Assembly: GCA_050298055.1 (NCBI GenBank)
Contig: JBNKTL010000012.1
Coordinates: 34,855-98,854 of the forward strand
Length of the DNA stretch: 64,000 nt
Reading direction: 5' to 3'
Source of the DNA: Spirochaetota bacterium
Lineage (GTDB): Bacteria > Spirochaetota > UBA4802 > UBA5550
Position 1 is the stretch's first letter, and every line of letters starts with the position of its first letter. The translations under genes were made by a program, and so were the position numbers. The notes below the pieces were generated by a model. The model was given only the letters and a program-made list of their open reading frames with translations, had not been told where the DNA came from and did no database searches. Positions 1-64,000 of this stretch are shown piece after piece.

Positions 1-1226
1 GGTAACGCGGCTGAGATGTTCTGGTAGCTGAGCAGCATGAATTTTTTCACCAGGTTCCAGAAAGCCATTGTCCTGTTATAATCCCATTTATTGAAATTAT
101 CAAGATCGGTGATATCATCCTGGGTCCATTTCCATTCTTTTATATATTTGAACATTACGCTCACATTATAGGGCAGGTTTTTGCTTTTTTTCATGCCAAT
201 ATATTTTGAAAGCTGCGGATTAATTTTCAGATAGAGGTTCTGTCTCAATATTTTCAGAAGATCTTTGTCCTTGAGCGCGGACTCATAGTAGTCATAAACT
301 TCGTCAAACATCAATATATAAGAATCAAGGATTTTGTTATCAATCTCTCTTCTTAAAACACTGGATTTGACTTTCTGGCTCAGGAGCGGGGCCGAACCTG
401 TTTTGTAGAGATACTTCTCCAGAACGCCCAGTTTGATAATTGATTTAAAGGGATTTCCCAGTGACTTAATAAGCTGAAACAGGGCGGCCCCAAGGAAATC
501 TTCTTTTGAAATTGAATAGAGGTTCCCGAGGTCAATGAAATCGTTTTCTTTCATCTCTTCGGGAATGCTGTTGTAGACTTTTGAGTATTCGCTATCGGTA
601 ACAAACTTCGGCATGACCCACCAGAAAGGGATCTTGCCCGAGAGAACAATTGAACTCCTGAAAAACTCGTCCTTGAGCAGCGCTCCAATTGTTGATCCGA
701 AGGCTTCTTCTTCGCTCTCATCGAAGATATTGTTCTTTATATCTTCAATGTCATTTATGAAGAGATTTACATCAAGCTTTGATTCCGTGCTGATCCATTT
801 CTGGATCCCCTGTACTTTGTTTACAAACCGCCCGTATTTTTCCCTGCTGACTCTGCGCCTGTCAATACAGACCCAGAAGTCATAATCTGATTTTTTTGTA
901 TATGCTATGGTGCCGATGCTTCCCATAACAGCCAGCATCTCTATAAAGGGGTTCTCGGTTCCCACTTTAAGGTTTCTTGTTCTGAATCGTGTTTCAATAT
1001 AATTGACAATTGAGGGGTCCGGTGTATAGTTTACTATCCCGTAAGGAGTATCCCCTTCACAATATCCGGGAACATTGCTGTGATTTATACTCAGGAGCAG
1101 GGGAATTGAATTAATGATTTTGCTGGCAGTGCTGTTGGAAAAGAGTTCCTGGAAACGGTTATACTTCGCCTCGTTGAATTTTAAGAAGCTCTCTTTATTT
1201 TTTATTATTATATCGTTAAATGTCAT
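1..1226 (-). CDS. cyaA: Class I adenylate cyclase, N-terminal part (runs off the window edge)
   Basis: Not in the ORF track. Manual translation from ATG at 1226: MTFNDIIIKN...IPLLLSINHSNVPGY...MGSIGTIAYTKKSDYDFWV...LLKDEFFRSSIVLSGKIPFWW...DFIDLG, which are the class I AC signature blocks. Confidence 0.85.
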   Translation of the reverse strand, partial: MTFNDIIIKNKESFLKFNEAKYNRFQELFSNSTASKIINSIPLLLSINHSNVPGYCEGDTPYGIVNYTPDPSIVNYIETRFRTRNLKVGTENPFIEMLAVMGSIGTIAYTKKSDYDFWVCIDRRRVSREKYGRFVNKVQGIQKWISTESKLDVNLFINDIEDIKNNIFDESEEEAFGSTIGALLKDEFFRSSIVLSGKIPFWWVMPKFVTDSEYSKVYNSIPEEMKENDFIDLGNLYSISKEDFLGAALFQLIKSLGNPFKSIIKLGVLEKYLYKTGSAPLLSQKVKSSVLRREIDNKILDSYILMFDEVYDYYESALKDKDLLKILRQNLYLKINPQLSKYIGMKKSKNLPYNVSVMFKYIKEWKWTQDDITDLDNFNKWDYNRTMAFWNLVKKFMLLSYQNISAAL

Positions 1227-1395
1227 GGGTTAAGAGGGCGAATAAATGTGCCCGATAAAATTCACTGGTTAATCTTTTACCATAATACAAAAAACTTGTT
1301 CTTTTGTACAGATAAAAAGAATTCATTTGACACAATAAAATCAAGGTTTTTTTTTGTTATCATCGGGTTGGGGATAATTCAATAAGGAATGGAAT

Positions 1396-1734
1396 ATGGA
1401 TGAAATAACTCTGCTCAAATACATCCTGGACAGTATCAAAGAACCGGTTGTGTATGTAGATACCAAACACATTATCAGGTATCTCAACAGGCCCGCGGAA
1501 ATGCATTATTCAAAGAAGTGGGGCAATATTCTTGGGAAGTCGATTTTTCACTGTCACAACGAGAGATCCTCCGGGATAATAAGGGAAGTTTACCAGGAAA
1601 TGCTCAATGGCCTGGATGAAAAGAAAATTACCGATAATGAAAAGCACAGGGTCTACATGAGAGCTGTCCGTGATAATCAGGGCGAATTGATCGGCTATAC
1701 GGAAAGGTATGAGCCTCCGGGAAAAGGGAAATAA
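1396..1734 (+). CDS. Stand-alone PAS domain protein
   Basis: ILDSIKEPVVYVDTKHIIRYLN...GKSIFHCH...AVRDNQGELIGY PAS pattern; AAGGAA RBS upstream. Confidence 0.75.
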   Translation: MDEITLLKYILDSIKEPVVYVDTKHIIRYLNRPAEMHYSKKWGNILGKSIFHCHNERSSGIIREVYQEMLNGLDEKKITDNEKHRVYMRAVRDNQGELIGYTERYEPPGKGK

Positions 1735-1771
1735 AACGTAACACAAATTATATCAAGAAATAAATAGGACA

Positions 1772-1799
1772 GCAGGCGGGGTCATGTGACCCCGCCTGC
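1772..1799. repeat. GC-rich hairpin (REP-like, or terminator lacking a U-tract)
   Basis: GCAGGCGGGGTCA-TG-TGACCCCGCCTGC, 13-bp perfect arms downstream of the PAS gene. Confidence 0.6.
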
Positions 1800-1883
1800 G
1801 ACATCTCCTGAGATTCCGGAATGAGTTTTAAATATATTTTTGACTTAAAATGCGGAACGTATTATTGTATATTTATAATATTG

Positions 1884-2025
1884 TTACTATTCAGCTAAGC
1901 ATAAGAATAGACATGTTAATGAACAAAAAAGATAACCGATATGTCTCCGCCGCTGACCGCGGCGGGGACATCTTGTTGGTATTTTATTAAATATGTTTAT
2001 TTTCAACCATACAAATGAGTAGTTA
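1884..2025 (+). mobile_element. MITE-like intergenic repeat, copy 1
   Basis: Ends ACTATTCAGCTA...TGAGTAGT; central hairpin ATGTCTCCGCCGC-TGACC-GCGGCGGGGACAT (1941-1971); nearly colinear with the reverse complement of 50911-51051. Confidence 0.75.
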
Positions 2026-2169
2026 TATAATATTAATTAAAAAACTTGCTATTAATTAACGGAATAGAGAATCTGTAATGAAATTTCGGATGTTTTCCCA
2101 TCAATTAATGAGGATAAATTAAATTCTCAATAAAACCAATATGTTAAAGAGAAAAGAGTGTGAGGAATA

Positions 2170-4605
2170 ATGGATTTTGATGATATAATGAGTGAAACCG
2201 GTGAACTCCCCGTTGACGCTGACCTTTTTGAGAGTGAACTCTTATCAATTGACCACACTTTGCCGGAAAGACTTTTTATAATACCCATAAGATACAGGCC
2301 GATATTTCCCGGCATCGTTACACCTCTTGTGATTTCACAGGGGAGGTTTACCGATGCCATTGACAAGGTGTTAAAAAACTCAAGGACAATTGGACTTGTG
2401 CTTATAAAGGACGATGAAAAGGATGAAGTCAATCCCGATGATCTCTTCAGGTTTGGTACGGCGGCGAAGATCCTTAAAAAAGTCAACCTCCCTGACGGAG
2501 GAGTCAATGTTCTGATCAACAGCATCAGGCGTTTTAAGATCGAGGATGTATCTTATGACAAGAAGTACCTTGTAGCTGATATCGAATACCTCAGTGATGA
2601 TTTCGAGAATAAAAAAAACATCGAGATCAAGGCCCTGATGAAAGAGGTCCTCGGGCAGCTTAAAAAGTTATCGGACAACAATCCTCTTTTTACCGAAGAG
2701 ATGAAACTGACAATGCTCAATGTGGATGAACCGGGAAAGGTGGCCGATTTTGTTACATCCATATTGAACGTGGAGAAGGATGAATACCAGGAGATCCTTG
2801 AAACTCTCAGTGTGAAGAAAAGGCTGTGGAAGGTCCTGAGACTCCTTCAGAAGGAAATCGAAGTGCTTGAAGTCCAGAAAAAGATCCAGGTGCAGATAAG
2901 TGATAAGATAGAAAAACAGCAGAAGGAGTTTTTCCTCAGGGAGCAGTTAAAGGTCATAAAGCAGGAGCTCGGGCTGGATGTTGACGAGAGGACCCGGGAG
3001 CTCCTTGAAATGAAAAAGAGTCTTGATAACCTGGATATAATCGATGAGGTGCGTGAAAAAATCGGTGATGAGATCCATAAGCTCGGTCTCATGGAAACCA
3101 GTTCTTCGGAATATTCGGTAACCAGGACATATATCGATACCGTCCTTTCACTGCCCTGGAACAAAAAAACCGAGGACAAGATAAATATTGATAAAGCGGA
3201 AAAGATCCTCAACAGGGACCATTATGGTCTTGAGGATGTTAAGGAGAGGATCCTTGAGTTTCTTGCCGTAAAGAAAATTAAACCCGACTCAAAGGGTTCA
3301 ATCATCTGTCTGCTCGGCCCTCCGGGTGTGGGAAAAACTTCCCTGGGAAGATCAATCGCCCGGGCACTCAACAGGAAGTTTTTCAGGATTTCCCTGGGAG
3401 GCATGCGTGACGAAGCGGAGATAAAGGGGCACAGGAGGACCTATATCGGCGCCATGCCCGGTAAGATTGTCCAGGGGATAAGGATCTGCAAGTCGAGCAA
3501 CCCGGTTTTCATGCTGGATGAGATTGATAAACTCGGCCAGAGTTTTCAGGGAGATCCCGCCTCGGCTCTTCTTGAGGTCCTGGACCCCGAACAGAACTCA
3601 GATTTCAGGGACTATTACCTGGATGTTCCCCTTAACCTTTCAGATGTACTCTTTGTTACAACAGCGAATACACTGGACACCATACCCCCTGTTCTCATTG
3701 ACCGTATGGAGGTCATCACTCTTCCCGGCTACATTGCCCTTGAGAAATACCAGATCGCCAGAAAATATCTCCTGCCAAAACAGATCGGGATCCATGGCCT
3801 TAAAAAAGGGAGTATTAAGATCAACAGGGAAGAATTTATGTATATTATCAACGGCTGGGCAAGGGAAGCCGGTGTAAGAAATCTTGAAAGACAGATTGAA
3901 AGGATATGCAGAAAATCAGCATCTGTTGTGGCAAAAGGCAAGAGGCTTCCCGCTGCGCCCCTGAGCAGGAAGAAGATAAGAGAATACCTGGGACTGGAGA
4001 CTTTTACCGATGATGATCTTATCAAAATATCAAAGCCGGGTATTGCCGTGGGGCTTGCCTGGACCTCCCTGGGAGGGTCCGCACTGGTTGTCGAATCAAT
4101 AGTGGTGTCCGCCAGAAAAGGGACGGGGGGATTGAAGTTAACGGGACAGCTTGGGGATGTAATGTCCGAATCGGCGAATATCGCATACAGTTATATACAG
4201 AATCTTCTGAATGATGACAGCAGGGCCAGGGAGATATTCCAGAGCAATGTTGTTCATATACATGTTCCGGCGGGGGCCACACCCAAGGATGGACCTTCCG
4301 CGGGTATTACAATTGCTTCCTCTGTCTATTCAGTGGTTACCGGGAAGAAACTCAAAAAAGGAATTGCCATGACCGGAGAATTGACCCTGACGGGAAGGGT
4401 GCTGCCTGTGGGGGGTATTAAGGAAAAGATCATTGCGGCAAAAAAAGCCAGTCTCAAATCGATTATACTTCCCCGGGACAACAGCAGAGATCTTGATGAG
4501 ATACCTGAGAACATCAAAAAGGGATTGAAATTTCTCCTGGTTGATGATATTGACCAGGTTATATCAGCAGCCTTTGGAAAAAATCCGGTTAAGAAAAGAA
4601 ATTAA
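2170..4605 (+). CDS. lon: ATP-dependent Lon protease
   Basis: LON N-domain, Walker A GPPGVGKTS, LDEIDK, catalytic PKDGPSAG and GGIKEK. Confidence 0.97.
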   Translation: MDFDDIMSETGELPVDADLFESELLSIDHTLPERLFIIPIRYRPIFPGIVTPLVISQGRFTDAIDKVLKNSRTIGLVLIKDDEKDEVNPDDLFRFGTAAKILKKVNLPDGGVNVLINSIRRFKIEDVSYDKKYLVADIEYLSDDFENKKNIEIKALMKEVLGQLKKLSDNNPLFTEEMKLTMLNVDEPGKVADFVTSILNVEKDEYQEILETLSVKKRLWKVLRLLQKEIEVLEVQKKIQVQISDKIEKQQKEFFLREQLKVIKQELGLDVDERTRELLEMKKSLDNLDIIDEVREKIGDEIHKLGLMETSSSEYSVTRTYIDTVLSLPWNKKTEDKINIDKAEKILNRDHYGLEDVKERILEFLAVKKIKPDSKGSIICLLGPPGVGKTSLGRSIARALNRKFFRISLGGMRDEAEIKGHRRTYIGAMPGKIVQGIRICKSSNPVFMLDEIDKLGQSFQGDPASALLEVLDPEQNSDFRDYYLDVPLNLSDVLFVTTANTLDTIPPVLIDRMEVITLPGYIALEKYQIARKYLLPKQIGIHGLKKGSIKINREEFMYIINGWAREAGVRNLERQIERICRKSASVVAKGKRLPAAPLSRKKIREYLGLETFTDDDLIKISKPGIAVGLAWTSLGGSALVVESIVVSARKGTGGLKLTGQLGDVMSESANIAYSYIQNLLNDDSRAREIFQSNVVHIHVPAGATPKDGPSAGITIASSVYSVVTGKKLKKGIAMTGELTLTGRVLPVGGIKEKIIAAKKASLKSIILPRDNSRDLDEIPENIKKGLKFLLVDDIDQVISAAFGKNPVKKRN

Positions 4606-4697
4606 TTATTGAATTAATCTGCAACTGGTTTATCATATGGTTAAATTTTGGTAATTATGCAATCCTGTGTAAAACAGCCGGCTGTTTAGATTGGTAA

Positions 4698-5384
4698 ATG
4701 AGGAGTTTTAAGGTGGGAGTAAAAAATATCAAGGAAGACATCATATACAATATTGTTAATGAAGTCATGAAAAGCGATAAAGATATTAAGAACCTCAAAC
4801 TTCAGAAAGATGATATTGTGGCATATATTCTCAACAGAATTCCCCCCAAATATATTACCAGTGAAAGGGGGGTCCTTCACGGAAAGCTGGAAGCCAGGTA
4901 CATAATTCAGCAGAAAACAGACATCCTCCTCCTTCTCTATGAGGCCATTGAGGTTTTCAATAAAAGAAGACCCACGGAGAAAGGTGACGATAATTTTGAA
5001 GTTGAAATTGAAAAGTGCCGTTTTCCCCATATATTCGGTGAAATCCTTGAAGAGACGACTTTCACTATTGTCTCCAATGCCGAGGTTTCACTTCTCTATA
5101 ACGGCAAGCCCACCGAAATGATCAACCAGGGATGGAAGAACCCCTATATAACCAACAAGGCCACAATGGGCTTTTATCACTTCTGGCCGGTATATGAAGA
5201 GGAGATGGGTAATCCCGGGAAAGTCCCGTTTCAACTGGCTTTTAAACACCCGAAGTTTGAAGAAAAAAGGCTGGATATCAATGTTGATCTTCTTGATAAG
5301 GCCGATGTGGGAAAATCACACGTTGTTCCCATAATACTGCTGAAACTGCACCAGGGGGTTGATCCCGACTTTCTCTATGACTAG
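4698..5384 (+). CDS. ComFB-family protein with a C-terminal extension
   Basis: N-terminal KNIKEDII...DDIVAYILNRIPPKY matches the ComFB pattern. Confidence 0.7.
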   Translation: MRSFKVGVKNIKEDIIYNIVNEVMKSDKDIKNLKLQKDDIVAYILNRIPPKYITSERGVLHGKLEARYIIQQKTDILLLLYEAIEVFNKRRPTEKGDDNFEVEIEKCRFPHIFGEILEETTFTIVSNAEVSLLYNGKPTEMINQGWKNPYITNKATMGFYHFWPVYEEEMGNPGKVPFQLAFKHPKFEEKRLDINVDLLDKADVGKSHVVPIILLKLHQGVDPDFLYD

Positions 5385-5391
5385 CACTTGC

Positions 5392-7581
5392 TCAGTGCGA
5401 GGATTTGCTGAATATCCTTTCCAGGAAGTCAAGCATCCGTGCGGTTACCCTCTCTGACTCATCACCCCGGACAATCCCATGCCTGTTAGAATAGATCCTG
5501 TGCATCTCCTTATCGGTTGTACCGAGCTTTTCAAATATTTCAAGGCCGCTTGCAGGGTTAACAACAGGATCATTTGAACCCTGTATGATTAAAGAGGGAA
5601 TTTTTACTTTCTCCAGGTTCTCTTCAACCACTGACATGAGTTTCCCCAGTTCATTAACTCCGGATATGGGGTTCCGAAAATAGTTGATATGCGGATTCTC
5701 CGGTCTGTTGGTTACAAATTCAAATTTACCTGTTTCAATATTTATTTTTTTCAGAAGCTTGTTCCAGGCAACAACGGCTGAAGTTAACTTTGAGGTAATG
5801 TTCTGGAGATGGAGCGGCGCGTTGATAGAGATGACTCCCTTAAAACGCTTCTCTTCGTGAGTTGACTGAAGCAGCGCAAGTCCCGCACCGGTTGAAAAAC
5901 CGGCAATGGCAAAATCGTCAACACTGTTATCCATAATAATGTACGCCCTGTTCACGGAATGATACCAGTCAATCCATGTTCTCTTTGCCAGGTCTTCAGG
6001 TGAAGTTCCGTGTCCCCGGAGCCGCGCTCCATAGACATTGTAACCTTCCCGGTGAAGGTTCTCCGCTATTACCCTGATCTCTTCCGGTGCTGCCAGGTAT
6101 CCGTGGACGAGAAGTATCCCTTTCTTCCGGGAAATCTTTTTCAGAAAAAACGGGGCGCCGATATTTTTCGGTTTTGACTCTTCCGGTAGACTGTACTTTT
6201 TATAGTCCTGGTTGAACATATCCATATCGAGTTTTATGAATCTCCGGCTTATCTTCTTCCTGTCATATGAAGGGAATGAGACCATGGTTTTCCTGAGTAT
6301 TTTCATCACATCCCCCAGGGGTTCAATCTCATTTTTAATGACTTCAACGATGTTATCCTGCCGGACTGAATGGAATTCATAAATTTTACGGAATTTTTTC
6401 CTGTTTTTATGGATCTCACGATTTTTTACGGTAATGAGTTTATCAGAAGTTGCCGCGTCGATAAAGCTGTCATAGATATTGTATTCATCATCCGTGAGAA
6501 GGTGAAACTGGTTCTTTTTCATGCTGCTGTGAAGATTAATTGATTGAAGCCTGCCGATCTTTTCAATTGCCAGAAATGCCTTGTTCTTGAAGGTGTTTTC
6601 CGGTATGACTTTCTTGGGGCTTGCCATAAGGATATAGGAAAATACATGGTCGTGGTTTATTGTGGTCCTGTTATAGATTGAATCCATATAATTGTACATA
6701 AGCTCCACACTAACTTTTTTAAAGGGGATCTCCTCTCTTACCACCTCCTTTTCCAGGAAAAGCCTGCTGTCGTTAATTTTCTCATCAATTTTATTTGATT
6801 TTCTGAGGTAATCCTTTACTCTAATGGGTTTACCGAAGTTGATGTCGATATCAACACCTTCCAGGAGCATGGTCCCTTCTACCTGCAGTTCTTCCTCGTA
6901 TCGGACAGGAATTTTCTTTAAAAATTTTCCTGCCAGTTTCTGGATCGCGTTATTCTTTGCCCGTATGGGGAAGTAGGTTACATTAACCGGAACGATAAAA
7001 GTGTCACTTTTTAGTATCTCATCCAGTTCCTTCTGCTTGAATCCGAAGAAATCCAGGTAGTTTTTAACCGCCTCCATGTTTCCCTCTTTATTAAACCGGG
7101 CCATTTTTTCCCGGTAGAACTGCGCGGAAAGCGCTATGCGGGCAGCACCGGTATGCGGCGGTCTCCTGATCCCGGTATTGTAGACCATGTACTTCCCCTT
7201 TTCAATGAGCTTCTTGTCCTTGAGCATCTGCCCTTCCGGAAAGATAATCACAGAGAGGTCCTCCTTTAAAAGTGCCGAAGTCAGGATCTTGTTCCGTTCC
7301 GGGTCACCGGTGGAGACTGCGCCCAGCTTCTCCATTATGTTGCCGAAGGTGCCGCCGAAGAAGGAATGGTGCGCAAGGGAGAGGACATACTTGTTCGTAT
7401 GCTTATGAATGATATAGGGAAGAAAAATAGTCTCAATCCGGGTAAAGTGGTTAATTACATAGAGTACCGACTGGTCGGGAAGGTTTTCAATATTATGGAC
7501 CCGTATATTTGCGCCGGATACATTAAAGAGCCTGTGAAGAAGTTTTGATGTGGCTTTTGTTATGATTTTTGATAGCGGCAT
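5392..7581 (-). CDS. PlsC-like acyltransferase fused to a C-terminal alpha/beta hydrolase (esterase/lipase)
   Basis: NHFTRIE and FPEG acyltransferase blocks; LLVHG, GHG, GFSTG nucleophile elbow, D (DPVV) and H (RHG) triad. Confidence 0.8.
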   Translation of the reverse strand: MPLSKIITKATSKLLHRLFNVSGANIRVHNIENLPDQSVLYVINHFTRIETIFLPYIIHKHTNKYVLSLAHHSFFGGTFGNIMEKLGAVSTGDPERNKILTSALLKEDLSVIIFPEGQMLKDKKLIEKGKYMVYNTGIRRPPHTGAARIALSAQFYREKMARFNKEGNMEAVKNYLDFFGFKQKELDEILKSDTFIVPVNVTYFPIRAKNNAIQKLAGKFLKKIPVRYEEELQVEGTMLLEGVDIDINFGKPIRVKDYLRKSNKIDEKINDSRLFLEKEVVREEIPFKKVSVELMYNYMDSIYNRTTINHDHVFSYILMASPKKVIPENTFKNKAFLAIEKIGRLQSINLHSSMKKNQFHLLTDDEYNIYDSFIDAATSDKLITVKNREIHKNRKKFRKIYEFHSVRQDNIVEVIKNEIEPLGDVMKILRKTMVSFPSYDRKKISRRFIKLDMDMFNQDYKKYSLPEESKPKNIGAPFFLKKISRKKGILLVHGYLAAPEEIRVIAENLHREGYNVYGARLRGHGTSPEDLAKRTWIDWYHSVNRAYIIMDNSVDDFAIAGFSTGAGLALLQSTHEEKRFKGVISINAPLHLQNITSKLTSAVVAWNKLLKKINIETGKFEFVTNRPENPHINYFRNPISGVNELGKLMSVVEENLEKVKIPSLIIQGSNDPVVNPASGLEIFEKLGTTDKEMHRIYSNRHGIVRGDESERVTARMLDFLERIFSKSSH

Positions 7582-7596
7582 GAAGTCTCTCCGGTG

Positions 7597-8004
7597 TCAG
7601 TATTTGTTATTAAAATAATCATTGAGAATGTCCCAGTGATCAAAAACAATATTTTCGGGAAGATTTGTCCGGTTGAAGATCCCAGCGTTCTTTGCATCAT
7701 CCGCTGCCACAGGCACTCCCTTTCCCTTTGCAATATAGACAGTTGTAATCGTATGTTTTCTCCTGTCCCGGGAAGGATCAGAATAGGTGTGAAACTGTCT
7801 CATCAGCTCCACATCAAGTCCCGTCTCCTCTTTTGCTTCTCTTATGGCGGCGTCCTCGAGACACTCACCATAGTCTACAAACCCTCCGGGAATTGCCCAT
7901 CCGTAGGGAGGATTTTTTCTGCTGATAAGAACAATACCCGTGGTGTGGTTATTTTCCAGTTCAATAATAATGTCTACGGTTGGTACGGGGTTATTATAGT
8001 TCAT
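7597..8004 (-). CDS. NUDIX hydrolase
   Basis: Nudix box [31 protein letters not shown]. Confidence 0.92.
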
Positions 8005-8224
8005 TTCATCGAAAAAAATTGTTCTCTTAGATTACAGGGTACCTCTGAAAATTTAATTTTTCTTTAACACGCACCCTGACCGGGAAACAGCAAAAAAATT
8101 ATTGAGAGAAGTACCCTGTTGTTATATGTATAATCCCGGCGAATGTTTCCGTCAATGAAAATTCATTTTAATTAAATAAATTATCTTGATAATACCTGCA
8201 AAAAGTGTATTATTAAAATAGCCG

Positions 8225-8749
8225 ATGCTTAATATGAATTCAGCGGTTAAACATATAAGAAGGAAGAAGGTCCAGGTAAAGAGGGGAGAGATCTCTCTGA
8301 GCAGCAGTGAGCTTTTCTATACGCATATCAGTACATGTGTCTGTGTCTGTCTCTATCATCCGGGAACAGGTTTCGGGGGGATGACCCACATTTCCCGGTG
8401 CAGGAGTGATGATACAACACCCAGCGGAAGGTTCCTGGTCAATCACGGCTACTATTATGCCGATACCGCCGTTGAAGGGCTGCTTGAAGGATTCAGAAAA
8501 GAGTCTTCCCATATTAAAGAGGTGAGTATTGAGTCTTTTCTTATCGGGGGTATTAACAGCGAGGGGCCTATTACCGAAACTCTTGAGGTATTGAAATTAT
8601 ACAGGTTCAGGGAGAGAGGTGCTGACATAAACAGTAAGCTCCACAGGTATATTGAATTTGATACAGCGGCCGGTATCGTTACAATCAGAAGGAATGAACC
8701 CCTTTCCCAAAGACGGGAGAAACTGCTGCTTATTAGATTCGGCCCTTGA
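8225..8749 (+). CDS. CheD-like chemoreceptor glutamine deamidase homologue
   Basis: VKRGE...STCVCVCLY...GGMTH...YADTAV...LIGG resembles the CheD Cys/His motifs. Confidence 0.65.
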   Translation: MLNMNSAVKHIRRKKVQVKRGEISLSSSELFYTHISTCVCVCLYHPGTGFGGMTHISRCRSDDTTPSGRFLVNHGYYYADTAVEGLLEGFRKESSHIKEVSIESFLIGGINSEGPITETLEVLKLYRFRERGADINSKLHRYIEFDTAAGIVTIRRNEPLSQRREKLLLIRFGP

Positions 8750-8760
8750 ACCGGGAATCT

Positions 8761-9000
8761 CTATGATTTGACGCTTCCGTTTTTCACTGTTACAATAATT
8801 TTAATGAAAAGGAGGACCCAGGGAATGGCGTGATATACGAGATCGAACCAGTCAATGGGCTTTTTAAGGGTCCCTTTTATGAGCATATTGATTTTTTCAA
8901 AGAGGTGAGGGGGCGCATAGGGTGCCAGACCCAGGGTAAGACAAAAGAGTATCAAAATACTCCAATCCAGGTTCTTTATAAATATCAGAAATTGTTCCAT
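8761..9000 (-). CDS. Small two-helix membrane protein
   Basis: LGLAPYAPPHLFEK...IDWFDLVYH conserved-looking motif; start moved to MEQFL. Confidence 0.6.
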   Translation of the reverse strand: MEQFLIFIKNLDWSILILFCLTLGLAPYAPPHLFEKINMLIKGTLKKPIDWFDLVYHAIPWVLLFIKIIVTVKNGSVKS

Positions 9001-9089
9001 TTGTATATTCTCCCATAGAAAGAGTTCCGAGTTACAGGAACAATCCAATAGAGGCGGCTATGACTGTCAATGAGAAATATCAGAAAATA

Positions 9090-10262
9090 CTAAAAAACCA
9101 TGCTCTGAAAAACCTGGAAACATCTCTTCTCAATATCTATGAGATTCTGGAAAGCATCTGTGAAATCGGTTTTGCCCACAGTAAACAGCCCGTGACCATA
9201 AACAATAACTCCCCTTCCTTTCATGGCGGGGGGAAGGGTCTTCTGGAGTCCCGTGGGTCCTGTCCCCACCTCGCCGGGTACTATGGGGACATCATCCACG
9301 GATCTCTTCTCCGGGCATCCCGTGTGGCATCTTCCCCTGCTATTACACCCGTCTTTATGGCAGATCATGGATATTACAACACTTAATTTCGGATGGCCGT
9401 GGAGAATTGCTTTCACATCTGTGAGCCCGTAAACACTCTTGTGGGCGGAGAACTCGCTTGACGCGGTAATCGCGTTGGATGTTGAATTGTCAAAGGGGCA
9501 GATATCGATAAAACCTTCAAGTTCATCCATTGAGCTTCCTGTCTGGCTGATAAAGATACTCTCATCTCTCCTGTATGAGATATTTCCGAAAAACGAATCA
9601 ACCATCCCTGAGTCGATTACCCTTTTGCCCGCTTCAGCCATTGCTTTCATGATTTCATTCTCTTTCCTGAACGGGCCTTTTCTCAGGGGAGAGTCATATT
9701 CAATGGATCCGAGACGCTTTTCAGTGAATTTACACGCTGCTTCAACGGCGCCGATATATTCACCGGGCAGCCGGGACGTCATTTTTTTATGGGAGGCGTA
9801 ATCAGAAAGGACCTTAACAAAACATGAGAAACAGACCGAACTGTATACGATATAAGCCTGTTCGGGGCTCACAACCCCGAAGGTGACAATTCCCTGGTCA
9901 CGGACAATAACGGCTTTCCTCCTTTTCAGGTGAGAGACCAGGAGCTCGCCGGTGAATTCTTCCGCCACGGGGATATCGTGAAGAAAGGTCCTTGTTTCGG
10001 TGTCCTGGGGATGAATTGAGCCGTCTTCTCCGGTGGAATATTTTGCCAGGCAGTTTATGAGAGTAAAATAGGGCTCAGCGGGTTTTGAAAAAAGGACACT
10101 GTTGATATTGAGCCCGTTCAGGACCTTTTCAAGTTCTGTACTTTTTTCACTTTCCCTGTTCCATTCAATTTCCGCGTCAAGGAAACCGAAGAGCGGTTCG
10201 CCCCGGCTGCAGATCCCCTGTTCCACAAGTTTATCCGTATATTTCTTTATGAGTATTTCCAT
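9090..10262 (-). CDS. Class II aldolase/adducin family protein
   Basis: GNIS, SSEFSAH, ILHGHP and GHGLFT metal-binding motifs in the C-terminal half. Confidence 0.8.
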   Translation of the reverse strand: MEILIKKYTDKLVEQGICSRGEPLFGFLDAEIEWNRESEKSTELEKVLNGLNINSVLFSKPAEPYFTLINCLAKYSTGEDGSIHPQDTETRTFLHDIPVAEEFTGELLVSHLKRRKAVIVRDQGIVTFGVVSPEQAYIVYSSVCFSCFVKVLSDYASHKKMTSRLPGEYIGAVEAACKFTEKRLGSIEYDSPLRKGPFRKENEIMKAMAEAGKRVIDSGMVDSFFGNISYRRDESIFISQTGSSMDELEGFIDICPFDNSTSNAITASSEFSAHKSVYGLTDVKAILHGHPKLSVVISMICHKDGCNSRGRCHTGCPEKRSVDDVPIVPGEVGTGPTGLQKTLPPAMKGRGVIVYGHGLFTVGKTDFTDAFQNLIDIEKRCFQVFQSMVF

Positions 10263-10269
10263 CTTCAGA

Positions 10270-12039
10270 CTATTCGTTCAGCTCAAGCTCCTTTATTTTC
10301 TCTTCCAGGGGCAGCCCCCTGGTGTCCAGCCCCCTTACCCTGTAGTATTTGTTCCGTGCTTCCAGAAATCTGTTTCTGTCCAGGGGTTTTATCTCCATAC
10401 CGTTTCCGCTGCTCCCTTCCTCCCTGAAAAATATTTCGGGGAGGTCATCGTCATCAGCGGTAAATCCGTTCATTGAGTTCATAATTCTCTCATTGTAGAA
10501 TATCCTCTCCCCGGCCTTCATGAGGTCCTGGGCCGTGGTCTTTATTCCGGTGACACCGCCGTAGGCCCGGGCGTATTCTTCCAGGGAAGCGGCAAAGAAG
10601 ATGAACTTGCATGCTGTGAGTGAATCAACAACGGCATTGAGGTCCTCGTTGAGCTTGATGATCCGTGCCTTTCCGCTGAATGAGAACCTGTCCGTTGAAA
10701 CGGGTTTTCTGAGTATTTCATGTGAAATAGGGTAGGCGCGAAGATGGCATCCCCCCCTGGTGGAGGTGGCATATCCCAGGGCCATTCCGTAAGCCCCCCG
10801 GGGATCGTATGCGGGAAGTTCCTGTCCTTTTACACTGATAGAGGCTTCCGGTTTTCCTTTCCGTTGGGCATATCTTGCGGACCCCATCTTCAGCCCGGTT
10901 CCTTCATCACGGGAATATCCTGTCTTAATGAGAAGATCTCTGATCATACCCGGTGTAAGCTTAATTCCGTTTATCTGAGAAAAACATGAAAGTGTGGCAG
11001 CGGCAGATATTGTATCCATACCCAGGCTGTTGCATATTCCGTTTGCCTCAACAACTGTATCCATATCATCGTTCTCAAGAAGTGCGCTGAAATGAGACAT
11101 TGTTTCAAACTCGGGGATAATTTCTCCCCGGGAGCCCGTCTTTTTACACTGTATATGGCAGCCCGTGCAGCCTGTTTTCTTTGTGGTGAATCTTTTCCTG
11201 TAGCTGTATGCGTTCATGAAAGGGGCGTTTTTAAAGAGAGTTTTCCTGAAATTATCTGTGGGCATCATCCTCCGTGAATGCATCAGGTCATAGAGCGCCC
11301 CTGTCCCATATTCAGAGATCCCCAGTTCGCCCATTATCACAGGTGAAGCAGCCGCCAGTCTGAATATCTCCTCCCTGGCCATCCTGACTTCATCCCTGTT
11401 GAAGCATTCTGTTCTGCCTGTCCCCCGCACACTGATATATTTAATTCCCTTATCAACCATGAGAAGTCCCAGCCCGTTTCTTCCGGAGAAGAAATGGCCG
11501 TCAATGGAGATATTTGAGAAGAGCACGCCGTTTTCCGCTGCGGGCCCAACGGATACAATGGATCCCTGAGCCCGGAGTTTTGCGGTTAATTCATCCGTTG
11601 TAAGTCCCCTGAGCCCTTCCCCGTCAGTCAGTGTAATACTGCTGTTATTAATCTCAATGCCGCACAGGCGGTCTCTTTTTCCCGTTATGATGATTCCGTC
11701 AAGGCCTGTTCTCTTGATCAGGGAAGCAAGTTTTCCCCCAACGGAGGTATCTCCGATAGTCCCGGTAAGGGGGGACCGTGACATTATGGTCATCCTGCCG
11801 GAAGTGGGTGAGGGTGTATCCACAAGGGGGCCGGTGAAGAGAAGAAGGGGCATCCCGGGGCTGTTCCAGTTTTCGGTAATATGGGGTTTCAGGTAATGTC
11901 CGGCGAGCCCCCTTCCCCCGATATATTTTTCCAGGACTTCAGGAGCGATATCTTCAATGACAGTTTCCGAAGTTGTGAGGTTAATCCTTAACAGCCTGCC
12001 GTTCCAGCCTTTTAGTTGGAATTGTGTTTTTTTTGACAT
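10270..12039 (-). CDS. Aldehyde:ferredoxin oxidoreductase (W/Mo-pterin AOR family)
   Basis: YIGGRG, SPLTG, GPAAEN, CTGCHIQC, PEFET, GMDTIS, YDPR and RGGCH motifs; start at MSKKTQ avoids overlap with the upstream gene. Confidence 0.9.
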   Translation of the reverse strand: MSKKTQFQLKGWNGRLLRINLTTSETVIEDIAPEVLEKYIGGRGLAGHYLKPHITENWNSPGMPLLLFTGPLVDTPSPTSGRMTIMSRSPLTGTIGDTSVGGKLASLIKRTGLDGIIITGKRDRLCGIEINNSSITLTDGEGLRGLTTDELTAKLRAQGSIVSVGPAAENGVLFSNISIDGHFFSGRNGLGLLMVDKGIKYISVRGTGRTECFNRDEVRMAREEIFRLAAASPVIMGELGISEYGTGALYDLMHSRRMMPTDNFRKTLFKNAPFMNAYSYRKRFTTKKTGCTGCHIQCKKTGSRGEIIPEFETMSHFSALLENDDMDTVVEANGICNSLGMDTISAAATLSCFSQINGIKLTPGMIRDLLIKTGYSRDEGTGLKMGSARYAQRKGKPEASISVKGQELPAYDPRGAYGMALGYATSTRGGCHLRAYPISHEILRKPVSTDRFSFSGKARIIKLNEDLNAVVDSLTACKFIFFAASLEEYARAYGGVTGIKTTAQDLMKAGERIFYNERIMNSMNGFTADDDDLPEIFFREEGSSGNGMEIKPLDRNRFLEARNKYYRVRGLDTRGLPLEEKIKELELNE

Positions 12040-12079
12040 AAATGGTTTCTCGTTATTTTCAAAGAAGGCTCTTATTTTT

Positions 12080-13867
12080 TTAAAGGTCAATCTTGTCCAT
12101 AAGAGAGTAGAGGTCTTCTCCATCTTTCGGAAATTCTGCAGTGAGCGAGGTCAGGAGGAGCTGTAATTCAGTGCTGTTGAACTGGCTTGTAATCTCCTGG
12201 CAGAGAGAATTCACAAGGGGAACGGCAAACTTCTTGTCTTTCCCGGGAAGTACTATGAGAATTTTATGCCGGCCGTACCTGAGTGAAAAATCATTATCGG
12301 ACAGCCGGGTTTTAATAAGGTCTTCAAATCGTTCGAGCAGTTGTTTAAACGCGCTTTGACCGTAAAGGCTGTAGTATCTCCTGTAGTTCTTTATTGAAAG
12401 CAGTGCTATAGTGAGAGGGATCCCCAGGTTCCGGGAGTTTGATATTTCGTCCTCTATCCTTTTGAAGATTATCTCTACGTTGTCTATATAGCTGCTCCGG
12501 CTGCTGTCCATATACTGGATATTCTGTATATGGTAGAAAAGAAATTCAATGACCATCCCGAGTTTTTTATCAATCGCAGGAAGGTTTGCTTCAGGTGATA
12601 AATTAAAGATAATAATAAAACCCTGGATGTTGTTGCCCACCAGAAAGGGGTAGACCCTGAATATCCCGGCTTTTTGTATCTGTGATTCTTTAAACGTGGT
12701 ACGGATTAAATCGGATTTCCGGAAATTATCGATTTTTATGGGAATATCCGGCTTGTTGATAAACCTGATAAAATCATCATTCTTCCTGAGGGTGAACTTC
12801 GATTTTTTCAGTGACAGCCTGTCATCCGCTTCAGTAAATTCGGGATAAAATCTTTCATCATCCCTGTGTTTTATGAATATCGCGTAGGTCTCCAGGCCAA
12901 GTTTCCCGAACTGCTCCGTTATGACACTGTTCACGTTTTTAATACTTGTTTCCGATTTTACCCTCTCTCTGAACTTATTGGTGTCGGAGATCTCTTCCAG
13001 GCTTTGTTTGAGTTTGCGGTTCTCTTTCTTTAAATTCTCTTCAGAAATGATCTTATGCAGTGCTATGGCGGATATTTCTCCAACAGCCATGAGAAAATCT
13101 TTCTCCTCTGTGCTGTATTCTTCACTTGTAATTTTATCTCCCATGATGGCAACTCCCATAACATCTGTTCTGTGAACAAGAGGCGTCATCAGGCGTGTGT
13201 CTATGGAGATGTAGTTTATATAGTCATCCAAAAGGTCTTTGTGATCTTTAAATTCTTCAATATCGATAATACTTTTTCGGGAAATAAGCTCCTTGAGAAT
13301 CCCGATATCGGGCTCAAAGAAGAGATTCTCATTGTCTATGGTGAGCCCGCTTGACTGGGCAATGATCCATCTGTCACCGTTTTCAGGATCGGGAATTAAA
13401 AGGGAAGATGATGATGTTCCCAGTTGTCCCATAAGCGTAAAGAGGACATAATCGTAGAGTTCTTCTCTTGTCTGTGCCTTGGAAATCTCCTTCTCGATTT
13501 CATAAAGGAGCATGAAATCTCCCGATACTCCTTCACGTTCTTCCGTTTCGGTCATGAAGGTGCTTTCAACCTGCCCTGTTTCAGCAGTCCCGGGTTCCGG
13601 ATGCTCTTCCGAAGATTTTTCAGTATCAGTGAGGGGCCGGTCTTCAGAAGGTTCCTCGTCAAGAAGCCTCACTTCCACGGTTTCCAGTTCGCCCTGATCT
13701 TCCAGGTCCGAATCGCTTATGGTTTCTCCTTTTTCGGCCGGACCGGTTTTTTCGGGTAATCCCTCTTCAATTAATTCAAAGTCTTCATCAAGAGTAACAG
13801 TGGCGGTTACTTCCCCGGCTTCTTTCTTTTTCTTCTTATAATTTAATGCTTTATCGAGAAGTCCCAT
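12080..13867 (-). CDS. GAF domain protein with a degenerate GGDEF-like C-terminal domain
   Basis: Acidic linker; GAF (…GDKITSEEYSTEEKDFL); C-terminal PLTIALLSIKNY...DFSLRYGRHKILIVLPG. Confidence 0.65.
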   Translation of the reverse strand: MGLLDKALNYKKKKKEAGEVTATVTLDEDFELIEEGLPEKTGPAEKGETISDSDLEDQGELETVEVRLLDEEPSEDRPLTDTEKSSEEHPEPGTAETGQVESTFMTETEEREGVSGDFMLLYEIEKEISKAQTREELYDYVLFTLMGQLGTSSSSLLIPDPENGDRWIIAQSSGLTIDNENLFFEPDIGILKELISRKSIIDIEEFKDHKDLLDDYINYISIDTRLMTPLVHRTDVMGVAIMGDKITSEEYSTEEKDFLMAVGEISAIALHKIISEENLKKENRKLKQSLEEISDTNKFRERVKSETSIKNVNSVITEQFGKLGLETYAIFIKHRDDERFYPEFTEADDRLSLKKSKFTLRKNDDFIRFINKPDIPIKIDNFRKSDLIRTTFKESQIQKAGIFRVYPFLVGNNIQGFIIIFNLSPEANLPAIDKKLGMVIEFLFYHIQNIQYMDSSRSSYIDNVEIIFKRIEDEISNSRNLGIPLTIALLSIKNYRRYYSLYGQSAFKQLLERFEDLIKTRLSDNDFSLRYGRHKILIVLPGKDKKFAVPLVNSLCQEITSQFNSTELQLLLTSLTAEFPKDGEDLYSLMDKIDL

Positions 13868-15768
13868 TATGATATGCCCATGTCATTCAGTACTTTCGCG
13901 TACAGATCAAAGTATTCGGAATCCGCAAAACTCTTTATTGTGCTTTCCGGGAGTTTTTCGAAAAGACCGTCGAGATATTTTAAAAGATTTTTCAGGTTGT
14001 CCTGCTTCTCTTCCGGAAACTTTTTTATGAACCTGTCAATATCGATATCATCTTCCAGGATAACAATTTTATCGGTAATATCGTATATCTCTTCATGCTC
14101 ACTCTCTGCAGGGGAACCGTCATCTTCAGTGGCTGAACTCTTCAAAGCCATTTCGTCAAAGAAATCCTCAACGATTATTTCAAGGTCGCTGTCAGAAAAT
14201 ACTATTTCATCATTAAGATCTTCCGGTCCGAGATGAGTATCGTCCAATGCGTCACTCTCAAGAGAGGGCTCTATAATCTCCCGGGCTTCTTCCGGTTCTG
14301 CCTTATCCCCGTCTTTAGCAGCCGGTTTCTTGGGATCATGCACTTCTCTGCCCAGGAGTTTTTCGATTTCATCGATATCCTCTTCGAAGATAAGGGCATT
14401 ATCAGAAGAAAGGTCTTCTTCGATTGACAGCTTGACTGTTTCATCAAGTTCTTCCTGACGGGGAGTGATATACCTGTAATTCTTCTCCCGTGTTTCTGAA
14501 AGGTCAATGGGTCCAAAATCCACCCTGAAAAGGTCAACCTCTGCTTCGATGTTGATTCCCTTGTATTCATCATGGAAGAGGTGGTCCTCTATCCCGTTCA
14601 TTTCGTAATCACTGAGGCCGAATAACTCCACGGAAGTTTTTGCTTTTTCTCTTTCAACTTCCCCGGTTGAACCGTAATAATCGTCGATTTTCTTTATGTA
14701 GTCTGAATAGTCTTCATCGATGATGCTTGAGTCAATGATGTCAAGTTCGGTGTCCCTGTATTTATATTCAGCATCTTCAAAATCAATAATAAGATCACTG
14801 TAAGCGTTCCTGTCATCGGAAATAAAAGACGCGATCATTTTCCGGTCTTCATCATCATCTGCTTCTGTGAGGATGATAGACTTTTTTTCAATTACGTCAC
14901 CGATTTCAACAGCAATATTTTCAAGTTCACTCTCTCCAAATTCAGATACCGGAACCTCTTCTTTTTCGAAGGATTCGTCATCGATGAATCTTACCCTGCT
15001 GTCATCTGTTCCAATCTCCCTGATCTCATCGAGGGTATATTCCTTAACACTCCCCGCATCAACAACAGAGACCTCCTCGACTTTTTCGGGGGAAACCGGT
15101 TCTTCATCTTTTTTTTCTTCCGGTACCGGCTTTTCAAGAAAATCATCTTCGGAGAGAGAAGCAAAATCCGGTTCGGAAAACTCTACGATTTCTCCAAGGT
15201 CAATATCATCGACTATTTCATCTGAAACTGCTGCTTTCTCTTCATTTTCTTCCTGTTCTTCCCGGGGTTCTATTCTTTTGAGATCTTCGGGCAGGGTGTC
15301 CTGTCCTGCTGCGGATTCTTCTTCAGCAATGACTTCAGCGGGAACTTTTTCTCCTTCGCCCTCTGAAAGAATAGTGTCGATTATTGCCTGTTCTCTTTCT
15401 TCAGCTGTTACGGATGTATCATCTTCTGTGTGGGAATCTGATGGTGAAACGGGTACCGAGGTTCTCTTCATCCCTTTTTTTTGAGTAACCGGTTCATCAG
15501 GAGACGGGGAAGAATCATCTTTCAATGGTATAAGGTCAAATTCTTCGAGACCCAGGATAAGATCATTTTCCGTGAGAAAAAGAATGTCCTCATTTGCAAT
15601 TTTTTCTGCTTCCCGCAGATCTATATTGCCAATGTCATCAACATTGAAGTTATCCGGCAGTTTTTCTTTCAGTCCGTTTTTGAGGTCAATCCTTACCTTT
15701 TGATCTTTTCCCGAATTGCTTTCAGAAATACCGGAAATCCTGTTTTTTTCTGTTTTCTCTTCTTTCAT
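13867..15768 (-). CDS. Highly acidic, low-complexity protein with a conserved spirochaete-type C-terminal helical motif
   Basis: D/E-rich throughout; ends LLKYLDGLFEKLPESTIKSFADSEYFDLYAKVLNDMGIS; its stop overlaps the next start (TAATG). Confidence 0.65.
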   Translation of the reverse strand: MKEEKTEKNRISGISESNSGKDQKVRIDLKNGLKEKLPDNFNVDDIGNIDLREAEKIANEDILFLTENDLILGLEEFDLIPLKDDSSPSPDEPVTQKKGMKRTSVPVSPSDSHTEDDTSVTAEEREQAIIDTILSEGEGEKVPAEVIAEEESAAGQDTLPEDLKRIEPREEQEENEEKAAVSDEIVDDIDLGEIVEFSEPDFASLSEDDFLEKPVPEEKKDEEPVSPEKVEEVSVVDAGSVKEYTLDEIREIGTDDSRVRFIDDESFEKEEVPVSEFGESELENIAVEIGDVIEKKSIILTEADDDEDRKMIASFISDDRNAYSDLIIDFEDAEYKYRDTELDIIDSSIIDEDYSDYIKKIDDYYGSTGEVEREKAKTSVELFGLSDYEMNGIEDHLFHDEYKGINIEAEVDLFRVDFGPIDLSETREKNYRYITPRQEELDETVKLSIEEDLSSDNALIFEEDIDEIEKLLGREVHDPKKPAAKDGDKAEPEEAREIIEPSLESDALDDTHLGPEDLNDEIVFSDSDLEIIVEDFFDEMALKSSATEDDGSPAESEHEEIYDITDKIVILEDDIDIDRFIKKFPEEKQDNLKNLLKYLDGLFEKLPESTIKSFADSEYFDLYAKVLNDMGIS

Positions 15769-16045
15769 GGCAATAAAGAAATATCTTATCAATCCCTGTT
15801 GTTTAATAGTCTGAACTGCAACATCTATTATAGGTACCCCGGTTTTTTTTGAGGTTCACTTATGTTTATAAAATACAAAATAATATCAAGATAAAATCAA
15901 ATAGTTTCATCATAAAAAGAGGAAATATTTTCATTTTGTCGAATAATTTCTGATTTTGATACCTGGCTTTTAATTTTTCCTGAACATACTTATTATTTGA
16001 ACAAAATATTATCTATAAGTTAATATCTTAATCCAATTTTTATAT

Positions 16046-16181
16046 AACCAATCAACTATATGGCCAAAATAGACCAATTTAGTGAAAATATCAACTATAT
16101 ACTCCCGCCGCGGTGGGCGGCGGGAACATATCAGTTATGTTTTGTCATAAATATAAGTCTTAAACATAGCCAAGTAGTAGC
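16046..16181 (-). mobile_element. MITE-like intergenic repeat, copy 2
   Basis: Hairpin TCCCGCCGC-GGTGG-GCGGCGGGA (16103-16125) with flanks AAAATATCAAC / CATATCAGTTAT and end CATAGCCAAGTAGT. Confidence 0.65.
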
Positions 16182-16240
16182 ATTTTTAATAATTATTCCA
16201 TGTTATCATTAATATATCGGTCATTGTGTATGTTTACAGC

Positions 16241-16281
16241 AAAAAAAAAGCTGCAACAGCTTATTGCTGAAACAGCTTTTT
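16241..16281 (-). terminator. Rho-independent terminator of the atp operon
   Basis: A9-GCTG..CAGC-TTATT-GCTG..CAGC-T5 just past the atpC stop. Confidence 0.65.
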
Positions 16282-16301
16282 CCAGGTTTTATTTTGTCCG
16301 G

Positions 16302-16712
16302 TTATCTTTTCGATACCTTCAGTTTTATTTTCAGGTTCTTTGCCGTCTCCAGGTATGTGTAACCCTCCCCGGTTTTGGCATCAGCTTTTTTTGTCTTCAT
16401 AATCTCTTTGACTTCATCAAGTTCTTTCTGCAGTGTATCCGGGTCCAGTTCTTCTTTCAGATATCCCTTTTTCGCCAGGATGGTCAGATTGTCGTCCACA
16501 AATTCGAGAAGACCTCCTTCAAGCATGAGGTATTCTGTGGATTGCCCCTGCATGAGCCTGACTTCACCATTTCCAAGTTTTGTAATAAAGGGAATATGCC
16601 GGAGAAGAAAACCTCTTTCTCCATCATGTGCCTGAACCACGGCAAAATCCACTTCTCCTTCAAAGATATATCTTTCAGGTGTAAGGATTGTACAGTTAAT
16701 TTTTCTACTCAT
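16302..16712 (-). CDS. atpC: ATP synthase F1 epsilon subunit
   Basis: ILTPE...GERGFLLRHIP...GG; last gene of the operon. Confidence 0.93.
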   Translation of the reverse strand: MSRKINCTILTPERYIFEGEVDFAVVQAHDGERGFLLRHIPFITKLGNGEVRLMQGQSTEYLMLEGGLLEFVDDNLTILAKKGYLKEELDPDTLQKELDEVKEIMKTKKADAKTGEGYTYLETAKNLKIKLKVSKR

Positions 16713-16714
16713 TT

Positions 16715-18130
<1,416 letters not shown>

Positions 18131-18195
18131 TTAACTGTCTCCTTGGTCTCTTAATATCTCAATAAATATATTTTTTTTATCACCGGGAGCCGGAA

Positions 18196-19077
18196 CTACT
18201 CAAGTGCTGCTGCTCCACCGACAATTTCTGCAATTTCATTTGTAATCTTGGCCTGTCGTGCCCTGTTGTATGAAATTGTCAGCTCCTTGACAATTTCCGT
18301 TGATGCATCTGTTGCGTTTTTCATTGCCACCATTCGGGCAAACTGCTCGGAATAGTTCGATTCCAGGAAGCAGTTGAAAACCTTTACATCGAGGTAAAGG
18401 GGGAGAATGTACGACAGCATCTCTTCAGGATTGGGATCGAAGATGTAGGATGATCGTCTTGAACCGGGAACGTCCTGAGGGCGCCCTTCTTCGGGTGTAA
18501 TAGGCAGAAGTTTCATGACTTTTGCTTTTTGAACCGAAGTTGATATGACATTGGTGTACGATATGTATATCTCATGAAACTCACCGCTTGTAAAGAGCTC
18601 TCTCACTTCAGAAGTCAGCATCCTTGCATGGTCCATTGTAAGTTTGTCCTCAAGGTTCAGTGTTGACTTAAACATCGGTTCGTTTATGAACTTCAGATAG
18701 TTGATTCCCTTTTTCCCGATGACATAATTGTAGGTCTCCTTTCCCTCATCCGCGAGTTTTTCCTTAAGGGTAAGTGAATTGTAGATAACATTGGTATTGT
18801 AACTTCCGCAGAGTCCCCTGTTACCGGTTATCATTATCATCAGGATCCTTGTGGGGTGAATAAATTCACTGAAAAGCGGGTCGTACAATTCGCTGATATC
18901 AGAGCTCATCAGGTTCTGCATCACATCGTTGAGCTTTCCTTCATAGTTCTGAGACATCAGGAGCCTCTGTTGCACCTTTTTCATTTTGGCGCTGGCAACC
19001 ATCTCCATTGTGCTTGTGATCTTCTTTGTGTTGGATATGGATTTTATTCTGTTTTTAATATCTCTCTGGTTTGCCAC
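18196..19077 (-). CDS. atpG: ATP synthase F1 gamma subunit
   Basis: KITSTMEMVA, RGLCG, YNRARQAKITNEIAEIVGG. Confidence 0.97.
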   Translation of the reverse strand: MANQRDIKNRIKSISNTKKITSTMEMVASAKMKKVQQRLLMSQNYEGKLNDVMQNLMSSDISELYDPLFSEFIHPTRILMIMITGNRGLCGSYNTNVIYNSLTLKEKLADEGKETYNYVIGKKGINYLKFINEPMFKSTLNLEDKLTMDHARMLTSEVRELFTSGEFHEIYISYTNVISTSVQKAKVMKLLPITPEEGRPQDVPGSRRSSYIFDPNPEEMLSYILPLYLDVKVFNCFLESNYSEQFARMVAMKNATDASTEIVKELTISYNRARQAKITNEIAEIVGGAAALE

Positions 19078-19102
19078 TGATATGCCCTCTTATCTCCGGT
19101 AA

Positions 19103-20611
19103 TTATTCAGCAAGAAATTTTTCAACGAAGTCCGCCGTAACTTTATTGAGTTTATCCGGATCATTCAGTACGCCGGTTTCCGCGATATCGGAGAGAATAT
19201 CCTGGTGTGATTTTTTCAGCATATCCAGGAAGTTTGTTTCAAACTCTTTCATCCTCTCCAGGGGTATCCTGTCGCAATGTCCCTGTGTTCCGGCAAAGAT
19301 AATGGCGACCTGTTCTTCCACGTGCATGGGAACATATTGTCCCTGCTTGAGTATCTCCACAAGCCTCATTCCTCTATCAAGCTGCTTTTGAGTTGCCGCA
19401 TCCAGCTCGGTACCCATCTGCGCGAAAGCTTCAAGTTCCCTGAACTGGGCAAGGTCCAGTCTCAATGAACCGGCATATTTTCTCATGGCCTTGATCTGGG
19501 CGTTTCCTCCGACCCGGGATACGGATATACCCACGTCAACGGCCGGTCTTATTCCCGATGCAAAAAGGTTTGGCAGCAGGTATATCTGACCGTCTGTAAT
19601 CGATATGACATTGGTGGGAATATACGCGGAAACTTCACCCTCCTGGGTTTCGATAATGGGAAGTGCTGTGAGTGACCCACCCCCCATTTCATCCGATAGT
19701 TTGGCAGATCTTTCCAGGAGACGTGAGTGACAGTAGAAGATGTCACCCGGGTAAGCTTCCCGTCCCGGAGGCCTTCTGAGAAGAAGTGAAAGTTCCCTGT
19801 AGGCGTTTGCCTGCTTGGAAAGGTCATCGTATATGCAGAGTGTATGCCCGCCCTTTTCATACATGAAGTACTCGGCCATTGCGGTCCCGGCATAGGGTGC
19901 GATATACTGCAGGGTTGACGGGTCCGAAGCATTTGCCGCAACAACAATGGTGTAATCCAATGCCCCGGCTTCCCTGAGCTTTTGAACAACACCGGCAACA
20001 GTTGAAGCTTTTTGTCCCACTGCAACGTAAACGCAGATAACATCTTTTCCTTTCTGGTTTATAATAGTATCAATGGCAATCGCGGTTTTACCGGTTTTCC
20101 TGTCTCCGATTATCAGCTCCCTTTGTCCTCTCCCGATGGGAGTCATCGAGTCAACGGATTTCAGCCCGGTTTGTAAAGGTTCTTTAACCGGCTGCCGCTG
20201 TGCTATGCCCGGTGCGTTAAATTCAACCGGTCTCATATTACCGGATTGTACGGGACCTCTTCCGTCAAGAGGGTCTCCCAGGGGCGTAATGATCCTTCCG
20301 AGAAGTTCATCGCCAACCGGCACTGCGAGGACCTTGTTAAGTTTCTTAACGGAATCTCCCTCTTCAATTTTCAGATAGTCACCAAGGATCGCAACACCAA
20401 CCGTATCTTCTTCAAGGTTGAGAACCATGCCCTGGACTCCGCTTTCAAACTCAACCATTTCTGCGGACATGGCATTGGAGAGGCCGTTGATTTTTGCAAT
20501 CCCGTCACCAACCTGAATGACCGTTCCAACTTCACTGACATCCAGTTCGGTCTTGAAACCTTCTATTTCATTCTTTATAAGAGATTTAATTTCACTTGTA
20601 TTAATCTTCAT
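19103..20611 (-). CDS. atpA: ATP synthase F1 alpha subunit
   Basis: [25 protein letters not shown]. Confidence 0.98.
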
Positions 20612-21170
20612 ATGCAACATCACTCCCGACTTTACTGAAAATTAGATTATTTTTTATTCTTTTAAGCTGGTTAGCAACTGACCCGTCAATTAAGAGGTCA
20701 TCAATTTTTATAATTATTCCGCCAAGAATTTTCTCATTAATTGTTTCATCAAGTATGATTTCTTTATTAAGCTTTTTGCTTAACACGGTTTTAATATTTT
20801 TTCTCACTGAGTCATCCATTTCAAATCGTGTGGTTACAGTGACACGCTGCCTGTTATTGATCAGATCGACCTGTTTAACAAACTCATTATAGATTTGATC
20901 AAGTTCTCCTGTGCAGTTGAAATCAATCGTGGATTTCAACATGTTTACAACAGGGTCAGATAACTTGCCGGAAAAGAGTTTCTCTATGAATTTCTTCTTC
21001 TTTTCACCGGAAATATCATGAGAATCGAAATATCTCTTCAGTTCTTTCTCTTCATGAAAAAGTTCGGCAACTGTCCGCAGTTCATTTTCGAAATCTGACA
21101 GGACATTTTTAGCTTTGCCAACTTCTGACAGTGATTCCGCGAATATACGCGCGATATTTTTATCAGCCAC
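20601..21170 (-). CDS. atpH: ATP synthase F1 delta subunit
   Basis: [18 protein letters not shown]; operon position. Confidence 0.92.
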
Positions 21171-21216
21171 AATAACACCTTAGAGAGGACTCTTTCCTGA
21201 TTGAGTCAGCCCAGAA

Positions 21217-21726
21217 TTACTGAACTGACTCAATTTTATCAAGAGTCTCATTAATTATAGATTTTTGATCATCAGGATTAAGGTTTTTGTTAATTATTTT
21301 AGAAGCTATATCAGTGGAAATACTAACGATTTCAGATTTCAGTTCTGCAAGAGCAGAATCTTTGGCAAGAGTGATCTCATTTTTTGTGCTTTCGGCAATA
21401 TTCCTGGCGTCACTGTTTGCCTTCTCAATAATATCGTTTCTGATTTTTTCGGCTTCAATTTTACTTTTTTCAATGATATTCGAAGCTTCCTCCTTTGCTT
21501 TGTCCATCATCTCTTTATGTTTATGTAACAGTTCCTCTGCTTCCTGGCGGGCCTTGTCCGCATTGGACAGGTCGCCGCGTATTCTCTCTGATCGTGCGTC
21601 CAGAGCCTCAACAATAGGTTTCCAGGCGGTCTTCCACAGGATCAGGAGAAGTACGAGAAAAGTAATGACTGTCCACAACAGCAAACCCGGATCAACTTTT
21701 AATAATCCTTCTTTAATAACGTTCAT
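21217..21726 (-). CDS. atpF: ATP synthase Fo subunit b
   Basis: N-terminal TM helix, WKPIVEALDAR, coiled coil. Confidence 0.93.
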   Translation of the reverse strand: MNVIKEGLLKVDPGLLLWTVITFLVLLLILWKTAWKPIVEALDARSERIRGDLSNADKARQEAEELLHKHKEMMDKAKEEASNIIEKSKIEAEKIRNDIIEKANSDARNIAESTKNEITLAKDSALAELKSEIVSISTDIASKIINKNLNPDDQKSIINETLDKIESVQ

Positions 21727-21750
21727 CAGCGAACTTTCCTGTTAGACAGA

Positions 21751-22041
21751 TTATTTTGTTTCCACATGAGCCGGAGCTTTCTCTGGCGGCGTAGCTGCTT
21801 TTTCAATAGGTGCTTTCGTTGCCAGCATGAATGTTACAACCAGCGCAAAGAAGGTAAAACCCTCAATAAGAGCCGCCGCAATAATCATGGTTGTTCGCAG
21901 TTCACCGCTTGTTTCCGGCTGCCTGGCCATTCCTTCAAAAGATGCCGCTGCGAGTTTACCTATCCCAACTGAGGCTCCAAATACTATCAGTCCGGCTCCG
22001 AGTCCTGCAGCAAGATATGCAAAAGCTAATTCCATATTCAT
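21751..22041 (-). CDS. atpE: ATP synthase Fo subunit c
   Basis: ARQPE loop, LIEG ion-binding Glu. Confidence 0.96.
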   Translation of the reverse strand: MNMELAFAYLAAGLGAGLIVFGASVGIGKLAAASFEGMARQPETSGELRTTMIIAAALIEGFTFFALVVTFMLATKAPIEKAATPPEKAPAHVETK

Positions 22042-22301
22042 TTTTTAGTATCCTCCTAAAAGTTTATACGATTTAGTTTTTTTTACCTGTTTTAAAAGTT
22101 AACGGTAAAGCATAATGACATTTACCTGAAAACTATTTATTATAAACGAGCATAATAAAAGTAATATATATAAGAAGCAATATCAAATTATGGGTACATC
22201 AAAAATTAAATTTGTCATAATTTTTAAACGAAGTATACCCGCAAGTGAACGTCATGCTGATAACATAAATGTTCCCTTATTTGTTATTTGCTCCAAATAA
22301 A

Positions 22302-23180
22302 TCAATGTGCGTGCATAGACGCTCCAATATACATAGCTGAAAGCGATGCAAAGATATATGCCTGGATAAACGCCACAAGCAGTTCGAGCATATATATCAT
22401 CAGAGAACCGAATACCGATCCAAATCCAATCCAGTAGTTCTGGAACATAATAACAAGATAGAGAAATATTATGATAACAATATGACCTGCTGTCATATTC
22501 GCGAAAAGTCGAATTGTCAATGCAAAAGGTTTAATAAATATTCCTAAAAGTTCAATTATCCATAAAAGGGGAAAGAGGAAAAGAGGGACACCGGAGGGGA
22601 CAATTCCCTTGATAATCCAGAATGGCCCCTGTTTGATTGTTCCAATCACGATAATGCCCAGAAGTGTCAATACTGCAAGCCCGGCCGTAACGGCAAGGTT
22701 TCCGGTTGAGGTCGCCATTCCCGGGATAAGGCCGATCAGGTTCGCGAAAAGGATAAAGAAAAAGAGGCTTCCAAAATAAGGCATCGCTTTTATGATATAC
22801 TTGTGGTCAAAATTCGGTTCAACGATTTCATCATGAACAAATCCGATAAGGGCTTCCCAGAGGTTGACCCATCTCGATTTGGAACCAGCTGTATCTCTCT
22901 TGATCTTCCTCGCAAGGGGAATGAAAACTATAATTGAAAGAAACATTGCCACCCACATCATGATGACCCATTTGGTGATCCTCATGTCGAATATCCCAAA
23001 GAGTTTATTGCTGAGGATCCCGCTGTTCAATTTGCCGATAAACTCCCCAATACCCCAGAATCCATGGTCCACGGGGTGGTCGGTTATATGGTGAAGAACT
23101 ATATCATAAAGAGATTCCTTCTCCCCGGATTCTCCCCCCGATGTAATAAATGTATTGGCAAAATGAATGAATTTAATCAT
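22302..23180 (-). CDS. atpB: ATP synthase Fo subunit a
   Basis: NLIGLIP, LTIRLFANMTAGH, IQAYIF. Confidence 0.96.
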   Translation of the reverse strand: MIKFIHFANTFITSGGESGEKESLYDIVLHHITDHPVDHGFWGIGEFIGKLNSGILSNKLFGIFDMRITKWVIMMWVAMFLSIIVFIPLARKIKRDTAGSKSRWVNLWEALIGFVHDEIVEPNFDHKYIIKAMPYFGSLFFFILFANLIGLIPGMATSTGNLAVTAGLAVLTLLGIIVIGTIKQGPFWIIKGIVPSGVPLFLFPLLWIIELLGIFIKPFALTIRLFANMTAGHIVIIIFLYLVIMFQNYWIGFGSVFGSLMIYMLELLVAFIQAYIFASLSAMYIGASMHAH

Positions 23181-23363
23181 CTATATATATCCTTTTGATT
23201 ATTATCACGTTCTGTAGATAAAACAGTTTAAACTGCCACTCTGCTTGCTTTTGATTTTTATATCAAAATTATTACATACTGATTTCTAACCATCAGTCAT
23301 ATTGTCAAGTTTTTTTCTCGATTTTGCTGTTGATGATCTTTTATAAAAGATTAACAGCACTGG

Positions 23364-23621
23364 TTACATCCATTTGTATTTGTGTTTGTCCGGCTCTTCG
23401 TTGTCTTTCTGATGGCTTTTATCATCGGCCAGTTCTTTAAAGAGTGAGTAGAACCCGATGACCATGCCGAGAACAGTTCCTGAAATAAGGAAGACAGGGG
23501 TCATTTTATAGTATTGATCCAGCTTGTATCCTCCAATGACACAAATAAGTATTGTGGCTGCAAGCTGCATCCCTATTGAAACATACGCAAAAGCGCTTTT
23601 CGGGCTACCTTTCCCCTGCAT
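23364..23621 (-). CDS. AtpZ/AtpI-family membrane protein
   Basis: Two TM helices with GYKLD motif, directly upstream of atpB. Confidence 0.8.
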   Translation of the reverse strand: MQGKGSPKSAFAYVSIGMQLAATILICVIGGYKLDQYYKMTPVFLISGTVLGMVIGFYSLFKELADDKSHQKDNEEPDKHKYKWM

Positions 23622-23902
23622 TTTTTTCCCATTATTTTTAGTAAATAAAAAATATTATTACTTAAAATTGTCAATGAAATAAGGGAACCTATATGAAAAT
23701 TTAATAAAAACCATGGATAAATCCAGAATTTGTGGCTATTCAGCTGTAAAAAAGTCTCTCATCTTTGAAACTAAATATTTTATCACTACTCAATCAAAAC
23801 ATAAAAATAATCATATTTATATAAAATAGCGGGTGTATTACTGCCGCCAATATTAATTCATCAAATAATCGAATTGTGACGATAAATAATTATCAAATAA
23901 AA

Positions 23903-24038
23903 GCAACTATTCAGCTATGTATAAGAATAATTATATTTAATAAAAGATAACTGATATGTCCACCGCCTTCGGCGGCGGGGACATATTGTTAATATTTTAG
24001 TAAACAGGTTGATTATGGCCATATAGCCGGGTAGGAAC
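23903..24038 (+). mobile_element. MITE-like intergenic repeat, copy 3
   Basis: GCAACTATTCAGCTATG...AAGATAACTGATATGTCCACCGCC-TTC-GGCGGCGGGGACATATTGTT...CATATAGCCGGGTAG. Confidence 0.75.
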
Positions 24039-24068
24039 AATTAAAATTAAATAAACCGGGAATGATTA

Positions 24069-24323
24069 ATGAAGATATCAGTTAACCTTATAAAGCACGA
24101 TAATGAATTTATTGCTAATTGCCCTGAACTGGATATTAATTGCTTTGGGTCAAATAAAAATGAAGCTCTGAAAAGAATTAAGAATGTTATACATTTCTAC
24201 ATCGATTCGGCAAGAGAACTTGGCCTTGATGTTGAAAACCTGCATGAAATTATGATTGATGGAGAATCACAAATTCCTCTGGGAAGTGAATCTATTCACA
24301 CCATGCCTGATACGATCAATTAA
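24069..24323 (+). CDS. HicB-like protein (N-terminal domain only)
   Basis: FIANCPELDINCFGSNKNEALKRIKNVIHFY fits the HicB_lk pattern. Confidence 0.65.
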   Translation: MKISVNLIKHDNEFIANCPELDINCFGSNKNEALKRIKNVIHFYIDSARELGLDVENLHEIMIDGESQIPLGSESIHTMPDTIN

Positions 24324-24334
24324 CCGGCTGTTTT

Positions 24335-25426
24335 TTACTCATTTTTCATATGAACATCCATCTGAGGGAACGGAATTACAACCCCATTTTCCCTGAACCT
24401 GCTGACAATTTCAAAGTTAATGTCACTAATAATTTCAAATCTGTGCTTTGGATCGTTTGTCCACATCTCCAGGGACATATTGATGGATGAATTGTCAAAT
24501 TTTTCCAGGAGGACTTCAGGTTCCGGTTCATTGAGAATTTTTTCATGGTCAGACGCGATCCGGAGGAGAATATCCCTTACTTTTTTCACGTCTGAGCCGT
24601 ATGAAACCCCAATGGGCGCCTTGATCATTGTCTTGATGTCATTGTGGCTCCAGTTAATGACATTTTCTGAAATAAACTTGGAGTTTGGCACGATAATGAT
24701 TATATTGTCCCTTGTCTTAATGTGGGTGCTTCTTGCTTTTATCTGTTCGATTGAACCGTAGATATTGTTGACTTCAATATAATCACCAACCTTGATGTGT
24801 CTTTCAACAAGGATAACGATACCGCTGATAAAGTTACTGGCGATATTCTGAAGCCCGAAACCGATACCCACCATCAGCGCCGCGCCGATTGTTGCAAAAA
24901 CTGACAGGTTAATGCCATTCACCTGGAGCCCGATAATGACACCGGTGCCAATGATAAAATATTTCAGAAATGTATCTATGACATTTCTCAGCCCAATATC
25001 AATACCTGCCCTGGGGTAAATATCGTGATTGAGTATTTTAAGCAGATACCTCGAAAAGATGAGTGAGAGCGATATGATAATTACCAGAAGGAGTATCGAA
25101 GTGACTGATACAGGTGTGGAGCCAATGGTGATAAACGGTTTAAAGACCAGGCTGTAGGCATAATCGAAGAGAGTGCGGTCTATTCCCGTAAGACTGAATC
25201 CGATTGAAAGGGCCGCCACAATGAGTGTCAGCTTTATGAGAACAATGACAAGGTACCTGGATTTTCCCAGAGAGTCCCATATTTTTACTGTTTTTTTCTT
25301 TAAGAGCCGTAAAATCAATCTTGAGAGAATGACCGCAAAAACAACAGGAAGTATGAATTTGATCAGTATTAAGATTGAAATATTCAACCTGTCAATTGTA
25401 AAGAGTGTTCTCTCGAGAAATTCCAT
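24335..25426 (-). CDS. Small-conductance mechanosensitive channel (MscS family)
   Basis: GIGFGLQNIASNFISG, KVGDYIE, VPNS, IPFPQ. Confidence 0.93.
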   Translation of the reverse strand: MEFLERTLFTIDRLNISILILIKFILPVVFAVILSRLILRLLKKKTVKIWDSLGKSRYLVIVLIKLTLIVAALSIGFSLTGIDRTLFDYAYSLVFKPFITIGSTPVSVTSILLLVIIISLSLIFSRYLLKILNHDIYPRAGIDIGLRNVIDTFLKYFIIGTGVIIGLQVNGINLSVFATIGAALMVGIGFGLQNIASNFISGIVILVERHIKVGDYIEVNNIYGSIEQIKARSTHIKTRDNIIIIVPNSKFISENVINWSHNDIKTMIKAPIGVSYGSDVKKVRDILLRIASDHEKILNEPEPEVLLEKFDNSSINMSLEMWTNDPKHRFEIISDINFEIVSRFRENGVVIPFPQMDVHMKNE

Positions 25427-25454
25427 ATCGGTTTACTTTTGCCGGAACAATATA

Positions 25455-25533
25455 TCATTCCCGCGTAAGCGGGAATCCATTATCTTCAATAAAAACGGAT
25501 CCCGGATCGCAGCTTCGCTTCGTCCGGGATGAC
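25455..25533. repeat. REP-like double palindrome containing ATTCCC-N8-GGGAAT
   Basis: TCATTCCCGCGTAAGCGGGAATCCA ... GGATCCCGGA..TCCGGGATGAC. Confidence 0.6.
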
Positions 25534-25559
25534 AATCGAACATACTGTTCACTCAGTGT

Positions 25560-26954
25560 TTACTTGTCTTCACCTTCAAGCTTTGAAGTATTTATTTTCA
25601 TTTCATACTTTTTAAGAAGGTCCCTTTCCCAGATGCTCCGCTTCTGGGAACGCTTCCTGTGCAAGAGGGTGAACTGTATTCTTTCCTTTACGTCATTAAA
25701 GGGCTGAATTTTTGCGGCCATCTTCTTCCCCAGTTTTGACTTTTTTGTATATGCTCTTTTCTTGTTCTTTTCATATTCACGCTTTATCTCATCATCTGAT
25801 ACGCTGGTTCCCTTTGATGTAATACTGTTCTTGTACTCGCCTGCGAGAGTATATTCTTTAATGAATTTCCAGTTGAGTTTATATTCCGGTATATTATCAA
25901 TTCCCCTTTTGAGAGCTTCCCGGACCAGAAGGTCCTGCCTCATTATTCTTTTCACCAGGTGTTGTTTCCTTTTTATATCAGGGTCTTTCATCTTTCTGCC
26001 GGATTCCGCTCTCCTCTTTTTTGAAAAATCCAGGATCCTGTTCAGGTCTGAAACTTTGAAGGTTTTTTTGCCCACCGAGTAAAGTATCTCTTCCGGGTTC
26101 TTGAATGATGAAGTCTCTATCATATCCTTTACATCCGGGGCTTTCATGAGGTTTTGTTCCAGGGACTTTGCCGCGTTCATCTGGAGTCTTCTTTTAAGCC
26201 CCTCGGCTTTTTTCTTTTCGAGTATAACGCTTGAAATATTTTTGTCTGTGATCTCCTTTTTGTCTTCCAGTTTAACAATGTAGAGGGAATTTTTCAGTTT
26301 TACCGGTTTCTTTGTATATTCTCCCGGCTTTAATGATTTTGCCGCGTTGAGTACTTCTGGCTCCCTCATCCCCTGGACAAGGTAGCCGAGTTCGCCCCCG
26401 TTTTGTTTGGAAAAGTCATCGGAATATTTTTTTGCCAGTTCGCTGAAGCTCTTTTTCCGGTCAAGTTCGGTCATTATGATTTTGGCCTTTTCTCCGGCAT
26501 TTTTGAATTCTTTTTCAATTTCATTTTTGCTGAGGATGACCCTTTTTTTATTTTCAATCCTGTAATTTTTTATGGTGAGTTTAATGACCTTCAGTTTAAA
26601 GGCTTCCTCCTTGAATTCCATGCTGCTCCTGATTTTCTTTACAAAGAACCCTGCAAGAAAATTGTTTTTAACCAGTGTCATCAGTTCTTCCAGGTCTTTG
26701 GATTTAGTGAAACCCGATTTCTCAGCTTCAATAAACGCGATCCTGTCAATGGCAAACTGCTTGAGCTTGATTTTCTGGTTTGATTTTTTCTTTAAAATGG
26801 ATTTCGGGGAGAGGTTCCTGCTCTTCATCCAGTCACGGAATTCCCCCCGCGTAATGTTTCCTCCTTTGAAGCTTACCAGTACATCATTATCACCTTTACA
26901 TGCGGTTATTGTTACAACAAGGGATATGGCAATAATTGAAAGGTTTTTCAACAT
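25560..26954 (-). CDS. Parvulin/PrsA-type peptidyl-prolyl isomerase lipoprotein
   Basis: Signal ending ITAC; FSELAKKYSDD..SKQNGGELG rotamase motif. Confidence 0.8.
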   Translation of the reverse strand: MLKNLSIIAISLVVTITACKGDNDVLVSFKGGNITRGEFRDWMKSRNLSPKSILKKKSNQKIKLKQFAIDRIAFIEAEKSGFTKSKDLEELMTLVKNNFLAGFFVKKIRSSMEFKEEAFKLKVIKLTIKNYRIENKKRVILSKNEIEKEFKNAGEKAKIIMTELDRKKSFSELAKKYSDDFSKQNGGELGYLVQGMREPEVLNAAKSLKPGEYTKKPVKLKNSLYIVKLEDKKEITDKNISSVILEKKKAEGLKRRLQMNAAKSLEQNLMKAPDVKDMIETSSFKNPEEILYSVGKKTFKVSDLNRILDFSKKRRAESGRKMKDPDIKRKQHLVKRIMRQDLLVREALKRGIDNIPEYKLNWKFIKEYTLAGEYKNSITSKGTSVSDDEIKREYEKNKKRAYTKKSKLGKKMAAKIQPFNDVKERIQFTLLHRKRSQKRSIWERDLLKKYEMKINTSKLEGEDK

Positions 26955-27144
26955 TTCAGTCTCCTTTTTTTCTGTTTTTTAAATTTCTGAGAATTGGCAG
27001 GAATATGCCAACTTCATCTCCACTCGTAATATTCCTTATTGAGGGAGATAGGAAATAATGTCAAATTATTTTCGGAGAGGAGTGATTTTAAAGCAGGGAG
27101 AATTACAGTTTCCGGGAAGTGAAGAGAGATGATTGCAGTTGTGA

Positions 27145-28218
27145 TTATATCTGCACCCGTGCCCCGATCTGAATATTAATGTCCTTTTTGTTTCTCAGGT
27201 TGACCATGGATTCGGCGGTTACCCTTATGAGGGCAAGGCTGATATCGAAGCCCACAATATAAACCGGTATGACAAGGTGGGGAGTATACTTGTTTTCAGA
27301 CACAAGGGTAACATTTGCAATCTGTCCCGATGGATTGATAGCCGGTGCAGTATAAACCGGATCATCGGTGGTTGCGGTCCCGCTGGCATCAACATCCACG
27401 TTGAAATACCCGAAGTTAAAAGAGGTCCCCAGGCCTGTGTAGAATCCGAAGATCCAGAAGAGGTCCAGGTAGGCGATAAGGCTTGAGGATACGGAGACCA
27501 TGTACCACTTCACCTTTGCCGAATACTGGGGCGTCATGTCAACATCCACATCCATTGTCGTGCCGCCGCCTGTGTCTACCTCGATACCATCCATGGGATA
27601 TTCGATCTCACCACTTACCTTCGCAACCCCGTTAAGCATATCCGCCCCTAGGCTTACTGTCACTCCTCCGAAATTAAAGAGGCCGGGGAGGATGGTCTGT
27701 TTCGATACGAAGTTATAGCGTATCTTTCCCCCGATTGAATAGAGGTTGAGCTTTTCAATGTTGAGATATGACTTATCAAGGGGGGGCTGGTACATTCCCG
27801 AACTGAAAGTAAAAAACCTGAACATGATGTCGAGACCCTTGCCCATCCCCAATCCGAAATAGGCCGCGGGACTGATGCCTCCCGCAGGTTTTATATTATC
27901 GTTCTGACTCTCATCATCAAAATATTCCATATTGGTAAGACCCGCGCTCACCGATGCCCCCACGAAAAAACTGGGGAACCCTCCCAGGTAGGCGCTTCCC
28001 ACCGGGTATCCGCCCATATTTGCCAGGGCAAATCCATCGGCAACACCGGGCCCGAAGGTATCAAGGGTATCCTGAATGAGGCTTTCTACCTCGGCGAGCC
28101 CCAGAGTGGAAAAATCATAACCACCCCCGCTGGCATCGGTGGCAGTAATGGTTGTTCCCGAATAGAGAGGAATATTCAGAAACATAACAAGAGTCACTAT
28201 AATCGCAAGAAGTTTCAT
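27145..28218 (-). CDS. Exported protein, probable outer-membrane beta-barrel/surface protein
   Basis: Signal peptide MKLLAIIV...; amphipathic Gly/aromatic beta-strands; C-terminal IGARVQI. Confidence 0.55.
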   Translation of the reverse strand: MKLLAIIVTLVMFLNIPLYSGTTITATDASGGGYDFSTLGLAEVESLIQDTLDTFGPGVADGFALANMGGYPVGSAYLGGFPSFFVGASVSAGLTNMEYFDDESQNDNIKPAGGISPAAYFGLGMGKGLDIMFRFFTFSSGMYQPPLDKSYLNIEKLNLYSIGGKIRYNFVSKQTILPGLFNFGGVTVSLGADMLNGVAKVSGEIEYPMDGIEVDTGGGTTMDVDVDMTPQYSAKVKWYMVSVSSSLIAYLDLFWIFGFYTGLGTSFNFGYFNVDVDASGTATTDDPVYTAPAINPSGQIANVTLVSENKYTPHLVIPVYIVGFDISLALIRVTAESMVNLRNKKDINIQIGARVQI

Positions 28219-28438
28219 TTGTATAATATACACATTTTTTCTCTTTGAAAGGCAATAAATCATTAAATAAATCGTGTTTAATATATATTGGCCGGTGTGA
28301 TCATGTCAATGCAAATTCCCTCATGGGAAACCGGTGCACCTGTTCTTTTTCTGCTTGTTAAAATGGAAATATTATTAATAACTATACCGGGAACAGGTAC
28401 AAAATTATTTCCAGGAGTGTATAAAAGGAGTGACAGAT

Positions 28439-29572
28439 ATGGACTGGAAGAAGATCGAGGAACTCTACCCGGTAAACAGAAAAATGATATGGCTGAACAA
28501 CTGCGGGACCACACCCTCGGGTGAACATATTAAAGAAGAGGTAGCATCATTCATGGCATCTTATTCCGAGAACGGAATACTCACTCCCGATTTTCCCTAC
28601 TCAACAGTGCTGAGGGAGATACAGGACCTGCTTTCCCGCCTCCTTAACTGCAACCGGGAGGATGTGGCGCTGATACACAACACCGCAGAGGGAATGAATT
28701 TCATCTCCCATGGATTCCACTTTAAAGCCGGTGATGAGATCATCCTCCTCGAGAATGAATATCCCAGCAATGTTTACCCCTGGGAACACCTGGGGAAAAA
28801 GGGCGTAAAGATAAAGTTTGTCCCGATAGCGGATACACCGGAGGGTTTTTTTGCGGGTCTTGAAGAAGCGGTTACAGAGAAAACAGTGCTTATGTCGCTC
28901 TCCGCTGTCCACTGGTGTACGGGGATGCCCCTGCCCCTTGAAAGAATATCGGAACTCTGCCGGGAAAGAAATATCCTCTTTGTTCTTGATGCGGCCCAGG
29001 GAGCGGGACATGTTCCCCTGGATGTAAAGGAGCTTGATTGCATTATGGCTTTCTCAGCCTGGAAGTGGCTCATGGGGCCCCTGGGGCTCGGGGTCCTGGT
29101 GATACCGAAACATAAAATTGGAGTTCTTGACCCGGTATTCAAAGGGCCGGTATCGGTCACCCGTGAATTGGAGTACTTTCCTTACCGGGATGAATTTAAG
29201 CCGGGTGCGGAGAGATATATCTATTCAACCCCCGGTATCCTGGACTGGGTCTATTTCAGGGAGAGTCTCAGGCTGCTGGAAAGTATCGGCGCGGAGAAGG
29301 TCAGGGGAAGGATTTACGAGCTTGCTGATATTATTTCCGGTATGCTGGGAAGCAGGGGGTTTGACCTGGTAACGGATGGTTTCTCCGAAAAAACAGGGAT
29401 CGTTGCCGCCGAACTTTCCGGAAACGACTCTTCCCGGGTTGTAAAGGAATTGAAGGGGAGGGGGGTTATTGCCGCGGAGAGGCTGGGCAGGGTGAGGTTC
29501 TCTCCGCATATATATAATTCACCGGAGCAGATTGAGAGAGTGGGGGAGATTCTGGATGAGATATTAAATTGA
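28439..29572 (+). CDS. PLP-dependent class V aminotransferase / cysteine desulfurase-like
   Basis: HNTAEG, EYPSN, LDAAQGAG, SAWKWLMGP, RFSPHIYN. Confidence 0.88.
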   Translation: MDWKKIEELYPVNRKMIWLNNCGTTPSGEHIKEEVASFMASYSENGILTPDFPYSTVLREIQDLLSRLLNCNREDVALIHNTAEGMNFISHGFHFKAGDEIILLENEYPSNVYPWEHLGKKGVKIKFVPIADTPEGFFAGLEEAVTEKTVLMSLSAVHWCTGMPLPLERISELCRERNILFVLDAAQGAGHVPLDVKELDCIMAFSAWKWLMGPLGLGVLVIPKHKIGVLDPVFKGPVSVTRELEYFPYRDEFKPGAERYIYSTPGILDWVYFRESLRLLESIGAEKVRGRIYELADIISGMLGSRGFDLVTDGFSEKTGIVAAELSGNDSSRVVKELKGRGVIAAERLGRVRFSPHIYNSPEQIERVGEILDEILN

Positions 29573-29576
29573 TATG

Positions 29577-29687
29577 CAGAGTTTAAGATAATGTTAAATT
29601 TTGAATTTTAAATGTTAAGTTATCTGGTTAAAAAACAGTTTCTTTAATTTAACATTCAACATTCAAAATTTAGCATTAAAAACTCTG
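29577..29687. repeat. Long imperfect inverted repeat built from 7-nt units
   Basis: CAGAGTTT..AATGTTA AATTTTG AATTTTA AATGTTA ... TAACATT CAACATT CAAAATT TAGCATT..AAACTCTG between convergent genes. Confidence 0.6.
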
Positions 29688-29740
29688 TGTTTATCTGCGG
29701 TTTCAAGAGATTTATTATTATAGTGCTGATTTTTATGACG

Positions 29741-30499
29741 TCATATTGTGAGAATAGCGGGCCCGTCCCTGGTAACGGCTACCGTATGTTCAAACTGTGC
29801 CGAGAGTTTCCCGTCAGCGGTGAGGAGGGTCCAGCCATTCCCGGATTTTTTCACACTGCTCTCTCCCTGGTTCACAGCCGGTTCGATTGCAATAACAAGG
29901 CCCTCCTGAAGCGGGTAACCGCTCTCTTTTGGGCCGAAGGCGGGAACGCGGGGAAGTTCATGGAGGGAGAAGCCCGTACCGTGACCGGAAAGCTCCCGTA
30001 CCACCGAAAATCCCCGGGAAGAGATGTAATCCTCCACGGCGTGTCCAATATCCCCCGTACTGTTTCCCGGGACTGCCTGCTCGATCCCCCTGAAGAGGGC
30101 CTCCCGCGCGCACTCAACAAGCTGCCCGGCATCACCGGGAACATCGCCGGCAAAGAGAGTGACGCATGAATCGGCGAAGAAGCCGCTCTTAACGATGCCG
30201 ATATCTATTTTCAGGATATCGGTATCGTTAACCTTTCTTTTCCTTGAGGGGATCCCGTGTATGACCTCATTGTTGACGGAGATACATGAAGCAAAGTTGT
30301 AACCCCTGAGGGTCTTGAAAGCGGCTCGTGCTTTTCTCTTCAGAATGAAGTCATCGATAAATGAGTCGATCTCCCAGGTTGATTGCCCCGCCAGCTCTTC
30401 TCTCATGAGCATCCGGAAGATTTCAGAAATAATGGCTCCTGCTTCCCTGATCCTCTTTATTTCGTCAGGAGTCTTCAGCCTGACTTTTCCCCTTTTCAA
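29741..30499 (-). CDS. map: Type I methionine aminopeptidase
   Basis: CISVNNEVIHGIP, DIG, FADS, GHG, IEP, AQFEHT. Confidence 0.95.
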   Translation of the reverse strand: MKRGKVRLKTPDEIKRIREAGAIISEIFRMLMREELAGQSTWEIDSFIDDFILKRKARAAFKTLRGYNFASCISVNNEVIHGIPSRKRKVNDTDILKIDIGIVKSGFFADSCVTLFAGDVPGDAGQLVECAREALFRGIEQAVPGNSTGDIGHAVEDYISSRGFSVVRELSGHGTGFSLHELPRVPAFGPKESGYPLQEGLVIAIEPAVNQGESSVKKSGNGWTLLTADGKLSAQFEHTVAVTRDGPAILTI

Positions 30500-30523
30500 A
30501 AGGCCTCTCCGGAAAAATCAGCT

Positions 30524-31585
30524 TTATGCTTCTGCAGTCTTCTTCTCCTTTGGAGCTTCTTTTGGCTCCTGTTCGGCTACAGGCATCCCCACGGCCTTTT
30601 TGATCTTTATCTCTATCTCTCTGGCCATGGAGGGGTTTTCGGAGATATACTTCTTGGAATTCTCTCTTCCCTGGCCTATTCTCTCCTCTCCGTAGGAATA
30701 CCATGTTCCGGCTTTCTTGATGATATCGTGTTTTACTCCCATATCAAGAATGCCTCCCTCCCGGGAGATCCCTGTTGCGAACATCATGTCAAATTCCGCC
30801 TGCCTGTGGGGAGGCGCGAGTTTGTTTTTCTTTACCTTGACCCTGACCCTGTTGCCGATGGCGTCCTCACCGCTCTTCAGGGTCTCTATCTTTCTGATAT
30901 CGAGCCTTACCGAGGAGTAGAACTTCAGGGCGTTACCGCCGGTTGTGGTTTCCGGTGAACCGAACATAACACCGATCTTGTGCCTTATCTGGTTAATAAA
31001 GATAACGCTTGTCTTGGATTTGGAGATGACACCGGTGAGCTTTCTGAGCGCCTGGCTCATGAGCCGTGCCTGGAGACCCATGTGTGCGTCACCCATCTCT
31101 CCGTCTATCTCGGCCTTGGGGACAAGGGCGGCCACGGAGTCTACTACGATTACGTCTATGGCATTTGATCTTACCAGGGCCTCGGTTATCTCCAGTGCCT
31201 CTTCACCGGTGTCCGGCTGAGAGATGAGAAGCTGTTCGGTCTTTACTCCGAGCTTTGTGGCGTATGTGGGATCAAGAGCATGCTCCGCGTCAACGAATGC
31301 CGCTACGCCGCCCCGTTTCTGGGCCTGGGCAATAACATGAAGGGTGAGAGTGGTCTTGCCGGAGGATTCCGGCCCGTATATCTCGATGACCCGTCCCCGG
31401 GGAACACCGCCGATTCCCAGGGCTATGTCCAGTTCAAGTGAGCCTGTGGGGATGGATTCGATCTGGATCTTGGCATTCTTATCGCCGAGAAGCATAATGG
31501 AGCCCTTGCCGTGCTGCTTCTCTATCTGCATCATCACAGATTCGATTGCCTGGTTCTTTTCGTTGAGTTCTGTCTGCTTGCTCAT
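30524..31585 (-). CDS. recA: Recombinase A
   Basis: [24 protein letters not shown]. Confidence 0.99.
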
Positions 31586-31609
31586 GTTTACCTCTGTACG
31601 TTTTTTTTA

Positions 31610-31727
31610 TAATTATTAAGCTATATGACTATAATAAATCTACTTCCTGTAGATAGTAAGAATATGTTCCCGCCGCCGAAGGCGTCGGGAACATATCAGT
31701 TGTCTTTTATACATAACCAAGTAGTAA
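31610..31727 (-). mobile_element. MITE-like repeat, copy 4 (immediately upstream of recA)
   Basis: ATATGTTCCCGCCGCC-GAA-GGCGTCGGGAACATAT (31662-31696); end CATAACCAAGTAGT. Confidence 0.65.
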
Positions 31728-31800
31728 AGTTAGATTTATCTTTTCATAATCCCTTATAATAATATACGCTTGAGAGAGAAAAAAATTAAAATTTTTTTTT

Positions 31801-31886
31801 ACTATTCAGTTATATGGCTAAAATCTATTTGCTTAAATATCAACAATCAGTTATGTCTCATTTTGTAAAGTATAATAATGAGTAAC
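31801..31886 (-). mobile_element. MITE-like repeat, copy 5, lacking the central hairpin
   Basis: ACTATTCAGTTATATGGCTAAAA...AAATATCAACAAT|CAGTTAT...TGAGTAAC; the two flanks are joined directly. Confidence 0.55.
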
Positions 31887-31920
31887 TGCTTATCTGTAAG
31901 AGCAATTATGTTATTATTTT

Positions 31921-32061
31921 GTAACTACTCAGCTATATAGCTAAAAATATACATATTTAATAAGATATCAACAATGTGTCTTTGCCGCCTTCGGCGGCGG
32001 GGACACATCACTTATCTTTTATTTATTAACATGTCTATTTTATACATTGCTGAGTAATAAC
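31921..32061 (-). mobile_element. MITE-like repeat, copy 6
   Basis: GTAACTACTCAGCTA...ATGTGTCTTTGCCGCC-TTC-GGCGGCGGGGACACAT...GCTGAGTAATAAC. Confidence 0.75.
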
Positions 32062-32251
32062 ATTATTTCATAAAATTCATAAATGAACAGTTATATTAAG
32101 AGAAGGTTTTTGTCAAGAAAAATACTATATATATGTTGGGGTAAATGTATTATCTGTTTTAATACGATTATAGATAGTTGAATCAGGATTGTCTGTAAAC
32201 CGATGATATAATTGAGTTATATAATAGTTCAGATGGAAATGCGTATAATTT

Positions 32252-33844
32252 TTACCATATTTTTGGCCATCCGCCTGTATTGCCGTGGCAGCCAATGCCT
32301 AAATCTCCCCTGCTGCATGATGATCCGTCAAAGCTTATATTATATTGTGCTTCAAGCCATGTTGTGTCAATAAGGCCGGTAGTGTCATCTGTTCCATTAA
32401 CATGATTATCCGAACTGCTCTGTTGATTATGGCATTGATCACAGGTAATTCCGTTATCCACAACATGCATGTCATGACGATTGTCCTGAGAATCATCCTC
32501 ATGACAATCCGAGCAAATGAGCCCGGTCCCGGAATAATACCAGTCCGGTGTCTGCTTCCCTCCGTGGCAGCCGGTGTCGGTGCATTTACTGTACGAAATC
32601 GTATAGTCCCAGGTCCCCGTATAAGCCCCAAAAAGGATTGATACGACACTTACGGGAGAACCCGCAGGATTTCCGCTGTTCCATGTAAAATTGATGTGAG
32701 TCGTTGCATTGTTATAATTGTTATGGCACGTTGTGCAGGTATATCCCCGGGCCGGGTATTCGTAGTGCTTTGAATGTGACCCGCTTGATATAAGATCTCT
32801 TTCAAAAGGATCATAGGATGTTCCCGATACATGGCAATCAATACAGTTTATACCCGATCCCCCTGTCCAGACAGGCGAACCGGTGCCGTGGCAGTCGATA
32901 TTTGAACAGCCGGGATCATTAAATGAAGCATCGGGATCGTTGAAAAAACTGATTTCCAGAGAATCCCCGACAGGTTTTAATTCATGATGATCATCCCCCA
33001 CACTTCCGTCTCCGTCGTCGTGACAGTACCCGCACTGGTCACTGTAAGAGAGAAGATGCTCGGAATGGGCCCCCTGTGTTAAATTTACACTGTCTCTGTA
33101 ATGGCATGTGCCGCATGCACCGGTCCCGGCATTCCCCCAGACCGGAGTTATATCCGTGCCCTGTGCTGCGGGATCAAGAGAACTTCCGTGGCAGACAAGG
33201 TTTGAGCATTCGCCGGCACTGTATACACCTGAAGGGTTTCTTGTATTAAAATTTACCGTTATGCCGGTATCGTCAATGTCGTCGTTGTGTGCGGCAGTAT
33301 CCCTGTAGCCTGCATGGCAGTGCTCGCATGTCTGGCCGGTCCTTATATGAGCGGAATGGGACCCTGTTGAGGGATTGTTTGGTGAACCTTCATAATGACA
33401 TATGGCGCAGGTCATTTCTGAAGCGGAATACCAGTTTATCGATATATGGCAGTTTATGCTGTTGCAGGTGTTTGATGCAGTATCAAAACTACCGTTTGGG
33501 TTGTCGGCCGGGTTAAAGCTTATGATGTTTCCGGCAGCATCTTTGTCCAGTCCGGAATCATAACCGTTTACTATTCCATTCTTGTGAAGGGAATTGTTAC
33601 CATAGTTATAGTGACAGTCTGTACAGCTTATATCCTGAAGGGAGTTGAGATGAGAAGCATGACTTCCGCTTGTTGGAACATCCCTGTTTATTACCGTTGA
33701 GGGATGGCAGGCTTCGGCATCACAGCCGGTTGACATATCAGACAGATTGTTGATATTACTGCAACTGCCGAATGTAAGAATTGCCAGTAAAAAAACACCT
33801 GCTGTTGTCAATCCAAATGAAATACTTCTGCAATAAAAATACAT
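32252..33844 (-). CDS. Multiheme c-type cytochrome lipoprotein (CxxxxCH/CxxCH family), 15 heme motifs
   Basis: Lipobox-like LTFGSC; counted 9 CxxCH, 5 Cx4CH and 1 Cx8CH. Confidence 0.88.
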   Translation of the reverse strand: MYFYCRSISFGLTTAGVFLLAILTFGSCSNINNLSDMSTGCDAEACHPSTVINRDVPTSGSHASHLNSLQDISCTDCHYNYGNNSLHKNGIVNGYDSGLDKDAAGNIISFNPADNPNGSFDTASNTCNSINCHISINWYSASEMTCAICHYEGSPNNPSTGSHSAHIRTGQTCEHCHAGYRDTAAHNDDIDDTGITVNFNTRNPSGVYSAGECSNLVCHGSSLDPAAQGTDITPVWGNAGTGACGTCHYRDSVNLTQGAHSEHLLSYSDQCGYCHDDGDGSVGDDHHELKPVGDSLEISFFNDPDASFNDPGCSNIDCHGTGSPVWTGGSGINCIDCHVSGTSYDPFERDLISSGSHSKHYEYPARGYTCTTCHNNYNNATTHINFTWNSGNPAGSPVSVVSILFGAYTGTWDYTISYSKCTDTGCHGGKQTPDWYYSGTGLICSDCHEDDSQDNRHDMHVVDNGITCDQCHNQQSSSDNHVNGTDDTTGLIDTTWLEAQYNISFDGSSCSRGDLGIGCHGNTGGWPKIW

Positions 33845-33927
33845 CTCCTGTTTCCAGGGGCAGAGAGTTTATAAAAAATTCTACCCATTAATAATACAAT
33901 TATAAGGGATTTTTATGACAAAAAACT

Positions 33928-33955
33928 AAAAAAAAGCGCGGATGAAATCCGCGCC
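33928..33955 (-). terminator. Rho-independent terminator after the large cytochrome gene
   Basis: GCGCGGAT-3nt-ATCCGCGC followed by a T8 run on the minus strand. Confidence 0.75.
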
Positions 33956-33959
33956 TGTG

Positions 33960-33993
33960 TTAAAAGATCACCTGTTAACAGGTGATCTTTTAA
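33960..33993. repeat. 34-bp perfect palindrome
   Basis: TTAAAAGATCACCTGTT|AACAGGTGATCTTTTAA. Confidence 0.8.
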
Positions 33994-34014
33994 AAGTTGC
34001 TCATAATGAATTAT

Positions 34015-37000
34015 TTATCTATTGTAGGCCGGTTTGTTGCTTGTATCATCATTTTCTTCTTTCATCTGACTTGCCCCGAATATTGATTTGTACCATCCGG
34101 ATTTAGGATCATGGTCCTCGTTGTGGCAGGCAACATAACATTTCCCTGAAGAGTAATCATAATAGAGATCTCCGGCAGCCCCTGATTTACCTGCAGGTGA
34201 GGTGTCATACCCGAACCTTATATTGATCCACCTGTTAACATGACGGCTGCTTAAATCTGTTCCCGTGTTGTACCTGTACTTAATGGTAACAGACGTATCG
34301 CTTTCTCCGCTAGAATGTGCCGCAGTAGCGTGGCAGTGTTCGCATGATCCGTAGGTGTTGTGTTGGGTTTCATTATAATGGTCTTTCCCGGATGCATTGT
34401 TGTGGGGTTGGGGCTGGTTTGTCCCGTTGTTGTGACAGTTCGTGCAGTTAAGAGAAACCTTGGATCCGCCTCCCCATATAACAGTGGCGATCCCGGGACC
34501 TCCCGTGTTGTCTGGGGCCGTGCTTGTCAGTTCCCAGCCGTTGCTGTGGCAGTACGTTGCCTGGCAGGTCCTTTCCTGAAAACCGGCACCCGGTGTGCTG
34601 CTGGAGAATGCTCCGGTAAATGACTTGTAGAATGCAAAGTTACGCGTTCCGTTGGCGTGAAGGGTTGTATTGGGTTTTTTTGTCCCGGTTTCATATGCTC
34701 CCCCGAGACCGTCACCGGTTGACAAGGTCCCGTCATAAACGCCGTTGTGACAGAACCCGCAGGGATATTCATAACCATTTTCCGTATAAAGTCCGGAGTG
34801 TTTTGAATGGCTGTCACTATTCCAGGTATCTGCCGTGGGAATTCCAAGGCCTGCGTTATTCCCCTCTCCATGACAGTCGCCGCATGATCCACCAGTCCCG
34901 GTTATCCAGTTGGGGTTATTACCGGTGTTCCCTTCGGGCCATGAAGTGTTCCCGCTTCCAAAGTCTCCGTGGCAGTATGTATTTGAACAGACATTTGCCG
35001 TGTAGGAGGGTGTCACGCCGGTATACTGGCCGGCCAGTCCCGAAAAGTTCAGGGTCGGTGAAAAGTTAACATGGTATGTCCTGTATGATGTGTTAAATGA
35101 TACGCTTCCCTCGGTACCGTCGGCTACCCCGTTGTGACAGAGGTTGCAGTTATAGCTGTAGTTTCCGGAAGTTGAATCCGTATGCCTGTCATGGGAGCCG
35201 TAGGCGGCATTTGTCGGTGCATTGTCGTGACAGTCACCGCAGGCGCCTCCTGTTCCGGCATTCCAGTTGGCCGTAGCATTGAGGCCGCCGTTGAAGTCAC
35301 CGTGACAGTAGGTGTTTGTGCAGTCCTTGGTCGAAGTGTTGTAGTTTGCCGTCCCCGGTCCCTGGTCCGCATTTCCGTCGAAGGATATATCCCTCTGGTT
35401 GTTTGCGTGGTTTGCGATGCTCACCAGTAAGACCCCGCCGTTCTCGGTACCGGACGCTTCTCCGTTATGACACTTTGAACAGTCGAAACCGTATCCTGTC
35501 CCCGCAAGGGAATCGGTATGCCTGTCGTGGCTCCCGTAGCTGGAGTTCTGAGGCGCCAGGTCGTGACAGTCACCGCAGGCGCCTCCGGTGGTATTGTTCC
35601 AGTCCCCGGCATTACCTGTTGTTCCGCCGGTAAAGTTACCGTGGCAGTAGAAGCTGGTACAGGTCATTTCCAAAGATGTATAGACGCCGCTGGGGTTCCA
35701 TGTATCCGGAACAACTGTCAGCATCCCGTCTGCGTGTCCCGCTTTTAAGGTGGTATTATCGGACTCGACCGTTTCATCGTGGCATTTTGAACAGCTGTAG
35801 CTGTAATTTTCACTGCCGGAAATATGTTTCCTGTGTGCTCCCGTTGTCATTGATGCCGACGTCGCGTCGTGACAGTTACCGCAGGTGACCGATCCGGGAC
35901 CTCCTCCCGCAGCCAGAGTCCATTTAGGGTCGTTATTCCCGGCAGAGGATGAACCATAGAATCTCCCCCAGTCGTTACCTCCCGTTGAGTTCCCGTGACA
36001 GTAGAGATTGGTGCACTGTTTGGTCCCCGTATTATAACTTCCGCTGGGATTGAGGCTGTCAAAAACCACACTCACATCTTCTGCGCCGATAATACCGTTT
36101 ACATGACCGGAAAATCCCCCGGAATGACACCTGTCACAGGAATAGGAATAGGGCCCCGATGTGTGAGTCGCATGGGCCCCGGATGTTCCGGGAGTAGCGG
36201 TATGGCAGTCCCCGCATTGGGCAGTTGTGCTGTCAAGCCAGTCCGGTGTTGAGTTATTTCCTGCTAGTGTTCCCGAGAAGTTCCCGTGACACCATGAATT
36301 TGTACATGTCCGGGTCCCGGAGGCCCAGGCTGTGCTGCCGGAAACAATATCACCTGTTTTGGATGCCAGGTCAGTATTCGAAGTCTTGAAATTCACATCT
36401 GCATTTACTCCGCTGTTATCGATAGAGAAATTCGCATGGCGGATAGTCCCGTAGGAACCCTGTGTGCTGGTTGAGGTAAAACCCGTATTGGTATCGGTCC
36501 CGTAGTTATGGCAGGCGTCACAGCTTTCGATGGAATTGGCATTGCCGAAATAGGTTGCCGATGAGGATGTGTGTTTCCCGTGTGTTTTGGACGAGTAGTT
36601 ATTGGTCGGACTCCCGTGACATGAACCGCAGGCGGAAGTTGATGAATCCTGCCAGGTGGGGCTGAACGCGTTTCCCGGATTTGTGTTTGACGTACCGTTG
36701 TATGTTACCCGGGGGAAGTTTCCGTGGCAGTAAACGTTGGTACAGGTTTTCGATGCGTTGTCAAAAGACGGCGATCCGTTGGTATTAGCCGGATGAGAAT
36801 ATCCGAAAGTAACATCCTTCGTGAAATTAACATGATCTACAGGTGCTGAAGCGTTTGTATATCCGCTGTGGCAGTAACCGCACTGGTCCGGGTATTGAGC
36901 CAGGTGCTTCGTATGCTTTACCGATGTGGGATCTGTTCCGTTTGCCGGGTGGCATGAGCCGCATATTGCAGTACCGCTCCAGGCGATAGCCGTGTTGTTC

Positions 37001-38040
37001 CCCCCCGTGAAGTTTCCATGGCAGTATGTATCTGAACATATTATGTCATTGTATTGTCCCGTGGAAGGATCGAAAGACCCCCCCTCGGCGGTGCCCAGGG
37101 ACCCCCGGGGATAATTAAAAGTTATATTGATCTCTCCGTTTGCGTGTGTTGATGATCCGCTGGTAGAACTGCCGTGACATGCACTGCATGCCGCAGCCTC
37201 ATTGGCATAACCTGCCGCTATGAGCATGTTGAGATGACTCCCGTGGGTCGGGTCTCCTGAATTCGCAGGGTTTCCGTCTCCATCAGCGGCGTTTCCGTGG
37301 CAGGGATTTGACGCGCAGCTTACACCGGTATTGCTGTTAAATTCAGGTGTCGTATTGCTGTTAAAGCCGGGTTTCCCGTTTCCATGACAGGTTGTAGAGA
37401 CACAGGTTCCACCCTGTGTACCGGGAGTATATGATCCCTCCGGGTTTGTTGATGGGTTAAAAATAACTGAAGTATTCCCGGAATCAACGGTTCCGTCGGC
37501 ATGGGTGGATGTATCGGTATAGCCATAGTGGCAGTCGGTGCAGACTTTTCCCCCGTCTGTAATGTGGGCCCGGTGTCCGCTGCCGGTCATTGGGTCCGGG
37601 CTGTTCAGATCATTATCGGAGTAGTGGCAGATAGTCGTACAGGTTTCTGCAGCCGGGGCATCCCAGGCAATAGACCCGTGACATGCCATATTCCGGCAGG
37701 TCTTTGTGGATACGTCAAAGCTTCCGTTGGGATTCTGATTTTTATCAAAGAATATTATAAGTTTATTGTTACTGCTGGAATCCTTTGTCCCGTTTTTATG
37801 AAGGGCTACATTGCCATATGAATTATGACAGACCTTGCACTCATACCCCTTTTTCCGGACATGGACAACATGTCTTGCGTCGTTTGAGGGATAGACTTCT
37901 TTCAGAGATGTCGATTGATGACATTCACCGGCCGCACAGCCTGCATCAGTTGTATCCAGATTTTTCCTGACCTTACTACAACCGATTATCGCTACAGCAG
38001 CAGACAAAATTATTGTTGGAATAATATATTTTTTTACCAT
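34015..38040 (-). CDS. Very large multiheme c-type cytochrome lipoprotein (CxxxxCH/CxxCH family), 33 heme motifs
   Basis: Signal MVKKYIIPTIILSAAVAIIGC; counted 19 CxxCH, 12 Cx4CH and 2 Cx3CH in 11 repeats. Confidence 0.9.
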   Translation of the reverse strand: MVKKYIIPTIILSAAVAIIGCSKVRKNLDTTDAGCAAGECHQSTSLKEVYPSNDARHVVHVRKKGYECKVCHNSYGNVALHKNGTKDSSSNNKLIIFFDKNQNPNGSFDVSTKTCRNMACHGSIAWDAPAAETCTTICHYSDNDLNSPDPMTGSGHRAHITDGGKVCTDCHYGYTDTSTHADGTVDSGNTSVIFNPSTNPEGSYTPGTQGGTCVSTTCHGNGKPGFNSNTTPEFNSNTGVSCASNPCHGNAADGDGNPANSGDPTHGSHLNMLIAAGYANEAAACSACHGSSTSGSSTHANGEINITFNYPRGSLGTAEGGSFDPSTGQYNDIICSDTYCHGNFTGGNNTAIAWSGTAICGSCHPANGTDPTSVKHTKHLAQYPDQCGYCHSGYTNASAPVDHVNFTKDVTFGYSHPANTNGSPSFDNASKTCTNVYCHGNFPRVTYNGTSNTNPGNAFSPTWQDSSTSACGSCHGSPTNNYSSKTHGKHTSSSATYFGNANSIESCDACHNYGTDTNTGFTSTSTQGSYGTIRHANFSIDNSGVNADVNFKTSNTDLASKTGDIVSGSTAWASGTRTCTNSWCHGNFSGTLAGNNSTPDWLDSTTAQCGDCHTATPGTSGAHATHTSGPYSYSCDRCHSGGFSGHVNGIIGAEDVSVVFDSLNPSGSYNTGTKQCTNLYCHGNSTGGNDWGRFYGSSSAGNNDPKWTLAAGGGPGSVTCGNCHDATSASMTTGAHRKHISGSENYSYSCSKCHDETVESDNTTLKAGHADGMLTVVPDTWNPSGVYTSLEMTCTSFYCHGNFTGGTTGNAGDWNNTTGGACGDCHDLAPQNSSYGSHDRHTDSLAGTGYGFDCSKCHNGEASGTENGGVLLVSIANHANNQRDISFDGNADQGPGTANYNTSTKDCTNTYCHGDFNGGLNATANWNAGTGGACGDCHDNAPTNAAYGSHDRHTDSTSGNYSYNCNLCHNGVADGTEGSVSFNTSYRTYHVNFSPTLNFSGLAGQYTGVTPSYTANVCSNTYCHGDFGSGNTSWPEGNTGNNPNWITGTGGSCGDCHGEGNNAGLGIPTADTWNSDSHSKHSGLYTENGYEYPCGFCHNGVYDGTLSTGDGLGGAYETGTKKPNTTLHANGTRNFAFYKSFTGAFSSSTPGAGFQERTCQATYCHSNGWELTSTAPDNTGGPGIATVIWGGGSKVSLNCTNCHNNGTNQPQPHNNASGKDHYNETQHNTYGSCEHCHATAAHSSGESDTSVTIKYRYNTGTDLSSRHVNRWINIRFGYDTSPAGKSGAAGDLYYDYSSGKCYVACHNEDHDPKSGWYKSIFGASQMKEENDDTSNKPAYNR

Positions 38041-38318
38041 CCGAGTTACTCCAAATTTTTTTTTATTTTTTGTGCTGTTAAATATTTTGTATTTTTATAT
38101 TAATTCTTTTGTAAATAAAACCTCCTTAAACCTATAGGGTTAATAGTAAATAATATACAGATTTTGGCAAGTAAAAGTGTAAAAAAATCGTATATCTGAT
38201 ATTATTAATGCGCATAAAATTGGGAATGTATATGATTTATTCACTCATTTTTGCATCTTAATGTAATTGTAAAAGTGATCTTCGATATAATCGCAGATTT
38301 ATGAGGGGTTCTTGTGAC

Positions 38319-38346
38319 AAAAAAAAGCGCGGATTAGATCCGCGCC
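38319..38346 (-). terminator. Rho-independent terminator of leuA
   Basis: GCGCGGAT-3nt-ATCCGCGC plus a T8 run, ~15 nt after the leuA stop. Confidence 0.78.
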
Positions 38347-38360
38347 TTTCTCTGAGTCTT

Positions 38361-39941
38361 TTACGGATAGACCTTCTCTGTGGGACCTTTACCCCCGACC
38401 TTTTTCATATATTCAAGCCTGTTCAGGGCGTCAACATAGGAGAATATGCCGGCAATTGAGATATCGATGCTGATACCCGTCCCTATCACCCTGATCTCCT
38501 TTCCCCTGACTTTTTCGGTAACTGTGACCGAAACTTCGCAGAGTGCATCGGAACCGCCTGTTATGGCGGCAAGGGTGAAGGCGGTAATGACTGATTCGGA
38601 ACCGGTAATTTTTTTTACCGCCTTAATTCCCGCGTCCACACCGCCATTTCCATGCTCCACCTCAAAGGTTTCCCGGTTGTCGTTATAGTGGTCCTTCAGG
38701 GTTACCATGGCCATGGGTGGCGAGAACATCCCGGTTGATATCTGGACATTCTCCACCTTGAATCTCCTCTTGTTCTCTTCCTTAAACATGGCTTCACCAA
38801 GGAGTGCTACCAGGTCTTCGTCAAAGACCTGTTTTTTCCTGTCTGCCAGGTCCTTAAAGTACTTGAAGAACCGGTCAAGCTCGTCCTTTTTCAGCTTAAA
38901 TCCCAGGTCCCTGAGCCTTTCAACAACTGCATGCCTGCCCGAGTGTTTCCCGAGAACAAGCTTCGATTTACTGATACCCACATCTTCCGGTTTCATGATC
39001 TCGTAAGTCATGGAATGTTTCAAGACACCGTCCTGGTGTATCCCGGATTCATGGGCAAACGCGTTGTCTCCCACAATGGCTTTGTTGGGCTGAACAGAGA
39101 TCCCGGTTATTCTTGTGAGAAGCTTGCTGGCTGACATTATCTGCTTTGTATTGATTTTTGATCCGATTTTGTACATGTCGTTCCGAGTCTTGACAGCCAT
39201 AACGATCTCTTCCATGGAGGTGTTTCCCGCCCGTTCACCGATACCATTTATGGTACATTCAATCTGTCGTGCGCCGGCTTCAATTGCCGCCAGTGAATTG
39301 GCGACGGCAAGCCCCAGGTCGTTGTGGCAGTGCACGGAGATTATTGCGCTGTTAATGTTGCTTACGTTGTCGAAGAGGTGTTTGATGATTTTGAAAAACT
39401 CTGTTGGTATCGTATAGCCCACTGTGTCCGGTATGTTTACCGTAGTGGCACCTGCTTCAATGACCGCGTGCACTATCTCCGTGAGGTATCCGAGGTCGCT
39501 CCTTGTTGCATCCATGGGAGAGAATTCAACATTGTCAGTATATGACTTTGATTTTTTTACGGCATTAACAGCTGCCTTTAATACCTCATCCCGTGTTTTC
39601 TTCAACTGGTACTTGATATGGATATCCGAGCTGGAGATAAAGGTGTGGATTCTCGGTTTTTTCGCGCCCTTTAAAGCCTTCCATGCAACATCGATGTCCT
39701 TTTCATGGGTCCGTGCAAGTCCGGCAACCTGGGCATGCTTTGCCCTTTCCGATATCCTCTGGACTGCTTCGAAGTCGCCGTCGGAGGTTATGGGGAAACC
39801 GGCTTCAATTACATCAACTTTGAGCCTCTCGAGCTGGTCGGCAATGAGGAGTTTCTCCTCTATATTCATGCTGAAACCGGGTGACTGTTCTCCGTCTCTC
39901 AGTGTTGTGTCAAAAATAATCAGGTTGTCTTTCTTTGTCAT
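38361..39941 (-). CDS. leuA: 2-isopropylmalate synthase
   Basis: DTTLRDGEQ, HCHNDLG, GERAGN, AHESGIHQDG, LGKHSGR; C-terminal regulatory domain; Leu attenuator upstream. Confidence 0.93.
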   Translation of the reverse strand: MTKKDNLIIFDTTLRDGEQSPGFSMNIEEKLLIADQLERLKVDVIEAGFPITSDGDFEAVQRISERAKHAQVAGLARTHEKDIDVAWKALKGAKKPRIHTFISSSDIHIKYQLKKTRDEVLKAAVNAVKKSKSYTDNVEFSPMDATRSDLGYLTEIVHAVIEAGATTVNIPDTVGYTIPTEFFKIIKHLFDNVSNINSAIISVHCHNDLGLAVANSLAAIEAGARQIECTINGIGERAGNTSMEEIVMAVKTRNDMYKIGSKINTKQIMSASKLLTRITGISVQPNKAIVGDNAFAHESGIHQDGVLKHSMTYEIMKPEDVGISKSKLVLGKHSGRHAVVERLRDLGFKLKKDELDRFFKYFKDLADRKKQVFDEDLVALLGEAMFKEENKRRFKVENVQISTGMFSPPMAMVTLKDHYNDNRETFEVEHGNGGVDAGIKAVKKITGSESVITAFTLAAITGGSDALCEVSVTVTEKVRGKEIRVIGTGISIDISIAGIFSYVDALNRLEYMKKVGGKGPTEKVYP

Positions 39942-40015
39942 TTTGCTTACCTTCCTTTTTTTTATTGAAGCCTCTCATGTTAATGTTAAGAGGTTCCTTT
40001 CTGTTCCCTGTAAAT

Positions 40016-40048
40016 AAAAAAGGCCGTCACTTTTTCTTCGTGACGGCC
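40016..40048 (-). terminator. Attenuator terminator of the leuA leader
   Basis: mRNA GGCCGUCAC-GAAGAAAAA-GUGACGGCC-UUUUUU. Confidence 0.85.
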
Positions 40049-40075
40049 CTGCAAAATTGCTTATTCAAAAAGACA

Positions 40076-40150
40076 TCACGAATCGTTCGTGGCGTTGCCA
40101 AGAAGAAGGAGTAGGCTAAGCAGAAGGTTCACCTGGTATCTAAAATTCAT
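40076..40150 (-). CDS. Leucine-rich leader (attenuator) peptide MNFRYQVNLLLSLLLLLGNATNDS
   Basis: Manual translation; AGGGAG RBS; 8 Leu in 9 consecutive codons; terminator follows. Confidence 0.85.
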   Translation of the reverse strand: MNFRYQVNLLLSLLLLLGNATNDS

Positions 40151-40341
40151 CTGTCTCCCTTTATCCTGATGTCTCTGTAATAGTGTCGGTCTTTTATTAA
40201 ATTCTCTAAAACTTAAATGACAAGCTTTATGAGAATAGTAAGAGTTGTCAATATCTTTTAAAAAATTATTGCAAAAATTTTATCGCTTCTCAATCTTAGT
40301 ATTGTGAGAATTTAATATTTATATTAAAAAGGTTAGCAGGC

Positions 40342-40776
40342 ATGTCGGGAAACGAATATAAGTACTACAGGTACAGAAGAATAAAGAGGAATGTCTTTGT
40401 GGGACTGCTGTTCCTGTTGATTGTTATCCTTATTTCCCTTTTTATCTGTAACTCCGGGGGAGTCAGTACAGGCGGCAAAAATGGAGATAGCGATATACCG
40501 GGAAAGTCCTCAACGGGATCTTCCGAAAGGGGACCCGGCATGACACCTGAAGGAGGAGAGGATTCCAACGGATCTCGTGAAGGGAGCGGACTCCGTAAAA
40601 AAACAGGGACCGGGACTTACGGGAAGAGAAAAACCGTAAGACGAAAAAATTCCTCCGTGGAACACCCGGTAATAAATAAAGTCAAAAAGGTTAAGTCTGA
40701 AAAGAACCTTCCTCCCAAGTCGCCCACGCTTGAAATAATCGGCGATGAAGGGAAGGTCCTGATGAAAAAGGAGTAG
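40342..40776 (+). CDS. Hypothetical membrane-anchored protein
   Basis: One N-terminal TM helix, then a low-complexity G/S/K region. Confidence 0.5.
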   Translation: MSGNEYKYYRYRRIKRNVFVGLLFLLIVILISLFICNSGGVSTGGKNGDSDIPGKSSTGSSERGPGMTPEGGEDSNGSREGSGLRKKTGTGTYGKRKTVRRKNSSVEHPVINKVKKVKSEKNLPPKSPTLEIIGDEGKVLMKKE

Positions 40777-40805
40777 GAAGACTTTCCCGTTAAAAATTTC
40801 AGAAG

Positions 40806-41228
40806 TTATTTCGCGAAATTTCCTTCTTTTTCAATGGAAAATTCCTCTTCAAGCAGGTGTAATGTGTAGGTATAGCATTCTTCTATTTCAACGGGGTATG
40901 CCGTGGTTATGGCAATTTCAATTGTTGATGTTGAAAAGATATATCTGACAATTGTAAAATAGTGTGAGTCTCCGTAGAGGACCGGTATGGTCACGTCTGT
41001 ACCTGTTGCCATGTTTGTTCCGATTTCAACTTTTGATGCGTCTGTAAAGTAATCCACTGTATCGTGAACATAAAGGTGGTTGATGCTATATTCGGAAGAA
41101 TTTGTTATTGTCATCGGTTCTTCGGGAAGACAGATGCCTGACCCCGGTTCCGATGGTTCCTCTTCCGCTGCTCCGCACGAAAGAGTCAAAACAACAAGAA
41201 ATATCAGCAAGGCCTCTTTTCTTCTCAT
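40806..41228 (-). CDS. Hypothetical lipoprotein
   Basis: MRRKEALLIFLVVLTLSC lipobox; GGAGGGAG RBS. Confidence 0.6.
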   Translation of the reverse strand: MRRKEALLIFLVVLTLSCGAAEEEPSEPGSGICLPEEPMTITNSSEYSINHLYVHDTVDYFTDASKVEIGTNMATGTDVTIPVLYGDSHYFTIVRYIFSTSTIEIAITTAYPVEIEECYTYTLHLLEEEFSIEKEGNFAK

Positions 41229-41286
41229 AATATCTCCCTCCCTGCGAATACCTGCTCTGAAGAGTCTATGGTAAACTTCAGATATA

Positions 41287-42354
41287 TCATAAGATAAAGT
41301 ATACCCTGAGTACAATTATTTTAGCGGTAATATCTGAATATTCCGCTTTTATCTCCCGTGTACGTGTTGTATTATACTCGTTATCGTAGTATGACTGTTT
41401 GAACCTGATCTCTTCCGGGAGATTGTATTTTCTGAGGACCCGGTAGTCATAACTTAAACTGATTCCCGTTCTTATCTTTGTGAAATAGAGCCCGGTCCCG
41501 ATCCCCAGACCGTATGAGCCGAGGTATGAAAAACTGAACGGTTCTGAAAACTCTTCGGTTGTTTCAGACAGGTTGAACCTGAACTTTGTCTCTCTGTATT
41601 CTGCCAGGTTGCCGAATACGGACATGTCGATACTCCAGATAAGCCAGCTTTTTGCGGCGGCAAACCGGAAGCCTGCTTTCAGGTCCAGGAAAAAGGTGTT
41701 GAATTCCGCTTCATACTCAAGGGAATAGACCCTTTCCCGGGGGATCTCCTCCCCGGTAAGGGGATCGGTGATAATTCCCGGGATGATGTTGTCGTCGGAA
41801 ACATGTGATTTCTCCGAAAAGTCCCGGACATCAATTGTTCTCTGAAAAAAGCCCAGTTCGGGAGAAATAAAGAAAGACGTTCCGAATCCCACGGTTGATA
41901 TGCTGAACCTGTTTTCCGTATAGAGCGCTTCTCCATTGGCAACTTTATCTTGATTCTCATTGTAGATATTTACAGTTGTCTCTCCTGAAGAATAGGTATA
42001 GTTCAGTGAAAAAGGGAAAGGTGTTATTAGCCCTTCGGTCTCTTTGTTCCAAATAAGAGTTAACTCATCATTCTTTTCGTTATCCGGTAAGGTTGTTTTG
42101 GCGGCGGTGCCTTTTTGATAAAAGTTCAATGTGGAGCGGTCTTTCGCGGTTATCTTTACGACATTCTCAAGGGGAATTTCTGTTTGAGAACCGTTTTTCT
42201 TTTCTTTAATGATGAGACGGTTATTTATAATTTCGTATTTTCCCGCACTGATTTTCCTGCCGTCTTTCAAATAGATCATATCGGCAAAGAGAGTAAGGGG
42301 CAAATATATTAAAGATAAAATACAGAGTGTAAGAACTCTACCGGTTGCTTTCAT
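41287..42354 (-). CDS. Hypothetical exported protein, possible outer-membrane barrel
   Basis: Signal peptide, ADMIYLKDG N-domain, amphipathic strands ending in VYFIL. Confidence 0.55.
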   Translation of the reverse strand: MKATGRVLTLCILSLIYLPLTLFADMIYLKDGRKISAGKYEIINNRLIIKEKKNGSQTEIPLENVVKITAKDRSTLNFYQKGTAAKTTLPDNEKNDELTLIWNKETEGLITPFPFSLNYTYSSGETTVNIYNENQDKVANGEALYTENRFSISTVGFGTSFFISPELGFFQRTIDVRDFSEKSHVSDDNIIPGIITDPLTGEEIPRERVYSLEYEAEFNTFFLDLKAGFRFAAAKSWLIWSIDMSVFGNLAEYRETKFRFNLSETTEEFSEPFSFSYLGSYGLGIGTGLYFTKIRTGISLSYDYRVLRKYNLPEEIRFKQSYYDNEYNTTRTREIKAEYSDITAKIIVLRVYFIL

Positions 42355-42416
42355 TATATTAATCATTTCATCCGGTTGTCCGCACAATGTAAAACACTTT
42401 TATCCTGTGTTTATGT

Positions 42417-42445
42417 AAAAAAAATGCCCTTTCGGGCATTTTTTT
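42417..42445. terminator. Rho-independent terminator after ahcY (A/T tracts on both sides)
   Basis: A8-TGCCC-TTTC-GGGCA-T7. Confidence 0.8.
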
Positions 42446-42466
42446 AATGAAATAATATGTTCCTGT

Positions 42467-43909
42467 TTAATACCTGTAGGTGTCCGGTTTAAAGGGGCCG
42501 TCAACAGAAACGCCTATGTAATCCGCCTGTTCCTGTGTCAGGCGTGTGAGTTTCACACCCAGTTTCTCCAGGTGAAGCCGTGCCACTTCCTCGTCCAGGA
42601 CCTTGGGCAGTGTGTATACGCCGACTTCGTAGTTCTTCTGCGCCAGCTCGATCTGGGCAAGTGTCTGGTTTGTAAAGCTGTTGCTCATGACAAAACTTGG
42701 GTGTCCTGTTGCGCATCCGAGGTTTACAAGCCTGCCCTCGGCAAGTATGATGATTGACCTGCCTGATGTGACTGTCCATTTGTCAACCTGGGGCTTGATG
42801 TTCTCCTTTTTGCATTCGGGTGTGCTTTCAAGATATCTCATGTCTATCTCGTTGTCGAAATGGCCGATATTGCATACAATGGCATCGTTCTTCATCTTCT
42901 CCATGTGTTCACCGCGAATGACATCCTTGTTCCCGGTTGTGGTAACGAAGATATCCCCCTCTGCTACGGCATCTTCCAGGGTGGTAACCTCGTAGCCTTC
43001 CATTGCCGCCTGCAGGGCGCATATGGGATCTATCTCGGTCACGAGGACCCTTGCGCCGAAACCTCTCATGGACTGTGCGCATCCCTTGCCCACATCTCCG
43101 TATCCGCACACAACGACGATCTTCCCTGCTACCATGATATCCGTTGCCCTCTTGATTCCGTCGGCCAGGGACTCCCGGCAGCCGTAGAGGTTGTCGAACT
43201 TGGACTTGGTCACTGAGTCATTGACGTTTATTGCGGGGAAGAGAAGCTCGCCGTTCTTTTCCATCTGGTAGAGCCTGTGAACACCGGTAGTTGTCTCCTC
43301 GGAGACTCCCCTGATCTTTTTGGAAGCCTCAGTCCAGTGGTTTTTGTCCCTGTTCAGGGATTCCTTCAGCCTGCTTATGATTATCCGGAATTCATGGTTG
43401 TCGGTTTTTTCATCCAGGATAGCGGGATCCTTCTCAGCCTTTACCCCGTGGTGGATAAAGAGGGTAGCATCTCCCCCGTCATCGACAATCAGGTCCGGTC
43501 CCGAACCGTCGGGCCAGGTGAGGGCCTGTTCGGTGCACCACCAGTACTCCTCCAGTGTCTCACCCTTCCAGGCGAAAACAGCCGCTGTTCCCGCTTCCGC
43601 GATTGCGGCCGCGGCATGGTCCTGTGTTGAAAAAATGTTGCATGATGCCCACCTGATATCGGCGCCAAGCTCATGCAGTGTTTCGATAAGGACCGCTGTC
43701 TGTATTGTCATGTGGAGGCTCCCCATGATTTTGAGTCCCTTGAGGGGTTTCTCGGCGGCATATTTTTTTCTCACGGACATAAGTCCCGGCATTTCCGCCT
43801 CGGCCAGGATTATCTCCTTGCGGCCCCAGGATGCCAGTGACGGATCGGCAACCCTGTTGGAAAGCTCCGGGTCAAGCTCCATAACTCCGTTCTTCATCTG
43901 CGTGTTCAT
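42467..43909 (-). CDS. ahcY: S-adenosylhomocysteine hydrolase
   Basis: [40 protein letters not shown]. Confidence 0.98.
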
Positions 43910-44867
43910 TGTAAATCTCCTTGATATTGATCTGGTTTAAATTGCTGATATTTTTTTCCTTAACGGCAGAGTAGAGGCAGACCTTCATGTTCCGGTTTAC
44001 ACTGTATTCTGCTGTTTCCTTTATTGTGAATCCGGCTTTTTTGAGCCAGCTTTCAATCTCAAGCTTTGAAAATCCAAGCCATCGGTGGCCGTATAAGGTC
44101 CGCATCTCTTCGTTACTGTGCTTTTCCAGGTCAACAATGATGAGCGGCGAATTGTATTTCAGTATCCTGTTGGTTTCGGCTATTCCGTTGAAGGGGGAGG
44201 TGAGATGATGCAGGACCATATTCAGGACGGCAAGATCGGTCTCCTCATCCTTTACCGGCAGCTGTTCGATTGTTCCTATCCTCAGGTCCAGGTTGTTCCC
44301 GTTTTTGTTGAAGCGTGTTTTGACTTCTTCAAGCATTTTGGGAGACTGGTCTATCCCGATGACTTTATCTGCCTTGCGGGAGAGCTCAAGCAGCAGTTCT
44401 CCCGTCCCGCATCCCAGGTCAACAGCTGATTCCCTGTTCTCTATCCGGGAAAGGATCTCCGCGGTAATGTCAAGGTTTCCCAGGATCTCCTTTTTCATTT
44501 TATCCCACCGGTCGGCGATGGAGTCAAAGAATTCCTTCTTTTCCTTTCTTCTTTCTTCGATTATCCATTCCATTCTGCTCAGGTCGATCTTCAGATCGTA
44601 ATCGTTTTTCAGGAATCCTGATATGGAAAGGGTGAATTCTCTTCCGGGACCCTCTTTTGAGGCGGAGTAGAAGACCCAGAGCCCGTCCCTCCTGGAGACA
44701 AGAAGGCCGCAGTCGGTAAGTATCTTCAGGTGACGGGAAATCCGTGACTGGCCCATGTTGAGTATTTCGGTTATTTCATTGACGCTGAGTTCATGGTGAA
44801 CCAGCAGGTTCAGGAGGCGGAGCCGGGTCTCATCGGATAGTGCTTTGAAGTATTTAATGGGATTCAT
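43872..44867 (-). CDS. sahR: ArsR-HTH / SAM-methyltransferase fusion regulator (SahR type)
   Basis: [12 protein letters not shown]...SRHLKIL plus DLGCGTG; directly upstream of and overlapping ahcY. Confidence 0.8.
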
Positions 44868-44924
44868 ATTATATTACTATATCAAGATATATTGATATAG
44901 TAATATAATATGAATATTTGTCAA
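44862..44924 (-). promoter_or_regulatory. sahR promoter with an overlapping inverted-repeat operator
   Basis: TTGACA (44924-44919)-16 bp-TACTAT on the minus strand; perfect 24-bp arms at 44862-44885 and 44892-44915. Confidence 0.75.
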
Positions 44925-45355
44925 GTGGAAATGGTAATTTTTTTATTTTATTTATTAAATTAATTACGTTTTCACATAAAATTAATGCTCTGACCCTGTT
45001 GTTTGCCCTGAGTTTGCTCTGAGCTGGCGGATAATTGCCTGCAAATAGTGCTCTGACCCCTGAAATTTACTCTGAGCAGCTGGATTTTTAACCAGGAACC
45101 GGTTTTTAGATGTCGTTCATTACATCTCACGTAGCGTTCATTACAAAACTGAACAAATACTCGTTGTTGTATCTTGCCGATGGTTAAATTTTTATGTATA
45201 TATATAAACGTGATGTTTCCGGGCGATGTGTCAAAAAAATTTTAAAGACAAGCTCTGAAGAAGGACTTTTCAGTATGAAAAAGGCCTTACGGGGGGGCGT
45301 CGGCTTTATCGTGACTTCCTGCCGCTGTGCCAAGAGGGAAACGTCCTGTTTGTTA

Positions 45356-45430
45356 GGGACTTTCTTCTTTTTTTAAGGCTTTTGGTATTTTGAACTTGTC
45401 TTTGTGTTGAGAACTTTCCTGGAAAAAAAA
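45356..45430 (+). repeat. ~75-bp direct repeat, copy A
   Basis: GGGAC..TTCTTTTTTTAAGGCTTTTGGTATTTTGAAC..TTTGTGTTGAGAACTTTCCTGGAAAAAAA; aligns with 46552-46627. Confidence 0.7.
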
Positions 45431-45442
45431 TAACAATCATTG

Positions 45443-45585
45443 ATGAAAAGTTTGTTTATTCAACATTTGCTTTGATCCTGTCCGCTACTGTATTCATAAG
45501 TTGCAATGGAGACGGAGGAGACGATAATAGAGGTGAAGGCACAATTGGACCAGGGATTGAAAGTGAAACCTGGACCAAATATTAA
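45443..45585 (+). pseudogene. Frameshifted, truncated lipoprotein remnant
   Basis: Adding one A to ATGAAAAG gives MKKFVYSTFALILSATVFISCNGDGGDD...KY*. Confidence 0.5.
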
Positions 45586-45602
45586 AAAGAATGGAGAGTA
45601 AG

Positions 45603-46475
45603 ATGAAAAAAAGAGTACTTTTATTAGCACTAGTAATATCTGCATTTATCATAACAGGTTGTTCATCCTTGTCAATTAATTCGTACAGTATTCCAAATGA
45701 CAATCTGAACAAGATGGATGAATATTCAAAATATAATTATAAGATAAAAGTGGGTAATTTTACTTCAAATTTAAAAGACAATAAAAAATTTGGTTGTAGA
45801 GCGGCAACATTAAAAGTTCCTGATAATTTAACATTTCAGGAATATTTGAGAAACTCAATGATCAATGAATTCCAGTTGGGAGGTATATATTCTTATAAAG
45901 CTAATATTGAAATAAAGGGGAATATTAATGCCATAAAACTTGATACTCCTCTTATGGTAGGCAAAGCGAAGTGGGATTTAGATGTAGACATATATATAAA
46001 TGGTAAAGAAAAATTTAATATTAAATCCACATATAACTTCCCTTCCGCATTTAATGGTATTCAAGCATGTGAAAATTCATCCTACTACTTTGTTAAGGCG
46101 GTTCAGGATTTAATCAGTAAGATGATTGATAATAATAATTTTAAAAAATATTTTGCTGAATATCGGCAGAAAAACAGATCAATTATACCTGAAAAAAGAT
46201 CGACATTTATTGTTGATAGGAATTTAAATATAAAGACTATAAATGGAAAGTCTATTGATATTAAATTATATGAAAAATCAATCTTCTATCTTAAACCCGG
46301 TATTTATCTTCTCGGTGGGGTTTATTTCAGTGATGGAAGAAAATATACGAAATCGAAAAATTTTAAAGTTAAACTTGAAGCGGATAAAATTAAATTTTTA
46401 TCATACAAAAAGGAAAGTGATAAGTTAATGTATCAGCTTAAAGATTTGGATAAACTGCCTGATAATATGAAATAG
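45603..46475 (+). CDS. Hypothetical lipoprotein, markedly AT-rich
   Basis: MKKRVLLLALVISAFIITGC lipobox; base composition differs visibly from flanking genes. Confidence 0.7.
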   Translation: MKKRVLLLALVISAFIITGCSSLSINSYSIPNDNLNKMDEYSKYNYKIKVGNFTSNLKDNKKFGCRAATLKVPDNLTFQEYLRNSMINEFQLGGIYSYKANIEIKGNINAIKLDTPLMVGKAKWDLDVDIYINGKEKFNIKSTYNFPSAFNGIQACENSSYYFVKAVQDLISKMIDNNNFKKYFAEYRQKNRSIIPEKRSTFIVDRNLNIKTINGKSIDIKLYEKSIFYLKPGIYLLGGVYFSDGRKYTKSKNFKVKLEADKIKFLSYKKESDKLMYQLKDLDKLPDNMK

Positions 46476-46551
46476 ATAAATTTATAGGATAAATATTTAA
46501 AGACATGTTGTAACTCAGTGCATCACTTTTCAGTTAGGGAAGGACCTTGCG

Positions 46552-46627
46552 GGGACATTGCTTTATTCTTTTTTAAGACTTTTTGTGTTTTGAAACGGTT
46601 TTGTGTGGAGAACTTTCCAGAAAAAAA
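46552..46627 (+). repeat. ~75-bp direct repeat, copy B
   Basis: Aligns with 45356-45430. Confidence 0.7.
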
Positions 46628-46701
46628 GTTATTTACTGGTTTAAAAAATGGACTGTTAGAACAGAGAAATGGTATATTATTATACTGAAAATAAAATCAC
46701 A

Positions 46702-46917
46702 ATGAAAATTTTCTATCTGCTCATTATGAGTTCTTTTCTGTTTTGTAATTCAACTGCTAAAAATCAAAAAAAGCAAAATTTGATGGACGAAAATCAAAAG
46801 ATAATTAGTCTGAAATTTAAAGTGGAAAAAATGCTTGGTATTGGCTGAGGAACAGTTTACATAATTACTGATTTTGAAATACTTCAGGGTAATACAAATC
46901 TATACGAAAAAATGTAG
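46702..46917 (+). pseudogene. Lipoprotein remnant with an in-frame TGA
   Basis: MKIFYLLIMSSFLFC...MLGIG*GTVYIITDFEILQG...; TGA at 46846. Confidence 0.45.
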
Positions 46918-46954
46918 AAACAAATAGATAATTTCAGTGCTCTGTCCCCTGTAT

Positions 46955-47653
46955 CTACAGTTTAAGATAGTATTTCCTCTTCTTTTCATCAAGCTTTTCA
47001 ATGGCATACCTCAGCTCAGTCCGGGGAATATTACGAATATGCTTCTCAAGGAAATCCGTAAGGACCCTTTCATCCCTTTTCCCGATCTCCCTGAGCATCC
47101 AGCCGCAGGCCTTATGAATAAGGTCGTGCCTGTCAGAAAGAAGGATCTCGCAGAACTTGAGACAATCCTCAAAGTCGTTTTGCCTGATAAAGGAGAAGGT
47201 GGACATGACAGCAATGCGCCGTTCCCAGAGATTCTTTGACTTAACAAATTTATTGAGAATTGACCTGTCTTTGTCAAAGAGGTAGGGGCCTGATATTTTT
47301 GGCGCCGTAAGGTCAACAAGGTCCCAGTTATTCATCTTTTTACTGTTTTTTATATAGAAATCAAATATCCTTTTTTTTTCAATATCACCTGACTTTTCGT
47401 ATTTATATGTAAGGATTATTGCACCGCATAAGCGAATTTCATGGAATTCATTATCCAGAAGTAGCTGTACCTGTTGAAAATTCAGAGAAACGTATTTTTT
47501 TGCATATTTTCTTATTACCGGGACCTTCAGACCCAGGAATTTATCTCCTTCCCCGTATTCCCCCTTTCCGGTTTTGAAAAACCGGGCAAGGATTTTTGCC
47601 TGATCGCTGTTTTTCAGGGATTTCAGTTCCTTTATCAGTTCTTGCTCGTTCAT
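46955..47653 (-). CDS. DNA alkylation repair protein (AlkD-like)
   Basis: FFKTGKGEYGEGDKFLG, NNWDLVD, LWERR, KACGWMLRE; start at MNEQE. Confidence 0.88.
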   Translation of the reverse strand: MNEQELIKELKSLKNSDQAKILARFFKTGKGEYGEGDKFLGLKVPVIRKYAKKYVSLNFQQVQLLLDNEFHEIRLCGAIILTYKYEKSGDIEKKRIFDFYIKNSKKMNNWDLVDLTAPKISGPYLFDKDRSILNKFVKSKNLWERRIAVMSTFSFIRQNDFEDCLKFCEILLSDRHDLIHKACGWMLREIGKRDERVLTDFLEKHIRNIPRTELRYAIEKLDEKKRKYYLKL

Positions 47654-47933
47654 GATACAATTTATATGATAATTGTGAGAAGGAGACAAGTATTTTATGC
47701 TCTGACCCCGGATTATTCGATTTACCCGTTTATTCTGATCTTGCTCTGAGTAAATTGGGAGCGAAGGGAAAACCGGGCTCTGCCCCCCCGGTTTAGACTC
47801 AACTTGCTCCGGAGAGGTGGAGAACTGTTTGTAAAAAGGTGCTCTGACCCCCCGGTTGACCTGAATAAAACAAATTGACATAAATAAGGGGCCTTATTAG
47901 GAAATCATAAAACAGGGACAGAGCAGATAATAT

Positions 47934-49607
47934 ATGAAGATTATATATCTCACAGATATTCACGGGGCCTTTAACCAGGTTATGGCCCTGCTTCTTGAAA
48001 CAATTGCCGATGTATACATCATCACCGGGGACCTTATTGATATTCCCTTTTACAGCATTGAATCGGCAATCCACTATCACGACCTCCAGTCGTACTTTAC
48101 CGGAATGAGAAGGAACATGGACATGGAGGAGATGATCATTGAGGATTTTGTGGACAAGCTCCTTGAGATCCCCGATACCCCGGACTACCTTCAGAATATG
48201 GGGAGCAAATACCAGCAGTATACCATACGGGCCAGGCGGGTCATGCAGCAGAAGTACAAGGTCCTTGAAAATATCTTCCTCACAAAGACATCGTCGCAGA
48301 TATACTCCCTTCCCGGAAATTACGACATGGACCTTAAGTTCACCTCCCTTCATGAGAGGGACCTGCACCTGAGATGGCATGATATCGGCGGATTCAAAAT
48401 TGCCGGGTACGGAGGCGCGGATGTCTGGACCATGGGCATTCCCGAAAAGTATATTATCAACTATAACGCGGGCATCGGCACCAACGATAAAAAAAATGAA
48501 ATGTATATATTCTTCAAGGCCATCAAGCCCGATATCATTGTCACCCACCAGCCGGCCCACGGTGTCATGGACAGGCATATTGTGAGGGGGACGTCCGGTT
48601 CGCCGGCACTCAGAACATTCTGTGATAATAACCCGGTGAAGCTCTGTCTCAGCGGACATATGCACAACGACTGGGGACTTCGCTTTATAGAGGACACGGT
48701 CTATCTTAATCCTTCGAATTTCGGTGATATCACCTCTACAAATGTGGATGTTACCGAGGGGGGATATTTCTTTGAGATAGAGATGAGTGAGCAGGGACCG
48801 GAAAAGATACTTTACAAGAAGCTTGCAAATGAGAGGATATTCGAACTGGCAGAATACTCTCAAAAGGGTGATGAGTGGATTGAGGATGTTAAGGATATCG
48901 AGAGGTATTCCGCCCACAAGAGGGGAGAGAACTATGACCTCAAGGTGCAAAAGTATTCCCACATTCCTGAGATTGAACTTTTTAACGATATCAAGAGCTT
49001 CTTCAGAACATTCCAGACCCAGGAGACCGAGGAGAGGGTGAAAGAACTTGAAGCCGCCATGGAACTCTTGAACAACAGGCTGGTTGATGTTGCCCTTGAT
49101 ATTGCCGGTTCCGTTAACCTGGGTATCTCCCAGAAGAGCTCGGACATCGATGTTGTCCTCTATACAAGCTGCCGCATGGAGTGTCCCGACCTCCTGGAGC
49201 AGTGTCCCCACTTCCGCGATGTGAAGAAACAGATTGAAGAGAGCCTGGCAGGGAGGTACAGGTTTGAAATTGTTGACTGTATTGATCTCGATGTGGTCAG
49301 GTCCAGTGTTACAATGGAAGACTACGAGTGTGAAACAACCCAGCGTTTCGTGGCATACAGGTCAATCTGCCGCCCTGTGAACTACAAGGTCATTGCCCCC
49401 ATTGAAGACCTGCTGAATAAAAATATCGAGTTCCGGAAAGAGCTTGAAGGAAGCATCAGGTCCTACTTCAGAATATTTGTCACCACCAGTCAGCATACCA
49501 AGTCCTTTGAAAAGTATGAGGCCAGGCTTAAGACAATAGGGATCAAGATGCCGTCATACATAAAGAACAAGATACAGGAATACCTTCAAAGGGAAAACAG
49601 TGAGTAG
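47934..49607 (+). CDS. Calcineurin-like metallophosphoesterase fused to a C-terminal Pol-beta-type nucleotidyltransferase domain
   Basis: DIHG, GDLID, GNYD, THQP, GHMH; C-terminal IAGSVNLG...SDIDVV. Confidence 0.75.
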   Translation: MKIIYLTDIHGAFNQVMALLLETIADVYIITGDLIDIPFYSIESAIHYHDLQSYFTGMRRNMDMEEMIIEDFVDKLLEIPDTPDYLQNMGSKYQQYTIRARRVMQQKYKVLENIFLTKTSSQIYSLPGNYDMDLKFTSLHERDLHLRWHDIGGFKIAGYGGADVWTMGIPEKYIINYNAGIGTNDKKNEMYIFFKAIKPDIIVTHQPAHGVMDRHIVRGTSGSPALRTFCDNNPVKLCLSGHMHNDWGLRFIEDTVYLNPSNFGDITSTNVDVTEGGYFFEIEMSEQGPEKILYKKLANERIFELAEYSQKGDEWIEDVKDIERYSAHKRGENYDLKVQKYSHIPEIELFNDIKSFFRTFQTQETEERVKELEAAMELLNNRLVDVALDIAGSVNLGISQKSSDIDVVLYTSCRMECPDLLEQCPHFRDVKKQIEESLAGRYRFEIVDCIDLDVVRSSVTMEDYECETTQRFVAYRSICRPVNYKVIAPIEDLLNKNIEFRKELEGSIRSYFRIFVTTSQHTKSFEKYEARLKTIGIKMPSYIKNKIQEYLQRENSE

Positions 49608-49624
49608 GGGGATTTGCCTGATAA

Positions 49625-50875
49625 TCAGAGCTTTGAAAAGTCAAGGGTCGTAAAGTAGTCATCCACGGTTTCGGCCCTCCTTATCTCCTCTACGGAACCG
49701 TCCTCTTTGAGAAGAAGTTCCGCGGACCGGAGCTTTCCGTTATAGTTGTAACCCATTGCGTGACCGTGGGCCCCCGTGTCATGGATAACAAGTGTATCGC
49801 CGATCTCTATTTCCGGAAGGTCCCTGTCGATGGCAAACTTGTCGTTGTTTTCGCAGAGTGATCCGGTTACATCGTACATCCTGTCAGCCGGTTCATTCTC
49901 CTTGCCCATAACTGTTATGTGATGATACGCTCCGTAGAGTCCCGGCCTCATGAGATTGGCCGCGCTGGCATCCACTCCTATGTATCGCTTATAGGTGTTC
50001 TTTCTGTGGAGGACTTTTGTCACAAGGTAGCCGTAGGGACCGGTGATCAGCCTGCCGCTTTCGGTGTATATCTTAAGAGGATGAAGGCCGGCATTCTTAA
50101 TGTGAAGTTTGTATACTTCTTCGATACCTCTGCCGATGAATCCCATATCCAGGGGCTCTTCCTCAGGTTTGTAGGGGATTCCGAAGCCGCCGCCAAGATT
50201 CACAAATTCAAAATTAATATTGAGCTCCCGGGAGATATCCGCGATCAACTGGAAGAGCATGATGGCCGTATCAATGAAGTATTGGGGGTCAAGCTCGTTT
50301 GAGGCTATCATGGTATGAAGGCCGAACCTCCTGACGCCTTTATCCTTTATAATCCTGTATCCTTCGAAAAGCTGTTCCCGTGTAAAACCGTACTTGGCCT
50401 CTTCCGGGACTCCAATGATGGCATTACCGCCCCTGAGAGGACCCGGGTTATACCTGAATGAAAGGATATCGGGAAGACCTGCTGTCTCTTCCAAAAAGGG
50501 GATATGCGATATATCGTCAAGGTTTATGATGGCGCCAAGTTCCCTGGCTTTCACGAACTCCCCGGCAGGGGTGTCGTTGGATGAGAACATGATCTCCTCG
50601 CCTGTAACTCCTGTCCTCTCCGCAAGGATAAGCTCTGCAAGGGAGCTGCAGTCCGCTCCGAATCCAAGCCCGTTCAGAATTTTCAGGAGAAAAGGATTCG
50701 GAGTTGCCTTGACGGCAAAAAATTCCTTAAACCCGTCAACCCAGCTGAATGCGTCCATAAGCTTTCGGGCATTCTCTTTTATTGCCTTCTCGTCATAGAT
50801 ATGGAAAGGAGTGGGATATTTTTCTATTACCCGTTCCAGTTCATCTTTGTTAAAGGGTACACTTTTTGCAGTCAT
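49625..50875 (-). CDS. lysA: Diaminopimelate decarboxylase
   Basis: AVKA, NLGGG, ESGR, CENND, GAHG. Confidence 0.88.
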   Translation of the reverse strand: MTAKSVPFNKDELERVIEKYPTPFHIYDEKAIKENARKLMDAFSWVDGFKEFFAVKATPNPFLLKILNGLGFGADCSSLAELILAERTGVTGEEIMFSSNDTPAGEFVKARELGAIINLDDISHIPFLEETAGLPDILSFRYNPGPLRGGNAIIGVPEEAKYGFTREQLFEGYRIIKDKGVRRFGLHTMIASNELDPQYFIDTAIMLFQLIADISRELNINFEFVNLGGGFGIPYKPEEEPLDMGFIGRGIEEVYKLHIKNAGLHPLKIYTESGRLITGPYGYLVTKVLHRKNTYKRYIGVDASAANLMRPGLYGAYHHITVMGKENEPADRMYDVTGSLCENNDKFAIDRDLPEIEIGDTLVIHDTGAHGHAMGYNYNGKLRSAELLLKEDGSVEEIRRAETVDDYFTTLDFSKL

Positions 50876-50910
50876 ATCTGTAACCGGTACTTTGTTATAT
50901 TGATAATTCT

Positions 50911-51051
50911 TAATTACTCGGCCCTATGGTTAAAAATAATGTATTTAATAAAATACCAACAATGTGTCCCCGCTGCGGTCGGCGGCGGGGACACATCAGT
51001 TATCTTCTATTTCATTAAAATGTCCATTCTTATGCATAGCTGAGTAGTTGC
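50911..51051 (-). mobile_element. MITE-like repeat, copy 7 (upstream of lysA)
   Basis: ATGTGTCCCCGCTGC-GGTCG-GCGGCGGGGACACAT; end CATAGCTGAGTAGTTGC. Confidence 0.78.
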
Positions 51052-51201
51052 AATAATTCAAGGAATATCCGGGTGGTAAGAGTGTCAAGATTATTTTATT
51101 CTGTTAATTTGCTCCTGCAATTCTCTGCACTGTTTTTTATGAACTCATGGCTCGTCTCCCTGTTCCTTTATAGTATCAATTTCTTTTATTATCTGATATA
51201 T

Positions 51202-51378
51202 TTACAGGATGTCAAATAAATATATTATGCTGATATCATCTGTTCTCCTTGAGAGGTCGTATCCGTATTCATCCTCGATGTATTTCTTTATCTCCTCTTT
51301 TCCGGAACCCGTCCTGGACATGAACAGGGCCGCTGCGTAGGGAGAACCGATTATATCCCCTGCAATAGCTCCAATCAT
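51202..51378 (-). pseudogene. ADP-ribosylglycohydrolase (DraG/ARH family) remnant with a large internal deletion
   Basis: MIGAIAGDIIGSPY fused directly to AAALFMSRTGSGKEEIKKYIEDEYGYDL. Confidence 0.65.
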
Positions 51379-51449
51379 TTTCTCTTTCTTCCCATTATGA
51401 AAAATCTCCTGTATTATGTTATGCTTGAGTAATGAGTTAATATTTTTTC

Positions 51450-51485
51450 TTGACAAATACGATATGACATCGTATACTATATCAT
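51450..51485 (+). promoter_or_regulatory. Sigma70 promoter with an operator inverted repeat for the vapBC pair
   Basis: TTGACA-17 bp-TATACT; ATACGAT-N5-ATCGTAT inverted repeat in the spacer; ATG lies 7 nt after the -10 box. Confidence 0.75.
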
Positions 51486-51701
51486 ATGAAAGTGACAGCA
51501 TTAATTCCGGACAATTTAGTTAAAGAAGTTAAACAGTTAGCAGGGGGGAAGAATCTCACGGAAAGCCTCATTACAGCTTTAAGTGAATGGATTTCTTTAA
51601 AAAGAATAAAGACCCTTAATAATAAAATTAGATCTCATCCGCTGGAGTTTTCAGATGGATTTAAAACTGATAAAGTCAGGTCATTAAATCGAAAAAGATG
51701 A
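51486..51701 (+). CDS. Type II antitoxin (VapB-like)
   Basis: 71 aa with an RHH-like N-terminus (MKVTALIPDNLV); ATGA overlap with the PIN gene. Confidence 0.75.
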   Translation: MKVTALIPDNLVKEVKQLAGGKNLTESLITALSEWISLKRIKTLNNKIRSHPLEFSDGFKTDKVRSLNRKR

Positions 51702-52078
51702 TTGTGCTAGATACTTCTGTCTGGATTGAGTTTTTAAAACAAAATCCAACATATGATTCCACGATAAATCTTTTACTTGAAAATCAACAGGTTTTAGCTG
51801 TTGAGTGTGTATTCGGAGAACTCCTTCAGGGTGCCAGGAACAAAAGAGAACGAGAAATTATTTCTTTGTACTGGGAAAATCTCCCAAAATCAAATGATGA
51901 TGATATCTGGATTGAGGCCGGTTTTTTTTCATCTAAAAATAAATTGTTTTCAAAGGGGATTGGTTTAATCGATTGCGTTATTCTGCTTACAGCGCGAAAT
52001 TCTCATTCTCAAGTATGGACATTTGATAAGAAATTAGAATCTCTTTTAAGAAAAGATGAAATTTATCATTTCTCATAG
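51698..52078 (+). CDS. PIN-domain toxin (VapC-like)
   Basis: IVLDTSVWIE, GELLQG, IDC, WTFDKKL. Confidence 0.88.
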   Translation: MIVLDTSVWIEFLKQNPTYDSTINLLLENQQVLAVECVFGELLQGARNKREREIISLYWENLPKSNDDDIWIEAGFFSSKNKLFSKGIGLIDCVILLTARNSHSQVWTFDKKLESLLRKDEIYHFS

Positions 52079-52103
52079 CCCCGGGTTTAAACCCGGGGCT
52101 ATG
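52074..52103. repeat. 30-bp perfect palindrome overlapping the vapC stop
   Basis: CATAGCCCCGGGTTT|AAACCCGGGGCTATG. Confidence 0.75.
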
Positions 52104-52165
52104 GGCTGATGCCTCCTCGCCATTGAAGGCAGGGAGACATTATTAATATTTTTTACTGAGTAGCA
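52104..52165 (+). mobile_element. Partial, degenerate MITE-like copy 8
   Basis: CTGATGCCTCCTCGCC..GGCAGGGAGACATTATTAATATTTT..CTGAGTAG. Confidence 0.4.
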
Positions 52166-52208
52166 AATATTATATTTAATAGTTCAATATAATAAAACGG
52201 GAGATCCT

Positions 52209-53288
52209 ATGAAACTTGGAATTATCGGGCTGCCCCAGACAGGGAAGAAGAGCCTTTTTGAACTTCTTACCAGCCATCACAGTTCACTGTCTGCGCATGA
52301 ATCACACAAGACCGTTGCCGGACAGGCAGAGATAAGGGACATCAGGTTTGATAATCTTGTGAAACTCTTTGAACCGAAAAAGGAGGTCCCGGCAAAGATT
52401 GATCTTCTCCTTTTTCCCAAGATCGAGGCCGCGACCCTTAAAGAAGAGAACATCCTCGGTGAAATAGCCCTTGTGGACGCCATATGCCATGTTGTGCGGG
52501 CCTTTGAAGATGAATCGATCTATCACGTTAAGGGGTCTGTGAATCCCGCAAGGGATGTGGAGGAGATAAACGCGGAACTGGTCCTTCACGACCTGCTGTT
52601 CATTGAAAAGAGGATGGAAAGAATTGAGAAGAGTTCCCAGAGCAAAAAGAAGGGTGATAAGGAGATAGAGGAAGAGGTAAAACTCCTTGAGAAATTCAGG
52701 GAACACCTGGAAAAAGACCTGCACCTCAGGACCCTTGAAACAAGTCCCGAGGAGGAGAAGATCATTGCCAGCTACCCGTTCCTTACCCGGAAGAAGATGC
52801 TGGTGGTACTCAATGTGGGAGATGAAAGCGCGGACGATACGGCCCTGCTGAAAGAACTCTCGGGGAAATACGGCTCCCTGGATCTCGATATCATGCAGGT
52901 CTCCGCAAAGCTCGAATACGAGATATCAGAGCTCGATTCCGCGGAGGAGAGAGAGGAGTTTATGAAGGACGCAGGTATCAGCGAGCCGGCCCTTAACAGG
53001 CTGTCACAGCTCTCCATGAAGACCCTGGGACTCATCTCCTTTTTTACCGTGGGCAAGGACGAAGTGAGGCAGTGGCTCATCCGAAACGGGGCCCTGGCAC
53101 CTGAAGCAGGGGGTGCCATTCATTCTGATATAGAAAGGGGATTTATCCGGGCCGAGGTCATGAAGTATGAGGACATTATGGAGCACGGAAGCGAGGAGGC
53201 CCTGAAAAAAGTCGGGAAGTTTCATGTCCATGGGAAGGACTATATGGTGGTGGACGGAGATATTGTTCATTACAGGTTTAATGTGTAA
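52209..53288 (+). CDS. YchF-like Obg-family ATPase with atypical nucleotide-binding motifs
   Basis: HVVRAF, FFTVGKDEVR, IHSDIERGFIRAEV and GKDY..DGD are intact; the P-loop reads GLPQTGKKS. Confidence 0.85.
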   Translation: MKLGIIGLPQTGKKSLFELLTSHHSSLSAHESHKTVAGQAEIRDIRFDNLVKLFEPKKEVPAKIDLLLFPKIEAATLKEENILGEIALVDAICHVVRAFEDESIYHVKGSVNPARDVEEINAELVLHDLLFIEKRMERIEKSSQSKKKGDKEIEEEVKLLEKFREHLEKDLHLRTLETSPEEEKIIASYPFLTRKKMLVVLNVGDESADDTALLKELSGKYGSLDLDIMQVSAKLEYEISELDSAEEREEFMKDAGISEPALNRLSQLSMKTLGLISFFTVGKDEVRQWLIRNGALAPEAGGAIHSDIERGFIRAEVMKYEDIMEHGSEEALKKVGKFHVHGKDYMVVDGDIVHYRFNV

Positions 53289-53389
53289 AAGCCTGAAATT
53301 TACGAATTAAAAAGTCTTGATTTAAATAGTGCCTGCTAATTATTTGTATTGCAGTAATATTTTATAATTTTAAAAACCGGTTGGGAGCT

Positions 53390-53977
53390 ATGCAGATTTT
53401 CAGATATATTTCATTTTCACTTGTTATTCTTACGGCACTTGTCATACCTTTTTCAAATACATATGGTAATGATGATATAATAGAATTTGCAAAGTCTGTA
53501 AATGATGATGTGGACAGGCGGTTTGTAAAAAAATCAAAATGGTTTTATGTTTCCCTTAACGGCAATCTGAACCAGGATGAAACAGTGGCCGGTTTAAAAT
53601 TCGGTTTTAAGGTCAATAGAAAACATAATGTCTTTTTTAACCTGTTCTACAATATCAGGCCCTATAAAACAGATGTTCCGGATAATGAATCAAAGACCAT
53701 GCCGGAGAAAGAAAGAAATATCATTGGATTCGGGCTTGATAAATTTCAGTATCTTACTTATGATTTTGGACTTTACATAAATGCAGGTTTTGCGTATCGA
53801 TCCGATAAATACCTGGGAATAAATACTGACTTCACAGACGGATATTCTCCGCTGGGGGGAGGAGGAATATTCTACTACCTGTTTGACAACTTATCTCTGA
53901 GGCTCGGTTACCAGTATGTCTATAATTCTCCTCTCTCTAACCACTGGGGGCAGGTTTCATTTGATTTCAGCTTTTAG
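53390..53977 (+). CDS. Probable small outer-membrane beta-barrel
   Basis: Signal peptide, amphipathic strands, C-terminal FDFSF. Confidence 0.6.
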   Translation: MQIFRYISFSLVILTALVIPFSNTYGNDDIIEFAKSVNDDVDRRFVKKSKWFYVSLNGNLNQDETVAGLKFGFKVNRKHNVFFNLFYNIRPYKTDVPDNESKTMPEKERNIIGFGLDKFQYLTYDFGLYINAGFAYRSDKYLGINTDFTDGYSPLGGGGIFYYLFDNLSLRLGYQYVYNSPLSNHWGQVSFDFSF

Positions 53978-53991
53978 AGACGGGAAATAAA

Positions 53992-54630
53992 ATGTCATTT
54001 TCAGCCGGGAGAAGTTTTATCGGGACAGTTTTGATAATAACTCTTTTTTCCTGTGCAATAGCGGATCTATCAGCCGGGGAAAATATCTATACACTTCCGG
54101 GAGCCAAAAAAGAGGAAAACCGGGATGTTCGGAAGACAAATGACCGGAAAGAAGAGAAAAAAACAGAATTAACCGGGGAAAAGTTATTTTTATTTTCAAT
54201 TGGCGTATCAGCAAATACAAAGGATGTTTTTCTCAAATTTAAAACCGGTATTAATATTGTTCCTCCCTATGATATCTATTTAATCCTTGTCTATGATTTC
54301 AGGCCGTATAAAAATACTGTTTTTGTCGAAAGGGATTCCAATCACTACTTTCAGTTAAAGGAAAATCGCAGTGCTCTGGGAATCGGTCTGGAAAAGCATT
54401 TCACATATGATGATTTTCTCGGTTTTTATCTTAACGGAGGAATCGGGTACACATGGAGTGATTATGCAGGTGTAAAGTGGGAAGCTGAAGAAGGGGCCGC
54501 CCCATTTGCCGGCGGGGGGTTCATGCTCTGTTTTTTCGATATTTTTGTAGTGAGAGCCGGATATGAGTATTTGAGGATACCCAATGTCCCGGATCACAGA
54601 GGAGTTATCTCTTTTGATATAAAAATATAA
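53992..54630 (+). CDS. Probable small outer-membrane beta-barrel, paralogue of the upstream gene
   Basis: Shared blocks RPYK, KE.R..G.GL.K, G.Y.N.G, GGG, R.GY.Y. Confidence 0.6.
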   Translation: MSFSAGRSFIGTVLIITLFSCAIADLSAGENIYTLPGAKKEENRDVRKTNDRKEEKKTELTGEKLFLFSIGVSANTKDVFLKFKTGINIVPPYDIYLILVYDFRPYKNTVFVERDSNHYFQLKENRSALGIGLEKHFTYDDFLGFYLNGGIGYTWSDYAGVKWEAEEGAAPFAGGGFMLCFFDIFVVRAGYEYLRIPNVPDHRGVISFDIKI

Positions 54631-54697
54631 TTGTAAGGGTAACTATCCGTTGTCTCTTTTTATACAGAGCTGAATAGTTACCAGTGAGTATCATTTT

Positions 54698-55498
54698 ATG
54701 GTTAAGAGTGAAAGACCCATTATCCTGAGAATTATTTTAACTCTCATCTTATCATCAACCCTGGTACTTTTTTCCTGTATTGATGAAGATGACGATGATG
54801 ATCCCTGTGAGTATAAACCTCCAGATTGTGTTGAAACGCCTTATTCCGAAGGCAGGCTCACAATCAATGTAACGGAAAAACCGGGTGTAACATTGACGGT
54901 ATATATCTACAGCGGTACTATTGATCCTGAATATCCTCCGGCACCTCTTACGACCATTTATATAAGCGGATCATCGGCATCTCTTACACTTCCCCTGGGA
55001 GATTATTCCGGAACAGTTGATTATAATGTTAAGGGGAATCTTCTAACGGCCGTAGACGGGGACAGTATTGAAAATTATTCCGAATATTACTGTGACGGGA
55101 CCTGCTATGAATTAATAAACGGAGTACTCGATCTTGAGATTGATGAGGATGCCTTTGCGGACTACCTTGCAGGAGCAGGAGAAGACGATAAATGTTTCAT
55201 AGCAACTGCGGCTTATGGCTCGGCTTACAGCTTTGAAGTTAAAGTTTTAAGAAAATTCCGTGACAGGTTTCTCATGGGGAACAGGACCGGCAGGTTCCTG
55301 GTTGGCCTCTACTACAGGTATTCTCCCCCGGCAGCAGAATTTATAAGGGAGAGGGAGTCCCTCAAATCCATTGTCAGGATTATCCTTCTCCCGGTTGTTT
55401 ATTTTGTTCTCTGCCCCTCTGTATCAGTTCTGATTCTCACAGTAATGCTTCTTGTTGTGATTGTTTATAAAAGAAGGAGAAAACGGAAACGGATATAA
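54698..55498 (+). CDS. Lipoprotein with a CFI-box-CTERM domain
   Basis: LFSC lipobox; [10 protein letters not shown]...LRKFRD...YYRYSPP, TM helix, basic tail. Confidence 0.78.
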
Positions 55499-55564
55499 GT
55501 TCGCTTTTGCCGAACCTGGTAAGCGTCTCCAGGTTCTTCTCTTCTTATATGAGGAACCTGCTTC

Positions 55565-57544
55565 TTATCCAAGAAAATCTTTTATTGCATCAGCAACTTT
55601 CTCGCCGGTAAACCCGAACTTTTCCGCAAGCATGCCTCCCGGCGCTGATGCTCCGAAATGTTCAAGGGTGAGATAGAGTGCTTTACGTCCCGCGTACTTC
55701 TCCCAGCCCATCTTGATCCCGGCTTCTACTACTGCATATTTCGTACCCGCAGGAAGTATGAAATCCCTGTACGCGTCATCCTGCATATCGAAGAGTTCCC
55801 AGGAGGGAAATGATACGACCCGGGCCTTTACATTCTTCTCTTTTAACATATCAGCGGCTTCAATGGATATATGGACCTCCGATCCCGATGCAAGGATTAT
55901 TATATCCGGATCTCCTTCCGTCTCCTTTATGATGTATGCTCCCCGGGCAAGGTCCCTGGCAGATGATTTTCCAATCCTGTCTATCACCGGAACATCCTGC
56001 CTTGTGAGCATCATCATAACCGGTCCTTCTTTCCGTTCAAGGGCGGAGATCCAGGCTTCTCCGGTTTCCGGCGCGTCAGCCGGTCTTATTACGGTAAGGC
56101 CCGGTATTGCCCGTAAAACGGCAGTATGTTCAACCGGCTGGTGTGTGGGGCCGTCCTCTCCCACGTGAAATGAGTCGTGGGTCATCACATAAATTGTATG
56201 AAGCTTTGAGAGTGCCGCAAGTCTTATGGGCGGTCTCATATAATCGGTAAAGACAAGGAACGTGGCCGAAAAGGGGATGAATCCTCCGTAATATGCCATG
56301 CCGTTCTGTATTGCTCCCATGGCGTGTTCCCTGATGCCAAAATGCATATTGCGGCCAACCCGGTTTTTCCCGCTTTCAGAAAACCCCTTCACAAAGGTCT
56401 TGTTACTGGGTGCCAGGTCCGCTGAGCCTCCCACAAGGCCGGGTATTTCACTGAAAAGCACTTCCAGGACCTTTCCGCTGCTGCTCCTGGTTGCCAGGGA
56501 ACTTCCTGTCTCGAAGACCGGCAGTTTTTCCCTGAGGGTATCGGTATCCGGCGCCGTAAAGTAGAGGTCCCACTTCTTTTTAAGGTCGCCTTTTATTGTA
56601 TCTCTGAACTTCTTCTCCCAGTCAGTGTAGTCTTTTTTCAGCTGAGTATTTCTTTCATTAAATATGTCATATACTCCGGGAGGGACATGGAATGTGAGTT
56701 CGGGGTCCCGGCCAATGTTCTCTTTGGTTGCTCTTACTTCATCTTCCCCCAGAGGAGCACCGTGTGATGATTCGCTTCCCTCCTTGTGAGGACTTCCCTT
56801 GGCAATGCGTGTTACTGCGATAATGATTGAAGGCCTGTCAGTCACTTTCTGTGCATTTAAAACCGCTTTTTCAATCTCATCAAAATTGTGACCGTCTACC
56901 TCCTGTACGTCCCACTTGCAGGCCCTGAACCTTGCCGTGGTGTCCTCGGAAAAAGAAAGGACTGTATCACCCTCAATTGAGATATGGTTGGAATCGTAAA
57001 TGTAGATGATATTTCCAAGGCCCATGTGTCCTGCAAGGGATGCGGCTTCTGAAGAAATCCCTTCCATAATATCCCCGTCGCTCACAAGCCCGTAGATGTA
57101 GTGATCAATAATTCCTTCCGGAAACTCTTCTCCCAGGAGTTTGCCTGCCAGTGCCATCCCCACCCCGTTTGCAAATCCCTGTCCCAGGGGACCTGTTGTG
57201 GTTTCAACGCCATCGGTGTGACCAAACTCAGGATGTCCCGGCGTATTACTGTTAAGCTGCCTGAAATTCTTAATGTCATCAATACTGATATTGAATCCGG
57301 ACATGTGAAGCAGAGAGTAGAGGAGCATTGAACCGTGTCCCGCGGAGAGTATAAACCTGTCCCTGTTGATCCACCTGTGGTCGTCCGAATTGTACCTGAT
57401 TATCCTGCTCCATAATACGGCGGCAATGTCGGAGCATCCCATGGGAAGGCCCGGGTGCCCGGAATTTGCCTTTTGAACGGCATCCATTGAGAGAGTTTTT
57501 ATTGTGTCCGATATTAATCGAAGGTTGTCATTTTTCCTGCTCAT
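55565..57544 (-). CDS. tkt: Transketolase
   Basis: SGHPG, LSAGHGS, GPLGQG, FGIREHAM, GEDGPTHQP. Confidence 0.97.
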   Translation of the reverse strand: MSRKNDNLRLISDTIKTLSMDAVQKANSGHPGLPMGCSDIAAVLWSRIIRYNSDDHRWINRDRFILSAGHGSMLLYSLLHMSGFNISIDDIKNFRQLNSNTPGHPEFGHTDGVETTTGPLGQGFANGVGMALAGKLLGEEFPEGIIDHYIYGLVSDGDIMEGISSEAASLAGHMGLGNIIYIYDSNHISIEGDTVLSFSEDTTARFRACKWDVQEVDGHNFDEIEKAVLNAQKVTDRPSIIIAVTRIAKGSPHKEGSESSHGAPLGEDEVRATKENIGRDPELTFHVPPGVYDIFNERNTQLKKDYTDWEKKFRDTIKGDLKKKWDLYFTAPDTDTLREKLPVFETGSSLATRSSSGKVLEVLFSEIPGLVGGSADLAPSNKTFVKGFSESGKNRVGRNMHFGIREHAMGAIQNGMAYYGGFIPFSATFLVFTDYMRPPIRLAALSKLHTIYVMTHDSFHVGEDGPTHQPVEHTAVLRAIPGLTVIRPADAPETGEAWISALERKEGPVMMMLTRQDVPVIDRIGKSSARDLARGAYIIKETEGDPDIIILASGSEVHISIEAADMLKEKNVKARVVSFPSWELFDMQDDAYRDFILPAGTKYAVVEAGIKMGWEKYAGRKALYLTLEHFGASAPGGMLAEKFGFTGEKVADAIKDFLG

Positions 57545-57813
57545 CTTTTACTCCAATTTATATCTCTTCATTCTTAAATTATGTCTTAGAAATTCAAGTT
57601 TTTTTTTAGTTGGATATTATTCAAAATTTGTCTTGAAAATTTTCTGATATGTTATCCAATTGTACCGGTTATTAGGTAAATCCATTGATACAACTTATTA
57701 AATTATGGTTTTCTCATCCTTATTATAAGGAAATCGCTATAAATGACTTTTGATAAGGAAGAAAATTTAATTTTTTGAGGTACCAAGAACACATTTTATG
57801 GAGGCCCTGAACA

Positions 57814-58152
57814 TTGGTTAACGTTATTCCGCAGCAACATGGAAATGTTATTGTTCTCTCACTGAGCGGAGATATAAATATCAATAACATAGAAAAGATA
57901 GAGAATACATATGAAGAGCAGATTGCTCAAAAACCTGAGGTCATATCCATTAACTGCAAAAAACTCAACAGCATTGATTCTTCCGGACTTGGCCTCTTCA
58001 TTAAGCTTTTTAAAATTGCAGAGAAAGAGAAGGTTGAGTTTATTGTTACAGGTATTGTGGGAAATGTCTCGGCGCTCTTTGATCTGTCAAAGCTTGACAA
58101 TCTCTTCCCTATAATGGATGAAGGTGAATTTAAAATCAGGTACCTTTCCTGA
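57814..58152 (+). CDS. STAS domain anti-sigma-factor antagonist
   Basis: LSGDI...IDSSGLG; GGAGG RBS before a TTG start. Confidence 0.85.
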   Translation: MVNVIPQQHGNVIVLSLSGDININNIEKIENTYEEQIAQKPEVISINCKKLNSIDSSGLGLFIKLFKIAEKEKVEFIVTGIVGNVSALFDLSKLDNLFPIMDEGEFKIRYLS

Positions 58153-58167
58153 ATATTACGGGAATAT

Positions 58168-58779
58168 TTATAATTGTACGAAGTTGGGTAAATTTTCAAC
58201 TATATACCGGTAAAGGACTTCCCTTGTTTTCCTGATATTCTCAATGATTTCGTTTAAATCAGAATTTCCGGGTGTATCCGAGACGACCTTAAACAAATAG
58301 GCTTCCGCATTGAACACCCTGCATGCCTGAAGAAACGGTGCCCCTTCCATATCCACCAGGGAACCGAATTCCGATACTTTTTTTCTCTCATCAGGACTGA
58401 TAACCGGTGAATCACTGGTGACCAGAGATGCCGAAGGAATACTCTCCAGTATATCAGGGGTGAGATATCTGTGACGGGGATTTTCAATATTCCTGCTGTC
58501 ATACTCCACTGATTTGTTTATCTGAAGGACATCTCCAACCGCATGGTTATCTGCAAGTGATCCCGCGGAACCAAGGTTTATCATTCGTCCTGTTTTGTAT
58601 TGAGAGAGAGCATAGGAGGCCGCTATTGCGGAGTTGACCTTGCCGATACCCGATATTATGATATAGAGACTGTTTCTTTTGTATACGGGGAATGGTTTTT
58701 CTTCAACAGCAACAAAAGCCTCATTGTTGAGGAATGGAACAGCTTCCCTGTATGTTGCAAACTGTAATCCTGTTTTCAT
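58168..58779 (-). CDS. MTA/SAH nucleosidase-like nucleoside phosphorylase family protein
   Basis: SGIGKVN, NLGSAG, VDMEG, KVVSD. Confidence 0.78.
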   Translation of the reverse strand: MKTGLQFATYREAVPFLNNEAFVAVEEKPFPVYKRNSLYIIISGIGKVNSAIAASYALSQYKTGRMINLGSAGSLADNHAVGDVLQINKSVEYDSRNIENPRHRYLTPDILESIPSASLVTSDSPVISPDERKKVSEFGSLVDMEGAPFLQACRVFNAEAYLFKVVSDTPGNSDLNEIIENIRKTREVLYRYIVENLPNFVQL

Positions 58780-58879
58780 GGCAGATAATAACTCTTAATA
58801 AAATTGACACATTTGCCCATGCGGTCTTTTCTGGCAGGGGTATGATAGTGTATCGCTGAATTGAGAAATATATGCATAT

Positions 58880-58955
58880 GGATGAAAATATTATTATCTC
58901 TCCGCCGCCGAAGGCGGCGGGGAGATATCAGTCATATTTTTTTATTTGCTAAATT
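58880..58955 (-). mobile_element. MITE-like repeat, copy 9 (ends eroded)
   Basis: TATCTCTCCGCCGCC-GAA-GGCGGCGGGGAGATA (58895-58927) followed by TCAGT. Confidence 0.6.
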
Positions 58956-59123
58956 TCATTATAAAAAGGATATTATTATATAATAACAAATACTTACCAG
59001 TTTTTTTGTTGTTGACCGGTAAAAAATGAATTGAAACTTTATCTTTTTATATTTTACGTATTTAAAAGATAAATTGACTTGACAAAATATGATATTTAAG
59101 TATTTTAGATTTATCTATAATTC

Positions 59124-59265
59124 AGCTTCTCAGCTATATCTCAGAATAATTATATTTAGTGGTCAATTTTGCAAATAACGAAAAGCTTAACTGGCATGTT
59201 CCTGGCGGCAGGGACATGTTGTTGATTTTAGCAATATGTGGATTTTTATCAGAGAGCTGGATCGT
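59124..59265 (+). mobile_element. Degenerate MITE-like repeat, copy 10
   Basis: CTTCTCAGCTATA..AGAATAATTATATTTA..TAACTGGCATGTTCCTG-GCGG-CAGGGACATGTTGTTGA. Confidence 0.5.
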
Positions 59266-59304
59266 TAGTCTGTAATACATTATTATTAAATGAAAGGAAC
59301 GATT

Positions 59305-59874
59305 ATGATCAGATTATTTAATTTTTCTCTCGTCCTGCTGCTGGCAGTTCTTTCGTGTAACAACCAGCCGGGAGAACAGGAATCAAATGCAGGAGACAAA
59401 AAATCTCCCGTGATAGAAACAGAAACAGCATCCAAACCTGTAAATGGGAAATATTCATTCAATGCCGGGCTGGAGATGGCAAAAAAATCAGGAAAAACTC
59501 TCATGATAGATTTTTTTGCCAGCTGGTGCACTTTCTGTAAAAAAATGGAGAAAGAGACCTATAGTAACAGTGATGTGAAGAAAAAACTGGATAAAAACTA
59601 TATCAGGGTCAGGCTTCGTACCGATGAACCGGACAGTGATACGATCACTTACCGGAACGAGAAAATGAGTATAAATCAGTTTTCACGGATTATGGGTGTT
59701 AAGGGTCTGCCCACAGTTATCTTTATGGATAAAGAGGGAAATCTTATTACAGCAATTCCCGGATATGTTGAAAAGACCGTTTTTCTCCCTCTTCTCGACT
59801 ATATTGGAAAAAGATGTTATGAGAAGAAAGTATCCTTTGAGAAATACATTCAAAACAGAAAATTATGCATATAA
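59305..59874 (+). CDS. Thioredoxin-fold lipoprotein
   Basis: VLSC lipobox; WCTFC; GLPT. Confidence 0.8.
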   Translation: MIRLFNFSLVLLLAVLSCNNQPGEQESNAGDKKSPVIETETASKPVNGKYSFNAGLEMAKKSGKTLMIDFFASWCTFCKKMEKETYSNSDVKKKLDKNYIRVRLRTDEPDSDTITYRNEKMSINQFSRIMGVKGLPTVIFMDKEGNLITAIPGYVEKTVFLPLLDYIGKRCYEKKVSFEKYIQNRKLCI

Positions 59875-59893
59875 GACAGGTTGACGAAAATTA

Positions 59894-60424
59894 ATGAAGA
59901 GGAAAAGTGAAGTCTTATCAGGAAAGATAGTATTTATGCTGCTTTTCATGGGTGTCTTTATTAATCCACTTCAATCGGGTGAGAAGATCAAGTGGTATTC
60001 ATTCGAAAAGGGGAGCAGAATTTCCTCTGAAAGCAAAAAGCCCCTCCTTATTTTTTTTCATTCAGAACTCTGCGTATACTGCAAGAAAATGCTCAATGAA
60101 TCGTTCAGTGATCGGGGCGTCATAAGAAGACTCAATAAGAGTTATATTCCGGTAAGTCTCAATCTTGATAGAAATGAGAAAAATATTTTATATAACAACA
60201 AGAGGATATCTGCAAAAGACCTCTTTTTTGTCCTCGAAGGAACCGGTCTTCCATACATAATCTTTCTGGATGGAAGTAAGGGAAGTATCATAACAACAAT
60301 TCCCGGATATTTACAGAAGAGTATATTTGCGCCGCTTCTGGATTATATAAACGTAAAGTGTTATGAAAAAAAAGTTTCCTTTCAGGATTTTATGGGGAAG
60401 AGAAGCCTGTGCGAGGATTTGTAA
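59894..60424 (+). CDS. Exported thioredoxin-fold protein (paralogue)
   Basis: LCVYC; GLP; C-terminus IPGY..K..F.PLLDYI...CYEKKVSF shared with the upstream gene. Confidence 0.8.
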   Translation: MKRKSEVLSGKIVFMLLFMGVFINPLQSGEKIKWYSFEKGSRISSESKKPLLIFFHSELCVYCKKMLNESFSDRGVIRRLNKSYIPVSLNLDRNEKNILYNNKRISAKDLFFVLEGTGLPYIIFLDGSKGSIITTIPGYLQKSIFAPLLDYINVKCYEKKVSFQDFMGKRSLCEDL

Positions 60425-60496
60425 AAAAGAATCTCCGATAATTTTTTCAAAAGACTTTTCATTTCACCTGGTAACCATGAGCCTGTCTGTTACCGG

Positions 60497-61300
60497 CTAC
60501 CAGTACTGCACGGGGATGCCCATGTAGATCTCTGCGCATATTTCGTTAAGTGACGTTTCCCTGCTGACATTATTGGAAATTAATGAATCGCCGGATGTGT
60601 TATATACCGGGTCATCCATTTTCAGTATTAATCGCGAGTAGTAGAGGTTAAGACCAATATTGACTGATCCGCAGATAGAGACTTCCCCCCCTATTCCAAT
60701 ATCTATTTTATACCCGGTGACTTTCGTGTCATAATCGATTGTTACCGGATCTGCTCCATAGTCTCTTCTTGAAGGAAAGGCTGTGAGGGTACCGTTACTC
60801 AGTTTCCCAAAGAGTGCGTAGAAGACGAGCCCTTTATTTGCGGTATAGTTTCTGTTTATCTTTGACGGCTCAATTGACGGGGCATAGTAGATCACCGGGC
60901 CATACATGAACGTCCTGAATGTGAAGAGATCCCCTCCATAGGTACTCTTTTCCAGTGCTATCTCCTGTTGCAGTGTATGAAACCTGTAACCGAGCCTTAT
61001 TCCAAACTTGATAGCGTGTTCCTCCATTCCCAGGACCAGTGCCGGCAGCGGCGTTATGTCTAAGAGAATCCCATACGCTTCATCATGGTGATCGGGTCTG
61101 ACACTCTCATTGTTGGATGGGTCAAGTATGCTGTAACTGTCATGTTCGGTATCGGTGATTTTACCAAATGCTGTCAGGCTGTACATGAATGCAAAATTAA
61201 TATGAAGGTATGTATTGAGAAATTCCCTTGCGGAAGAATTATGCGGTTTAAACAGGAGAAGCAGGAGGATAATAATTATTATACCGGATATTTTTTTCAT
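60497..61300 (-). CDS. Hypothetical exported protein, possible outer-membrane barrel
   Basis: Signal peptide MKKISGIIIIILLLLL; beta-rich; terminal YW. Confidence 0.55.
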   Translation of the reverse strand: MKKISGIIIIILLLLLFKPHNSSAREFLNTYLHINFAFMYSLTAFGKITDTEHDSYSILDPSNNESVRPDHHDEAYGILLDITPLPALVLGMEEHAIKFGIRLGYRFHTLQQEIALEKSTYGGDLFTFRTFMYGPVIYYAPSIEPSKINRNYTANKGLVFYALFGKLSNGTLTAFPSRRDYGADPVTIDYDTKVTGYKIDIGIGGEVSICGSVNIGLNLYYSRLILKMDDPVYNTSGDSLISNNVSRETSLNEICAEIYMGIPVQYW

Positions 61301-61446
61301 AATTCCTTAACATTAAGAGGTCCAGAACTTCATATATTAATACCGGGTACGTATAAGAGCAAATTAATTTATGAAGCTGTTCCTTTTTTTATCAGATTGC
61401 GTGTGAATTGTCAATTCCCTTTTCACTGACAATTCTCAATGTTCCT

Positions 61447-62337
61447 TCAGCTGATATTAATATAACGTGAAACAAGCCTGTCAAGCCTGTTTATCTTATC
61501 CATATAATCTATCAACTTAGGATCTCTATCGGTATTGTTCTTAACAGTTTGTATTAATTTTTTCAGAAGCTTCAGGTCGTTTTTCCCTCTGATTTTTCTG
61601 GATTCTATAATTTCCGCAATATAGTCGAATTTGTATTTTCTGAGGTTTATTCTCAGGAAAAATTCAACACCGTATATCTGCAGGACTTTCTCAAGGGATG
61701 TTGTTGCCAGGTTGCCCGCTTCGGGGGAGTCCACCGCTCTCTTTGACGGGGATTTTTTCAGATTTTTCTTCTGCTGCTTATCCCTGGTGCTGGATTCCTT
61801 TATCTTTGCCGCAAAACTCTTTTCGTTCTTTTCCAGCAGCTGGTCCAGTTTTTTGGCCTTCCAGTCCTCGGTATACTCGTTGAATTCCTTCTGTAAAAGT
61901 TTTTCATATTCATCAAGCATTATGGTTTTATTGGCTATGCTGCCAAGGGGTGTTCTGTTTATCCTGTCCATTATGGGGAAGAGTTCACGGACTATCATAT
62001 GGGGGTGGATCCTCTTATGGTATTCTTCTTCGTACATATCGGAAAGGACCCTCTGAAAGAGTGCCTTCAGGTTTCTGATAGTTGTGATATCAGCATCGAT
62101 ATAACCTTCGATGCCTTCTATTTCACGGTCCTGGTCTTTCTTGGTTACCTGCATTATCAGGATTTTGTGGGAATCCTTGAGTATTGAAATTATCATTTTA
62201 AATAAGTTTGAATCCAGCCCGATATTGGATTCAACAAACTTGCCCAGAACATCTGAGTGAGGAATTGCTTCGGTGCTATCCATATGATTTTGGGAGACGA
62301 TTTTCTTAAAAACTTCTTCTGAATATTTTCTCAGCAT
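61447..62337 (-). CDS. Hypothetical protein
   Basis: 296-aa ORF with AGGA RBS; no motif recognised. Confidence 0.6.
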   Translation of the reverse strand: MLRKYSEEVFKKIVSQNHMDSTEAIPHSDVLGKFVESNIGLDSNLFKMIISILKDSHKILIMQVTKKDQDREIEGIEGYIDADITTIRNLKALFQRVLSDMYEEEYHKRIHPHMIVRELFPIMDRINRTPLGSIANKTIMLDEYEKLLQKEFNEYTEDWKAKKLDQLLEKNEKSFAAKIKESSTRDKQQKKNLKKSPSKRAVDSPEAGNLATTSLEKVLQIYGVEFFLRINLRKYKFDYIAEIIESRKIRGKNDLKLLKKLIQTVKNNTDRDPKLIDYMDKINRLDRLVSRYINIS

Positions 62338-62515
62338 AAAAATTCATCATCCTGAATACTCTTTTTACGTATATAACCAGATTAAAAACTCATGCTCTTC
62401 TCTTCAAGCTTTTATGAGATGTATTGAAAAAAAATTGACAAAATATTTCATTTATAAATACTTTACGCTCCCTAAAACTTGACAAAAAGTGAAATTTATA
62501 CTGGAGAGTGAGAAT

Positions 62516-64000
62516 TTGAAGATCAAGGGAGCAGATATAATTGTTGAATCCCTGAAAAAGGAGAATGTGGAATTCATGTTCGGATACCCGGGTGGTGTTG
62601 TCATTCCCATATTCCACAGCCTGTTCAATGCTCCTTTCAAGTTTATTCTCAGCAGACATGAGCAGGGCGCCATTCATGCGGCTGACGGGTATGCCAGGGC
62701 TTCCGGTAAACCGGGTGTTGTTATTGCCACGTCGGGGCCCGGTGCAACAAACCTTATAACAGGAATAGCAACGGCTTACATGGATTCGGTGCCCATCGTG
62801 GCATTTACAGGCCAGGTCTCACGGGAGATGATCGGCAACGATGCTTTTCAGGAAGTTGATGTAACCGGGATAACCAGGCCCATCACTAAGCACAACTACC
62901 TCGTGCAGGATATCGAGGACCTGGCGAGAATAATAAAGGAAGCATTCCATATCGCGACAACCGGCCGTCCGGGTCCTGTTATTATTGATGTCCCGGTTGA
63001 CATATCCAATTCAACATGCAATTTCTCATACCCTGAGAAAGTAAAGATCAGGGGATACAAGCCGGTTTATGAAGGGCATCCCGTACAGATTAAGAAGGCA
63101 TGTGAGCTCATTGCATCTTCAAAAAAACCGGTAATCTACGCGGGGGGGGGTGTTATAATCTCCAATGCGTCAAATGAGCTGAAAAAGTTTGTTAAAAAAA
63201 CACAGATCCCGATTACCACCACACTTCTGGGACTGGGTATTTATCCTGAAACGGACCCACTCTCACTGGAGATGCTGGGTATGCACGGGACATACTATGC
63301 AAACCATGCTGTTCACGAATCGGACCTTCTTATCGCCGTGGGAGCACGGTTTGATGACAGGGTTACCGGCAAGATATCACATTTCATTCCCAACGCCAGG
63401 GTCATTCATATCGATATCGACCCCGCATCAGTGAGTAAGAATGTCATGGTTGATGTTCCCATAGTGGGAGACTGCAGAAAAGTTCTCACAGAGCTCAACA
63501 AGTGTGTCGCGGCCCCTGATATCAAGGGCTGGCTGAAAGAAGTTGAAGAGCTTAAAAAAAACAACCCCCTTACCTATGATAAAACAACAAAAGGAAAAAT
63601 TAAACCTCAGCATGTTGTGGAAGAACTCTACAGGCTTACGAAAGGTGAGGCGATCATCTGCACGGAAGTGGGACAGAACCAGATGTGGGCAGCGCAGTTC
63701 TATAAGTACTCAAAACCCCGGACATTTATTTCATCGGGGGGCCTGGGAACTATGGGATACGGTTTCCCCGCAGCAATAGGGGCCCAGCTTGCGGCACCGG
63801 ACAAAAGAGTTATTGATATAGCCGGGGATGGGTCCATACAGATGAACATCCAGGAGCTTGTGGTTGCCGTCCAGCACAAGCTCCCGATTATCATTGCCAT
63901 ATTGAATAACGGTTTCCTCGGCATGGTCAGGCAATGGCAGCAGCTTTTTTTCGAAAAGCGTTATGCAGCAACGTGTCTGGATTGCGCACCTGATTTCGTG
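62516..64000 (+). CDS. ilvB: Acetolactate synthase large subunit (runs off the window edge)
   Basis: Not in the ORF track. TTG start after [15 protein letters not shown]...FGYPGG...RHEQGA...TSGPGATN...GMHG...GDGS...NNG. Confidence 0.95.

Follow-up and report, generated by a model that had tools for sequence, protein, structure and literature searches.

Cytochromes with CxxxxCH/CxxCH repeats are common in metal reducers, and the Geobacter-type proteins recognized by the TIGR01904 and PF09698 profiles include a 27-heme wire cluster and, presumably, OmcA (GSU2884), OmcG, and OmcH, all of them discussed in PMC11492766. Concatenated triheme modules also make up GSU1996, a cytochrome c7 repeat wire. 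Shewanella has the MtrCAB conduit with OmcA, its outer cytochromes being exported through a type II secretion system (T2SS). We found no electron entry point assigned for the CxxxxCH/CxxCH repeat cytochromes and, among the PDB matches, no solved structure that clearly resembles them in sequence; none of the 59 PDB matches with E up to 1 was named as an OmcS, OmcE, or OmcZ filament.

Porin-cytochrome (Pcc) clusters, especially IALB_1837/1838 of Ignavibacterium album, bring together a barrel-like gene, a large periplasmic cytochrome, and an outer cytochrome with atypical motifs; the I. album periplasmic cytochrome has 400 aa and 14 hemes and its outer cytochrome carries CX3-15CH motifs (PMC4245776). 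Long single-chain wires, extracellular and encoded outside porin operons, have been predicted (PMC11492766). Desulfuromonas acetexigens possesses an 86-heme cytochrome, and very large single-chain cytochromes are expressed on electrodes or iron oxide (PMC12133095). As for spirochaetes, PMC7382037 describes the expression of multiheme cytochromes in fatty-acid-degrading Spirochaetota, for which direct interspecies electron transfer is proposed, and two taxa of the Spirochaetia appear as Fe(III) reducers in a table of PMC12911419. Spirochaetes are not mentioned in the main text of PMC4245776, in the main text of PMC12545173 (whose supplements could bear on novelty), or in three supplementary files of PMC11475568, a RefSeq-only survey. 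In the open-access literature that we searched, we found neither a spirochaete porin-cytochrome conduit nor spirochaete members of the repeat cytochrome family described; the supplements of PMC7382037 may list such genes.

We analyzed a stretch of 64,000 nucleotides (the window, in whose numbering all positions are given). A sequence-only reading of it had noted two tandem genes for lipid-anchored cytochromes, and both genes were found at the stated positions, on the minus strand, with their lipobox cysteines in place (Table 1).

Table 1. Features of the cytochrome locus, in window positions
Feature	Position	Strand	Basis
recA, downstream flank	30524..31585	-	Gene-neighborhood reading
14-15-heme lipoprotein cytochrome c (P0002; small protein), 530 aa, 5 units, final motif Cx8CH	32252..33844	-	Motif count, TIGR01904
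Small protein first unit, residues 41-145	33410..33724	-	First-unit profile, 116.3 bits (next best unit, 45.6)
Small protein signal peptide and lipobox, Cys28 (FGSC)	33761..33844	-	Read from sequence
Terminator-like hairpin and downstream repeat, between the cytochrome genes	33889..33956	-	Hairpin scan
33-heme lipoprotein cytochrome c (P0001; large protein), 1341 aa, 11 three-heme units	34015..38040	-	Motif count, TIGR01904, PF09698
Large protein first unit, residues 35-133, candidate conduit-docking module	37642..37938	-	First-unit profile, 77.0 bits (next best unit, 42.5); docking proposed
Large protein signal peptide and lipobox, Cys21 (IIGC)	37978..38040	-	Read from sequence
Near-copy of hairpin element, after leuA and upstream of large gene	38288..38347	-	Hairpin scan
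leuA (2-isopropylmalate synthase-like), upstream flank	38361..39941	-	Gene-neighborhood reading

The motifs of the large protein comprise 19 CxxCH, 2 Cx3CH, and 12 Cx4CH, and those of the small protein 9 CxxCH and 5 Cx4CH. Of the 48 heme motifs originally counted, the 33 of the large and 14 of the small protein stood, but the 48th heme is uncertain because the last motif of the small protein is Cx8CH. Residue shuffling (n = 2,000) yielded on average 0.49 (large) and 0.30 (small) motifs, with a maximum of 4. The count also bore out the division into 11 and 5 three-heme units, which measure 87 to 146 aa, and the claim of about three spare His per unit: every unit has at least three (3, 3, 3, 4, 3, 3, 3, 3, 3, 3, and 6 in the large protein, 37 in total; 3, 3, 4, 3, and 3 in the small one, 16 in total). 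Both proteins scored over the cut-off with TIGR01904 (large, 245.3 bits over 10 stretches; small, 67.5; cut-off, 27) and PF09698 (63 and 23.3; cut-off, 21.7), as their earlier assignment to the CxxxxCH/CxxCH family had implied, and both contain the repeated Cx4CH...W...CxxCH motif. On this profile evidence they are TIGR01904 CxxxxCH/CxxCH domain cytochromes, alike in profile match to the Geobacter-type proteins but distinct in their spirochaete host, their almost pure repeat, and their tie to one barrel family. The two align with ∼28% identity over 545 positions. As for c-type cytochromes, an export signal (the lipobox, read from the sequence) goes together with a ccm-like cluster in the host, and the pair are real, intact cytochromes of a known family in an under-studied host.

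The pair has concatenated triheme modules in common with GSU1996, PF14522 being over the cut-off, and a weak PDB match (E = 7.5e-5) was to 3ov0, which we take to be GSU1996. The window proteins differ from it by their lipid anchor, longer units, and Cx4CH third motif; the His order of the units presumably resembles a circular permutation of the c7 pattern. The likeness to Shewanella MtrCAB with OmcA is one of layout, by analogy: PF22113 matched the large protein over the cut-off, neither protein matched TIGR03507 (MtrC/OmcA), and neither is a decaheme. Structure prediction for residues 355 to 1034 of the large protein (22 sequences) gave a pLDDT of 42.7 and a pTM of 0.23, and Foldseek and VIA-align returned no match with this low-confidence model. 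A modular heme chain for electron transfer, as proposed in the sequence-only reading, is plausible.

The spirochaete-like character of the host held up as well. Its genome spans 199 contigs and 4.7 Mb, with completeness rated at 98.3% and contamination at 0.8%, and encodes a RecA with 78% and 74% identity to those of two genomes behind loci titled Spirochaetes or Spirochaetia, 65% to that of an uncultured-bacterium record, and 65 to 70% to those of two other spirochaete records. The FlaA sheath protein gave 3 matches in the host genome and none in 14 control genomes, and Leptospira-type families occur near the locus with scores below the cut-off. Of the 18 loci with relatives of the large protein, the best six (43 to 57% identity) lie in records whose titles name Leptospirales, Spirochaetia, Spirochaetes, or Spirochaetota, and the remaining 12 (26 to 35%) were titled Zixiibacteriota, Ignavibacteria, or uncultured. 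By these comparisons the host is a spirochaete, and its metabolism and taxonomy make UBA4802 a tentative guess for its class; a deltaproteobacterial host was rejected on the RecA identities, the FlaA matches, and the leuA-recA context in relatives.

The sequence-only reading had also advised a search for maturation and menaquinol oxidase genes elsewhere in the genome. A ccmA/B/C/E/F-like cluster, with scores below the equivalog cut-offs, is present with heme synthesis genes on contig C5, but no NapC/NirT protein (the NapC/CymA-type quinol oxidase) was found in this genome of 98.3% rated completeness. The menA, menB, and menG/ubiE genes were over the cut-off, and futalosine-route MqnA/D had no match in the genome. 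A T2SS is encoded on contig C7 (GspD, -E, and -G over the cut-off), and one of four NrfD-type matches belongs to an HmcBC-like pair whose neighbor is a 5-heme cytochrome. Since the genome has 18 acyl-CoA dehydrogenase matches together with Fdh-N, Fhs, and CdhD, and neither DsrA nor NapC was matched at the same rated completeness, the organism looks like an anaerobic fatty-acid oxidizer in need of an electron sink.

Contig C4 of the same genome encodes, on one strand and in this order, a 12-heme paralog, a 32-heme paralog, a 441-aa protein, a 16-heme cytochrome, and an 8-heme cytochrome. The large window protein shares 42% identity with the 32-heme paralog over 648 positions, its units 3 to 5 pairing with units 8 to 10 of the latter. 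Pcc-type clustering of a barrel candidate with a periplasmic and an outer cytochrome is thus found at C4 and recurs in relatives; it is absent at the window locus. The C4 periplasmic cytochrome has 414 aa and 16 hemes. Unlike the outer cytochromes of Pcc clusters, with their 1 to 15 typical motifs (PMC4245776), those of the present family have 3 to 78 hemes and extra copies scattered in the genome, and the barrels are likened by layout, not by sequence.

The 441-aa protein is cytochrome-free and ends in an aromatic motif, the C-terminal Phe of which is kept in 90% or more of the 16 sequences compared. Its nearest Atlas clusters were at 0.98, one of them auto-named "Porin family protein," and a weak match had an E value of 0.0026. 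These sequence features indicate that it is probably a beta-barrel. No family profile matched it over the cut-off, nor did any PDB sequence. Its strand-alternation score was 11 versus 9.4 ± 2.4 for shuffles, by a heuristic that also failed to separate barrels from controls, and folding without an alignment gave a pLDDT of 31. A complex predicted from the barrel, a first unit, and three hemes scored 0.19 (mark, 0.32), a value that speaks neither for nor against contact. We found 25 homologs of the barrel candidate, none named as a Geobacter protein.

We then compared the units within the family. Its members, the window pair included, have 3 to 78 hemes and all start with a common lipid-anchored first unit. 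They range from a single unit (L069, adjoining the barrel gene, and L050, two genes off) to 26 units with 78 motifs (L008), the largest relative seen, which is likened to the D. acetexigens protein by size, not by sequence. A profile built from the first units of 14 barrel-linked proteins of other genomes ranked unit 1 top in all 15 test proteins (4 from this genome and 11 dispersed, from few genomes; for the 78-heme protein, the ranking covers the first 12 units). A unit 2 profile from 11 of the 14 proteins had no such position specificity. The first units of the four proteins of this genome form a clade (support, 98/95). All 29 aligned N termini of the family have the lipobox Cys, and all 29 aligned first units share three heme motifs, three spare His, and one Trp without exception, a pattern compatible with bis-His ligation. 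The far ends vary, with beta-helix and choice-of-anchor Q domains over the cut-off and weak propeller matches. Interchangeable surface arms would be expected to be constant at the membrane and variable at the far end, although the conservation of the first unit could instead reflect export or folding needs. Identity to named Desulfobacterota and Myxococcota matches was ∼25 to 30%, versus 52 to 56% for most of the top tier; a Geobacteraceae match (P0019) has a three-heme unit pattern like that of the window pair.

Evaluation of the distribution of the two components revealed that TIGR01904 was over the cut-off in 6 of 41 genomes and that the barrel ortholog was present in the identical six, with CcmF as a control matching in 35 of the 41. 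In a phylum sample of 401 genomes, searched with a first-unit profile built partly from barrel loci and with 9 candidates scored per genome, 13 had the barrel and 13 a first-unit match, 12 being common to both, and none of the 388 barrel-negative genomes had a full first-unit match. TIGR01904 alone recovered 5 of 9 further barrel-positive genomes. The discordant cases were G263, with a barrel at a contig end and no unit match, and G098, in which the unit matched only in part and the barrel gave no match. A family cytochrome was located at most two genes from the barrel in 13 of the 14 barrel loci read (two being contig-edge fragments). The exception, G009, has its seven family genes on other contigs, so that any partnership there is in trans. 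The barrel gene of G046 has an internal stop, and no periplasmic cytochrome ORF was listed alongside that of G317. The triad of barrel, periplasmic, and family cytochromes was also present in four loci found via the cytochrome (L006, L007, L012, and L014). Because the genomes that share both components are related to each other rather than independent, we claim no P value.

From these comparisons, we think it rather probable that the window pair are dispersed outer-surface extension arms, i.e., the outer lipoprotein subunit, of the C4-type porin-cytochrome conduit. They would be exported by Sec, lipidated, and loaded with heme via Ccm and then delivered to the surface, perhaps through the T2SS, genes for both systems being present. 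The first unit, whose conservation is described above, would lie at the membrane and receive electrons from the cytochrome inside the barrel, and the electrons would hop over the bis-His hemes of the repeated units toward the variable far end. Arms of this kind may reach ∼43 nm and ∼19 nm, as extrapolated from a published 27-heme, 350-Å model. On the cell side, the HmcBC-like pair with its 5-heme cytochrome is a candidate link to the menaquinone pool. We consider it distinctly more probable that electrons flow outward, to minerals or partner cells, than that they are taken up.

Docking on either face of the membrane is compatible with the co-occurrence and with the conserved first unit, and the pair could instead be periplasm-facing lipoprotein wires or stores that feed the conduit from inside or buffer electrons between the quinone pool and periplasmic reductases; the lack of a CymA-type oxidase in the genome and the many periplasmic wire cytochromes predicted in PMC11492766 speak for such a role. 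We find it unlikely, since lengths of 3 to 78 hemes far exceed a periplasm of ∼170 Å (PMC11492766), extracellular-type domains form the far end of some relatives, and the third gene of porin-cytochrome clusters usually encodes an outer-membrane cytochrome (PMC4245776).

Looking into the positioning of the window pair, we found no porin, oxidase, or ccm gene adjoining it, in agreement with the earlier description; its neighbors are leuA and recA. Of the 10 family relatives whose loci were read, five have recA immediately after leuA, two have it one to several genes further on, and in three it falls outside the stretch fetched; in all 10, that place was free of cytochrome genes. Since leuA and recA are adjacent in relatives without a cytochrome there, the pair represents an insertion into a spirochaete backbone. 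A terminator-like hairpin, absent from the sequence-only reading, separates the tandem genes. The hairpin and ∼40 downstream bases stand ahead of each cytochrome gene, and the pattern occurs at these two sites only in the whole genome. With one copy between the genes and a near-copy before the large gene, the pair is probably not one simple operon, and the duplicated element suggests a duplicated cassette with separate control.

An insertion that is specific to the lineage and has its flanking element duplicated, the long branches of the distal units in the tree, and the small protein's atypical Cx8CH terminus would all suit surplus or repurposed paralogs that take no real part in carrying electrons, whether they are adhesins on the surface, stores of heme, or duplicates with little expression. 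We regard this as improbable, because both reading frames are intact, the spare His set is kept in every unit, and full-length relatives of 46 to 57% identity occur in four spirochaete records, another relative being 85% identical over the searched region. The sequence-only reading had called the chain porin-independent, and surface wires exchanging electrons among themselves or with shuttles would accord with the lack of a barrel gene near the pair, with the Desulfuromonadia 27-heme wire cluster likewise lying outside porin operons (PMC11492766), and with G098, but they are very improbable given the barrel-negative genomes without a full first unit and the barrel loci with a family gene nearby; that claim is not supported, as the family travels with a barrel and periplasmic cytochrome pair encoded in this genome.

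Dispersed surface arms of a C4-type conduit may, more speculatively, form a plug-in system, in which genome-wide interchangeable single-chain arms would dock on one conduit via the common three-heme module, with reach set by the number of units and target by the far end, so that fatty-acid-oxidizing spirochaetes could pass electrons directly to minerals or partners without polymerized filaments. We hold this larger scheme to be possible but doubtful; if true, reach would span 3 to 78 hemes, up to ∼100 nm by extrapolation. The pattern would show concretely how the direct electron transfer suggested for syntrophic Spirochaetota (PMC7382037) could work. The description of the lineage as not known for such transfer was overstated in view of that study and of the PMC12911419 table; what would be extended is the range of porin-cytochrome conduits, which would come to include a phylum where we found none reported in the open-access literature. 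Neither the parts nor the design principle is new, and the unusual feature is a modular, dispersed set of outer subunits. The genetic pattern in these spirochaetes is clean, with a single barrel family, a single conserved first unit, and a naturally occurring three-heme, one-unit version suited to expression and structure determination, which makes the electron-entry question directly testable.

Finally, a chimeric contig was rejected: neither depth nor gene context gave any sign of one, and depth was even at ∼10 to 12 across the locus, barring repeat spikes. Among the pieces listed for a read run that is possibly the source sample, none bridged either junction of the large gene by 31 bases, and one contig covers recA and the small gene. 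A promoter scan of the locus was at chance level (18 versus 13.9 ± 4.1). A genome-wide repeat of ∼100 copies, unrelated to the cytochromes, accounts for the palindromes that lie between recA and the small gene.

The host genome carries a core conduit locus on contig C4, in which a likely beta-barrel lies among multiheme cytochromes, and a small 2-heme protein is encoded immediately upstream of the locus. Comparison of the units of the 32-heme lipoprotein showed that unit 3 is near-identical to unit 5 and unit 4 to unit 6, and the protein thus contains internal duplications of recent date. The periplasmic partner is likewise variable in modules, with 11, 16 or 21 hemes at three loci. By eye, the ORF that follows the 8-heme gene resembles the reverse transcriptase of a group II intron.

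The barrel of a second cluster, on C5, is distantly alike to that of C4 (77.6%, hhalign); ccm/hem genes were found close to this cluster. The aromatic-rich protein on C24 and its neighboring 4-heme cytochrome form a possible third, small barrel-cytochrome pair.

Among relatives, the largest lipoprotein listed in the table, in tandem with a 30-heme paralog at a locus (L008) where we found no barrel gene, approaches the 86 hemes reported as the maximum in PMC12133095. The fused family members carry beta-helix, GEVED-like and choice-of-anchor Q domains, or a probable beta-propeller.

Within the window, the GC-rich palindrome, which is REP-like or MITE-like, has ∼100 copies genome-wide, and read depth spikes at its positions. 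At locus L072, the split in Fdh-N alpha probably falls at a putative selenocysteine codon.

Coordinates of the features (L, loci of the host or relatives; G000, host genome)
Feature	Locus or window	Host genome
Core conduit: lipoproteins with 12 and 32 hemes, likely barrel, cytochromes with 16 and 8 hemes	L002:47-9112	G000:C4:125046-134111
431-aa ORF directly after 8-heme gene	L002:9747-11042	
Barrel, 13-heme cytochrome, 6-heme lipoprotein (second cluster)	L003:7825-12015	G000:C5:71824-76014
408-aa aromatic-rich protein (C-terminal Phe), then 4-heme cytochrome	L076:1423-3137	G000:C24:58423-60137
Periplasmic conduit partner genes	L046:2237-3868; L047:10770-12380; L064:9275-10144	
2803-aa lipoprotein, 78 heme motifs, 26 units	L008:1130-9541	
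Family members with far-end fusions	L052:7044-10844; L056:8793-11981	
GC-rich palindromic repeat	window 31662-31684; 31974-32008	
Proteins matching Leptospira families Lsa36 and LA_0442/LA_0875, scores below cut-off	window 27145-28263; 41287-42387	
Two octaheme cytochromes, tetrathionate-reductase family, scores over cut-off	L004:9791-11335; L005:11229-12677	
Fdh-N alpha, two ORFs in a single frame, 48 bases between	L072:12872-16054
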